42,952 nt of DNA from Candidatus Woesearchaeota archaeon. GTDB lineage: Archaea > Nanobdellota > Nanobdellia > SCGC-AAA011-G17 > PNOQ01. Positions 1 to 42,952 of the stretch are shown here, piece by piece. A program made the position numbers and the translations under genes. The stretch spans positions 1 to 42,952 of the forward strand of contig JBDRML010000004.1 in NCBI GenBank assembly GCA_043812195.1. Reading direction: 5' to 3'. Every line of letters begins with the position of its first letter. Position 1 is the first letter of the stretch. The notes beneath the pieces are model-generated. The model saw nothing but the letters and a program-made list of their open reading frames with translations, made no database searches and was not told the origin of the DNA.

Positions 1-16
1 TGGAAAAAAGAAAAAG

Positions 17-1615
17 TTAATCAGGATGATATTCCTGATATTCTTTGTTTGTTCTTTTTACTGTTCTTGTTACATTTATTAATTTATGGCCTTCATTGTT
101 TGTTTCATCCCATTCACTTACTACAAAAGTACTATCTGCAAAAGCAAATATATCATGTGTTCCATAAGTTGCTGTCCAGTTTATTATTGCTACTTGTGTA
201 TCTAAACCTGTTAGATTGAGTTGTGTTTCACCAATTAAATTAGTCCAGTTTCCATCGTAAAAACGAACTGTAAATGGTCCTGAAGGCTCATTTTCCATGT
301 TTCTGACCATTGCCATTAATTGAATATTTTGGCCGTGTATTGGATGATTGTTGCTGAATCCAATGTCGCTGTTTCTTATTCTTAAGTCTGGTTTTGTTTT
401 TACATGTAGAGTTTTGAATGCTATATTATTGGATTCATTTGCTTCTATTATTTCATTTTCTGGATCTATCCATACATAAATGTCATAATCTCCATCAATT
501 TCTGGAGTCCATTCTGTTTGAGCAAAGAAAGTACTTTTGCCTCCATCTATTATAATAAGTTGTTCTCCTATCTGTGTTTCATTTGAAGGTTCTCCGGAAT
601 AAAATCTTACTAAGACCTGATCTGGATCCTCTTCTAATAAATTATGGAAGAAAGCTGTAATTGTTACTGTGGTGTTTTTTAAAGGAAAATCGTTGCTAAA
701 TATTATGTCTTCTGGAAAGATTGCTAAATCTGTTACATCTGAATCACATGCATCTCCTAAACCATCTCCATCACTATCTATTTGATCTGGATTATAATGA
801 TCAGGACAATTATCACAAACATCTCCAAGACCATCTCCATCACTATCTAATTGATTTGGATTATAATGATCTGGACAATTATCTAAGTAATCTGGAATAT
901 CGTCATTATCTTCATCTAAGATATAATTCCAACAATCGTTTGAATTAATTGTTTCTATCCCGTCGTCGTATTCATTTGTTGCCCAAAAACTCATGTTGTC
1001 TATATAATAGTCACCAACTGTACCCTCATTATTGCTTCTTACTGATAATTTGATGTATTGATCAAAATTGGTATTGTGGTTCCCAATCCATTCGTTATCA
1101 ATCCATGAAGAAGCACTTCCATTTGGATATTGGCAATATGTAAATTTATACCAGTTGTGATTATTTGATGGAATTGATGAGATTACATCGTTTGTACCAT
1201 ATCTTAATTTCCAATTTTCAGAATCTATCAAAATACTCATTTGATTTATAATCTGATCTTCGTTTTCGGTAGTTTGGTATATATAATTGTGGCTGGATAA
1301 AGAATTTCTATGTCTTCCCATATACTCCCAACATCCTATTGTGTGGGTAAAATTACTAGTGTAACTGTTATGATTATTAATATTCTCTTTAATTTCTATA
1401 ACTCCTCCAACCCCTTGGAGATTTATAAAATGAACACTATAATCGCTACCTGTGTTTCTCCAAATAAGTTCAGATAATGTAATATTTTCAAAATTATCTG
1501 TAAATCTACAATTTTCTGTTGGCGCATCCCACCATGCTGCAGATATTGGTTTAGAATAACTAATAAGAAATAAAAAACTAAATAAGATAAATCCAAATAA
1601 AATAAGTTTTTTCAT
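17..1615 (-). CDS. Secreted/surface protein with thrombospondin type-3 Ca-binding repeats and two CARDB (Ig-like) domains
   Basis: Hydrophobic N-terminal signal; repeats [23 protein letters not shown]; CARDB-type motifs DLAI/PDLRI...[15 protein letters not shown] and [14 protein letters not shown]. Confidence 0.85.
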
Positions 1616-1648
1616 TTAAACACCCCCAATTTGTTGGTTGATTGCTAT

Positions 1649-3025
1649 TTATATATATTTTGAAACATATGGGCCGTCTTGTTTGTATCCTAAATTCTTA
1701 TAATATTCTCTAACTCCAACTCCAGAAATAACAACTATTTTATTGCATTTGTTTTTCTTTGCGATTTCTTCTGCTTTTTCCATTAATTTTTTTCCTAAAC
1801 CTGTATGTTGTATTCCTTTTTGGTGTTCTTTGATTTTAATTTGTTGGCCGTAAACATGAAGTTCTCTGATAATTAGTGTTCTTTTTGTAATTTCTCCTCT
1901 GAATGGTTCTGAGGGTATTCTTGCTCTGCATAAACCAAAAATATTATTTTTAGTTTCAAAACTCAAGAAAAATTCTTTTCCATTGCTTGCATTATATTCT
2001 TTTATTTTTAATTTCGGTTTTTCTTTTGATTGATTATCTGAAAGTCCAATTTCTCTGCATCTTATGCATTTACATTTTAATCCTAATTCTTTCATTCTTT
2101 GAATTAAATCTATTCTAGTATTTGTTCTTAATTTATCTGAACATATGTCTATTGGATGGAATTGTCTTACTATTCTCATTATTCTACAATATTCTGGAAC
2201 TAATGCTTTCATATTGCAAATCAAATCTATCATATCTTTTTCTTTGTATAGTTTAAATTTTCCGTCTAGATAACTTCTTTCTAAAGGAGTATCATGCATT
2301 ATTTGTAATGGATATATTTTTAGTTGGTCTGGTTTAAAATCTTGATTTGAAAATATTTCATTGAATAATTTTAGGTCTTTTTTTAGATTAGAACCTGGTA
2401 AACCAGGCATTATGTGATAACCCACTTTAAATCCTGAATCTTTTAATAGTTTTGTTGATTTTATTACATCAGCAACTGTGTGACCACGATGAATCTTTTC
2501 ATAAACTTTATCATTTATAATTTGAATACCTAATTCTACTCTTGTACATCCAAAATCTAACATTCTGTTTATATGTTCTTTAAATGACCAATCTGGTTTT
2601 GTTTCTATGCATAATGCTACACATCTGTATTTTGCTTTTTCATTTAATTTTTTAGATTGTTCTAGTGTTTTTGATTTTTTTTGGTTTAAACTATCATAAA
2701 TCGCCTTAATGAAGTCATATTGATATTTTATAGGATATGCTAAGAAAGTTCCTCCTAGAATTATAATTTCAACTTTGCTTGTTGGATGACCCATGTTTTG
2801 TAATGCTTTTAATCTTGCTTGAATCTGTTTATATGGATCGTAAGCGAGTGTTATTGCTCTCATAATTGCTGGGCTGTGTGTTGTATAACTGTTTGGAGTT
2901 CCTTGTTTTACTCCTCCTGGGCAATATGTGCATCTTCCATGTGGGCAAGGAAATGGTTTAGCAACTACTGTTACTGGTGTTATTCCAGATTGTGTTCTTA
3001 CTGGTTTTATAACGACTTTGTTCAT
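1649..3025 (-). CDS. elp3: Elp3 tRNA uridine(34) acetyltransferase (radical SAM + KAT domain)
   Basis: CPHGRCTYCP Fe-S motif, GGTF, RVELGIQ, LKIYP, CKCIRCRE, RELHVYG, QHTGLGKKL, VISGVGVREYY. Confidence 0.95.
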   Translation of the reverse strand: MNKVVIKPVRTQSGITPVTVVAKPFPCPHGRCTYCPGGVKQGTPNSYTTHSPAIMRAITLAYDPYKQIQARLKALQNMGHPTSKVEIIILGGTFLAYPIKYQYDFIKAIYDSLNQKKSKTLEQSKKLNEKAKYRCVALCIETKPDWSFKEHINRMLDFGCTRVELGIQIINDKVYEKIHRGHTVADVIKSTKLLKDSGFKVGYHIMPGLPGSNLKKDLKLFNEIFSNQDFKPDQLKIYPLQIMHDTPLERSYLDGKFKLYKEKDMIDLICNMKALVPEYCRIMRIVRQFHPIDICSDKLRTNTRIDLIQRMKELGLKCKCIRCREIGLSDNQSKEKPKLKIKEYNASNGKEFFLSFETKNNIFGLCRARIPSEPFRGEITKRTLIIRELHVYGQQIKIKEHQKGIQHTGLGKKLMEKAEEIAKKNKCNKIVVISGVGVREYYKNLGYKQDGPYVSKYI

Positions 3026-3076
3026 TTAATAGAAATTAAGGACAAAATTTTTAAAGACATCGGATTTCCTAATCAG

Positions 3077-3694
3077 ATGGAAAATCAAAAAGAGACATGG
3101 GATTCTGTTGCTAATGGTTGGCATAACTTTAAAAGAAAGCCATTTCCTGAGACTGTTTATAGGTTAGCTGAGAATTGGAGTTCTGGAAAAATATTGGATT
3201 TGGGCTGTGGGAATGGAAGAAATCTTATGCCATTTAGTGAAAAAGGATTTGAATGCCATGGGGTTGATTTTAGTATTGAAATGTTAAAAAATGCTAGAAG
3301 TTATTTTGAAAAGAGTGAATTAAAAGCTGATTTTCAACTTGGTGAATTAACTGATATTCCTTTTGAAGATAATTACTTTGATTATATTATCTGTATTGCT
3401 TCTTTTCATCATTTGAATAAAGAGAAACAAATTAAATGTTTAGAAGAGATAAAAAGAGTTTTGAAGCCTGGTGGAAAAATATATATTTCTGTTTGGAATA
3501 AATGGCAAGATGGTTTTTGGTTTTCAAAGAAAGAAAAATATGTTAAGTGGAGAACAAGAGATTGTGTGATTAGAAGATATTATTATTTGTTTAGTATTTT
3601 TGAATTTAAGAAATTGTTGAAGAAAGTTGGATTTAAAATTGATGAAGCATTTGGTATGTTTGATAAAAATATAGAAGTTGTTTGTGGTTATTGA
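3077..3694 (+). CDS. Class I SAM-dependent methyltransferase, Trm9/ALKBH8-like (candidate cm5U34 methyltransferase)
   Basis: ILDLGCGNGRN motif I, ICIASFHHL, RVLKPGG.IYISVW, RRYYYLF. Start moved to ATG 3077 because the longer ORF-track start overlaps elp3. Confidence 0.8.
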   Translation: MENQKETWDSVANGWHNFKRKPFPETVYRLAENWSSGKILDLGCGNGRNLMPFSEKGFECHGVDFSIEMLKNARSYFEKSELKADFQLGELTDIPFEDNYFDYIICIASFHHLNKEKQIKCLEEIKRVLKPGGKIYISVWNKWQDGFWFSKKEKYVKWRTRDCVIRRYYYLFSIFEFKKLLKKVGFKIDEAFGMFDKNIEVVCGY

Positions 3695-4149
3695 GTTTTT
3701 ATTTTGAATAATGGTGTTTTATATTCTATTGGTTTTCCTTCTTTAGATAATATTTCTTCTAATATTCCTTGAACTTCTGATTTTATTTCTATACTTTGAT
3801 TTAATACTAAAATTGTTCCTAGAACTTGTCCTGGTTCTACTTCTTCTCCTACTTTGACATATGATTTATTTGTTTTTGGATCTCTAATATGAAACCAACC
3901 TGGGCGATCTGAATATATAATTACTTGATTATCTTTTGATTTTGGTATTTCTTCTACTTTTTCTGTTAGTGTTTCTTGAGGTTGTTGTGTTGGATATTGA
4001 TAAATTATTGTTTGTTTTTTAGAATTATTTGAATTTCTTCTTTTAACATTTACACCACAAAGAAAATTTCCAGTTTCTAATTCATCGATATTTGGTTCTT
4101 CAAATAGTTTTACAAGTTTCTTAACATAATTGATTCTTGGCCAATACAT
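3688..4149 (-). CDS. AccB/BCCP-like biotinyl-domain protein lacking the biotinylated Lys
   Basis: N-terminal VKKLVKLFEEPNIDELE and C-terminal S.RPGWF...VKVGEEVEPGQVLG...EIKSEVQGILEEIL..EGKPIEY.TPLFKI match the AccB pattern; EAMKM is replaced by LVLNQ. Confidence 0.75.
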   Translation of the reverse strand: MYWPRINYVKKLVKLFEEPNIDELETGNFLCGVNVKRRNSNNSKKQTIIYQYPTQQPQETLTEKVEEIPKSKDNQVIIYSDRPGWFHIRDPKTNKSYVKVGEEVEPGQVLGTILVLNQSIEIKSEVQGILEEILSKEGKPIEYKTPLFKIKTQ

Positions 4150-4229
4150 TAAAATTATACGTGGAGAGCATTATATAAAATTTATCTCAATAGAGTAAGA
4201 TTTTTATATTTGCCTAAATCTCTTATTTT

Positions 4230-4934
4230 ATGGAACATTTACACCCATATCCTGGATTTGAAGCTAATCTTTCGCCACAAACAGAGATGCGAATTATAAT
4301 GGATGTTAGTCTTGAAGAGGCTGTGCAATTTCTTTATTATCATTCTCCTTTGAAAGATAGTGGCTATGAAAGAGTTTCTACAGACCTTAAGATTGGTTTG
4401 GGAAAAATAAACAATGAATTAAGAAAAGGATTAGATGGTCCTGAATTTCGTACTGAATATATTTTGGGTGTTGTTGGTTGTGATTTCCTTGCCCCTACTT
4501 TGGGGGTTGATGTTGAAAATGAAAGAGAAGATCTTTGTAGAATTTTGAATAATGAATATAAAATTAAAGATCCGCTTGATGTTCACTTTGTAGAAACATA
4601 TGCTGAAGGAGAAAATGGGGAATTGAGAATAATTAAGTTAGGACAAATTGTAGAGATAATAAAACAAGAACATAAACAATTTTTAAAACATGACCCATCT
4701 CAGAATTTTAAAGATAGAGTGTATAATTTAACTTTAGAAAGTGTTGGCGAATTACAGAAAAAATATAGTCTAGACAATTATGTGCGTGCTTTGGGACTTT
4801 ATTTATTGTCTTCTGCTTTGGGGAATAATCCAGATAGGGGCGGTTTGTGTGAAAATTTTGATAAAGCAACAGAAGGCAAGCCTAGTTATATTTTAATATC
4901 TAATGCGAACTTTAAGTCTGAAGAAGAAGAATGA
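4230..4934 (+). CDS. Hypothetical protein
   Basis: 234-aa ORF, TATA-like TTTTTATA about 25 nt upstream, no recognised motif. Confidence 0.7.
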   Translation: MEHLHPYPGFEANLSPQTEMRIIMDVSLEEAVQFLYYHSPLKDSGYERVSTDLKIGLGKINNELRKGLDGPEFRTEYILGVVGCDFLAPTLGVDVENEREDLCRILNNEYKIKDPLDVHFVETYAEGENGELRIIKLGQIVEIIKQEHKQFLKHDPSQNFKDRVYNLTLESVGELQKKYSLDNYVRALGLYLLSSALGNNPDRGGLCENFDKATEGKPSYILISNANFKSEEEE

Positions 4935-5365
4935 GAAACTTGTGTTTAAGTTTGGGGTTGATTTTGGGATTTTCTTCTCAAATTTCTAGTGCTGGAGATA
5001 TTTCAAAACTTATGGATGTTGATAAGAGATTGGAAATGAAACCAAATTCTGAAGTTGCTAAAAATAAAATAGAAGAGAGCATCGATGCTGGTATTAAGTT
5101 ATATGATAGAATTATTGAGGTTGCAAATTCATATGGTATTAGGGAATTAGAAGGGTATGGTTGTAAACATATAACAAATGAAGGCATCCCTTATTTAAGT
5201 CCTAAAATTAGATCTTTTAGATTATATGGTTCTTTTGACGAGGGTGGGCTTGTAAGTTATGGGGCTGTTAAAAACTTTGGCTCCTTGAGTTTAGCTATTG
5301 GTTCTAATTACGGAGATGATATAATTAGAATTGGTTTTATTATAGGTCCAGATACAGAAAAGTAG
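4931..5365 (+). CDS. Hypothetical secreted protein
   Basis: ATGA overlap with upstream ORF; N-terminal signal-like hydrophobic stretch. Confidence 0.65.
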   Translation: MRNLCLSLGLILGFSSQISSAGDISKLMDVDKRLEMKPNSEVAKNKIEESIDAGIKLYDRIIEVANSYGIRELEGYGCKHITNEGIPYLSPKIRSFRLYGSFDEGGLVSYGAVKNFGSLSLAIGSNYGDDIIRIGFIIGPDTEK

Positions 5366-5385
5366 AAAAAAAAGAAATAAAAATA

Positions 5386-5841
5386 TTATTTCATAATTTG
5401 TTTATGGCACCATTCTTGCGATTCTACTAATTCTTTAGTTCTATAATATCTTGCAAAGATTGTAAAATCTATTGCGCCAACGCTGCCATCATCATTGTGA
5501 TCTAATTTGGGAGTATAGTCCACAGAAAAATATTCTTGATATATACCCCATAAAGCACTGCACCAAACATCTTGTGGCACTGTAATTCCTTGAAAATTCT
5601 GATTTTCATCTCCTGAACTTGTCCCATCGTCTCTGCTTTCGCTATTTGAATTGTCAATAACTTCTTGTGTGGTTTCTTGTTCTGTTTCAGTAGAAGTTAC
5701 TGTCTCTGGTTCTGAAACTAATTCTATATCTTCTAATTCATTTGGTATGTTTGGTTCTTGAGTTGCTTCAAGATTAGTTGCAGCTTTTGCACATGAAATT
5801 AGAAGCAATATTAACAATGTGCTTATTAAAATACTTCGCAT
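5386..5841 (-). CDS. Putative lipoprotein with acidic linker and a dockerin/EF-hand-like loop
   Basis: LLISC lipobox-like signal; DHNDDGSVGAIDF Ca-binding loop. Confidence 0.65.
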   Translation of the reverse strand: MRSILISTLLILLLISCAKAATNLEATQEPNIPNELEDIELVSEPETVTSTETEQETTQEVIDNSNSESRDDGTSSGDENQNFQGITVPQDVWCSALWGIYQEYFSVDYTPKLDHNDDGSVGAIDFTIFARYYRTKELVESQEWCHKQIMK

Positions 5842-5958
5842 TTATTCACCCCCTTTTTTGTTTAATTCTTTTGTTATAATGAATTAGTATAAATAGTTTA
5901 TCTTTTTTAGATTTTTTAAAAACATTTAAGTAGTAGTTTATTTCTCTAATATTTGTCA

Positions 5959-6270
5959 ATGATGTGTAAATATTCTGCGGTATCTTCATCTTGTGGGTAT
6001 GGTGGAAATTGTGAGTATGATGATTCTGATGAATGTCCAAGATGTAGAGATTATATACAAAAAGAAATTAATTTGTTAAAAACTTTTGGAAATGAGATTG
6101 ATTCTTGTTTTTCTAAAGAAAGAAGTTTCTTTAGTTGGCGAAAAATTTTGAGAAAATTAAGAAATGATGGTGGTTTGATACCATTAGATAGGGCAATTAT
6201 TAGAGATTATTATGAAGAATGGTTATGGGAAATGAGAAAAAGAGATGAAGAAGATTTGCTTAAATTTTAG
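5959..6270 (+). CDS. Hypothetical protein with Cys-rich N-terminus
   Basis: ORF with C..C..C..CPRC cluster; first ATG at 5959. Confidence 0.55.
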   Translation: MMCKYSAVSSSCGYGGNCEYDDSDECPRCRDYIQKEINLLKTFGNEIDSCFSKERSFFSWRKILRKLRNDGGLIPLDRAIIRDYYEEWLWEMRKRDEEDLLKF

Positions 6271-6274
6271 TTAT

Positions 6275-6886
6275 TTATGCTTCGAAATCTTTTTCTTGTA
6301 TTTCTTCTTTTTTATCTATTATAGAATTTTTAATTAATTTGCCCTTTCTTTTAGCATATTTTCTTGCTTTAGCAAAATCATTTTTGTATTCTTCTTGGAT
6401 TATTATTTCTTCTACAATAAATGTGTGTGTGATAACTGCTTTTTTGAAATCTTTTTTATTTGTTAATTCATTTAGTATTGATATTGGTAAAACACACTTA
6501 CAGAAGTTATCTTTTAGACTACTTCCAGGTTTAGGAAGACTTTTACCAACTTTAATAGAATAATCTTCAAAATCTAGATTTAAAATTGTGAAATCGTTAT
6601 TTTTACATATTTCTAATAATTCTTGTCCTGAAACTTCTTTTTCTATTTCTTCTTTATTTTTTCCATTGATTATTTTTCCTGAAATTTTAATCTTATCAAA
6701 ATTCTTGGCAACTATAATTGTCAAATCTTTCATTAGATCATAAGAAGTGTTGACTTTTAGTTTGTCTTTTATGATATTTATTTTGATTAATGCTCTATTC
6801 TTATATGTGCCTTTTCCAAATCTTGTTAGTTGTCCATGTATATTATCATCTACTTTTCCATTTAACATTTCTTCAGTGAATATCAT
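6275..6886 (-). CDS. Hypothetical protein (probably conserved archaeal)
   Basis: 203-aa ORF with TATA-like element upstream; motifs HGQLTRFGKG and AKRKGKL, no function recognised. Confidence 0.7.
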   Translation of the reverse strand: MIFTEEMLNGKVDDNIHGQLTRFGKGTYKNRALIKINIIKDKLKVNTSYDLMKDLTIIVAKNFDKIKISGKIINGKNKEEIEKEVSGQELLEICKNNDFTILNLDFEDYSIKVGKSLPKPGSSLKDNFCKCVLPISILNELTNKKDFKKAVITHTFIVEEIIIQEEYKNDFAKARKYAKRKGKLIKNSIIDKKEEIQEKDFEA

Positions 6887-7228
6887 AATAATCTTGAGCT
6901 ATTTTTCTTTTATATATCTTTGTATAATAATCTTTATATTATTTGTTTAATTGTTTTAGATATACTGAAAGCCCAAGATATGATGGATGTACAGGAAATG
7001 GCTAGGAAATTTGGGGTTTCTCTGAAACACTTTATTTAGAGTATTTTCTTTAATTATTGTTCATAAGATTTAAATAGTCTTTTTGAGATATTAATGATAT
7101 AATAATTAAATGTACACCTCCTAAGTACACCCCACATTTCTATTTGGCGCGGAGCACCTTTGGTGTGATGATGTGTTTCTAATTATAAAACATAAATTAT
7201 TTAAGTAGTATAATCTATTCATGTTATT

Positions 7229-7558
7229 ATGAAAAAACAAGGAATATTTGTGATATTGGTTATTTTGGCTGTTGGTAGTATATTTTTCTCATTTATTGGT
7301 TCTATGAATTATAGTGGTAATGTTGTGAGAGATCTAGATTGTTCTTTGGCTATGAATGAATTTGAGAGTTCTAAAAAGAATTATAATTGTGATTTAAAAA
7401 GGGAGGGGGAAATTAGTGTAGAGAGATGTAATGTTGTTGGAGAAACTATGATATATGAATATTCTCCTAATGAATTTAAAAAATGGATTTTTATAAAAAA
7501 TGATAAAGAAGAAATCTATTTTTATGATCTAAAAAATAAAGTATGTGAAAAGAGGTGA
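7229..7558 (+). CDS. Hypothetical membrane-anchored/secreted protein
   Basis: Basic N-terminus, one hydrophobic helix, SGNVV motif, four Cys. Confidence 0.65.
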   Translation: MKKQGIFVILVILAVGSIFFSFIGSMNYSGNVVRDLDCSLAMNEFESSKKNYNCDLKREGEISVERCNVVGETMIYEYSPNEFKKWIFIKNDKEEIYFYDLKNKVCEKR

Positions 7559-7575
7559 TTTGAATCCTAAGTAGT

Positions 7576-8199
7576 TTGGATTGGATGTATGTAGTTCTGT
7601 TATTAGTTTTACTATCTGCTTTTATATTTAAATCTTTAAAGAATATAGGTAAAAATCAAGGAATATTTTTTATTTTGACTTTGTTTCCTTTGTTATTATT
7701 GGTTGGACATTATTTTTCTATTAGTAATGTTTTGTCTAATATTGTTTTAGTTGTTTTTATTGCTTCTATAACGTTTTATCCATTTACTTTTGTTATTAAG
7801 AAATTAAAAGATAGAAAGTTGAATTTGCTTGTGTATTTGACTTTGCTTATTGAATGGGATTGGATTATTACTTGGACGTATTTGAATCGCTTTTCTTTAG
7901 AAGAACTTAATCCATTATTAGATGTAAATAGTTTATTTTTCTTTTCAATTCAGAAGTTGATGCCTTTGGCAATATTTTTCTTGTTGTATTTAGTTTCTAG
8001 AGATAATAAGAAGTTGTCTCAGGTGTTAGAGATTATTTTAGTTGTTGTTGCTATTGCGTATGCTTTATTGTTTTTATGGCAGATGTATGTTGTATCTTTA
8101 TTTACTGGTTATATTCTTTATTTATTACCTATATCTATTGGTTTTATTATTTACTTTGTGTATAAGATATTAAGGAATAAATTCAGCTTTAAAAGATAG
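7576..8199 (+). CDS. Hypothetical multi-pass membrane protein
   Basis: About 7 hydrophobic segments; ELNP motif; TTG start is uncertain. Confidence 0.65.
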   Translation: MDWMYVVLLLVLLSAFIFKSLKNIGKNQGIFFILTLFPLLLLVGHYFSISNVLSNIVLVVFIASITFYPFTFVIKKLKDRKLNLLVYLTLLIEWDWIITWTYLNRFSLEELNPLLDVNSLFFFSIQKLMPLAIFFLLYLVSRDNKKLSQVLEIILVVVAIAYALLFLWQMYVVSLFTGYILYLLPISIGFIIYFVYKILRNKFSFKR

Positions 8200-8236
8200 A
8201 TTTTTAAATTAAGTATTTCTCTAAAATTTATTATAT

Positions 8237-8309
8237 AGCCCCATGGTCTAGAGGCCCATGACACGACCCTCTGGAGGTCGGGACCCAGGTTCGAATCCTG
8301 GTGGGGCTA
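8237..8309 (+). tRNA. tRNA-Gln(CUG)
   Basis: Cloverleaf AGCCCCA/TGGGGCT, anticodon stem CGACC/GGTCG, CTG at 8271-8273, T-loop TTCGAAT; A1-U72 typical of archaeal tRNA-Gln; no encoded CCA. Confidence 0.95.
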
Positions 8310-8311
8310 TT

Positions 8312-8386
8312 GCTCCTGTAGTGTAGTCCGGTCCAGCATTTTGGGTTCTCAGCCCAACGACCCGGGTTCAAATCCCGGCGGGAGCA
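8312..8386 (+). tRNA. tRNA-Glu(CUC)
   Basis: GCTCCTG/CGGGAGC acceptor, TTGGG/CCCAA anticodon stem, CTC at 8348-8350, CCGGG-TTCAAAT-CCCGG. Confidence 0.95.
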
Positions 8387-8458
8387 TATTTTACTTTTAA
8401 GTAGTAACAAAATGGAAAGATTTATAAAGGTCTGTTCTTATAATTTATTAGATTAAAA

Positions 8459-8659
8459 ATGACAAATTATTTAATGATTGATACTGATGAAATGATAAGA
8501 CAGTCAAATAGAGAATTTAGAGAAGCATGTAGAAGAACTGATGAAATGATAAGACAGTCAAATAGAGAATTTAGAGAAGCATGTAGAAGAATTGATGAAA
8601 TGGCCTTACAATCACGACCTGAAATTAAAAATCTCTATAATGTTCTTGAAAATATTTAA
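8459..8659 (+). CDS. Small hypothetical protein with internal 18-aa duplication (cassette 1)
   Basis: BRE/TATA-like GGAAAGATTTATAAA at about 8414-8428; TDEMIRQSNREFREACRR twice. Confidence 0.6.
   Translation: MTNYLMIDTDEMIRQSNREFREACRRTDEMIRQSNREFREACRRIDEMALQSRPEIKNLYNVLENI
8483..8602 (+). repeat. 54-bp in-frame tandem repeat, about 2.2 copies
   Basis: ACTGATGAAATG...TGTAGAAGA identical at 8483 and 8537, partial at 8591. Confidence 0.95.
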
Positions 8660-8729
8660 TCAATAATTTTATAAGATTTAACTAATTACATTTCTCAGAA
8701 GAATTAGGTGATAAATTAAAGTGAATACG

Positions 8730-8750
8730 ATATGCTCGGCGGGAGCATAT
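8730..8750 (+). repeat. att-like copy 1 of tRNA-Glu 3' end
   Basis: ATATGCT-CGGCGGG-AGCATAT: 14 nt identical to the tRNA end/trailer; perfect 7-bp arms around a 7-bp spacer. Confidence 0.85.
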
Positions 8751-8818
8751 AAAAATCACAGAAATACATAAGGTATATAAACAAAATTATATTCTTTAAT
8801 AATAAGGAAAAAATTAAA

Positions 8819-9037
8819 ATGAAAAGAGATTTGGTGCTTATAATTGTTAACAAAGATCCTGATAGTGAAAAGGCTAAAGATTTCCTTTCTCAAAAAAAAG
8901 AAAAATATTTTTTTGTAGAAACAAGTTTTGATTCAGACATAGCAAGTAGATATAAAATTCCAACGCTTTTTATTAAAGGAGAACCTTACCAAGGTTTAGA
9001 TAATCTTATACATGGTTTGACTTACCATTATTATTAA
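8819..9037 (+). CDS. Small glutaredoxin/thioredoxin-fold-like protein without Cys (cassette 2)
   Basis: DPDSEKAKDFL aligns to CPxCxxAKxFL; IPTLFIKGE..QG cis-Pro motif; TATATAAA upstream. Confidence 0.6.
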   Translation: MKRDLVLIIVNKDPDSEKAKDFLSQKKEKYFFVETSFDSDIASRYKIPTLFIKGEPYQGLDNLIHGLTYHYY

Positions 9038-9106
9038 TTCTTGATAATTAAACCGAAAAATCCCAAAGGGCTAAGATTTATAATGTTTTGTTATTTCCTT
9101 TAGAAA

Positions 9107-9193
9107 ATGGATTTAGAGGATATTATAATTTTAGGAATAGGAGTTCTTGCACATATCGGAATAATAGTAAATAGACAAGTCGTAAGACCATAA
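9107..9193 (+). CDS. Possible 28-aa hydrophobic peptide MDLEDIIILGIGVLAHIGIIVNRQVVRP
   Basis: Read directly from sequence; TTTATAAT about 25-30 nt upstream; below ORF-track cutoff. Confidence 0.4.
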   Translation: MDLEDIIILGIGVLAHIGIIVNRQVVRP

Positions 9194-9311
9194 ATACGGG
9201 TTTTTAAAAGTATTTAATCGTTTCATTGGTTAATCGGAACTACTTTGAAACATTTATAAAACCACATAATAACCCAATTTCAACAGAACATAGGTTTGAA
9301 GAGAACTTCTA

Positions 9312-9332
9312 ATGCCCGGCTGGAGCATATTT
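9312..9332 (+). repeat. att-like copy 2 of tRNA-Glu 3' end
   Basis: ATGCCCGGCTGGAGCATATTT; 17/18 identical to CCCGGCGGGAGCATATTT of the tRNA. Confidence 0.85.
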
Positions 9333-9425
9333 ATTTAATACACCATTAGAGCTTTTACATTTAGGATATTCTTAGGGATTTAAAATGTCTATTTTACATT
9401 AGTTTGTTAGACAAAGAAAAAATTA

Positions 9426-9764
9426 TTATGTACAAATTACTTTTATTGGGTCTGATTCTATAACTTCGCAATCATGGTTTTCGCATTTAGTAAGGCAATA
9501 AGCGTGTACTTCCCATAAGCTACAAATCGGAGTATCCTGGGTTGGAAATTTTACGCATTCATAGTCTTCATTACAATCTGAACTTTTTTGACAAATTTGT
9601 ATTTCGGGGCACTCTTCAAATTCACAAGACAATCCCTCACGCCCAACGACTGTACCATCGGGACATCCTTTTCCTTCTTTAGTACAACCAGCTATAAAAC
9701 TACATGAACTTGCTACTAAAACTAAAGAAATTAGAATTGCTATTAATATTCCTCTTTTTAACAT
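9426..9764 (-). CDS. Cys-rich secreted protein/lipoprotein (cassette 3)
   Basis: Signal/lipobox-like N-terminus; CTKEGKGCPDGTVVGREGLSCEFEECP motif. Confidence 0.75.
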   Translation of the reverse strand: MLKRGILIAILISLVLVASSCSFIAGCTKEGKGCPDGTVVGREGLSCEFEECPEIQICQKSSDCNEDYECVKFPTQDTPICSLWEVHAYCLTKCENHDCEVIESDPIKVICT

Positions 9765-9865
9765 GTAGTTAATTCATATAAGTAACTTATATATTTTTCT
9801 TTTGTCCAACTTACACTTGTTTTTTATATACTAATCCTAAAGCTCTAACTATGTACATTTTGTGA

Positions 9866-9882
9866 ACGCCCGGCGGGAGCAT
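9866..9882 (+). repeat. att-like copy 3 of tRNA-Glu 3' end
   Basis: ACGCCCGGCGGGAGCAT; 14 nt identical to the tRNA end. Confidence 0.85.
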
Positions 9883-9940
9883 GTTACCTTATTTTAAAAA
9901 TTCTGTAGAAAAATGTATAATTTAAGGTGTATTTGTGCAT

Positions 9941-10453
9941 TTACCCTTTTGTTTGATTAAGTAAATCGTAAATACATTGAATGTTGCCTTCTCTCATTAC
10001 CCAACACCCCCCATAACAATCTTCTTTGTTTTTACAATTAATACATTTTTTATCTGTTTTTATTACTTCTCTATTTCTGTATTTTTTGAATCCATTATTC
10101 CATATATCAATGAAAGACTTTTCTAAGATTGATCCCTCTCTAAATTTTTTCACATCAGGCATTTCTGGACATCCTCTCACGTTTCCATCTGTTCCTATAC
10201 AGCAAGCGGTAAATCCAACAGGACAAATTAATGGGGAATCTCTTATCTTTGTTTCATATTCTGCTAAAAAGGGTAGATTTTCACCAATTTGTATTTTAAG
10301 ATTATCTTTATTTGAAGAAACAAATTCAAATAATTCTACCAATTGTTTTGAAGATAATATCAAATCTTTATCTGCTCTTCCAATTGGCATAACTACACAT
10401 ATTCTCCAATTCTTGACGCCTAATTCCAATAAAAAAAATTTTAATTCTTTTAA
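9941..10453 (-). pseudogene. C-terminal fragment of a radical SAM/SPASM protein
   Basis: PIGRA, CPVG...CIGTDGNVRGC, C..C.....CYGGC SPASM motifs; no CxxxCxxC N-terminus; in-frame stop just upstream. Confidence 0.8.
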
Positions 10454-10458
10454 ATAAA

Positions 10459-10797
10459 TTGAAAATTGATTCTAATGATGCTTATGATAGCCTTATAAAA
10501 ATAAAATATATAGGTAATAAAATAGCTACTTTATATTTAAGAGAACTATGTTGGTTATTTGATATAAAACCAAATGATTATACGTTAATTTTTCCAATTG
10601 ATACTTGGGTTAGGCAAATAATTAATAGATTAAATATATTAGAAAGTTCAGAAGAAAAATTTAATGATTCTGAAATACAAAAGAAAACAATAGATTTTTG
10701 CCTTAAAAATAATATAAACCCTATGAAATTTAATGCGGGAATTTGGTATATTGGCAAAAATTCTTTAAATATAGTCTTGGAAGAGATTAGTAAATAA
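10459..10797 (+). pseudogene. C-terminal fragment of an HhH-GPD DNA glycosylase-like protein
   Basis: LIKIKYIGNKIA helix-hairpin-helix and FPIDTWVRQ motif occur right after an unconvincing TTG start. Confidence 0.65.
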
Positions 10798-10900
10798 TTA
10801 ATTGTAAATACTTACATTTCAGGCAAAATAAACACTTATCGGGCAAATCCAACAAACCCATAAGATTTTTAAGCTATCTTTTTTAATAAAAATAGAGAAA

Positions 10901-11251
10901 ATGGTATACAAACAAGTAAAATCCAAATTTATCAAAGATAAAATAAGAGGATTGAGGTGGAATAAGAAGAATGTAGAATATGTAGATAATTTAGTATTTA
11001 TAGAAGATTATATTTTGGATAAAACTGCTGGTCTTGGAGTTGGTTATAAAATTAATTCATTTAAAAATAAATATAAAAAAGAATATGAAGAAATTTATAA
11101 AGAATTAAGACCTAAAGAATTTAAGCAAGTTAAAAAAAGAAAAGTAAAAGAAAGGAAAAAAGAGGAAAAGGAAAATAGAAAATTTGATGAGGATAAAAGA
11201 AAAGAAGAAGAACAAGCTAAAAAAGAATGGTTAGAAATGGGTGGTAAATAG
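10901..11251 (+). CDS. Highly charged hypothetical protein
   Basis: 116-aa ORF, TTTTTAAG TATA-like element upstream. Confidence 0.65.
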   Translation: MVYKQVKSKFIKDKIRGLRWNKKNVEYVDNLVFIEDYILDKTAGLGVGYKINSFKNKYKKEYEEIYKELRPKEFKQVKKRKVKERKKEEKENRKFDEDKRKEEEQAKKEWLEMGGK

Positions 11252-11347
11252 TTTTCACCCTTTGTGCAACAGCTTCAATGCGACAGCCGATTTTGAGACA
11301 CTACCGAGCATAGTAATATTTATATAGTTCTAATTCTAAAAATAGAT

Positions 11348-11698
11348 ATGGCAAAAAAAGCTGGAAGAACACACGATAAAGGAGATGACAAGATCCTTTT
11401 TGCTTTCTTAGCTACTTTTCTTAGTATAATTGGATTTATAATAGCTTTAATTGCTAAAAAAGATGATAAGTATGTAATGTTTTATGCTAAACAAAGTTTG
11501 ATAGTTTTTATATTTGCTATTGCTGTTAGCATTATTCAGGCCTTGCTTGCTTTTATTCCTATATTGGGTTGGATAATTAATTTTGGCCTTGGGATTATAA
11601 CATTTATTGCATGGCTTTTAAGTTGGATTTATTCTTTATCTGGAAGTATGAAAGAAGTTCCGATAATTGGAATTTATGGAAGAAAATTTAAACTCTAA
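11348..11698 (+). CDS. DUF4870-like small membrane protein
   Basis: YVMFYAKQSL, FIPILGW, VPIIG; three TM segments. Confidence 0.75.
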   Translation: MAKKAGRTHDKGDDKILFAFLATFLSIIGFIIALIAKKDDKYVMFYAKQSLIVFIFAIAVSIIQALLAFIPILGWIINFGLGIITFIAWLLSWIYSLSGSMKEVPIIGIYGRKFKL

Positions 11699-11737
11699 TT
11701 TTTTATACACAAACTTTAAATAGATGTTTTTGAAATT

Positions 11738-12547
11738 ATGATTATGAAAAAGAAGAGGGTTAAAAAGAAGATAAATGAAGAGACTAGTAAAAGCTACAAA
11801 TTAACTAGTGCTGCTTTAGTTATATTTTTATTATTAGTTGGTATTGTTATTGGTGCTATTGGCCAAAATTATGTTGGTTTTATCAAAGATGTTACTCCTG
11901 TGAATATTGATAAGACTAAATTTGAAACTGAGCCTGGAACAATATATATTAAAGTGCCTGCTGTAGATAATGAGGGTAATGGAGTTTATACTAAATTAGG
12001 TGTTAAAATTGAGGAAGGAAGTGGAAATACATTAGTTGATATTGATAGTTTATTATTTTGGGTTGATACTCAAAATAGTATAAGAATGGCTAAATTAGTT
12101 GCTGAAGAAACTACAGGTATTAATACTGAAAATTATGATATTACATATATAATAAATGCTGATGCTAGTTTGATTGGCGGTGAAAGCGCTGGTTCTGCTT
12201 TGACTATAGCTACAATTGCTGCCTTACAAAATAAAGAATTAAGAGATGATGTAATGATTACTGGAACTGTGAATCATGATGGTTCTATTGGTCCTATTGG
12301 GGGAGTTTTACAAAAAGCACAGGCTGCTAAATCTGCTGAAGTAAAAACTTTGTTAGTTCCTTTATTACAGAGTAGAGAAGTTACATATGAAGAAACAGAA
12401 CATTGTGAGCAATTTGGATTATTAGAATGGTGTACTATTGAAAGAATACCTGTGCAGATTAATATTGCTGAGGAAACAGGACTTGAAATTATAGAAGTTG
12501 GAACTATTAAGGATGCTTTGACTTATCTTATTAAAGAAGACAGTTAA
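11738..12547 (+). CDS. Membrane-anchored Lon-like (S16) serine protease without ATPase domain
   Basis: IGGESAG (Ser), MITGTV..DGSIGPIGGVLQK (Lys) dyad; N-terminal TM helix. Confidence 0.9.
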   Translation: MIMKKKRVKKKINEETSKSYKLTSAALVIFLLLVGIVIGAIGQNYVGFIKDVTPVNIDKTKFETEPGTIYIKVPAVDNEGNGVYTKLGVKIEEGSGNTLVDIDSLLFWVDTQNSIRMAKLVAEETTGINTENYDITYIINADASLIGGESAGSALTIATIAALQNKELRDDVMITGTVNHDGSIGPIGGVLQKAQAAKSAEVKTLLVPLLQSREVTYEETEHCEQFGLLEWCTIERIPVQINIAEETGLEIIEVGTIKDALTYLIKEDS

Positions 12548-12577
12548 TTATATAAATCTCTATGAATTGTTATTGTT

Positions 12578-13021
12578 ATGAAAAGAGGTCAGGCAGCTAT
12601 GGAATTCTTGATGAGTTATGGTTGGGCTATTTTGGTTGTTTTAGTTGCGATATCTGCACTAGCTTATTTTGGAGTTTTAGATCCTAATAATTCATTACCA
12701 GAAACATGTATACTTTTTCCAGGTTTAGGATGTGATGATTATAAAGTAGATAGTAATGGAGTAACTTTAGTTATAACTAATGGTCTTGGAAAAGATTTGG
12801 AGTCTTTTAGCATAACTGTATTAGGAGATGGTGCATGCGGGGAAGATAGTTCTCAAACAGTTAATTTGAATGATGGTGGCAGGGTTATATTAAATATTGA
12901 TTGTATTGAAAAACCTACTCCTGGCATGAGATTTGTGAGAGAATTACAAGTAAATTATAATGAAATTGGAGGATTAGATCATAATAGACTTGGAGATTTG
13001 TCTACTATGGTTGAAGATTAA
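12578..13021 (+). CDS. Type IV pilin (class III signal peptide), paralog A
   Basis: KRG/QAAMEFLMSYGWAILVVLV. Confidence 0.85.
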   Translation: MKRGQAAMEFLMSYGWAILVVLVAISALAYFGVLDPNNSLPETCILFPGLGCDDYKVDSNGVTLVITNGLGKDLESFSITVLGDGACGEDSSQTVNLNDGGRVILNIDCIEKPTPGMRFVRELQVNYNEIGGLDHNRLGDLSTMVED

Positions 13022-13773
13022 TTTTTTAATATAGAACTTTTCATAATAATTCCTTTGGAAGTTATATCTATTTCGAATACTTTATTTGGGTGTTTTGTTC
13101 CTCTCATCTTTAAAATTTCTAGACCTCTTTTTCTACTGCCTGATTTTAATGGGTGATACAATAACATTATACCTTCTACTTCAAAGTCTAGTGCTGCTGA
13201 AAATACTGGGTTTCCGTGTTCTTTATCTTCGTCTCCTTGTGCAGTTAGAACTGTTGTGCATTGCCAATCATTAATCATGTTGAATAAAGATAGTGCTGCT
13301 TCTTTTTTTGCTAATTCTGAAGGATATAATAATGCGAATGAAGTTATTGAATCTATTACTAATCTTTTTACTTTCTTTTTTGTTATTGTAGTATCTAGAG
13401 TTCCACCACCTTCTACTAATACATTTTTAATTTGTTCTGGGGTGTATGATAAGAACGTGAATATTCCTTTTTTTTCATAAGATTCTAAATCCCAACCTAT
13501 TGTTTTCATATCTTGATAATATTTATTTTTGTTCAATTCAAATGTTATATACATACAACTTTCTTTTTTCTTTAGACCTTCCATAAGAAAACTGGTAGCT
13601 AATATTGTCTTACCTGATCCTGGCCCGCCTTCTATTAAATTTATACTGTAATTTTTGTAACCTCCCTGAATTAAACTATCTAATTTTTTAATTCCTGTTG
13701 ATAATCTTGATGGTACTTTTTTGGGAGCTTTTTTCTTGACTATTTTCTTTTTTGTTTTCTTTGTTTTTGCCAT
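13018..13773 (-). CDS. KaiC/FlaH-like (RAD55-family) ATPase
   Basis: STGIKKLD, GGPGSGKT, LVIDS, KMRGT; Lys-rich N-tail. Confidence 0.9.
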   Translation of the reverse strand: MAKTKKTKKKIVKKKAPKKVPSRLSTGIKKLDSLIQGGYKNYSINLIEGGPGSGKTILATSFLMEGLKKKESCMYITFELNKNKYYQDMKTIGWDLESYEKKGIFTFLSYTPEQIKNVLVEGGGTLDTTITKKKVKRLVIDSITSFALLYPSELAKKEAALSLFNMINDWQCTTVLTAQGDEDKEHGNPVFSAALDFEVEGIMLLYHPLKSGSRKRGLEILKMRGTKHPNKVFEIDITSKGIIMKSSILKN

Positions 13774-13809
13774 TGTTTGTTTTTTGATTTTTAGATATAT
13801 AAATCTTCT

Positions 13810-14799
13810 CTATACGTCAAGTAAACCACCCATAAATTTTCCTATAATGAGTCTTACTATGAAGAATACTACAAGAGATAATATACTTAATGGAAGTATG
13901 TATTTTACGCCGTATTTTACCTTACCTTTCGCTATCAGGCCTATGATTAAACTCCCCATTATAGAAGATATGAGAAGTGTTATTATGCTGTAAGTTAAGA
14001 TAAAACTTTCATCTACTGCCATTGATGAAAATGAGACCATTGGTAGAGACAATCTAGATGTTGCGGCTGAATCTGGAATGTCAACTTGCCCGAATACATC
14101 ATTTAGTACACTTACTAAGAAAGTGCTTAATCCAAATAAAATTGGTGCTCCAATAGCAATAGCAGCAAATATAAATATTACATACATCATTACGTTGCTT
14201 CTAATTTTTTCATCTACAAGTCTTTGTTTTCTCAGATTATCTGAAGTTTGAGAAAGAAGTTCTGCTAATCTTCCACCACTTCTTAAACCAGATACGATGA
14301 GAGCCATAGATTTTTGATATTTTTCTGAATTTATTCTTTTTGTGCTATCCATTAACGAGATGGTAATTTCTTTTCCTGTGGTAATTTCTTTTCCTATTCT
14401 GTTCATTTCTATTCCAAATATACCAAATTCTGGCTTTGCACTTGTAAGCAATGCCTGATCTATTGTTAATCCTGCTCTTAAATTTGAGGACATAACTTGC
14501 AAGGCATCTGGAAGAACTGATTCTACGTTTTTTGCTATTGCATCTATTCTCATATTTATTGGAAGATAAACTAAAAATTGTAAAATTATGAATATTCCTA
14601 TCCAGCTAAATATCGGAGGAATAGCTGAGTATATGGTTCCTAATATGAAAGCAAGTATGATTGATATAAATAATGTTGATATAATTATGAAACCTAAATA
14701 CATCTCTGGATCTATTTTTGAGTTAAGATATTTTAAATCCTTAAGATAGTTTTCTCTTATCTTTTTCGGATATATTTTTGATATTTTTCTGTATACCAT
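13810..14799 (-). CDS. Type II secretion F / TadC-like pilus platform protein
   Basis: LPDALQVMSSNLRAG, SGG.LAELL, multiple TMs. Confidence 0.9.
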   Translation of the reverse strand: MVYRKISKIYPKKIRENYLKDLKYLNSKIDPEMYLGFIIISTLFISIILAFILGTIYSAIPPIFSWIGIFIILQFLVYLPINMRIDAIAKNVESVLPDALQVMSSNLRAGLTIDQALLTSAKPEFGIFGIEMNRIGKEITTGKEITISLMDSTKRINSEKYQKSMALIVSGLRSGGRLAELLSQTSDNLRKQRLVDEKIRSNVMMYVIFIFAAIAIGAPILFGLSTFLVSVLNDVFGQVDIPDSAATSRLSLPMVSFSSMAVDESFILTYSIITLLISSIMGSLIIGLIAKGKVKYGVKYILPLSILSLVVFFIVRLIIGKFMGGLLDV

Positions 14800-15740
14800 T
14801 ATTCAAGTAAATTGGGCCTCCTTGATTTTATCGCTCCCAAAAACATTATTTGCATGAATAGGACTAATGCCAATAAACTGATGAATATGAATTTTACTAA
14901 ATTACTTGGAATATTAGCCATTGCAGAGATTATCATTATAAAAGTCACTCCTAAAGATGGAATTATGACTGCTACCATCATGTAGAACATTGCTAGTGGA
15001 TTTAATTGTCCGCCATATCTTTGTATTTGAATAACTTGTTCTTCTGAAAGTTCTCCTATAGAATTATTTAGAACTTTAGTCACATCACTTCCAGTTTTCA
15101 TTCCTGTTGTAATTTGCCATATTGCGCTTTTAAAATAAGGAGAGGGATTTCTTTCTGCTACTTCTTCTAAAGCAGTTATCTGACTTTTTCCACCATAAAT
15201 TTTTCTAATTGCTGATTTGAATTCATCTGATACTGCACCATAATCTCCTGAACTTACACTTACAAGTGCGTCAAATAGCGGTGCTCCTGAATTAAGTTGG
15301 ATTAGAATATGTTGTAGAGCTGGTAATAAATTTTTATCAATTTGTTTTATTTTTCCGAACGCTTTAAATTTAGGATACATAATTTGTTGGATTAAAATAA
15401 ATAATACAAGTATGGCAACAATTAGCAACGCCCCTAATGCTGTATTCATTTGAGCAACATTAGCTACAGCATATCCTGTTAGTGGACCTGATAAATCTAT
15501 TGTTGTAAGTCCTTTTGTGCTAAATAATATTGCTAAGAGTCCTAAAATAATTAAATTGATTAAAGATGATGTTAACACCATACTCATGTATTGTATTGGT
15601 GTATGTTTTATATCGGATCTTTTAAGATTCAATTCTAAATTTGGGATTCTTGGAGCTAATTTACTACTTATATGATCAAACATTGGTGATATTTTTTGTA
15701 GAATTTTTGCTGGTACAATAGATAGAGGAGGTCCCTGCAC
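14799..15740 (-). CDS. Type II secretion F / TadB-like pilus platform protein
   Basis: LLPALQHILIQLNSG.PL..AL, YGAVSDEF, multiple TMs. Confidence 0.9.
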   Translation of the reverse strand: MQGPPLSIVPAKILQKISPMFDHISSKLAPRIPNLELNLKRSDIKHTPIQYMSMVLTSSLINLIILGLLAILFSTKGLTTIDLSGPLTGYAVANVAQMNTALGALLIVAILVLFILIQQIMYPKFKAFGKIKQIDKNLLPALQHILIQLNSGAPLFDALVSVSSGDYGAVSDEFKSAIRKIYGGKSQITALEEVAERNPSPYFKSAIWQITTGMKTGSDVTKVLNNSIGELSEEQVIQIQRYGGQLNPLAMFYMMVAVIIPSLGVTFIMIISAMANIPSNLVKFIFISLLALVLFMQIMFLGAIKSRRPNLLE

Positions 15741-15743
15741 TTA

Positions 15744-17417
15744 TCATCGCCCCCTTTTCTTCTTTGTTTTTTTAATATTAGATTTTTTAATTTTCCTATG
15801 TAATTTTTTAGTATTTAACTTTTTAATTTTTAATCTCTCTGGTAATTTTTTAATTGGTTTTTGAGTTGTTTTTATTTCTTTTGTTATGTTAATATTGGAT
15901 TTTTTAATTTGTACTTCTTTTTCTTCCCTTTGTTCATTTTTTACCATATTTATTATCTTGTTTGCATCATATTTAGGATTTAAGTAATAATTTCTTATTA
16001 TAGAACCAACTTCTTCTACTGTTCTGAAATTATTTTTAACCATAAGATCTAGTAATTTTTTCTTGTTGGCTAAATCTTTCTTAATCTCTACAAGTGTCAT
16101 TCCAGTATATTTAGATAAATCTTCGTAAAGTTTGATTGGTTCATTATGTTTAATTATTTGGTCTATATCTGGTTTCCATCTGAAAAGTAGATTTGGTTTT
16201 ATGCTTATGAGTTCTCCTTCTGCATCTACTAATTCTCCAACTTGTAAAACTCTTCTTATTCCTTTTCTTCTATCTCTAAACATGACGACATTTAAGTTTA
16301 CAGCACTCAATAGATTTGCTGGCAAATTAATTGGAGGATTTACTAATCTTCTTATTGTTTCTCCGATAGAATCTGCGTGTACAGTTGAATAAATGCTGTG
16401 ACCTGTATGGAGCGCTTCAAAAAGAACTTCTGCTTGCTCTTTTTTTCTGATCTCTCCAAAAATAATTCTATCTGGTCTCATTCTTAAGGAATTAACTAGA
16501 AGGTCAAGCATTGTTACTCCGCCTTTTCCTTCTGGGTTAGGTTCTCTAGTTGTTAGTGGACACCAGTATAAAGATGAAGGCAATTGAATTTCTCTTGTAT
16601 CTTCAATTGATAGTAATCTTTGATTTTCTGGAATAAATGGCATGATAACATTTAGGAAAGAAGTTTTTCCTGATGCTGTGCCTCCAGAAATTAATATAGA
16701 CATTTCATATTGAATACATAACCAGATAAGTGAGAATATCTCTGCTGAACATGTTTTATTGTTGATAAAGTCTGTCATCGTCCATGGATCTCTTGCGAAT
16801 TTTCTTATTGTTATGGTGTGTCCTTTTCCTGAAATTGGATGTAAAACAGCGTTAACTCTGTCTCCGGTTGGCAAATATGCATCTAGAAGGGGTGTAAGTG
16901 TTGTTATCTGTCTACCTGCTCTTCTTGCAATAATACTAGAATAATTTTTAATCTGTGGTTCTGAAGTTAAAGTTATATTAGTTTCTAACCATCCATATTT
17001 TTTGTGATAAACTCTTACTGCTTCTGTTGAAGAATTGATTACTATTTCTTCTAAATTTTCATCTGATAATAATGGTTCTAATTCACCTAGGCCCAACATG
17101 TCTTGAATTAATATCCCAATTAAAACTTCACTTGTTTTGTCTGGTAAGTTTTGCAACTTCTTCTTAAGCATTTCTTTAGCTTTTGTCTTAAATCTCTCTT
17201 TTATGTGATCTATCTCTTTTATATCTAGAATTTCTGCTCCTGAAATATTTACTTCTGTGATTAATTCTATTTTTATTTCATCTAATAGTGCTTTGGTTGC
17301 AGGATGTAATTTTGGCCTAATTAATTCATATATGTTTGTTCCTTTTGAGGATTTGTTTATATTAACACTTACAAGTAATTCTTTTGATGCAACTTCATAT
17401 GTTTCTATTTTTTCCAT
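15744..17417 (-). CDS. Type IV pilus assembly ATPase (VirB11/TadA/FlaI family)
   Basis: TIRKF, GGTASGKT, SIEDTRE, LRMRPDRIIFGEIR, TGH...STVHA. Confidence 0.95.
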   Translation of the reverse strand: MEKIETYEVASKELLVSVNINKSSKGTNIYELIRPKLHPATKALLDEIKIELITEVNISGAEILDIKEIDHIKERFKTKAKEMLKKKLQNLPDKTSEVLIGILIQDMLGLGELEPLLSDENLEEIVINSSTEAVRVYHKKYGWLETNITLTSEPQIKNYSSIIARRAGRQITTLTPLLDAYLPTGDRVNAVLHPISGKGHTITIRKFARDPWTMTDFINNKTCSAEIFSLIWLCIQYEMSILISGGTASGKTSFLNVIMPFIPENQRLLSIEDTREIQLPSSLYWCPLTTREPNPEGKGGVTMLDLLVNSLRMRPDRIIFGEIRKKEQAEVLFEALHTGHSIYSTVHADSIGETIRRLVNPPINLPANLLSAVNLNVVMFRDRRKGIRRVLQVGELVDAEGELISIKPNLLFRWKPDIDQIIKHNEPIKLYEDLSKYTGMTLVEIKKDLANKKKLLDLMVKNNFRTVEEVGSIIRNYYLNPKYDANKIINMVKNEQREEKEVQIKKSNINITKEIKTTQKPIKKLPERLKIKKLNTKKLHRKIKKSNIKKTKKKRGR

Positions 17418-17767
17418 AATAGTTCTGGACCTCCAAACACTGGATAAGCTATTTCAATTAAACTATGTTCTTGTAAAATCTTACTCCAATCCTCTGCTGT
17501 TTTTTTATTTATTTTGAATTTGGTCGCTGCTTTTTTTAATTGAACTTTTTTAGATGATTTAATAAATTCATAGAATCTATCTATATCTGTTGAGTAAATT
17601 TTGCTAGAGAATTCTTCCTGTTTTTTTGGCTTTAATATTGTGATTAATTTTTTTAATTTTGATTTTTTAACTGTTTTTTTAGATTTAATGGATTTTTTAA
17701 CAGATTTCTTTGTAATCTTTTTAATTGCTTTTTTAACTGAACCCCTCTTTTTTTTGATTTTTGCCAT
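17405..17767 (-). CDS. Pilus-operon protein with Lys-rich N-terminus and winged-helix-like C-terminus
   Basis: TDIDRFYEFI...AATKFKI...AEDWSKILQEHSLIEIAYP. Confidence 0.65.
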   Translation of the reverse strand: MAKIKKKRGSVKKAIKKITKKSVKKSIKSKKTVKKSKLKKLITILKPKKQEEFSSKIYSTDIDRFYEFIKSSKKVQLKKAATKFKINKKTAEDWSKILQEHSLIEIAYPVFGGPELLWKK

Positions 17768-17829
17768 CTTTTCTTATTCGATTTTGATTTGTTTTACTTC
17801 TTTATTAATTATTCGATTTGTTTTTGTCT

Positions 17830-18705
17830 TTAGGCTATTCTGACTGTCCTATTCTTAAAAATATTGATTTCTGTGAAGTTCATTAATACTAATCCTGCAG
17901 GATAATTTGCTGTTACTTCTTCAAATAGGGCAATTGGTATTGTTAGAAGACTTATTATATATGGTTTGTCATAATCTATATCTATACTTGATGGTGTTAA
18001 TGTATTAAAATCTATCTCACAGCCACTAACTCTGAATTGATTATGCTCTGTATTTGAGATATTTTTTGATATGTTTGTTGTATAACCATCATAATCACTA
18101 GCTATAATGGTAAGACTTATTTTGTTGATTGTGCTTTCATTAACTGGATTTTGTATAATCCATTCTATATTTCTGTCGTGGTTTATTTTTTCATTTAATA
18201 AATGTAAGTATAATTCATAATTTTGACTTACTACATCTGTAGTTATTTTTACATTTATTTTATCATTTGAATTATAATGGGAATATTTTATATTATGTGG
18301 TTTAAATAAAATTGGTATTTTTTCGTTGGGAGAATATAAAATGTCTGGATTTAATATTATTTCTTGCTGATCTGATTCAAGATAACTTTTTAGATCAAGA
18401 ATTGAATCATAAAAATCTGATCCGTATTCTTCAAAACTTGAATTTATTGTTTCTGTTATATTTATTTGTGTAAGAATTGGTATTTCTCCTATTCTTTCTA
18501 GAGATATGTCTATTCCATTATCCATTTCTTTTATTGTTCTTCCTAAAGACCTTTCTAAAGAAGATATTCTTTCTAAGCTTCCTGCCTCCATTAATCTATC
18601 ATTTGATTGGTTTAAAGTTTGAGAGTATAGAATAGATAATACTAAAATTAAACTTACTAACAAAAATCCTGACAATGTAAAAAAGCTTCCTTTCATTTTA
18701 ACCAT
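17830..18705 (-). CDS. Minor pilin-like protein
   Basis: KG/SFFTL + hydrophobic helix. Confidence 0.7.
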   Translation of the reverse strand: MVKMKGSFFTLSGFLLVSLILVLSILYSQTLNQSNDRLMEAGSLERISSLERSLGRTIKEMDNGIDISLERIGEIPILTQINITETINSSFEEYGSDFYDSILDLKSYLESDQQEIILNPDILYSPNEKIPILFKPHNIKYSHYNSNDKINVKITTDVVSQNYELYLHLLNEKINHDRNIEWIIQNPVNESTINKISLTIIASDYDGYTTNISKNISNTEHNQFRVSGCEIDFNTLTPSSIDIDYDKPYIISLLTIPIALFEEVTANYPAGLVLMNFTEINIFKNRTVRIA

Positions 18706-19115
18706 ATTTTATATTTTAATGTGCAAATTTCATTTTCTGAATTGAAGTAATATTTTCCACTAATTATTGCTTTATTTTCTGGAGGAATATTTCCTACATA
18801 AAAATTGCAGCTTCCTGGACCATCACCTTTTAATTCTATATCATAATAATTTGGAAGTATTCGCTGAATTTCATTATTGATTTGTGAAGTGTCTGGTGTG
18901 TCTAAATATCCTTTATAATCTAAAACTCTTGAGATATCTGAACCATATTTTAATAATTGGAGATTTGGTAAGGGATCTTTATTTGCTTTTGTTACAAATG
19001 TAGAAGCAACTAAAAGAGATGTAAATACAATAACTAATGCTATTGCAACGTCCATTGTGAATATGAATCCTTTTTTATTTTTCTTGTAATTGGAATTGAA
19101 GTATTGCTTCTTCAT
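18693..19115 (-). CDS. Minor pilin-like protein
   Basis: KKG/FIFTMD + hydrophobic helix. Confidence 0.75.
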   Translation of the reverse strand: MKKQYFNSNYKKNKKGFIFTMDVAIALVIVFTSLLVASTFVTKANKDPLPNLQLLKYGSDISRVLDYKGYLDTPDTSQINNEIQRILPNYYDIELKGDGPGSCNFYVGNIPPENKAIISGKYYFNSENEICTLKYKIWLK

Positions 19116-19605
19116 TTTGATAAATTACTAACCTCCTAATTGAAACTTTTGTTTTATTTTGTAGTATTCCTTTTTCTATTATTGGATTTAAATCAGAACC
19201 ATCTAAATTAATTATTTTAAAATAATATTCGTAATTATTTATATTGAAAATATCTTTAGTTTCATTATAGCTTGTATTAAGAAATTTTTCAAGTTTGTAT
19301 TCATCAATTATACCCTCTTCATAGACTAAACCTATTGTAGTAATCGATGTTTGTTGTTCTGTACTGTGTGATAATGGCCTTGGTAATTCCCATGTACTTG
19401 GTTTTCCAGGATATTGAGTTAATAAATCTGCTATATGAAATGTTTTAATAATTAAATCATTATATTCTATATGTTTTTCAATTTTAATATTATATTCATT
19501 CCATGTAAACATTATTGTTGCTACCAAAATTCCGAATATTACAGCAGCTATAAATAAATCTAATACTGCAACTTGTCCTCTTTTTTCTTTATGATACATC
19601 TTCAA
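19075..19605 (-). CDS. Minor pilin-like protein
   Basis: KRG/QVAVLD; PGKPSTWE. Confidence 0.75.
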   Translation of the reverse strand: MKMYHKEKRGQVAVLDLFIAAVIFGILVATIMFTWNEYNIKIEKHIEYNDLIIKTFHIADLLTQYPGKPSTWELPRPLSHSTEQQTSITTIGLVYEEGIIDEYKLEKFLNTSYNETKDIFNINNYEYYFKIINLDGSDLNPIIEKGILQNKTKVSIRRLVIYQNEEAILQFQLQEK

Positions 19606-20788
19606 AGGATATTACATTATTTTTATTCTTTATTTTAAAATCTCCTGTAATTTGTTGGAAGTAAGTTTTTGAAGCTACAGCACAAGTTATATCGCTGTCT
19701 TTCTCTGATTGTAATATAAGATTATATGCTACGTCTATTAAATTTATTAAAACATCTGAAAAATCGTTTCCTGGTGGATTTATGAATTCAGGACTAAATT
19801 CTCCTATGTAATAGATTTTACCTTCTCCTATTTCCCAATGTGCAATTGCTGGTTTATCTGTACTGTCTCCTAGACAAGGAGTTACACCAAAACATGTTTC
19901 ATTTCTATATATAGCAATAGCATCGAATCCTTCTGCATTTATTGGTGTTACAAATGGTCTATTATTAAAACTTAATTTGTCTCCTGGAAAAAGATTAAAT
20001 GCTTCATTGCTATTATTTATACCCACATTCCAGTCATATGGCCAAAACCATGCAGTACTTCTTTGATTTATTTCTACATCAAATACTTGCCATTCGTCTG
20101 AATGATATGAACCATCCGGATTACATTTATATGAACTTAAAGGATATTCACCAGACATTTGTTCTGTACACATTACATTTCTTGAAAGTATTAATGAATT
20201 TCCTTGTGCTGTCCAATTTTCTAAAAGCTCTATGTAATTTTCTGAAAATTGTATATGTGGATCTTCTAAATAGATTGTTGTATAATTATCTAAATTTTCA
20301 ATTAAATCTGATAAAGTATTATTTATTTCTTGATCAAACCAAGTAACATTTATTAAGTCGCAACCTTCACCACCAATATCCTCAAAACAAATTTTATACC
20401 AATCTGGTTCTGGTTCTATTTCATTATTTGCTTTATTGTAAAATTCTTCTTTTGTTGGTCCGCTTTCTGATGCTAATATTGCTATTTTTTCACTTGATTG
20501 CTCATTTTTTAAATCTTCTATGCTTATTAAACTAGAATTGAAAGATGTTATTAAAAAATCTGAATTTGTTCTTGCTTCTGTCCCTGGACCATTTATATAA
20601 ACTGAATTTAATAAATTTGCAATTTTAAGGCATTCGTCTCTTTTTTCTATATGATCTGCTCTTTCTCTAAGGTCTATTTGTCTATTAACAACAAATAGAG
20701 AAATAAGTAAGAAAAGCCCCATTATTATACCTATGCCTAACATAAGTTCTGGGGCTACTTGTCCTTTACGCCCTTTCAATTTGAACAA
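19589..20788 (-). CDS. Large minor pilin/adhesin with inserted globular domain
   Basis: RKG/QVAPE; NGPG motif; about 250-aa insert ending IGEGKIYY. Confidence 0.75.
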   Translation of the reverse strand: MFKLKGRKGQVAPELMLGIGIIMGLFLLISLFVVNRQIDLRERADHIEKRDECLKIANLLNSVYINGPGTEARTNSDFLITSFNSSLISIEDLKNEQSSEKIAILASESGPTKEEFYNKANNEIEPEPDWYKICFEDIGGEGCDLINVTWFDQEINNTLSDLIENLDNYTTIYLEDPHIQFSENYIELLENWTAQGNSLILSRNVMCTEQMSGEYPLSSYKCNPDGSYHSDEWQVFDVEINQRSTAWFWPYDWNVGINNSNEAFNLFPGDKLSFNNRPFVTPINAEGFDAIAIYRNETCFGVTPCLGDSTDKPAIAHWEIGEGKIYYIGEFSPEFINPPGNDFSDVLINLIDVAYNLILQSEKDSDITCAVASKTYFQQITGDFKIKNKNNVISFEDVS

Positions 20789-21167
20789 CTCCCGAGTCTA
20801 GAGTTTCTAGTTTTATTTTGTATCTTCCTTTTTCTGTTGGAAGAGTCCCGTTAACTTGAGCATTTGTATAAACATAAAAATCTGAGTCTCCACCAAATAA
20901 AGTTAGTCTTATCATAATAAGATTTTCTTCTATCCTAGTTTCTTTAATGCTTCCTGGCATATTTACATATACAAAATCTCTATTTCCTGGCCCCAAAGTA
21001 TAAATTGTATCTGCTGTTTTTCCAAGTGTTTGTACTGAATCTTCTGCTTGTTCTATTTTTATGTTTTGAGACGAATGGAAAAAAACATAGTTAAAAATAG
21101 TTATTAATAGTACTAATAAAACCCCAACTAAAATTAGATATTCTAGTGCTGCCTGACCTCTTTTCAT
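20766..21167 (-). CDS. Class III signal peptide pilin-like protein
   Basis: KRG/QAALEYL; LGPG motif. Confidence 0.85.
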   Translation of the reverse strand: MKRGQAALEYLILVGVLLVLLITIFNYVFFHSSQNIKIEQAEDSVQTLGKTADTIYTLGPGNRDFVYVNMPGSIKETRIEENLIMIRLTLFGGDSDFYVYTNAQVNGTLPTEKGRYKIKLETLDSGVVQIERA

Positions 21168-21243
21168 AATATTTTTTTTAAGAAGAGAGTATATATATTT
21201 TATTGTTTGATTTTTGCCTTAATTCTTACAAATTTTAAAGAAT

Positions 21244-21306
21244 AAAAACATTTATATATGTGATTATGTTATTTTTTATTAGTAAAAATAATATTTAGTG
21301 AGGTGA
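21244..21306 (+). promoter_or_regulatory. BRE/TATA promoter and Shine-Dalgarno of pilin gene
   Basis: AAAAACA-TTTATATA (TATA 21251-21258); GAGGTGA 21300-21306, 8 nt before ATG. Confidence 0.65.
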
Positions 21307-21314
21307 AAAAATAG

Positions 21315-21794
21315 ATGAAAAAAAGAGGACAAGCAGCTATGGAGTTTTTGATGACTTATGGTTGGGCAATTCTGGTTGTTTTAGTCGCTATTGGTGCTTT
21401 AGCATACTTTGGTGTACTTAACCCTGGAAGATTCTTGCCATCAAGTTGTACAATAACACCAGGAATCTCTTGTGAAGACTTTGTTGTTAACGATGCATCC
21501 GATACAATAACATTGACTTTAAGAAATGGTATTGGCGATGATATAGATAGTGTTCAAGTTAATATCACTAAACCAGATGATGAAACGTCGTTAATATGTG
21601 ACTTGACTTGTACGACTGGTTGTACCGCTGGTTCAATGCCAGATGGACAATTAACTACATGGACAGCTACTGATTGCATAAGTACAGGATCCGCAGCAAG
21701 TAAATTTAGAGGAGACATTAAGTTCGGATACTATGGTGCTGGTGGAGTTGTTTGGCATGTAAAAACAGGTTCCATAACAACACAAGTAGAATAA
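21315..21794 (+). CDS. Type IV pilin, paralog B (probable major pilin)
   Basis: KRG/QAAMEFLMTYGWAILVVLV; own promoter, strong SD and terminator. Confidence 0.88.
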   Translation: MKKRGQAAMEFLMTYGWAILVVLVAIGALAYFGVLNPGRFLPSSCTITPGISCEDFVVNDASDTITLTLRNGIGDDIDSVQVNITKPDDETSLICDLTCTTGCTAGSMPDGQLTTWTATDCISTGSAASKFRGDIKFGYYGAGGVVWHVKTGSITTQVE

Positions 21795-21797
21795 AAC

Positions 21798-21816
21798 TTT
21801 ATTTTTTTCTTTTTTT
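21798..21816 (+). terminator. Oligo-T archaeal terminator
   Basis: TTTATTTTTTTCTTTTTTT right after the stop codon. Confidence 0.55.
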
Positions 21817-21927
21817 AGTTAATTATATGTTTGATTATTATTCATTCTAAAAGACATGAAGATTTTTTAAGAGCAGAGAAAAACATAATAGAAAGAAATA
21901 AAAAGTTTGGTATTTATGCAGATTAAG

Positions 21928-23406
21928 ATGAAAAATAAGTTTTATATAACGACCACCATACCATATTCAAACGCAGAACCCCATATAGGATTCGCTTTGG
22001 AAATTGTACAAGCAGATGTATTAGCTAGATGGCATTCTATATTAGGGGAGAATGTTTTCTTTTTAACAGGTACTGATGAACATGGCTCTAAAAATTATCA
22101 GACTGCAAAAAAAGAAGGGATTAGTCCTCAAAAATTTGTTGATAGAAATTCTAAAAAATTTAAAGAACTAACAAAAGTACTAAACATTTCTAATAATTAT
22201 TTTATTCGTACGACAGATAAAAAAAAGCATTGGCCAGGAGTAATTAAAATCTGGAAAATTTTGGAAAAAAATGGAGATATTTATAAGAAAAAATATGAAG
22301 GCAATTATTGTAGTGGTTGTGAAAGGTTTATAACTGATAAAGAATTAATTGATGGTAAATGCCAAGACCACCCAAATATTGAGATAAAAAACATATCGGA
22401 GGAAAATTATTTTTTTAGATTATCAAAATATTCTGATAAGATTAGAGAATTAGTTAAAAAAGATAGGTTACTTATAGTACCAGAGAAATGGAAAAATGAT
22501 TTTTTGGGGTTGATTAAAAATGGTCTAACAGATGTTAGTTTTTCTAGGGAAAAGAAACATTTGCCTTGGGGAGTGCCAATTCCTGGAGACAAAGATCAGA
22601 CTATGTATGTTTGGGGGGATGCACTCAATAATTATCTAACTGGGATAGGTTATCCAGATATAAAATACAAAAAATATTGGCCAGCAGATGTTCATCTTGT
22701 TGGAAAAGATATGTTAAGATTTCATGCAGGGATATGGCCTGGGATGCTCTTAAGTATAAACTTGCCTTTACCGAAAAAGATAGCTGTGCATGGTTTTATT
22801 GTAGTTGGCGGGCAAAAAATGAGTAAGTCCTTAGGAAATATTGTTGCTCCTCTCAAACTTGCTAAAGAATATCCTATTGATGCAATTAGATATTACCTAA
22901 TTAGACATATACCTTTTGGAGATGATGGAGATTTTTCAGAGCAAAAATTGAAAAATAGTTTGAATAATGAACTAGCTAATGATCTTGGTAATTTGCTAAG
23001 TAGAACTTTAACTTTATGTGAGAAATATTTTAATGGAAAATTGAAAAAACAAAAAGATGATGGGTTGTTTAAGAAATTAAAGATTGTTAAAGTAAAAAAA
23101 TATTTTGATAGTTATGAATTACATAATGCTTTGAGCGAAATTTGGAATTTTGTTAGAGAATCCAATAAGTATGTAAATAAGAATGAACCTTGGAAAAATG
23201 AGAAAAATAGAGATGTTGTATTATATAATTTATTAGAATCCTTAAGGATAATAAGCATATTGATACAACCTTTTATTCCTGAAACTAGTGAAAAAATATG
23301 TAAACAATTAGGAGTTAAACTTGGTTCAATAAAGGATGTAAAATTTGGGATTGTTTCTAATTATAATGTTAAGAAAGGAGATATCTTATTTAAGAAATTA
23401 AAATGA
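21928..23406 (+). CDS. metG: Methionyl-tRNA synthetase, catalytic core
   Basis: FYITT.IPY.N..PHIG, GTDEHG, GKD.LRFH, KMSKS; start may be 21916 or 21928. Confidence 0.95.
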   Translation: MKNKFYITTTIPYSNAEPHIGFALEIVQADVLARWHSILGENVFFLTGTDEHGSKNYQTAKKEGISPQKFVDRNSKKFKELTKVLNISNNYFIRTTDKKKHWPGVIKIWKILEKNGDIYKKKYEGNYCSGCERFITDKELIDGKCQDHPNIEIKNISEENYFFRLSKYSDKIRELVKKDRLLIVPEKWKNDFLGLIKNGLTDVSFSREKKHLPWGVPIPGDKDQTMYVWGDALNNYLTGIGYPDIKYKKYWPADVHLVGKDMLRFHAGIWPGMLLSINLPLPKKIAVHGFIVVGGQKMSKSLGNIVAPLKLAKEYPIDAIRYYLIRHIPFGDDGDFSEQKLKNSLNNELANDLGNLLSRTLTLCEKYFNGKLKKQKDDGLFKKLKIVKVKKYFDSYELHNALSEIWNFVRESNKYVNKNEPWKNEKNRDVVLYNLLESLRIISILIQPFIPETSEKICKQLGVKLGSIKDVKFGIVSNYNVKKGDILFKKLK

Positions 23407-23723
23407 TAAAATTTGATGAATGGCAAAAATTGGATTTGAGAGTTGCTGAGATTAAGAAAGTTGAAGATCATCCTAATGCAGATAAGTTATTTGTTATGAC
23501 TGTTGATGTTGGTGATGAAAAAAAACAGATTGTTGCTGGTATTAGAAATCATTATAAAAAAGAAGATTTGATTGGAAAGAAAATTATTGTTTTTAATAAT
23601 TTAGAGCCTGTTGTTTTGAGGGGTGTTGAGAGTAAAGGAATGTTGTTAGCTGCTAGCAATAAAGATGATGTAATTTTAATTACTGTTGATAAAGATATAA
23701 AGATTGGTTCAAAAATAAGTTAG
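23403..23723 (+). CDS. Stand-alone MetRS C-terminal/Trbp111-like tRNA-binding OB domain
   Basis: LDLRVAEI..VEDHPNADKL, QIVAGI, NLEP..LRGVES.GMLLAA. Confidence 0.92.
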   Translation: MIKFDEWQKLDLRVAEIKKVEDHPNADKLFVMTVDVGDEKKQIVAGIRNHYKKEDLIGKKIIVFNNLEPVVLRGVESKGMLLAASNKDDVILITVDKDIKIGSKIS

Positions 23724-23854
23724 TTATCTTCTTCTATAATTATAGTTCCAATATAATCACAATCTTTGCACTGATATTTGCCAAATTGGCCACCCATGTA
23801 TAATGTAATGTTTGTTGATTTACATATTGGGCATTTTTTAGTTTTTGATTTCAT
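23720..23854 (-). CDS. 44-aa Zn-ribbon protein (not in ORF track)
   Basis: MKSKTKKCPICKSTNITLYMGGQFGKYQCKDCDYIGTIIIEEDN; ATGA overlap with the upstream hydrolase. Confidence 0.8.
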   Translation of the reverse strand: MKSKTKKCPICKSTNITLYMGGQFGKYQCKDCDYIGTIIIEEDN

Positions 23855-24492
23855 TTTATGTTGTGTTCTTTTTTGTATTTTAACCAATTATCTTTTAGAA
23901 ATTGGAAATCCTTAAAAGTCTTACATAGCAAAAATGGATTTGTTTCTTTTTCATGTTTTATTGTTGAACTTAATTTAATACCATAATCATGTCCTGGAAA
24001 AATTTCTATATTCTCTGGTAGTTTCATAATTTTATGTAAGCTTTCAAATTGTTCTTCTGGGTTGCTGCCTTTGAAAAATGGACCTGTGCCTCCAATTTTT
24101 TCAACAAATAAAAGATCTCCTGTGAACAGATTATCTTCTACCCAAACACAAATATGGTCTTTAGAATGCCCTGGTGTGTGGAGGAACTTTATAGTTAAGT
24201 GGCCTAATTTTATCTCTTGGTTATCTTTTATGGAAATATCATGTTTGACATTGGATAATTTGTGTTGGATTATTTTAGCACCTGTTAAGGATTTCAATTC
24301 TTCATTTCCTTCAATATGATCTATGTGTGAGTGTGTATTTATTATAAATTTAACATTATATTTTTTTATTTCATTTATTAATTCTTGGTTATTCTTAATA
24401 GGATCTATGACTGCTGCTTTATTTGTAGTACGATCTACTAAGATGTAAGAGAAATTTCTATCGTGGCCTCCTTTAATTGTTTTTATAAACAT
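23851..24492 (-). CDS. Metallo-beta-lactamase-fold hydrolase (glyoxalase II-like)
   Basis: THSHIDH, HTPGHS, FTGD, PGHDY, EKETNPF. Confidence 0.92.
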   Translation of the reverse strand: MFIKTIKGGHDRNFSYILVDRTTNKAAVIDPIKNNQELINEIKKYNVKFIINTHSHIDHIEGNEELKSLTGAKIIQHKLSNVKHDISIKDNQEIKLGHLTIKFLHTPGHSKDHICVWVEDNLFTGDLLFVEKIGGTGPFFKGSNPEEQFESLHKIMKLPENIEIFPGHDYGIKLSSTIKHEKETNPFLLCKTFKDFQFLKDNWLKYKKEHNIK

Positions 24493-24505
24493 TTTTGAAG
24501 ATGAG

Positions 24506-24636
24506 TGGGACTGACAGGATTTGAACCTGCGACCTTTATCGGATATTGTTTAAATCTCTCGATGTCTGCTTAGACTGATATCAGTCGAATGAGCGGAAAT
24601 TGATCCTGTGCTCCAGCCAGGCTAAGCTACAGTCCC
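24506..24636 (-). tRNA. tRNA-Ile(GAU) with three introns (27/28, 37/38, 43/44)
   Basis: Removing 24589-24607, 24564-24578 and 24536-24557 gives a 75-nt cloverleaf GGGACTG...CTCGA CT GAT AA TCGAG AGGTC GCAGG TTCAAAT CCTGT CAGTCCCA; introns 1 and 3 sit in BHB motifs. Confidence 0.88.
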
Positions 24637-24708
24637 ATACTGATAAGGGTAAATATTTTGTTTATAAAATTAACTATTGGTCAAAAATTGTTTGGCAAGA
24701 TTAAAAAA

Positions 24709-24784
24709 CGCCTCGGCCAAGATTTGAACTTGGGATCTCATGGTTAACAGCCATGCGCATTAAACCAGACTATGCTACCGAGGC
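24709..24784 (-). tRNA. tRNA-Asn(GUU)
   Basis: GCCTCGG/CCGAGGC, CATGG-CT GTT AA-CCATG, CCAAG-TTCAAAT-CTTGG, G73. Confidence 0.95.
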
Positions 24785-24824
24785 ATACTAATTTGAGACC
24801 AATTTTCGCTTAAAAAGGTTTCTA

Positions 24825-25844
24825 TCAGTGTCCGTTATGCTCTTTAAGACCTAAATAACTAAAGAAAGAATAACCCAATATTAAAGAATAAATATAATAT
24901 AATCCTCTTTGAATGATTGTTACTGTAACTGCTACAACTGGATTTATTGAGAATAAAACAAATAAACCGATTAGAGTTGATTCTGTAATTCCAACTCCTC
25001 CAGGAATAAATGCTATATCTGAAATTAACTTAGATAATGTGACTATTACAAATAATGGTAAAATTCCGATATGAACATCAATTGCTAAAAATAAAGCATA
25101 AAATGAAAAATAAAAGAAAATCCATGCTACTAAAGTATATAGGCTTGCTGGAACGAGTATTTTTCTAGATGTTAAATATTCTTTAGAATTTTTAAAGAGA
25201 TCTATGGCTGAACTTTTCAAGAGATCTTTGAAATGATTAAATGTTTTAAATCTTTTATTGATAAATCTAAAATTGTAAATAATCATTAATATTTTAGTTA
25301 ATGGTTTTTTAACTGTTTCCCATTTTAATTTTACTATAATTCCTACAATAGTTACTATTCCTACAACAAATAATAAAAGAGTTATGAATGTTTTAATTTC
25401 TAGTGGAATTTTGATAGATAAAAACATGTAAATTAATGAAATGATAATAGACAAGAAGAAGAAAATATTGTTAAAAATTGCTTTATCTAATATTGTTATT
25501 ATTAAGGTGTCTGCAAACTTTCTTTTTTCCATTTTTGAGACATAGTATGCTTTTACTGGTTCTCCTCCTGCTCCTGCTGTTGGAGTGATCATACAGATGA
25601 ATGTCCCCATTATATTTAACATGAAGAATTTTATTAAGGAGATTTTACTTTTTAATAAAAATTTCAACCTAAGGGACCAGAATAAGAACATTATTGCAAG
25701 AGATAGAAATGAAATAAATACCCATAATGGATTTGCTTTTGCAATAGATTGTATAATTTCATTTATTCCTATTTTTGTAAAAATATATATTAATGCTAAA
25801 AAGAAGATAATTATTATTATTTTAAATATTGTTGATTTTTTCAT
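24825..25844 (-). CDS. Lysylphosphatidylglycerol-synthase-TM / flippase-like membrane protein (UPF0104-type)
   Basis: ITPTAGAGGEPVKAY, IPGGVGITE, multiple TMs. Confidence 0.88.
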   Translation of the reverse strand: MKKSTIFKIIIIIFFLALIYIFTKIGINEIIQSIAKANPLWVFISFLSLAIMFLFWSLRLKFLLKSKISLIKFFMLNIMGTFICMITPTAGAGGEPVKAYYVSKMEKRKFADTLIITILDKAIFNNIFFFLSIIISLIYMFLSIKIPLEIKTFITLLLFVVGIVTIVGIIVKLKWETVKKPLTKILMIIYNFRFINKRFKTFNHFKDLLKSSAIDLFKNSKEYLTSRKILVPASLYTLVAWIFFYFSFYALFLAIDVHIGILPLFVIVTLSKLISDIAFIPGGVGITESTLIGLFVLFSINPVVAVTVTIIQRGLYYIYSLILGYSFFSYLGLKEHNGH

Positions 25845-25994
25845 CTAAGGTAAAAAAGATTTGGGGTTTTTTAACTTTTGTGGTATTGGTAAATTATGTT
25901 GTTTTCTATATGAATTTCTAAAATCTCACCTAATTTAGTTTCAGTTAGAAACTTTAAAAGAGAAGAGTAATCCGTATGGACTTTTTCTTCATGC

Positions 25995-27086
25995 TTAGTC
26001 TAAAAATTCTTTATTCTTTATCTTTTCTGGTAAATATTTTTCAGATATGAAGCTTATACCTTTAGAGCTTAATGCTTGTATTTCTGCTTTAGCTTTGTTC
26101 TGTTTCATCATTTTAAATTGTCTTTGCCATTGCTTATTGTCTTTAAACCATTTGTATTCTGAGATTTGTTTTAACCTATTAATATCTTTGTCGTTCATCT
26201 TGATTAGATGTTTTTTTAAATCGTATTTTTCTATGTCATCAGTTGTTATTCCTAAATATTTAACACCTGGGATGGTTAATCTTTCTGAAGCGTGAGCTAA
26301 AGCTATGGATCCGTATTTAATTACAGAATAAATATAATATCCCCATGGGTCATTATCACATAATACATAAATTGGAAGTTTATGTTCATCGTATAATCTC
26401 TGCAGTAACCTTCTTACCCCTCTAGTTGTTTGGCCCTGAGATGTTACTAAAATACAATTATTTTTCTCCCAAAATCTATCTTCATTTAATCTTTCAAATA
26501 TTGCTGCTTTTTCCATGTAAAGAACATATTTAGCACTGACTTTTTTTAATACTATCTCATCTGTAATTGATGGGATGGACCATCCTCCTCTGCCTAATCT
26601 ACTCCAGTCTATTATATCTTTTCCGTCTTGGATTACAACTTTTCCTACAACACTACCCATTTTGTTTGCAGAGGTATGTAATTGCTCCCTAGACAGCCCG
26701 GTAATTACTTCTAAGTCTTCTATTGCTTTATCGCTTTCTATTTGTTCATCCACTAAATTGACATTTGTCCCAGGAATTGTTCTTTTAGCCATATAAAAGA
26801 TTCCTCTAAGGTGCTCATGTTTTCCTGATTTTAGAAGCTCTTTCTTAATTATTCTAGCAATTTCTACAGTTTGTAAGAACCTTTTTGCGTGTGCAACATT
26901 AAAGAAAGATCTACTAATTTTTTTATCACCTAATTTTAAAATCTTATTTTTTTGATCATAAACTATGTTACTTATATTTCTGAGTAAAAATTTTATTTCT
27001 GGGTTCTTCCCTTTCTTAATCTGTCTACTTAGGTTTTTACCCAGTTCTTCTAACTTTACTTCTGATTCATCTTTCTTCTTTGACAT
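25995..27086 (-). CDS. top6A: DNA topoisomerase VI subunit A
   Basis: LRGIFY catalytic Tyr, EK.A.F.RL, D.DPWG TOPRIM, KAEIQAL. Confidence 0.95.
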   Translation of the reverse strand: MSKKKDESEVKLEELGKNLSRQIKKGKNPEIKFLLRNISNIVYDQKNKILKLGDKKISRSFFNVAHAKRFLQTVEIARIIKKELLKSGKHEHLRGIFYMAKRTIPGTNVNLVDEQIESDKAIEDLEVITGLSREQLHTSANKMGSVVGKVVIQDGKDIIDWSRLGRGGWSIPSITDEIVLKKVSAKYVLYMEKAAIFERLNEDRFWEKNNCILVTSQGQTTRGVRRLLQRLYDEHKLPIYVLCDNDPWGYYIYSVIKYGSIALAHASERLTIPGVKYLGITTDDIEKYDLKKHLIKMNDKDINRLKQISEYKWFKDNKQWQRQFKMMKQNKAKAEIQALSSKGISFISEKYLPEKIKNKEFLD

Positions 27087-28677
27087 TTTCTTCTGATTCT
27101 AATAGTGTTTTTGAATTCTTTTTTAAAATTTTATAAAGATTTTCTTCTATAATTTGTTTTTTTTCGTTTGATAAATCTCCTAATGCGTCTGCTAATTCGG
27201 GTATGTATTTTTCGAAAAGACTTATACGCTGTTTTTCTACTTTTGCTCTGATATTTTTTCTGATGTATTTTCCTAATTGTCTTCCACATTCCTGAACTGC
27301 TAATTTAATTTCTTTTACAATTTCTGGATAGTGTGCTATTGCTTCTTTTGATTCAGAAGTGAATGGCACCCAAACTGATGCTATATGAATTGCGATAGAT
27401 ACTGGTCCTGATGGAATATTATTTCCTGATTGTTGTAATCCGTACGCTCTCCAATTTGTTGATGAAATTGATTTATTTATAGCACATGCTGATTGTTGAT
27501 ACAATAAAGGAACTCTATTTGCGAATCTTATTATGTCCATAGGAGATTCTTTATCTAATGCCCCTCCATAGGCAATACTTGCTTCTATTATAAATGGATT
27601 GCCTCTATAAACTGATGCTGGTCTTGTTATTGATGCATAGAATTCTGCATCTACTTCTTTTTTAAGGCCTTTTTCTAATGCATCTGCACCAATCGGAGAT
27701 AAGCAATCTGTTGATGGCGCCATAAATTTTGTTTCTCTTATTACCTTTAGTAAATTGTCTGCTTCTTGCTTTGCAATTCTAGATGGTCTTGCATTTGTGT
27801 TTATGTTTACTTTTTCACATATTTCTTTTGCCACCTTTGAACTAATTCTTGAAAAGTCTGAACATAGAAAGCTTTGTAATGTTCTTGAGTTTGTATTTTT
27901 GAGCATTGAAATTAAAATTCCTAGTTCTATTCCATCTGGATGTGGTTTGATTTCCTTTGCTTTAATTGGTAATTTATTTATTACTCTTGGATATTCAATT
28001 CTTTGATTTTCTGGTGAAGTATAAATCAAATGTACATGTGGATTAGCTATTGCAGTTTGTTTTAGGTATTCTTCTGTGGATCTTTTTCCTTTTTGATATT
28101 TTCCTTCTAATTCTATTTCTATTTTAGTTCCTGTCCCATTTTCCCATTCTATTTCTGATTCTTTAGTTATTTCTGGTTCGTTTTTTGAAGTATCTATATG
28201 AATTTCATAATAGTTTGCTGGTTTTCTTGGAGAAACTCTTGATATTATTTTTGCTGGCTTTCCAGTTGTTAATTGGGCGTATAAAACTGATGCACTAATT
28301 CCAATTCCTTGCTGTCCTCTTGATTGAGAAAGTTTGTGGAATTTTGATCCATATAGTAACTTACCGAAAATTTTTGGTATTTGTTCTTTTACAATTCCTG
28401 GACCATTATCTTGAACTGATACTCTAAATCTACTATTTGGTAATGGTTCTATTTCAACTTTAATTTCTGGTAGAATATTTGCTTCTTCACACGCATCTAA
28501 AGCATTGTCTACTGCTTCTTTAATAGTTGTTAATAGTGATTTTACTAAATTATCAAAGCCCAATAAATGTTTATTTTTAATAAAAAATTCTGATATGGAT
28601 ATCTCTCTTTGTTTTTTAGCTAATTCTATTGCTTGTATTATCTCTATAGGTTCGTCTTGAGTTAATTTTGTTTGCAT
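27067..28677 (-). CDS. top6B: DNA topoisomerase VI subunit B
   Basis: KEAVDNALDACE, DNGPGI, SRGQQGIG, RFANRVPL, VPFTSESKE. Confidence 0.97.
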   Translation of the reverse strand: MQTKLTQDEPIEIIQAIELAKKQREISISEFFIKNKHLLGFDNLVKSLLTTIKEAVDNALDACEEANILPEIKVEIEPLPNSRFRVSVQDNGPGIVKEQIPKIFGKLLYGSKFHKLSQSRGQQGIGISASVLYAQLTTGKPAKIISRVSPRKPANYYEIHIDTSKNEPEITKESEIEWENGTGTKIEIELEGKYQKGKRSTEEYLKQTAIANPHVHLIYTSPENQRIEYPRVINKLPIKAKEIKPHPDGIELGILISMLKNTNSRTLQSFLCSDFSRISSKVAKEICEKVNINTNARPSRIAKQEADNLLKVIRETKFMAPSTDCLSPIGADALEKGLKKEVDAEFYASITRPASVYRGNPFIIEASIAYGGALDKESPMDIIRFANRVPLLYQQSACAINKSISSTNWRAYGLQQSGNNIPSGPVSIAIHIASVWVPFTSESKEAIAHYPEIVKEIKLAVQECGRQLGKYIRKNIRAKVEKQRISLFEKYIPELADALGDLSNEKKQIIEENLYKILKKNSKTLLESEENVKEER

Positions 28678-28910
28678 GCATTAAGCAGGAATTAGATTAA
28701 TTTATAAAGTTTGCTGTGGTAAAAGGAGAATTAAAAGAAAAAATAATCTATTTATATTAATTTTTTATTTGAGAATAGAAGCCGGAATTCTTATCGTATA
28801 TTTCATGGTATATTTTTTGGGTTATTATAATATTATTAATATCAGTAGTAATCTGTTCTAGACAACTTAAACCGGGCTCCTTCATTGATTTATTAGTTTC
28901 TATTTTGTTA

Positions 28911-29441
28911 CTACTGCTTAAGGTTATCTTTTTCTAATTCTTTTTGAAGTTCAATCCATTTGTATAAATTACCATGAGGAGTTCCTTGTAATAGCTTTTC
29001 AACTGCTCTTTTGGCTAAGAATACATTTTCTGTTGGACCTATTATTGAAACTGTTTTCCCATAAATACTGATATTTGTGTTTGTCATGTTTTCTAAAGTA
29101 GTTCTTGCTTTTCCTCTTTTTCCTATTATTCTAGATTTTACTCTTTCTTGGTCATTTCTTGTTGTTCTGCAGTAATCTTTTATGTTTATAATTTCCATTT
29201 GATAGTTTTCTTTTAATAGAATTAAAGCTATATCTGGATTAAATCCCCTTCCTACTGCTTTTACAACTTGAACTGTTAAAAATACGTTAAGAGAGTCTTC
29301 TCCTTCTACTTTTACATCACCTTCTTGGGAATTGATTTCTAATTTTGTCTTTGTTTTTCTTTGGATATCTCTCTTTGTAGACCCTTTTTCTCCTATTAAA
29401 ACTGCTACCCTGTCCTTAGGGATTTTTATTGTTTCTTCCAT
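28911..29441 (-). CDS. KH-domain pre-rRNA processing protein (Dim2/Pno1-like)
   Basis: IP.DRVAVLIG.KG, AVGRGF, RIIGKRGK, IYGKTVSIIG. Confidence 0.92.
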   Translation of the reverse strand: MEETIKIPKDRVAVLIGEKGSTKRDIQRKTKTKLEINSQEGDVKVEGEDSLNVFLTVQVVKAVGRGFNPDIALILLKENYQMEIINIKDYCRTTRNDQERVKSRIIGKRGKARTTLENMTNTNISIYGKTVSIIGPTENVFLAKRAVEKLLQGTPHGNLYKWIELQKELEKDNLKQ

Positions 29442-29443
29442 TT

Positions 29444-29791
29444 TTAGAATTCTTCAAACTCTGTTAGATTTTTAAAGAAACCTTTATTTTTTAGTGCCAT
29501 TACTTGGGTTTTTGTATATTTCCAGACTATGTCTCCTTTTTCACTGCTTAATTCCCATGGTTCAGCTAAAACTACATCTCCTTCTCTAAGCCATAATGAT
29601 TTTTTTAATCTTCCTGGAATTCTACATATTCTTATTTTACCATCCATGCAAGCTACATTCATTCTTGATCCGCCAAGTCTTTGAGTTACTGTTCCAATTA
29701 CTTCTCTTCCTTTTGGAGTTCTGATCCTTACTTCTTGAGGTTCTTGTTCCTGATTCTTATTTTTTTTCTTGAATTTCGGTGCAGGTTTCAT
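29444..29791 (-). CDS. eif1a: Translation initiation factor aIF-1A
   Basis: RLGGSRM.V.C.DGK.RICRIPG, WLREGDVV, KGDIVWKY. Confidence 0.95.
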   Translation of the reverse strand: MKPAPKFKKKNKNQEQEPQEVRIRTPKGREVIGTVTQRLGGSRMNVACMDGKIRICRIPGRLKKSLWLREGDVVLAEPWELSSEKGDIVWKYTKTQVMALKNKGFFKNLTEFEEF

Positions 29792-29826
29792 AAATAGGAA
29801 AGAATTAGGTTGTTTTATAAAGGTTT

Positions 29827-30123
29827 TTATTCGTCTGGTTCTTCTTTGGGCATTCTTAATAAAACTGTTAATCTATTTATTTGTTTACCTGCTTGTTTAT
29901 TTAATCCATATAGAGATTTTGTTATTCTTGTTTCGCCTTTGAATTTATGTTTGAATTTTTTTGCTAGTGAAAACGCAAATTTATTAGAATCAATATAAAG
30001 GTCTATTCCTTCTTTTAATTTGGATTCTTTGATTATTTTAATATCATTATCTTTAATTTGAGTTATTACATAAGAATATAATTTTTGGTCTTTGGGTCTT
30101 AATTGGAGTTTTGCTTGATACAT
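29827..30123 (-). CDS. Short NMD3-like protein (C-terminal domain only)
   Basis: YQAKLQLR, GIDLYI.S, SLYG......RLTVLLR; located between DUF424 and aIF-1A. Confidence 0.7.
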   Translation of the reverse strand: MYQAKLQLRPKDQKLYSYVITQIKDNDIKIIKESKLKEGIDLYIDSNKFAFSLAKKFKHKFKGETRITKSLYGLNKQAGKQINRLTVLLRMPKEEPDE

Positions 30124-30124
30124 T

Positions 30125-30421
30125 TTATATTGCGTACACTTGTGCGTGTGGTACTCCTTTAATTTTTATTAAGAACTCCTTTGATACAAATTTTTGTTTG
30201 ATTGCTAATGCTATTGTTTTTTTTCCTACTAAATTTAGATTGTCTGCATTTTCTAATACTTTTTTAACTTCTTCTTCTGATTTTTTTTCTCCTTTGTAGA
30301 ATCTTTCTGTTACTTTTAAATTTGCATTACCTTCTGAGAATTCTTTTCCTATTAAGTCTTCATCGCAAATTGCTACTACTACTCTTTTAGTTCTTTTGTC
30401 TTCATGAATTTTTACATACAT
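30125..30421 (-). CDS. DUF424 family protein
   Basis: VVAICDEDLIGK, FY.GE, NLVG, I.GVPHAQ. Confidence 0.9.
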   Translation of the reverse strand: MYVKIHEDKRTKRVVVAICDEDLIGKEFSEGNANLKVTERFYKGEKKSEEEVKKVLENADNLNLVGKKTIALAIKQKFVSKEFLIKIKGVPHAQVYAI

Positions 30422-30422
30422 T

Positions 30423-30833
30423 TTATATTTTGGATTTTATTGTGTTTTTTGCACCACATGCTGTGCACTTTAATATAAATACTCTGCCTTCTTTTATAAT
30501 TTTTGTATCTGGTCTTTTACATGCTTTACAAATAACAAATTCTTCTGCATATTTTTTAACCTTTTCATTTATTAGACTTGAATTAATTTTTCTGCCTAAA
30601 ACTAATCTTTGTTTGTCTATACTTCCAGGAGCTGCTAATTCTCTTTGTAAGTATTTTAAAAGATGTGTTGGATCTCTGTGAAATGCTGATGCTATTTGAC
30701 TAAAATTTGTTACTACAGTTTTACTTCCTTCTATTCTTCCTTCTACTAGTGGAATTTCGAATCTTTCTTTTTTGATTATATCTTTTGGCAGATTCTTCTG
30801 TGCTCTTTCCAATAATTTTTCGTATGTGTTCAT
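30423..30833 (-). CDS. eif2b: Translation initiation factor aIF-2 beta
   Basis: ERFEIP, G.KTV..NF, C..C..PDT, C.ACGA. Confidence 0.95.
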   Translation of the reverse strand: MNTYEKLLERAQKNLPKDIIKKERFEIPLVEGRIEGSKTVVTNFSQIASAFHRDPTHLLKYLQRELAAPGSIDKQRLVLGRKINSSLINEKVKKYAEEFVICKACKRPDTKIIKEGRVFILKCTACGAKNTIKSKI

Positions 30834-31534
30834 TCTATGATTTTGATCTTTCCTGGACTAATTTCAAATATTTCCCCTTCTTTTAAAAGTTCCTGTATTA
30901 TGGATCTTACTCTTGATTCTTCTACATCTGTGTTGGATATCACTTTTTCAGTTTCTACTCCATCTTCTCCATGTAATTTTTCTATATCATTAAGTATTTT
31001 TTGTCTGTCTGATTCTGTAGTTATGTCTTCTACTATTTCTTCTTCAGTTGCTACTAAGATTTCTTTTGGGCCTTCTACTTGGCGAATTGGTTGCTCTGTT
31101 TTGACTTCTTCGAATTTTGTTGCAGTTCCATATTCTTTTAGTAATTCTTTTTTTCTAAGTTCTACCCATTCTAGTTTATCTAATGGTTTTACAATTTCTG
31201 GGCTTAAGTATATTTTTTCATTATATTCTCTTACCCTGCCTATTAATAATATTGCTGTTCCAATTTCTACATTTTCTATTAATTTTATATCTTCTTTCCA
31301 TGCTTTAACTGAAACATTCTCTGAACCGTCATCAATTATCAAAGATGCATATGAACCATCATCTGCTTTTGATTTTTCTATTACTGTTGCTATAATATTT
31401 ACTCTTGAAATTTTTTTATTTCCTATTTGAACATAATTTGGATCCCATTCTCCAGATTGTCTTATGAAATCATGATTAATTAAATCAGAAATCCATACTT
31501 TATATGCTACTTGTCTTTTTTGTGGTTCTTCCAT
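30830..31534 (-). CDS. RPA32-like OB-fold ssDNA-binding protein with C-terminal winged helix
   Basis: RQVAYKV, SRVNIIATV, IDDGS, L.KEGEIFE..PG. Confidence 0.82.
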   Translation of the reverse strand: MEEPQKRQVAYKVWISDLINHDFIRQSGEWDPNYVQIGNKKISRVNIIATVIEKSKADDGSYASLIIDDGSENVSVKAWKEDIKLIENVEIGTAILLIGRVREYNEKIYLSPEIVKPLDKLEWVELRKKELLKEYGTATKFEEVKTEQPIRQVEGPKEILVATEEEIVEDITTESDRQKILNDIEKLHGEDGVETEKVISNTDVEESRVRSIIQELLKEGEIFEISPGKIKIIE

Positions 31535-31536
31535 TA

Positions 31537-34500
31537 TTAAATTTTTTGTATAAACCCTATTTTGGGAGAGAAAATATCTCCTGAGCGTTTTAATTTTTCT
31601 ATTGCTTCTTCTACTTTTTCTTCTGGAATTCCTTTTTCCAATGCTTCTATTAATATATCTTCAATTGGGATGTTTTTTGAGCCTTTTTTTGCTTCCAACA
31701 TAGTTATTATCTCTCTTATTGCTATTACTCTTCCCCTTTCTGATGCTGGGATTCCTGTTGTTAATCTATCTATGTCAAATTGTCCTGTTTCTTGATCGAA
31801 TCCAACTTTTGATAAGTAATACTTTATTAAACTTATGCCTAGTTTAGCATCTTGAATTGTTACTGTTTTTGATAACCTTAGTTTTGCTGTAGCTTCTGCT
31901 AACCTTACCATTGCTTCTAATTGCCTTGCTGAAATAGGAATTGGTCTAATATCTTCTTCTGACATTTGTGTTGAATTTCTTAAAGTTACATAAAAATTCT
32001 TTATTTCGTCTATTGCACCCTTTGATAAATTTGGTTTTATATTTTGCCTTGAATATGCAATATATTTTCTAAATAATTCTACTGGGATATCTGTCTTTAG
32101 ACTATCTGGTTTTTGGATTATAGATAAAACATGGCTTGCTATTTTTTCATCTAATTCTCTATTTGGTAAATCTCTAACTGGAAAAATTAAATCGAACCTA
32201 TTTATTAATGTTGGAGGCAAATCTATTTGCGCAGGTATTGGGGTAAAAGGATCAAATCTTCCTAGTTTTGGATTTGCTGCTGCTAACACTGTAGTTTCTG
32301 CTCTTAGAGTTGCTTGGATATTTGCTTTTGAAATAGTAATAGTATTATGCAAAATCATTCCATTAGAAATAAAAGTGTGGTGTGGTTCTATAGTTACATC
32401 ATAAACCCATTTAACATCTTTGTTCTTTATTTTTGATACTTTTTTTATTCTCATCCATCTTGCGTAGCCAAAAGCTAATTTTTTAACTTCTTCTAATTCC
32501 TCCTTGATTATCTTATTTTCTTTTATTTTTAAATCCTTATCAAGAAGCCCTTTTTCAGCAACTAAAACTAATTTTTGCAAAAATAATCTGTGTTTTTGTA
32601 CACCTTTATCAATTTGATGGCCCAACTCTTTTTTTGCCGATATTTTAAGTTTTTTGAAGATGGATTGTATTTTTTCAGTACATTCTGGGATTACATCTTT
32701 AATTGTCCTGTAAGTTTTAGTTTTTCCGCAATATTCCTTTAATCTTTGTTTCTTTTTCTGTGATAAAAAGCTTATATTGATCAAAAATTTCGAAAGATTT
32801 TCTTGACCAGTTATATCCAACAACCATACATTTCCTTTTTTATCTCTAAAAATTGATGATTGAATACCAAATCTTAATAGCAAATCAGAAACCTGCCCCA
32901 TTAACTCTCTATTTTGATTAGAAAGCGATACCCTACAACCATTTCTACTCTGAAATACAACAGTTCCATCTCCATCGAATAAAGATCTTAGCAAATATTT
33001 TATGTTTTCATTAGGTAACTGCATTATTTTTGGGGGGATTTTCTTCAAATCTCCCTTTTCAAGCAAGTTCCCTCCTAATCTAGTAAATTCTTCTACAACC
33101 TTTTTTGATATTACTCTCACTGCAAATTGATGTTTTCTCTTTGTTATCCCTGGATCCTTTCCAAAATATTTTTTAATCGAATTTTTATAATCATTTATTA
33201 ACAATTCATCATTATTCCAAAATTGAATTCCATTTTTCTTTCCCCTATTTAATTCATAACAACCATCACTTAGATGGTAACCTAAAATTTTGCATAGGTA
33301 ATCATTTTTTTGGTTATAATCTGTTGGATTAATATTAATCTTAGAAGGTATTGGAAAATACATTTCATCGTTCAATTTTTCTGCAGGAATTGTAGTAATT
33401 TTTCCATCTTTAACTATCCAGCATGGGTGCTCAGGAGTTACAGTTATTTCTTTTCCATTTGTCAGCTCTATTTTTGTGAAATATTCGGGAGCTAAATGCC
33501 TACTCACTCTTGATGCTTTTAGAGGGAAGTGGGAATTAAAATCAGTAGAGATAAGTTCTACATCATTTATAAATAGTATCTCACAATCTTTTCCCTTTAC
33601 TACTTTTTTCTTATTATTGTGGATTAAATTATCTACAAATTCACCAATTTTAACATATTTTCCATCAGAAAGCATTAATTTAAAATCTGGTAACATGCAT
33701 TGTTGCTCTAATGCTTCATGTAATGCTGATCTATCTTCTGATTCCATTTTATCTAACTCATCTATTACACAGATCCCATTATTTGCTAGAACCATTGCTC
33801 CTGCTTCTAGTGACCAGCCTTTTAGAAATTCGTCTCTTACAACAGATGCTGTAATTCCTGCTCCGCTTGCACCTTTTCCTGAAACAAATCTTCCTTTTGG
33901 CGCTACTTTAGAAATGAATTGAAGGAGAGCTGATTTTCCAGCCCCTGGATCTCCAACTAGAAGGATATGAATGTCTCCTCTTCTTCTTATTTTATCAGAC
34001 ATAATTTTTCTTGTTCCGCCAAATAATTGTAAAAGCAATGCCATTTTAATTTCTGGATAACCATAAATAGATGGCGCAATAGAATTAATCATAATTTTGA
34101 ATAAATTTGGGTCTTTTGCTAACTTTTGAATTTCTTCAACATCTTCTTCGCTAATATCTATATCTTCAAAAGTTTCTTGGATTGGTTCTATGTAATTAGC
34201 TTCTACTATAATATCAAATCTTGTTGAGGGTGCTCCTGTTCTTAATAGAATTGGAATTTCTTTTATCACACCAATTATTTTTACTTTACTTCCAGGTGTT
34301 GTCTTTTTCTCCATTTTTGGTTCTACTAAATCATCTTTTAGAAATATCGAAAGCCTTTTTGGTTGTTCACCACCTTCTAATGCTTCTGGTGCTTCTTCAA
34401 TTACTATTCTTTGTGCATCTACTAATTCTTTTTGTTTTAATCTAAACCTTCCTTTTCTTCCACAACTACATCTTGATGGCTCTTTAAATTGTTGTTCTAT

Positions 34501-34920
34501 TTGTAAGATTGATATTATATTCCCACAAGAAGGGCATTCAAATTTAGCTGAAACTACTTGAGGTCTAACATCTGATGATTGCCTTACAATCCCTTCTATA
34601 ACCATTAAACTGTCTAATTGAATACTTCTTATGTTTCTTATTGATATTTTTTGAGACTCTGGTAAATTGTTGAATCTAACTTTAATTGGATATTCGGTAG
34701 AAAGATCCATTTGCATTATTGCTATTTCTGCATTTTGAATTACTTCTATTGGTTCGTTTAATAATTGTTCTGATAGTTCTACATCAAATTTAGATAAATC
34801 TGAAAAATCTAAAACTATAGATCTCTTTCCTGTTTTTACTGCTTCATTAAGCTCTTTCTTATAAATAGTTTCTACAAAATCTTTAAATTTCTCTCTTTGA
34901 ATTATTGGATCGTCTGGCAT
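31537..34920 (-). CDS. mcm: Replicative helicase MCM, intein-containing
   Basis: SIAPSIYG, GDPGAGKS, IDELDKM, AAANP..GRFD, RFD, ARQLE. Confidence 0.97.
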   Translation of the reverse strand: MPDDPIIQREKFKDFVETIYKKELNEAVKTGKRSIVLDFSDLSKFDVELSEQLLNEPIEVIQNAEIAIMQMDLSTEYPIKVRFNNLPESQKISIRNIRSIQLDSLMVIEGIVRQSSDVRPQVVSAKFECPSCGNIISILQIEQQFKEPSRCSCGRKGRFRLKQKELVDAQRIVIEEAPEALEGGEQPKRLSIFLKDDLVEPKMEKKTTPGSKVKIIGVIKEIPILLRTGAPSTRFDIIVEANYIEPIQETFEDIDISEEDVEEIQKLAKDPNLFKIMINSIAPSIYGYPEIKMALLLQLFGGTRKIMSDKIRRRGDIHILLVGDPGAGKSALLQFISKVAPKGRFVSGKGASGAGITASVVRDEFLKGWSLEAGAMVLANNGICVIDELDKMESEDRSALHEALEQQCMLPDFKLMLSDGKYVKIGEFVDNLIHNNKKKVVKGKDCEILFINDVELISTDFNSHFPLKASRVSRHLAPEYFTKIELTNGKEITVTPEHPCWIVKDGKITTIPAEKLNDEMYFPIPSKININPTDYNQKNDYLCKILGYHLSDGCYELNRGKKNGIQFWNNDELLINDYKNSIKKYFGKDPGITKRKHQFAVRVISKKVVEEFTRLGGNLLEKGDLKKIPPKIMQLPNENIKYLLRSLFDGDGTVVFQSRNGCRVSLSNQNRELMGQVSDLLLRFGIQSSIFRDKKGNVWLLDITGQENLSKFLINISFLSQKKKQRLKEYCGKTKTYRTIKDVIPECTEKIQSIFKKLKISAKKELGHQIDKGVQKHRLFLQKLVLVAEKGLLDKDLKIKENKIIKEELEEVKKLAFGYARWMRIKKVSKIKNKDVKWVYDVTIEPHHTFISNGMILHNTITISKANIQATLRAETTVLAAANPKLGRFDPFTPIPAQIDLPPTLINRFDLIFPVRDLPNRELDEKIASHVLSIIQKPDSLKTDIPVELFRKYIAYSRQNIKPNLSKGAIDEIKNFYVTLRNSTQMSEEDIRPIPISARQLEAMVRLAEATAKLRLSKTVTIQDAKLGISLIKYYLSKVGFDQETGQFDIDRLTTGIPASERGRVIAIREIITMLEAKKGSKNIPIEDILIEALEKGIPEEKVEEAIEKLKRSGDIFSPKIGFIQKI
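32344..33699 (-). mobile_element. 452-aa intein with LAGLIDADG homing endonuclease
   Basis: EQQ/CMLPD ... TPEH ... LGYHLSDG ... LRSLFDGDG ... YDVTI...HN/T. Confidence 0.95.
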
Positions 34921-34948
34921 TTTTTATAAAAAAAGGAAAAGAGTTTGG

Positions 34949-35485
34949 TTATTTTAACTTTTTGAGGTTTGAAACTAGCTTTTGGATTGCTTCTTTTAGC
35001 TTAGTTTCTGATTTTGTCCCTGTACAAACTATCTTTCCGTTACTAAATAACAAGAATGTCGCTTTTGTTTCTGGAAGTTTGTAAACTAACCCTGGAAATT
35101 GCTCTGGCTCATATTCTGAGTTTTCTAATTTCAAAGCTAATTCATTTAAGTTCAAATCCATTCCAATATCGCCTGATGCCACCATATTTTGAACTGTGAT
35201 TTTTGGTACTATGGTGATTTTTACTCCGATTTTGGCTACGTTTTTGATTATTTGTTGTATGGATTCTTTAACCTTAGCCATGGATCTAGCTCCAGTACAT
35301 ACTACTTTTCCAGAACTGAATATTAATGCTGATGTCTTTGGTTCTCTTATTCTCATCACTAATCCTGGGAATTGTTCAGGATTGTATTCTGTATTTGGCA
35401 ATGTCTCTGCTAATTTTATCAAGTGTATATCGTGTTCTAAAGATGTTGAACAAACAATATTAACAATTCTAACTTTTCTTTGCAT
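34949..35485 (-). CDS. tbp: TATA-box binding protein
   Basis: Two repeats Y.PEQFPGLV...LIFSSGK.VCTG. Confidence 0.98.
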   Translation of the reverse strand: MQRKVRIVNIVCSTSLEHDIHLIKLAETLPNTEYNPEQFPGLVMRIREPKTSALIFSSGKVVCTGARSMAKVKESIQQIIKNVAKIGVKITIVPKITVQNMVASGDIGMDLNLNELALKLENSEYEPEQFPGLVYKLPETKATFLLFSNGKIVCTGTKSETKLKEAIQKLVSNLKKLK

Positions 35486-35586
35486 TATGAGGTTTCCTCC
35501 CTAAAGTTATTTATAAACTATATAAACTAAAGTTAGAGAAAAGTATTTAAATAGATAGGTTGGTGTTTGTATTTCCTGATTAGGAA

Positions 35587-38500
35587 TTAAAATTCTATAT
35601 AAATCTCAAATTTTTGGTCTTTTATATTCGCTGTTTCAGAATGTGAATATTTTTTATCTTTTAAATCCAGTGTTTCTGCACCTGTTTTTTCTTGGAGATA
35701 ATCTTTCCATTTTGATATATCATAAAAAGAGTGTATTGCTAATTTGATTTTATCTTGTTTTTTGAGTTTGAATTTTTTTCTTAGATCTTGAATTCTTCTT
35801 GCTAATTCTCTTGCGTAACCTTCTGCTTCTAATTCTTTATCTGTTTCTGTTACTAAGATAACTTGGCCTAAATCAAATCTTTCCATTGTTAGATTTTCAG
35901 GAAGAATTTCTTTGACAGTAATATGGTCTGTTGTTAATTCAAATTTATCTACAAAAGTTCTGTTATTTTTTCTTATTTCTTGAATAACACTATCGGTTAT
36001 TTTTTCTATGATTTTTTTTGCATCCTGCTTAAAATCTTTTCCTATTTTTCCTTTGTTCGGAACTATTTCAACTTTTTCGTATTTGTATTCTTTTAATAAT
36101 TCTATACCTTTTATGTTTAATTTTAATTTTATTAAATCTCCTAAAGATTTTATAGTTCTTTCAACTTCTGGGTTTTTTGAAATTACTTTTATTTGTCTTA
36201 ATGGCCATCTTACACCTTTCTTAGCTTTTTCTCTTGTTGATAATCCAGCTTGTATAATTTTTTGTGCTATTTCCATTTGTTCTTCTAATTTTTCATTTAT
36301 CAATTCTTTATTTTCTTTTGGCCAAGAGTATTGACTTATTGTTTCATTTTCTAATTTGAACTCTTTTTTGAAATTTTGATATATCTTTTCTGAAATGAAT
36401 GGTGTTACTGGTGCTAACATTTTGATAGTCTCTAACATAACTTTGTAAATTGTGCTTAAAACTAATTCTGGTTTTTCTGTTACTTTTTCTCTTGTTGATT
36501 GAATATATTCTCTACTTAATTCTAAGAATAATTTTTCAATTTCTGAAGGAATTTCATCTAAGTGATAAAACTCAAATAATTCTGTGACTTTCTTTATTGT
36601 TCTATTTAATTTTGATAAGATGTATTTTTCTTCTAATTCTGGTACTTGTTCCTTAGTTGGATTTACTTTGAAAGTTTTACAATAATCTATTAAGTATTGA
36701 TGAACATTCCATAAAATCATTAAAGATTTGTATTTCTGTTTAACTTCGTCCCAACTGAAATTTATATCTTCCCCTGCATTTGTTGAACACATGTAAAATC
36801 TTAATGTGTCTGCACCATATTTGTCTGTTACTTCATATGGAGAAATAACATTTCCTAAAGATTTAGACATTTTAACTCCTTCTACATCTGTAATCATCCC
36901 ATGATTATAAACTGATTTAAATGGAGATTTATTTAATGCTAATGTTGAACATATCATTAACATACTGTACCATAATCTTGCTTGTTCTCTTGCTTCTAAT
37001 ATGAAATCTGCTGGGAATAATTTTTCAAAATTATCTTTTTGTTTTGGGTAATAAAGACATGCCCAAGAAGCTACGCCAGAATCTATCCATACATCCATCA
37101 CATCTGGTATTCTTTCTTGTTTTTCTCCACATTTACAATCTATTGTTATTTCATCTATCCAAGGTTTATGTAAATTTTCTGGGGTTTTTCCAGCTTTTCT
37201 GCTTAATTCGTCTTTAGATTCTATAACTGTGTATTCTCCGCATTTTTTACATTTCCAAATTGGTAATGGTGTTCCCCAAAATCTTTGTTTGGTAATTGAA
37301 TTATCTCTAAGATTTCCTAACCATAAATTAAATGCATTATTTGTGCTATCAGGAACCCAAGATATTGATTTATTTAATTCTAACATTCTTTCTTTTAAAT
37401 CTTCTATTTTGAAGAACCATTGCTTTGTTGCTCTGTAAATTACTGGAGTGTGACATCTTTCACAATGCGCATAATCGTGTTCTACTGTTTGTGTTCCAAT
37501 TATCATTCCCTCTTCTGTCATTTTTTGAATAAATTTAGAATCATCTACTTTTGCTACCCATTTTGACATAGATCCAAAATTATCTGGGAAAATTCCTCTT
37601 TCATCTAATGGATTGTATGGTGGAATATTATTTTTGTAACCTATTTCATAATCTTCTGGTCCGCATCCTGGAGCTGTATGAACTAAACCTGTTCCTGCTT
37701 CTAAAGTTACGTGTTCATTAGATAAAACTACTGTATGAACTTTTGGATGTTTTGCTTTTAGTTTTTTGTAATCTTTTATTTCTTTTCCTAAGGGGTGCTC
37801 ATATTCTATTCCTTCTAGTTCTTCTCCTTTTATTTCTTTTAATATTTTATAATCTTTTTTTAGAATATTTTTTATTACTGGGTCTGCTAATTCTTTTGCT
37901 ATTATGTAAACTTCATCTTCTACCTTTGCTTTAACATATGTAAATTCTGGGTTGACCATAATTGCTAAGTTGAGAGGTAATGTCCATGGGGTTGTGGACC
38001 AGATTAGTAGATATTCGTTTTTTGTTCCTTTAACTTTGAATTTAACGAAAATTGATTTATCTGATATTACTTTATATTCACATTCGTGTTTTGCTAATGC
38101 TGTTTCACAATGCGCGCACCATGTGATTGTTTTATCTCCTTCATAAAGTCTTTTTTTATCATGTGCTTGTTTAACTAACCACCAGACAGATTCCATCCAA
38201 TAATCATCTATTGGCATGTATGCATTTTCATAATCCATCCAAATACCTAATCTAAATAAATCATCATTCATTAAATGTGCATGTTCAACTGAAAAATTTA
38301 TACACTCTTTGATGAATTTTTCTATTCCATATTTTACAATTTCATCTTTGAATTTGAAACCTAATTTTTTCATTACTTTTGATTCTGTTGGTAGTCCATG
38401 CATGTCGTAACCTGCTCTATCCCAAACGTCATAACCTTTCATTCTTTTGTATCTTAGAACAAAATCTTTAAGAGAATTATTCCATGCTTGACCAATATGT

Positions 38501-38640
38501 ATTTTTCCAGAGGTGTATGGTGGGCCTTGTAAGAAATAGAATGGCTTTTTGCCTTTATTTTGATCTTTTACTTTCTTGTAAATTTGATTCTTTTTCCAGA
38601 ATTCTACTATTTCTTCTTCTGTCTTTTTTGCTTCATACAT
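35587..38640 (-). CDS. ileS: Isoleucyl-tRNA synthetase (archaeal/eukaryote type)
   Basis: GPPY..G.IHIG, WSTTPWTLP.N, GTGLVHTAPG, RFWGTPLP, KMSKS, EGYARE. Confidence 0.95.
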   Translation of the reverse strand: MYEAKKTEEEIVEFWKKNQIYKKVKDQNKGKKPFYFLQGPPYTSGKIHIGQAWNNSLKDFVLRYKRMKGYDVWDRAGYDMHGLPTESKVMKKLGFKFKDEIVKYGIEKFIKECINFSVEHAHLMNDDLFRLGIWMDYENAYMPIDDYWMESVWWLVKQAHDKKRLYEGDKTITWCAHCETALAKHECEYKVISDKSIFVKFKVKGTKNEYLLIWSTTPWTLPLNLAIMVNPEFTYVKAKVEDEVYIIAKELADPVIKNILKKDYKILKEIKGEELEGIEYEHPLGKEIKDYKKLKAKHPKVHTVVLSNEHVTLEAGTGLVHTAPGCGPEDYEIGYKNNIPPYNPLDERGIFPDNFGSMSKWVAKVDDSKFIQKMTEEGMIIGTQTVEHDYAHCERCHTPVIYRATKQWFFKIEDLKERMLELNKSISWVPDSTNNAFNLWLGNLRDNSITKQRFWGTPLPIWKCKKCGEYTVIESKDELSRKAGKTPENLHKPWIDEITIDCKCGEKQERIPDVMDVWIDSGVASWACLYYPKQKDNFEKLFPADFILEAREQARLWYSMLMICSTLALNKSPFKSVYNHGMITDVEGVKMSKSLGNVISPYEVTDKYGADTLRFYMCSTNAGEDINFSWDEVKQKYKSLMILWNVHQYLIDYCKTFKVNPTKEQVPELEEKYILSKLNRTIKKVTELFEFYHLDEIPSEIEKLFLELSREYIQSTREKVTEKPELVLSTIYKVMLETIKMLAPVTPFISEKIYQNFKKEFKLENETISQYSWPKENKELINEKLEEQMEIAQKIIQAGLSTREKAKKGVRWPLRQIKVISKNPEVERTIKSLGDLIKLKLNIKGIELLKEYKYEKVEIVPNKGKIGKDFKQDAKKIIEKITDSVIQEIRKNNRTFVDKFELTTDHITVKEILPENLTMERFDLGQVILVTETDKELEAEGYARELARRIQDLRKKFKLKKQDKIKLAIHSFYDISKWKDYLQEKTGAETLDLKDKKYSHSETANIKDQKFEIYIEF

Positions 38641-38818
38641 TCTTAATTTCCTTTAACTTTTGATAGTTTATATAGATTATCATTAAAACTGCCTTTGAGA
38701 GCATATTTAGCTCTAACTAAATAATAATAGAAATGATTATTGTGCTTGATTTCATGTTTTTTATTGGTTTTAAGTGGTTTAAATAGGTTTTGAATTATTT
38801 TTTGATACTTTAATAATT

Positions 38819-39877
38819 TTATGGTTTTAGTTCTATGGGAAATAAATCATCGAACATCTTGAATTTGTATCTTAAATCATGCCCTGCTTCGTCCCTGTAT
38901 ATATTTTCTACATCAATTGCAGGTCGTTCTCCATAATCAGACCCAGATAAACCAACTAAATATCCGCGAGCATGACCAAGTAATTCGTGTGTTAAAATAA
39001 TAGTTGGGGTGAATAATATATTTTTTCCATTAGCACCAAGAGGAGCATATTCCTTTTCACAGTATAAATTAACCCATACTTCATTTGCATCGTTAACGCT
39101 TACTAATTTACCATCTTCATCAAGTTGAACTTCTCCTACTCCAAATAAACTTTCTGAAAATTTATATTCTGGTAAAACCAATTTCTTTTTTGGAATAAAA
39201 TTTCCAAATTCAGGTGAACCCTTTTCAAATAAATACAATTCTACTACTTCTGGATGTTCAACAACCTCTTTTAAAAAAGAAAAAGTTTCTTGAAATTTAC
39301 CATTATATTCTTGTGTCAATTCTAAAAATACTCCTTCATTATATCCCCTTATTGTAATATACTTTGAACCACCTATAAGTTTAGAAAAAGTTTTAGAAAT
39401 AAGACGAAGTTCTTCAACGTTATTTGTCATTATTTGTATTTTCTTTCCACTCGGATCCACATACTTCAAAGGATTATTTCCAACATAAGCATAAGGACTT
39501 ATTCCAAAATCAAATATAGGATCCACAGAAATAAATCTAGAAATTAAAGGATCATAATATCTAGCACCATAATAATACAAATCTTCATCCTCTTCCTGTC
39601 CTGTAAACTTATAATTATTATCTAATCCTTCTTTACTTCCTTTCTCACTATAATCCTCTCCAAATGGATATTGAACATTTTTAGAAATAATGTCTCCATC
39701 TTCATCACTTATTATTTTATTACTTCCTAAAAAATCTTGATTATAATACGTAATATCATCTCCTTCTTTACTAGCAACTAATCCATCGCCACCATAAATA
39801 TAGATTTTTTCATTATTAGCAAAAGAGAGAGGCATAGCAATAACTAATAATATTAAGAAAATCACACTCTTTTTCAT
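38819..39877 (-). CDS. Miniature secreted Rhs-core protein with C-terminal HExxxH metallopeptidase-like domain
   Basis: Signal peptide; DFLGS..YPFGE..FTGQE..LYYYGARYYDP..RFIS.DP..PYAYV.NNP..YVDPSG; tail THELLGH...E..AI.VEN..R. Confidence 0.88.
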   Translation of the reverse strand: MKKSVIFLILLVIAMPLSFANNEKIYIYGGDGLVASKEGDDITYYNQDFLGSNKIISDEDGDIISKNVQYPFGEDYSEKGSKEGLDNNYKFTGQEEDEDLYYYGARYYDPLISRFISVDPIFDFGISPYAYVGNNPLKYVDPSGKKIQIMTNNVEELRLISKTFSKLIGGSKYITIRGYNEGVFLELTQEYNGKFQETFSFLKEVVEHPEVVELYLFEKGSPEFGNFIPKKKLVLPEYKFSESLFGVGEVQLDEDGKLVSVNDANEVWVNLYCEKEYAPLGANGKNILFTPTIILTHELLGHARGYLVGLSGSDYGERPAIDVENIYRDEAGHDLRYKFKMFDDLFPIELKP

Positions 39878-41149
39878 AATGTTATTAAAATTCTAAGGTA
39901 TTTAAATGTTGTTTTTATAAGTAACCGTTTAGCTGCTTAGGGTTTGCCTAAGCATTCTAAAGGTATTTAGTCCTCTCAGTTTCCATGTTGCTAATACAGA
40001 CATTACGGTTTCCTTGATTCTTATTCCTTTTTCATTCCATAAAGAGCTTATCTTTCTTTGTACAACTATTTCTCTTAATGCGTTCTCTGCTTTGTTATTG
40101 GTCGGCTCTATCTCTGGATGCAGTATGCAGGTAAACCAATGCTCTAATCCATTTTCTATTGTAACAGCGAATTTCTTTAGTTTATTGCATGCTTTGCATA
40201 TGCTTATCCAGATAATCATTTCATTCATACTCCAATCATAAGTTTCTTTTCTTATTCTGTTTGACGTATTCAATGTAATTTTCTTTATCTTTTTGAATAT
40301 TCTGCATAAGCCTTCATATACTAATACTGCTGCTCCTTTGTATTGCTGGGCATAGTATTTAGCTTCTCTTAGTAAATGAGCCCAGCATCTTTGTATTTTA
40401 TTTGTGCATTTAGGATAGGATTTTAATCCATCGCAAGTTATTATTCCTTCATAATTATTTCCTAATGCTTCCTCTAAGGTTTTATAGCCTCTGCTTTTTC
40501 TTATAAGAAATAAGACAGAGCTTAGTGTGACAAATACCCATGTCCAAAAGTTATTTCCCTGCACTTTAATGCCTGTTTCATCTGCATTAGTCTGTGCAGA
40601 TGAAATTACTTCCTGCTTTATTGCATTGAATATTGGTTGAAGATTATCTGATACTCTTCTTGTAATGTCTAATATACTAGCAGGAGTTAATTCTAAGCCG
40701 TATCTTCTGTTTAGATTATCTGATATCTTCCTATGCGGCAGTCTGTCTTCATATTTCATTAAGGTTATCTCTGACTGCAGATTTGGACCAAATCTTCCTT
40801 CATCAGGCAGTTCGGGATCTGTTGGAATTACTTCCTTATTGCAGTTATTGCAGAAGTAATGCGGTATTGTAAATTGTGTGATTTTTAATGGCAGAAGGTC
40901 TGGTATGTCTTCTATAATCTTTCTTTTAATGTGCCTTGGTCTTCCAAGTCTCTTATTGCAATCAGGGCATTTAGCTAATTTAAGCTCCTTAAATCTATTT
41001 GGTTCAGGGGTCTTTCTTGTGGTTCCCTTATGGCCTATAGGAGCCCCTATTTTGTTATTGGAGCTCTCTCTTTTAGGATATCTTCTTTGTAAAGAAGGAG
41101 GGGTATTATAATTTTCATATATTAGAATCCTCTTCTTTAAATCTTCTAT

Positions 41150-41267
41150 TGAATAAGTCCGAAATCACTTTACACTTCTAGAGTATATATTTACTATTTA
41201 AAGTTTATAAATAAATATGCTTAGGAGAGATAATCTATTTGTAAACTAATAACGGTCCTGATGCACA
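41150..41267. mobile_element. About 118-bp non-autonomous derivative of the IS481 element
   Basis: Left end shares 20 bp exactly with 41310-41329; right end shares ATTTGTAAACTAAT with 42225-42238. Confidence 0.7.
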
Positions 41268-41324
41268 TTCTTATCGTCGTAAATGAGTATAAGACCGAAA
41301 TCTGTTCACAAGTCCGAAATCACT

Positions 41325-42188
41325 TTACAAGTTTTCCCGATAGATTTCCTCTGGAGTTCTGTAGCCTAATGAATAATGAATTCTTTTTTCATTATACCAT
41401 TTAACAAAATCTTGGAGACTTTCTTCTGGGTGCTTCTTGAATCTCTTCTTCATAGTATCAAACCATTTTTCCATCTTACCATTGGTTTGAGGATGGTTTC
41501 TTCTTGATGTCCAGAATTCAATCCCTAATTCAGTTAATTCCTGTTCAAATAAACTAGGAGTTAGCTCTCCTTTCTTATTCTTAGTAGCATTGTAAAACTG
41601 TGTTCCTTTATCACTAAGCACTATTACAGGACAAACCTGATTAATCAATATTGCTTGGCGCAATAAGAATATGGTATTCTTTTCAGTAGCTTGATTAAAC
41701 TCTCCTGCAGCCATTACTTTTCTGCTTCTATCGTCTGTAAATACACAAAACCATTTGCTTTTGTAGAAGCTCCAGTCACAGTGCCACATGTAATTTGATA
41801 TTGGCCATTCATAACGAACATAATTTCTTTGCCCTCTTCTTTTGGGGCAAGGATCTGTTAGTTTTTCTTCATCTAATATTCGTTGAATCTGTCTCTGAGA
41901 AACTGAATATCCTTCCTTTTTAATTACAAAATGTATTTTATCTTTTCCATAATCTGTTTCTTTTCTTATTTCTATTACTTTGTTTCTAAACCCTGAATTA
42001 ATTGATAGCTTAGGCCTTCCTGCTTTATTAGCTTGATATGCCTTTGATTTCTGTTGTTTATATCTCTTAGTTAGTTCATATACCCATTGTCTGCTGATAT
42101 TCTGTATCTTTGCTATAGATTCAGCGCTTCTACCTGTTCTAAATTGTTTTATAATCCATTTTCTCTTCTTTTCATTTAGTTTATTCAT
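41325..42188 (-). CDS. IS481-family DDE transposase
   Basis: N-terminal HTH, WHCDW, SDKG.QF, PQTNGKMEKW, YN..R.H.SL...TP; GGTGA SD precedes ATG 42188 (ORF track starts at 42200). Confidence 0.92.
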   Translation of the reverse strand: MNKLNEKKRKWIIKQFRTGRSAESIAKIQNISRQWVYELTKRYKQQKSKAYQANKAGRPKLSINSGFRNKVIEIRKETDYGKDKIHFVIKKEGYSVSQRQIQRILDEEKLTDPCPKRRGQRNYVRYEWPISNYMWHCDWSFYKSKWFCVFTDDRSRKVMAAGEFNQATEKNTIFLLRQAILINQVCPVIVLSDKGTQFYNATKNKKGELTPSLFEQELTELGIEFWTSRRNHPQTNGKMEKWFDTMKKRFKKHPEESLQDFVKWYNEKRIHYSLGYRTPEEIYRENL

Positions 42189-42430
42189 AAAAATCACCAA
42201 GAAGAGAAATAACTAGAAAGTTAAATTTGTAAACTAATTACGTACTTGTACACTTTAAATCTTCTATCTCTTTAACTAGAACTTCAAAGAAGGGTTTACA
42301 TTTCTCACATACATCTTTAGGGATTTCCATTCGTTCCTCATCTTCAACCCCTAATTATTCTAATAAGAACTAATATTTCTATTTTGTGGTACTAGCTAAA
42401 CGGTTACTTTTATAAAGTTATGATTGGTTA

Positions 42431-42826
42431 CTAAATCTTTATCCAGGGTAATTTTTTGTACTTTTTCGGATTTAATTTATTTAACATATTATAGGACAGT
42501 AATATAATAACAATACTCCAGATTCCCTCAAGAGAAAGTGTATAAAAATAATTTAAAGTAATGCTTCTAATTATTAAGGCCAAAAGATTCATGACAATAA
42601 CAAAAATATAAACCCATTTCATTCTTTTATATAAAGAATAAATAACAAAAGAACCAAAGACAATGTAGACTATTCCAAGTAAAGTAGTTAGATTTCCAAA
42701 ATTATATTCAGATAATATGTTCCAAATAATTCCAATAACTACAAGCGCCATCAAAACGTAATTAATAATATAATTATTCTTCCTATTTTTGTTCTTGATC
42801 TTCTTTTTTTTAGATCTGTTTCGCAT
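42431..42826 (-). CDS. Small 4-TM membrane protein
   Basis: Basic N-terminus, four hydrophobic segments. Confidence 0.65.
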   Translation of the reverse strand: MRNRSKKKKIKNKNRKNNYIINYVLMALVVIGIIWNILSEYNFGNLTTLLGIVYIVFGSFVIYSLYKRMKWVYIFVIVMNLLALIIRSITLNYFYTLSLEGIWSIVIILLSYNMLNKLNPKKYKKLPWIKI

Positions 42827-42952
42827 AAAAATTTATTAAAATTATATTATATAAAATTATCTATCTCTATTTTTGAATTTTCCTTGCCAACCACTGGCAT
42901 AAGGCTTATAAATCTGCAGAGATTACTGTTAAATTATGTGGAGTGAAAAGTA

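Follow-up and report, generated by a model that had tools for sequence, protein, structure and literature searches.

Stack of small units bounded by tRNA ends behind tRNA-Glu(CUC) in a Candidatus Woesearchaeota genome: a probable tandem accretion of integrase-less mini-islands

Description of the locus

The window, a stretch of 42,952 nucleotides, lies on contig C4 (JBDRML010000004.1) of a Candidatus Woesearchaeota archaeon, an ultra-small inhabitant of groundwater. The genome is a 45-contig metagenome assembly of 938 kb (0.94 Mb), 90% complete. Two adjoining tRNA genes are followed by four units, each closed on the right by a copy of the tRNA-Glu 3' end.

8236-8310, + strand: tRNA-Gln(CUG), directly abutting tRNA-Glu(CUC).
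8311-8387, + strand: tRNA-Glu(CUC), the anchor; its last 14 nt, CCCGGCGGGAGCAT (8374-8387), are the attL-type identity block.
8388-8734, + strand: unit 1 (347 bp), one ORF and a promoter-like motif.
8735-8748, + strand: copy c2, CTCGGCGGGAGCAT, one mismatch to CCCGGCGGGAGCAT, centre of a perfect dyad at 8730-8750.
8749-9314, + strand: unit 2 (566 bp), ORF 8819-9037 (72 aa) and ORF 9107-9193 (28 aa).
9315-9328, + strand: copy c3, CCCGGCTGGAGCAT, one mismatch to CCCGGCGGGAGCAT, with GAACTTCTA 5 nt to the left.
9329-9868: unit 3 (540 bp), ORF 9426-9764 on the - strand (112 aa).
9869-9882, + strand: copy c4, CCCGGCGGGAGCAT, no mismatches.
9883-11302: unit 4 (1420 bp), eroded, two 5'-truncated genes and a Lys-rich ORF.
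11303-11312, + strand: copy c5, degenerate and distal, ACCGAGCATA; strain-level breakpoint at 11290.
11348-11698, + strand: DUF4870 gene, flank outside the stack.
11738-12547, + strand: Lon_C-domain (Lon-like) gene, flank outside the stack.

The 14-nt block comprises the 3' strand of the T-stem, the 3' strand of the acceptor, the discriminator A and one further base. It recurs downstream at 8735, 9315 and 9869, always on the + strand, with successive spacings of 361, 580 and 554. These three direct-orientation copies were already noticed in an initial annotation and are non-random: with up to three mismatches CCCGGCGGGAGCAT matches five times in the window against 0.14 expected, a count reached by 0 of 100 shuffles. 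The fifth match, at 24608-24621 on the - strand, comes from a different tRNA, whose end it forms. Elsewhere in the 938-kb genome the block is found once, on contig C45, as the 3' end of a second, intron-containing tRNA-Glu (UUC). The direct repeat is thus the 3' part of an intact tRNA gene, found downstream in the same orientation, as in tRNA-targeted integration, and supports the earlier view of the copies as att-type identity blocks of a tRNA-anchored insertion stack.

Copy c2 differs from the block by C-to-T. The T-stem of tRNA-Glu has this variant in genera g4 and g5, and the resulting CTCGG is the form of tRNA-Glu in other genera (G010, G021, G003, G009). Such a copy is expected if the left part of attR derives from an attP formed in another host.

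The block is preceded by A(T/C)G in all three copies and by AAT in the tRNA, which agrees with the left arm described in the initial annotation. The accompanying dyad survives in one copy only; it is perfect (7-7-7) at 8730-8750, weak at 9315 and absent at 9869. The c2 dyad forms a hairpin whose stem has 8 bp and whose loop has 5 nt (z -3.5; 0 of 200 shuffles as good). Folding at 9315 is matched by 30 of 200 shuffles and at 9869 by 141 of 200, which leaves one copy of three with a hairpin better than shuffles. GAACTTCTA stands 25 nt or less to the left of both Glu copy c3 and Thr copy J3, and GACTTCTA to the left of a copy in G022, a genome of the sister genus g6; the GAACTTCTA-type motif has 23 copies genome-wide, both strands together. 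The left-arm motif in its 16-nt form, searched with 2 mismatches in 240 genomes of the order, gives matches about as common as a reversed control. Two motifs searched in viral contigs give 0 matches. Rfam at E up to 1 detects nothing in 8200-11800 beyond the two tRNAs.

Cargo of the units

The small ORFs reported earlier in the intervals are present. Each unit has a TATA-like box, read by eye from the sequence. Unit 1 carries the promoter-like motif AGTAGTAACAAAATGGAAAGATTTATAAAG at ~8400-8431; its ORF (8459-8659, 66 aa) contains a perfect in-frame 54-bp tandem duplication at 8483-8590 and has one weak homologue among 5.8 billion proteins. ORF 8819-9037 of unit 2 gives a weak glutaredoxin-like match, lacks CxxC and, in the homologue search, finds none other than itself. 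Its origin as a decayed orthologue of the glutaredoxin beside the Lon-like gene in G022 was considered and rejected, as the two give no alignment.

The unit 3 protein is Cys-rich and signal-peptide-like. The unit has a subterminal inverted repeat (TTAGAGCTTT, 9346-9355; AAAGCTCTAA, 9839-9848) and, at 9802-9835, a 34-nt motif common to G022 and G019. In genus g6 this Cys-rich gene belongs to the ordinary chromosomal genes and has no att flanks. In unit 4 a SPASM-only radical-SAM fragment (9941-10429, - strand) stands head to head with a 112-aa fragment (10459-10797, + strand), which equals the C-terminal region of a ~250-aa paralogue encoded on contig C30; a Lys-rich ORF (10901-11251) follows. 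PHROGs yields for ten unit proteins a weak radical-SAM match and Fic-family matches only. The sequence of the intervals is unique: the assembly contains no unit twice and no circular junction. The entire inserted stretch has no match in phage and plasmid records.

The locus in relatives and strains

Relative to the family relatives, ~2.9 kb are inserted exactly at the tRNA-Glu 3' end. tRNA-Glu abuts the Lon-like gene in six family genomes by coordinates (G002, G008, G014, G004, G017, G013), and the junction was read in sequence for three of them (G002, G014, G004). This bears out the earlier proposal of an insertion that extends from the tRNA to the distal copy. Unit DNA was sought in 40 relatives and found in none. 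Longer tRNA-Glu-to-Lon gaps (L042, L044, L047, L056, L071, G015) contain ordinary genes and no repeats of the tRNA-Glu end.

Metagenome contig L039 is 99.7% identical to 11290-13718 and diverges completely to the left, where the 3' end of a DDE-transposase gene stands in place of unit 4. The degenerate copy guessed in the initial annotation at ~11303-11312 is therefore real: the near-identical contig departs just left of it and has a better copy (GCTCGG-AGCAT) at the junction. Near-identical strains thus differ in content exactly at a repeat, copy c5. Parts of 7600-12400 are contained in 8 groundwater or metagenome sequencing runs (shares 0.08-0.49, which carry no claim on habitat or strain).

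Arrays behind other tRNA genes

Three further tRNAs of the genome, one Thr and two Tyr-type, are followed by arrays of the same kind, which brings the number to four (C4:8200-11800, C38:7300-10400, C29:76100-76950 and C16:61750-62700). Copies of the tRNA end are located at +368 (degenerate), +859/860 and +2921/2922 for tRNA-Thr (contig C38), at +573/574 for tRNA-Tyr (contig C29) and at +717 for a Tyr-type tRNA (contig C16), whose unit holds a ParE-type toxin pair. In four relatives (728 kb) 0 of 41 tRNAs show it. As controls, 14-mers of tRNA 5' ends are repeated nearby in 0 of 24 cases and 3' ends are repeated upstream in 0 of 24.

The nine units span 0.36-2.1 kb, with repeats of 12-17 nt; seven of them, across the four tRNAs, measure 361, 368, 504, 554, 580, 586 and 717 bp. 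Symmetric subterminal inverted repeats occur in three of the nine (1, 4 and 1 of 300 shuffles), 5-20 nt inside the ends and of different sequence in each unit, and are absent in six.

ParE-type pairs like that of the C16 unit occur within ~1.2 kb on the downstream side of eight further tRNA genes, which represent six identities: Gly, Leu, Ile, Thr, His (three loci) and Glu. These are 8 of 47 loci surveyed from other DPANN species (binomial P 5e-4 against a background of 4%, an assumed value). Three of the eight are bounded by the end of that same tRNA, at +551, +555 and +890 (units of 551-890 bp), and L216 carries a second unit. The pair is found in both orientations relative to the tRNA. No conserved terminal sequence is seen among ParE units of different species, and inverted repeats are present in 0 of 4 foreign units (the three toxin-pair units and the second L216 unit).

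Recombinases and larger elements

Contig C4 encodes no tyrosine or serine recombinase, in keeping with the earlier statement that the array has none. Elsewhere the genome has four tyrosine recombinases (PF00589, on C36, C1, C15 and C45), whose open frames around the Pfam match span 208 to 454 codons, and one serine recombinase (resolvase, C45). A tblastn search with the genome's own four integrases detects no integrase fragment in the nine units (best E 4.4). A recombinase gene, which none of the nine units contains, is present at the same tRNA-Glu site in two genomes of the sister genus g6: an integrase gene of 387 aa starts 72 nt past tRNA-Glu in G022, and one of 403 aa starts 70 nt past it in G024. 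The own integrases are only 23-31% identical to these two. No attR of the G024 element lies within 3.2 kb.

In G022 an orphan copy (G022:C33:442-456, GCTCGGCGGGAGCAT) stands upstream of the Lon-like gene and is the apparent right end of the element. Both its variant core, GCTCGG..., and a 34-nt motif ~200 nt farther left recur in unit 3 (motif at window 9802-9835). The stretch from tRNA-Glu (contig C37) to the orphan copy (contig C33) is presumably one element across a contig break. A shorter form of the motif has only 2 occurrences in the Woesearchaeota genome, both 54-67 nt left of an att copy.

The initial annotation treated as an objection to its own view that the intervals might map to eroded ends of large integrase-bearing elements. 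The objection holds in part. Integrase elements exist at the site in g6, unit 3 shares motif and core with one of them and the genes of unit 4 are truncated, and at least some intervals therefore look like miniaturised ends of larger elements.

Interpretation

The stack is the footprint of repeated site-specific insertion and no true integron. The stretch 8388-11312 is best read, on balance, as a tandem accretion of four integrase-less, att-flanked mini-islands produced by serial site-specific recombination, probably miniaturised larger elements. In the presumed order of events, each insertion would have rebuilt tRNA-Glu from incoming DNA and deposited an incomplete copy (attR) on its distal side, pushing older units away from the tRNA. 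Such outward displacement would make the copy farthest from the tRNA both the oldest and the most decayed. The recombinase, its class likewise presumed, would have come from outside the array, acting in trans or being lost with the rest of the element. The units, 1-3 included, would be internal-deletion derivatives of integrase-bearing elements like those at the tRNA-Glu site of the sister genus, and in bacterial terms most likely CIME-like remnants. The two truncated genes of unit 4 and the motif shared by unit 3 and G022 may point to such an origin; units 1 and 2 are uninformative.

Several features count against remnants. The range of 361-717 bp in seven of nine units, with intact ORFs, is narrow for random erosion of 5-20-kb elements. 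The subterminal inverted repeats of three units are as in complete small elements. For the ParE pairs, a small mobile unit is a more parsimonious explanation than erosion that ended time after time in one minimal unit. The internal att copies are nearly undecayed (0-1 mismatch), which makes the whole stack young. The lack of integrase fragments, the low identity of the own integrases to those of g6 and the contig break in G022 also weigh against the accretion of miniaturised islands.

Clearly less probable, and put forward tentatively, is that the units are true mini-cassettes: sub-kb non-autonomous circles of one gene or a toxin-antitoxin pair and a short tRNA-matching core, which a recombinase encoded elsewhere would insert at tRNA 3' ends and excise again. 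They would be a functional analogue of the integron, or of trans-mobilised CIMEs or MITEs. Seven of nine units across four tRNAs are sub-kb and ORFs are intact with promoter-like boxes of their own, but unit 4 is plainly eroded and the Cys-rich gene of unit 3 is chromosomal without att flanks in g6. Inverted repeats in three units would suit complete cassettes, yet are missing in the other six and in all four foreign ParE-locus units. The four tyrosine and one serine recombinases could act in trans; the assembly has neither a circular junction nor a second copy of a unit. The strain difference at c5, GAACTTCTA near Glu c3 and Thr J3 and GACTTCTA near the G022 copy fit movement of cassettes, whereas no unit DNA is found in 40 relatives, in phage and plasmid records or, for two motifs, in viral contigs. 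A further argument comes from the ParE-type pairs behind tRNAs (8 of 47 loci), three of which are closed by the end of their own tRNA. Toxin-antitoxin pairs are, however, expected to outlast erosion owing to addiction, and could mimic a minimal cassette by surviving it. More doubtful still is the general proposal that DPANN-type archaea may own a tRNA-anchored gene capture, in which sub-kb circles with a single gene or a toxin-antitoxin pair would enter at the extreme 3' end of many different tRNA genes, carry or acquire the final 12-17 nt of their target and stack through a recombinase encoded elsewhere; if true, capture at tRNA ends would be an integron analogue without IntI or attC.

Improbable is a transposon-type insertion, in which a casposon-like or other transposase would place non-autonomous units at tRNA 3' ends with a 12-15-bp target-site duplication. 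Casposons insert next to tRNA 3' ends with a short target duplication, of 14-15 bp where tRNA ends are targeted, and the 12-17-nt repeat resembles this. Whichever tRNA is targeted, the repeat copies its end, and the toxin pair takes either orientation. The inverted repeats near both ends of three units are, however, subterminal rather than abutting the duplication, unlike between units and missing in six of nine; no Cas1 is found in the 90%-complete genome. A fresh local duplication would not give the c2 variant, which matches the tRNA of other hosts, and it is integrases that occupy the same tRNA-Glu site in relatives.

It is very unlikely that the copies are functional RNA or DNA signals (mini acceptor-stem hairpins for processing or termination, or split tRNA pieces): the copies are intergenic and the 8-bp stem of c2 mimics the top of the acceptor stem, but one copy of three folds better than shuffles, Rfam finds only the two tRNAs in 8200-11800 and the copies coincide with the insertion and the strain breakpoint. 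The split-tRNA or tRNA-half idea was dropped, 14 nt being too short for a tRNA half and Rfam giving nothing. Chance or an assembly artefact is least likely of all, for although repeats can mislead assemblers and the metagenome assembly is in 45 contigs, the count is reached by 0 of 100 shuffles, the intervals are unique, the distal junction region reappears in an independent metagenome contig and 14-nt repeats are below the assembly k-mer length.

Significance

Insertion at tRNA genes is textbook knowledge, as is tandem accretion. A literature search by title and abstract finds no sub-kb att-flanked stacks at archaeal tRNAs (supplementary tables of PMC9897764 and PMC3718332 may list small remnants) and no paper on Woesearchaeota genomic islands with tRNA and integrase. 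The literature found does not describe stacks of 0.36-0.7-kb units, their occurrence at four tRNAs of one 0.94-Mb genome, or a toxin pair that turns up again, in further ultra-small archaea, after eight other tRNA genes with six identities.

Should the units be remnants, they reveal the speed and thoroughness with which streamlined genomes reduce integrated elements to an addictive or useful gene, and mark tRNA 3' flanks as the main entry ports for accessory genes in such organisms. If the units move as such, they are a new minimal gene-cassette system in archaea. On either reading the 12-17-nt repeats are a simple, countable marker of recent gene gain in metagenome-assembled genomes.

Comparison with known systems

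As far as PMC9668308 describes them, integrons and CALINs, archaeal ones included, resemble the array in being ordered, with small, mostly single-gene units of ~0.4-0.7 kb, toxin-antitoxin and unknown cargo and the newest unit expected beside the anchor; for CALINs the recombinase may act in trans. Membership, claimed in the initial annotation as integron-like, is not upheld. The array has no IntI-type gene beside it (PF00589 matches only on C36, C1, C15 and C45) and no attI. Integron cassettes each end in an attC hairpin, an imperfect palindrome of ~60-140 nt, whereas the array repeats a 14-nt tRNA end. Instead of promoterless, co-oriented cassettes under a common promoter, the units have TATA-like boxes of their own and the gene of unit 3 is on the opposite strand.

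She et al. (2001) reportedly treat integrated elements at archaeal tRNA genes under the title 'Gene capture in archaeal chromosomes'. By the partial account taken from PMC9897764 and PMC3718332, archaeal tRNA-integrated elements are likewise targeted to tRNA and leave a complete tRNA copy as well as a partial one, remnants that lack a functional integrase are common and toxin-antitoxin and orphan cargo is typical; Sulfolobus tRNA genes carry remnants of 13 insertions (PMC3718332). These elements are ~9-23 kb, have ~44-bp repeats reaching into the anticodon region and are flanked by SSV-type integrase fragments, whereas the array has a 12-17-nt block at the extreme 3' end, sub-kb units and no integrase fragments. 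Casposons, as characterised in parts of PMC4779613 and PMC4046053, differ from the array: no Cas1 is found in its genome, its units have no inverted repeats at the very ends, and the c2 variant speaks for an attP origin.

The Dehalococcoides ssrA islands, to the extent covered from PMC3146451, also stand several in tandem behind one small stable-RNA gene, in a small, streamlined host genome. They share a short direct repeat of the RNA gene 3' end (20 bp there, 14 nt here) and, immediately 5' of these repeats, a conserved position or motif that is missing from the RNA gene itself; some are without an integration module and are called possible cis-mobilizable elements. They are phage-sized and 16 have a serine-recombinase integration module (PMC3146451), whereas the array belongs to an archaeal host, involves four different tRNAs and consists of nine 0.36-2.1-kb units without recombinase.

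CIMEs and accreted integrative elements, as outlined in part of PMC5704250, are att-flanked, lack an integrase of their own and stand in tandem at one att site, as the units do. They are bacterial and have known partner ICEs or IMEs (PMC5704250); by analogy, the units may be likened to CIMEs.

Structure of the tRNA-Glu locus

The window is AT-rich (G + C content about 29%) and carries, downstream of a tRNA-Glu(CUC) gene, repeated copies of the end of that gene. Units are the intervals between successive copies.

8236–8310, + strand: tRNA-Gln(CUG), directly adjoining tRNA-Glu (no spacer at 8310/8311)
8311–8387, + strand: tRNA-Glu(CUC), anchor gene
8374–8387, + strand: anchor block CCCGGCGGGAGCAT, terminal 14 nt of the tRNA-Glu gene plus one base
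8388–8734: unit 1, promoter-like motif and 66-aa ORF
8735–8748, + strand: copy c2, CTCGG... form, 1 mismatch to CCCGGCGGGAGCAT
8749–9314: unit 2, 72-aa ORF and 28-aa ORF
9315–9328, + strand: copy c3, ..GGCTGG.. form, 1 mismatch to CCCGGCGGGAGCAT
9329–9868: unit 3, 112-aa Cys-rich, signal-peptide-like ORF on the opposite strand
9869–9882, + strand: copy c4, exact match to CCCGGCGGGAGCAT
9883–11302: unit 4, eroded; SPASM-only ORF, 112-aa ORF, then Lys-rich 116-aa ORF
11303–11312: copy c5, degenerate
11738–12547: Lon_C-domain gene

Successive copies of the tRNA-Glu end are spaced by 361, 580 and 554 nt. With up to 3 mismatches allowed, CCCGGCGGGAGCAT has 5 matches in the window against 0.14 expected, a number reached by 0 of 100 shuffles; of these five, one is the end of a different tRNA. 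The sole further copy in the 938-kb, 45-contig genome is the end of a second tRNA-Glu (UUC, intron-bearing) on contig C45. This second gene (C45:65440–65640), detected only via its 3' end, contains a long insert at a non-canonical position. The difference in left flank reported in the initial annotation is present, the copies being preceded by A(T/C)G and the tRNA block by AAT. The dyad proposed there holds at 8730–8750, a perfect palindrome folding into an 8-bp stem with a 5-nt loop (z −3.5, 0/200 shuffles as good); it is weak at 9315 (equalled by 30/200 shuffles), and the copy at 9869 has no fold (141/200).

Contents of the units

The 66-aa ORF of unit 1 has one weak homologue only among 5.8 billion proteins. 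It contains a perfect in-frame 54-bp (18-codon) tandem duplication at 8483–8590, which looks like a very recent event. The promoter-like motif of unit 1, (A)GTAGTAACAAAATnGAAAGnTTTATAAAG, lies at 8400–8431 and occurs 20–35 nt upstream of start codons at 7 genome sites, the others being C45:53862, C29:92153(−), C37:12246, C23:89(−), C17:42008(−) and C41:15089(−); an eighth copy, read by eye, follows the degenerate tRNA-Thr copy on C38. The motif also matches related genomes of the order; genes downstream of it are mostly hypothetical, and one site is beside an element's integrase. For the 72-aa ORF of unit 2 the protein search returned no homologue except itself; a glutaredoxin match is sub-threshold and the CxxC motif is absent. 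Full-length homologues of the unit 3 ORF (~40% identity) are present in 30 of 240 genomes from the order, including the present one; in g6, the sister genus, the homologue is an ordinary chromosomal gene across the tRNA pair, free of att-like flanks. In unit 4 the SPASM-only ORF lacks a radical-SAM core, the 112-aa ORF matches the C-terminal portion of a paralogue of ~250 aa (contig C30), and these two gene fragments meet head to head at ~10430–10458. Integrase fragments are detectable in none of the units, and no tyrosine or serine recombinase is encoded on the contig; the initial annotation had noted the lack of an integrase in the window.

Insertion at the tRNA end and strain difference

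In six members of the family (G002, G008, G014, G004, G017, G013) coordinates place the Lon_C-domain gene next to tRNA-Glu. Reading of three of these (G002, G014, G004) places a TATA-like box and the gene start 45–85 nt after the tRNA; in the window, ~2.9 kb plus a DUF4870 gene separate the two. None of the 24 other family genomes has the tRNA-Glu end in multiple copies at a single locus. Relative to the six genomes, the stretch behind tRNA-Glu is an insertion at the tRNA end.

The distal copy c5, a guess in the initial annotation, proved real at a strain-level junction. Window 11290–13718 is matched at 99.7% identity by metagenome contig L039 (2938 nt), whose initial 508 nt, unrelated to the window or the remaining genome, encode the 3' end of a DDE transposase. 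The L039 junction reads ...TTTTTAGACAC GCTCGG-AGCAT AGTAATA, that of the window ...TTTTGAGACAC TACCG-AGCAT AGTAATA; near-identical strains thus carry different DNA left of the decayed c5, a content change exactly at a repeat of the kind suggested for strain comparison. A second metagenome contig (L040, 98.5% identical) begins only at 11645, right of the junction.

Arrays at other tRNA genes of the genome

Copies of the final 14 nt of 24 tRNAs were sought within 12 kb downstream and found for three, Glu, Thr(UGU) and Tyr; aragorn tRNA calls miss some intron-bearing tRNAs, and an intron-bearing Tyr-type tRNA is a fourth case. In controls, 5'-end 14-mers were repeated nearby in 0/24 and 3' ends upstream in 0/24.

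tRNA-Thr(UGU), C38: copies at +859/860 and +2921/2922, degenerate copy at +368
tRNA-Tyr, C29: copy at +573/574
Intron-bearing Tyr-type tRNA, C16: exact copy 717 nt downstream

Measured from start to start, the units span 361, 580, 554 and ~1435 nt behind tRNA-Glu, 368, 504 and 2062 nt behind tRNA-Thr, 586 nt behind tRNA-Tyr and 717 nt on C16. Among the products encoded in the other arrays are a Fic-family protein, a Pol-beta-type nucleotidyltransferase and a ParE-family toxin whose small partner is convergent with it. By one script, downstream copies occur at 0/41 tRNAs of large contigs of four relatives (728 kb) vs 3/26 here (Fisher's P = 0.054; 0.022 counting C16), values only indicative, the relatives being non-independent.

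An orphan tRNA-Thr-end copy, CTCTCCTGAGGCTT, of the same variant as the distal C38 copy, lies at C15:19037–19050 with no tRNA nearby and may be a trace of rearrangement. A 41-nt hairpin-containing element, GTAACCGTTTAGCTGCTTAGGGTTTGCCTAAGCAT..., is intergenic at window 39921–39961 and shares 40/41 positions with C16:61931–61971, within the toxin-pair unit behind the C16 tRNA. A 252-aa LAGLIDADG-type ORF at C29:75421–76179 (L036 1422–2180) runs into the 5' part of the tRNA-Tyr gene, which has an intron, and ends there.

Links to integrase-bearing elements

A family-wide Pfam integrase scan identified two tRNA-Glu(CUC)-adjacent integrases in g6. The G022 gene (387 aa) begins 72 nt behind the tRNA, and from there small element-type genes reach to the end of the contig; the G024 gene (403 aa) begins 70 nt behind its tRNA. 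The integrases of the present genome are 23–31% identical to these two. At the start of another G022 contig, 2.7 kb upstream of its Lon-like gene, lies an orphan copy TTGCTCGGCGGGAGCATATG. Because the G022 tRNA-Glu itself has CCCGG, this copy looks like attR of the G022 element, the link across the contig break being inferred. The GCTCGG form is common to the orphan and to c2. The CTCGG of c2 is the tRNA-Glu T-stem form of genera g4 and g5, as expected if the left part of attR stems from attP formed in another host. A 34-nt motif, TTGTCAATCTTACACT...ACTAAT, lies ~200 nt left of the orphan and at window 9802–9835, 67 nt left of c4, and is present in 3/25 family genomes; its shorter form has just two sites in the present genome, the second being 54 nt to the left of the degenerate copy of the Thr end. 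Non-tRNA copies preceded by G, GCYCGGCGGGAGCAT, occur in 4/240 genomes of the order (own, G022, G049, G201), with no tRNA calls at the three foreign loci, of which sequence reading covered that of G049.

Directly behind tRNA-Glu, 92 nt are similar (78% over 98 nt) to the promoter region next to a 399-aa integrase gene that belongs to an element on C45. This apparent integrated element (C45:46000–56000, L034) encodes a resolvase, a ParB-HTH protein, a D5/DUF5906 primase-helicase and the 399-aa tyrosine integrase with zinc ribbon; a 382-aa ORF is RHS-type by eye, Pfam giving only a weak DUF6134 match. Flanking direct repeats were not found around it. In G022, ~300 bp with one 67-aa ORF (L025, G022:C33, 457–761) lie between the orphan tRNA-Glu-type copy and a 10/14 core match CTTGGCGTGGGCAT, and may be a further mini-unit in another genus (chance ~0.02 by rough estimate).

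Origin of the units

The whole pattern fits site-specific recombination, in which a short identity block at the extreme tRNA 3' end recombines with a matching block carried by circular DNA from outside. Every such event would restore the tRNA and leave a partial copy distally; repeated events would stack units, the newest adjoining the tRNA, and the element-derived left arm would be recognisable by its conserved −1 G and by the CTCGG variant. The most decayed Glu copy is the most distal, c5, as stacking order predicts. On balance the units appear to be miniaturised derivatives of integrase-bearing elements of the type that G022 and G024 carry at this site, a reading favoured by the evident truncation of unit 4 and by the subterminal sequence that unit 3 has in common with the right end in G022.

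Mobilisation of the sub-kb units themselves in trans, the stronger idea of the initial annotation, is a tentative alternative, consistent with the narrow size range and with intact ends in three units. Symmetric subterminal inverted repeats occur in 3 of 9 units, differing in sequence between them, and are absent in the remaining 6.

Glu unit 3: TTAGAGCTTT, 10/10, 17 and 20 nt from cores, 1/300 shuffles as good
Tyr unit: TATTAGGCAA, 10/10, 6 and 9 nt from cores, 4/300 shuffles as good
C16 unit: GTTTAGGTCGAAATCC, 15/16, 5 and 8 nt from cores, 1/300 shuffles as good

Several motifs of this analysis were noticed post hoc. GAACTTCTA lies ≤25 nt left of c3 and of the distal Thr copy, with GACTTCTA left of the G022 orphan; it was picked after being seen and has 23 genome copies on both strands.

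The strongest point for small complete units is that a minimal toxin-pair unit recurs behind tRNAs of many kinds. When one genome per species was searched with the C16-unit ParE-type toxin, 47 loci were obtained (up to 74% identity), with record names of Woesearchaeota, Nanoarchaeota, Pacearchaeota, Aenigmatarchaeota, Iainarchaeum and others. In 8/47 a tRNA 3' end (Gly, Leu, Ile, Thr, His at three loci, Glu) is followed within ~1.2 kb by the pair, which occurs in both orientations relative to the tRNA (binomial P = 5e-4, with an assumed background of 4% from ~40 tRNAs per Mb, 1 kb each). Three of the 8 pairs are bounded by a copy of that tRNA's own final 12–13 nt with ≤1 mismatch: at +551 in L216, where a second unit of 1080 nt follows, at +555 in L220 and at +890 in L199. 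Among foreign ParE-locus units, significant inverted repeats were found in 0/4 and no common terminal sequence was seen. Toxin-antitoxin addiction could also account for the survival of just the toxin pair through erosion.

A transposon with target-site duplication is very improbable: no Cas1 was found in the genome, each unit that has inverted repeats has its own, placed subterminally, and the variant in c2 speaks against fresh duplication of a local target. That the copies are functional RNA signals, or an artefact, is unlikely.

Comparison with known systems

In archaea, tRNA-targeted integration, partial tRNA copies and degraded remnants are already well documented. Elements described in Thermococcaceae are ~9–23 kb with 44-bp repeats (PMC9897764), and 13 insertions left remnants at Sulfolobus islandicus tRNA genes (PMC3718332). 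Dehalococcoides has tandem islands behind the stable-RNA gene ssrA, some lacking an integration module; like the copies here, they are described with a conserved disagreement upstream of their 20-bp repeats (PMC3146451). Archaeal integrons are described mostly as attC-site clusters without IntI, and integrons, archaeal included, resemble the present array in small unit size and cargo type (PMC9668308). The array had been termed integron-like; none of the defining integron features tested here was found. This tRNA 3' end carries an accretion stack; what sets it apart is that sub-kb units lacking a recombinase occur at four tRNAs of a single ultra-small archaeal genome. Composition, genome size and the naming of related records are the grounds for placing the organism in DPANN. 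That comparable minimal units are widespread in DPANN archaea is a lead.
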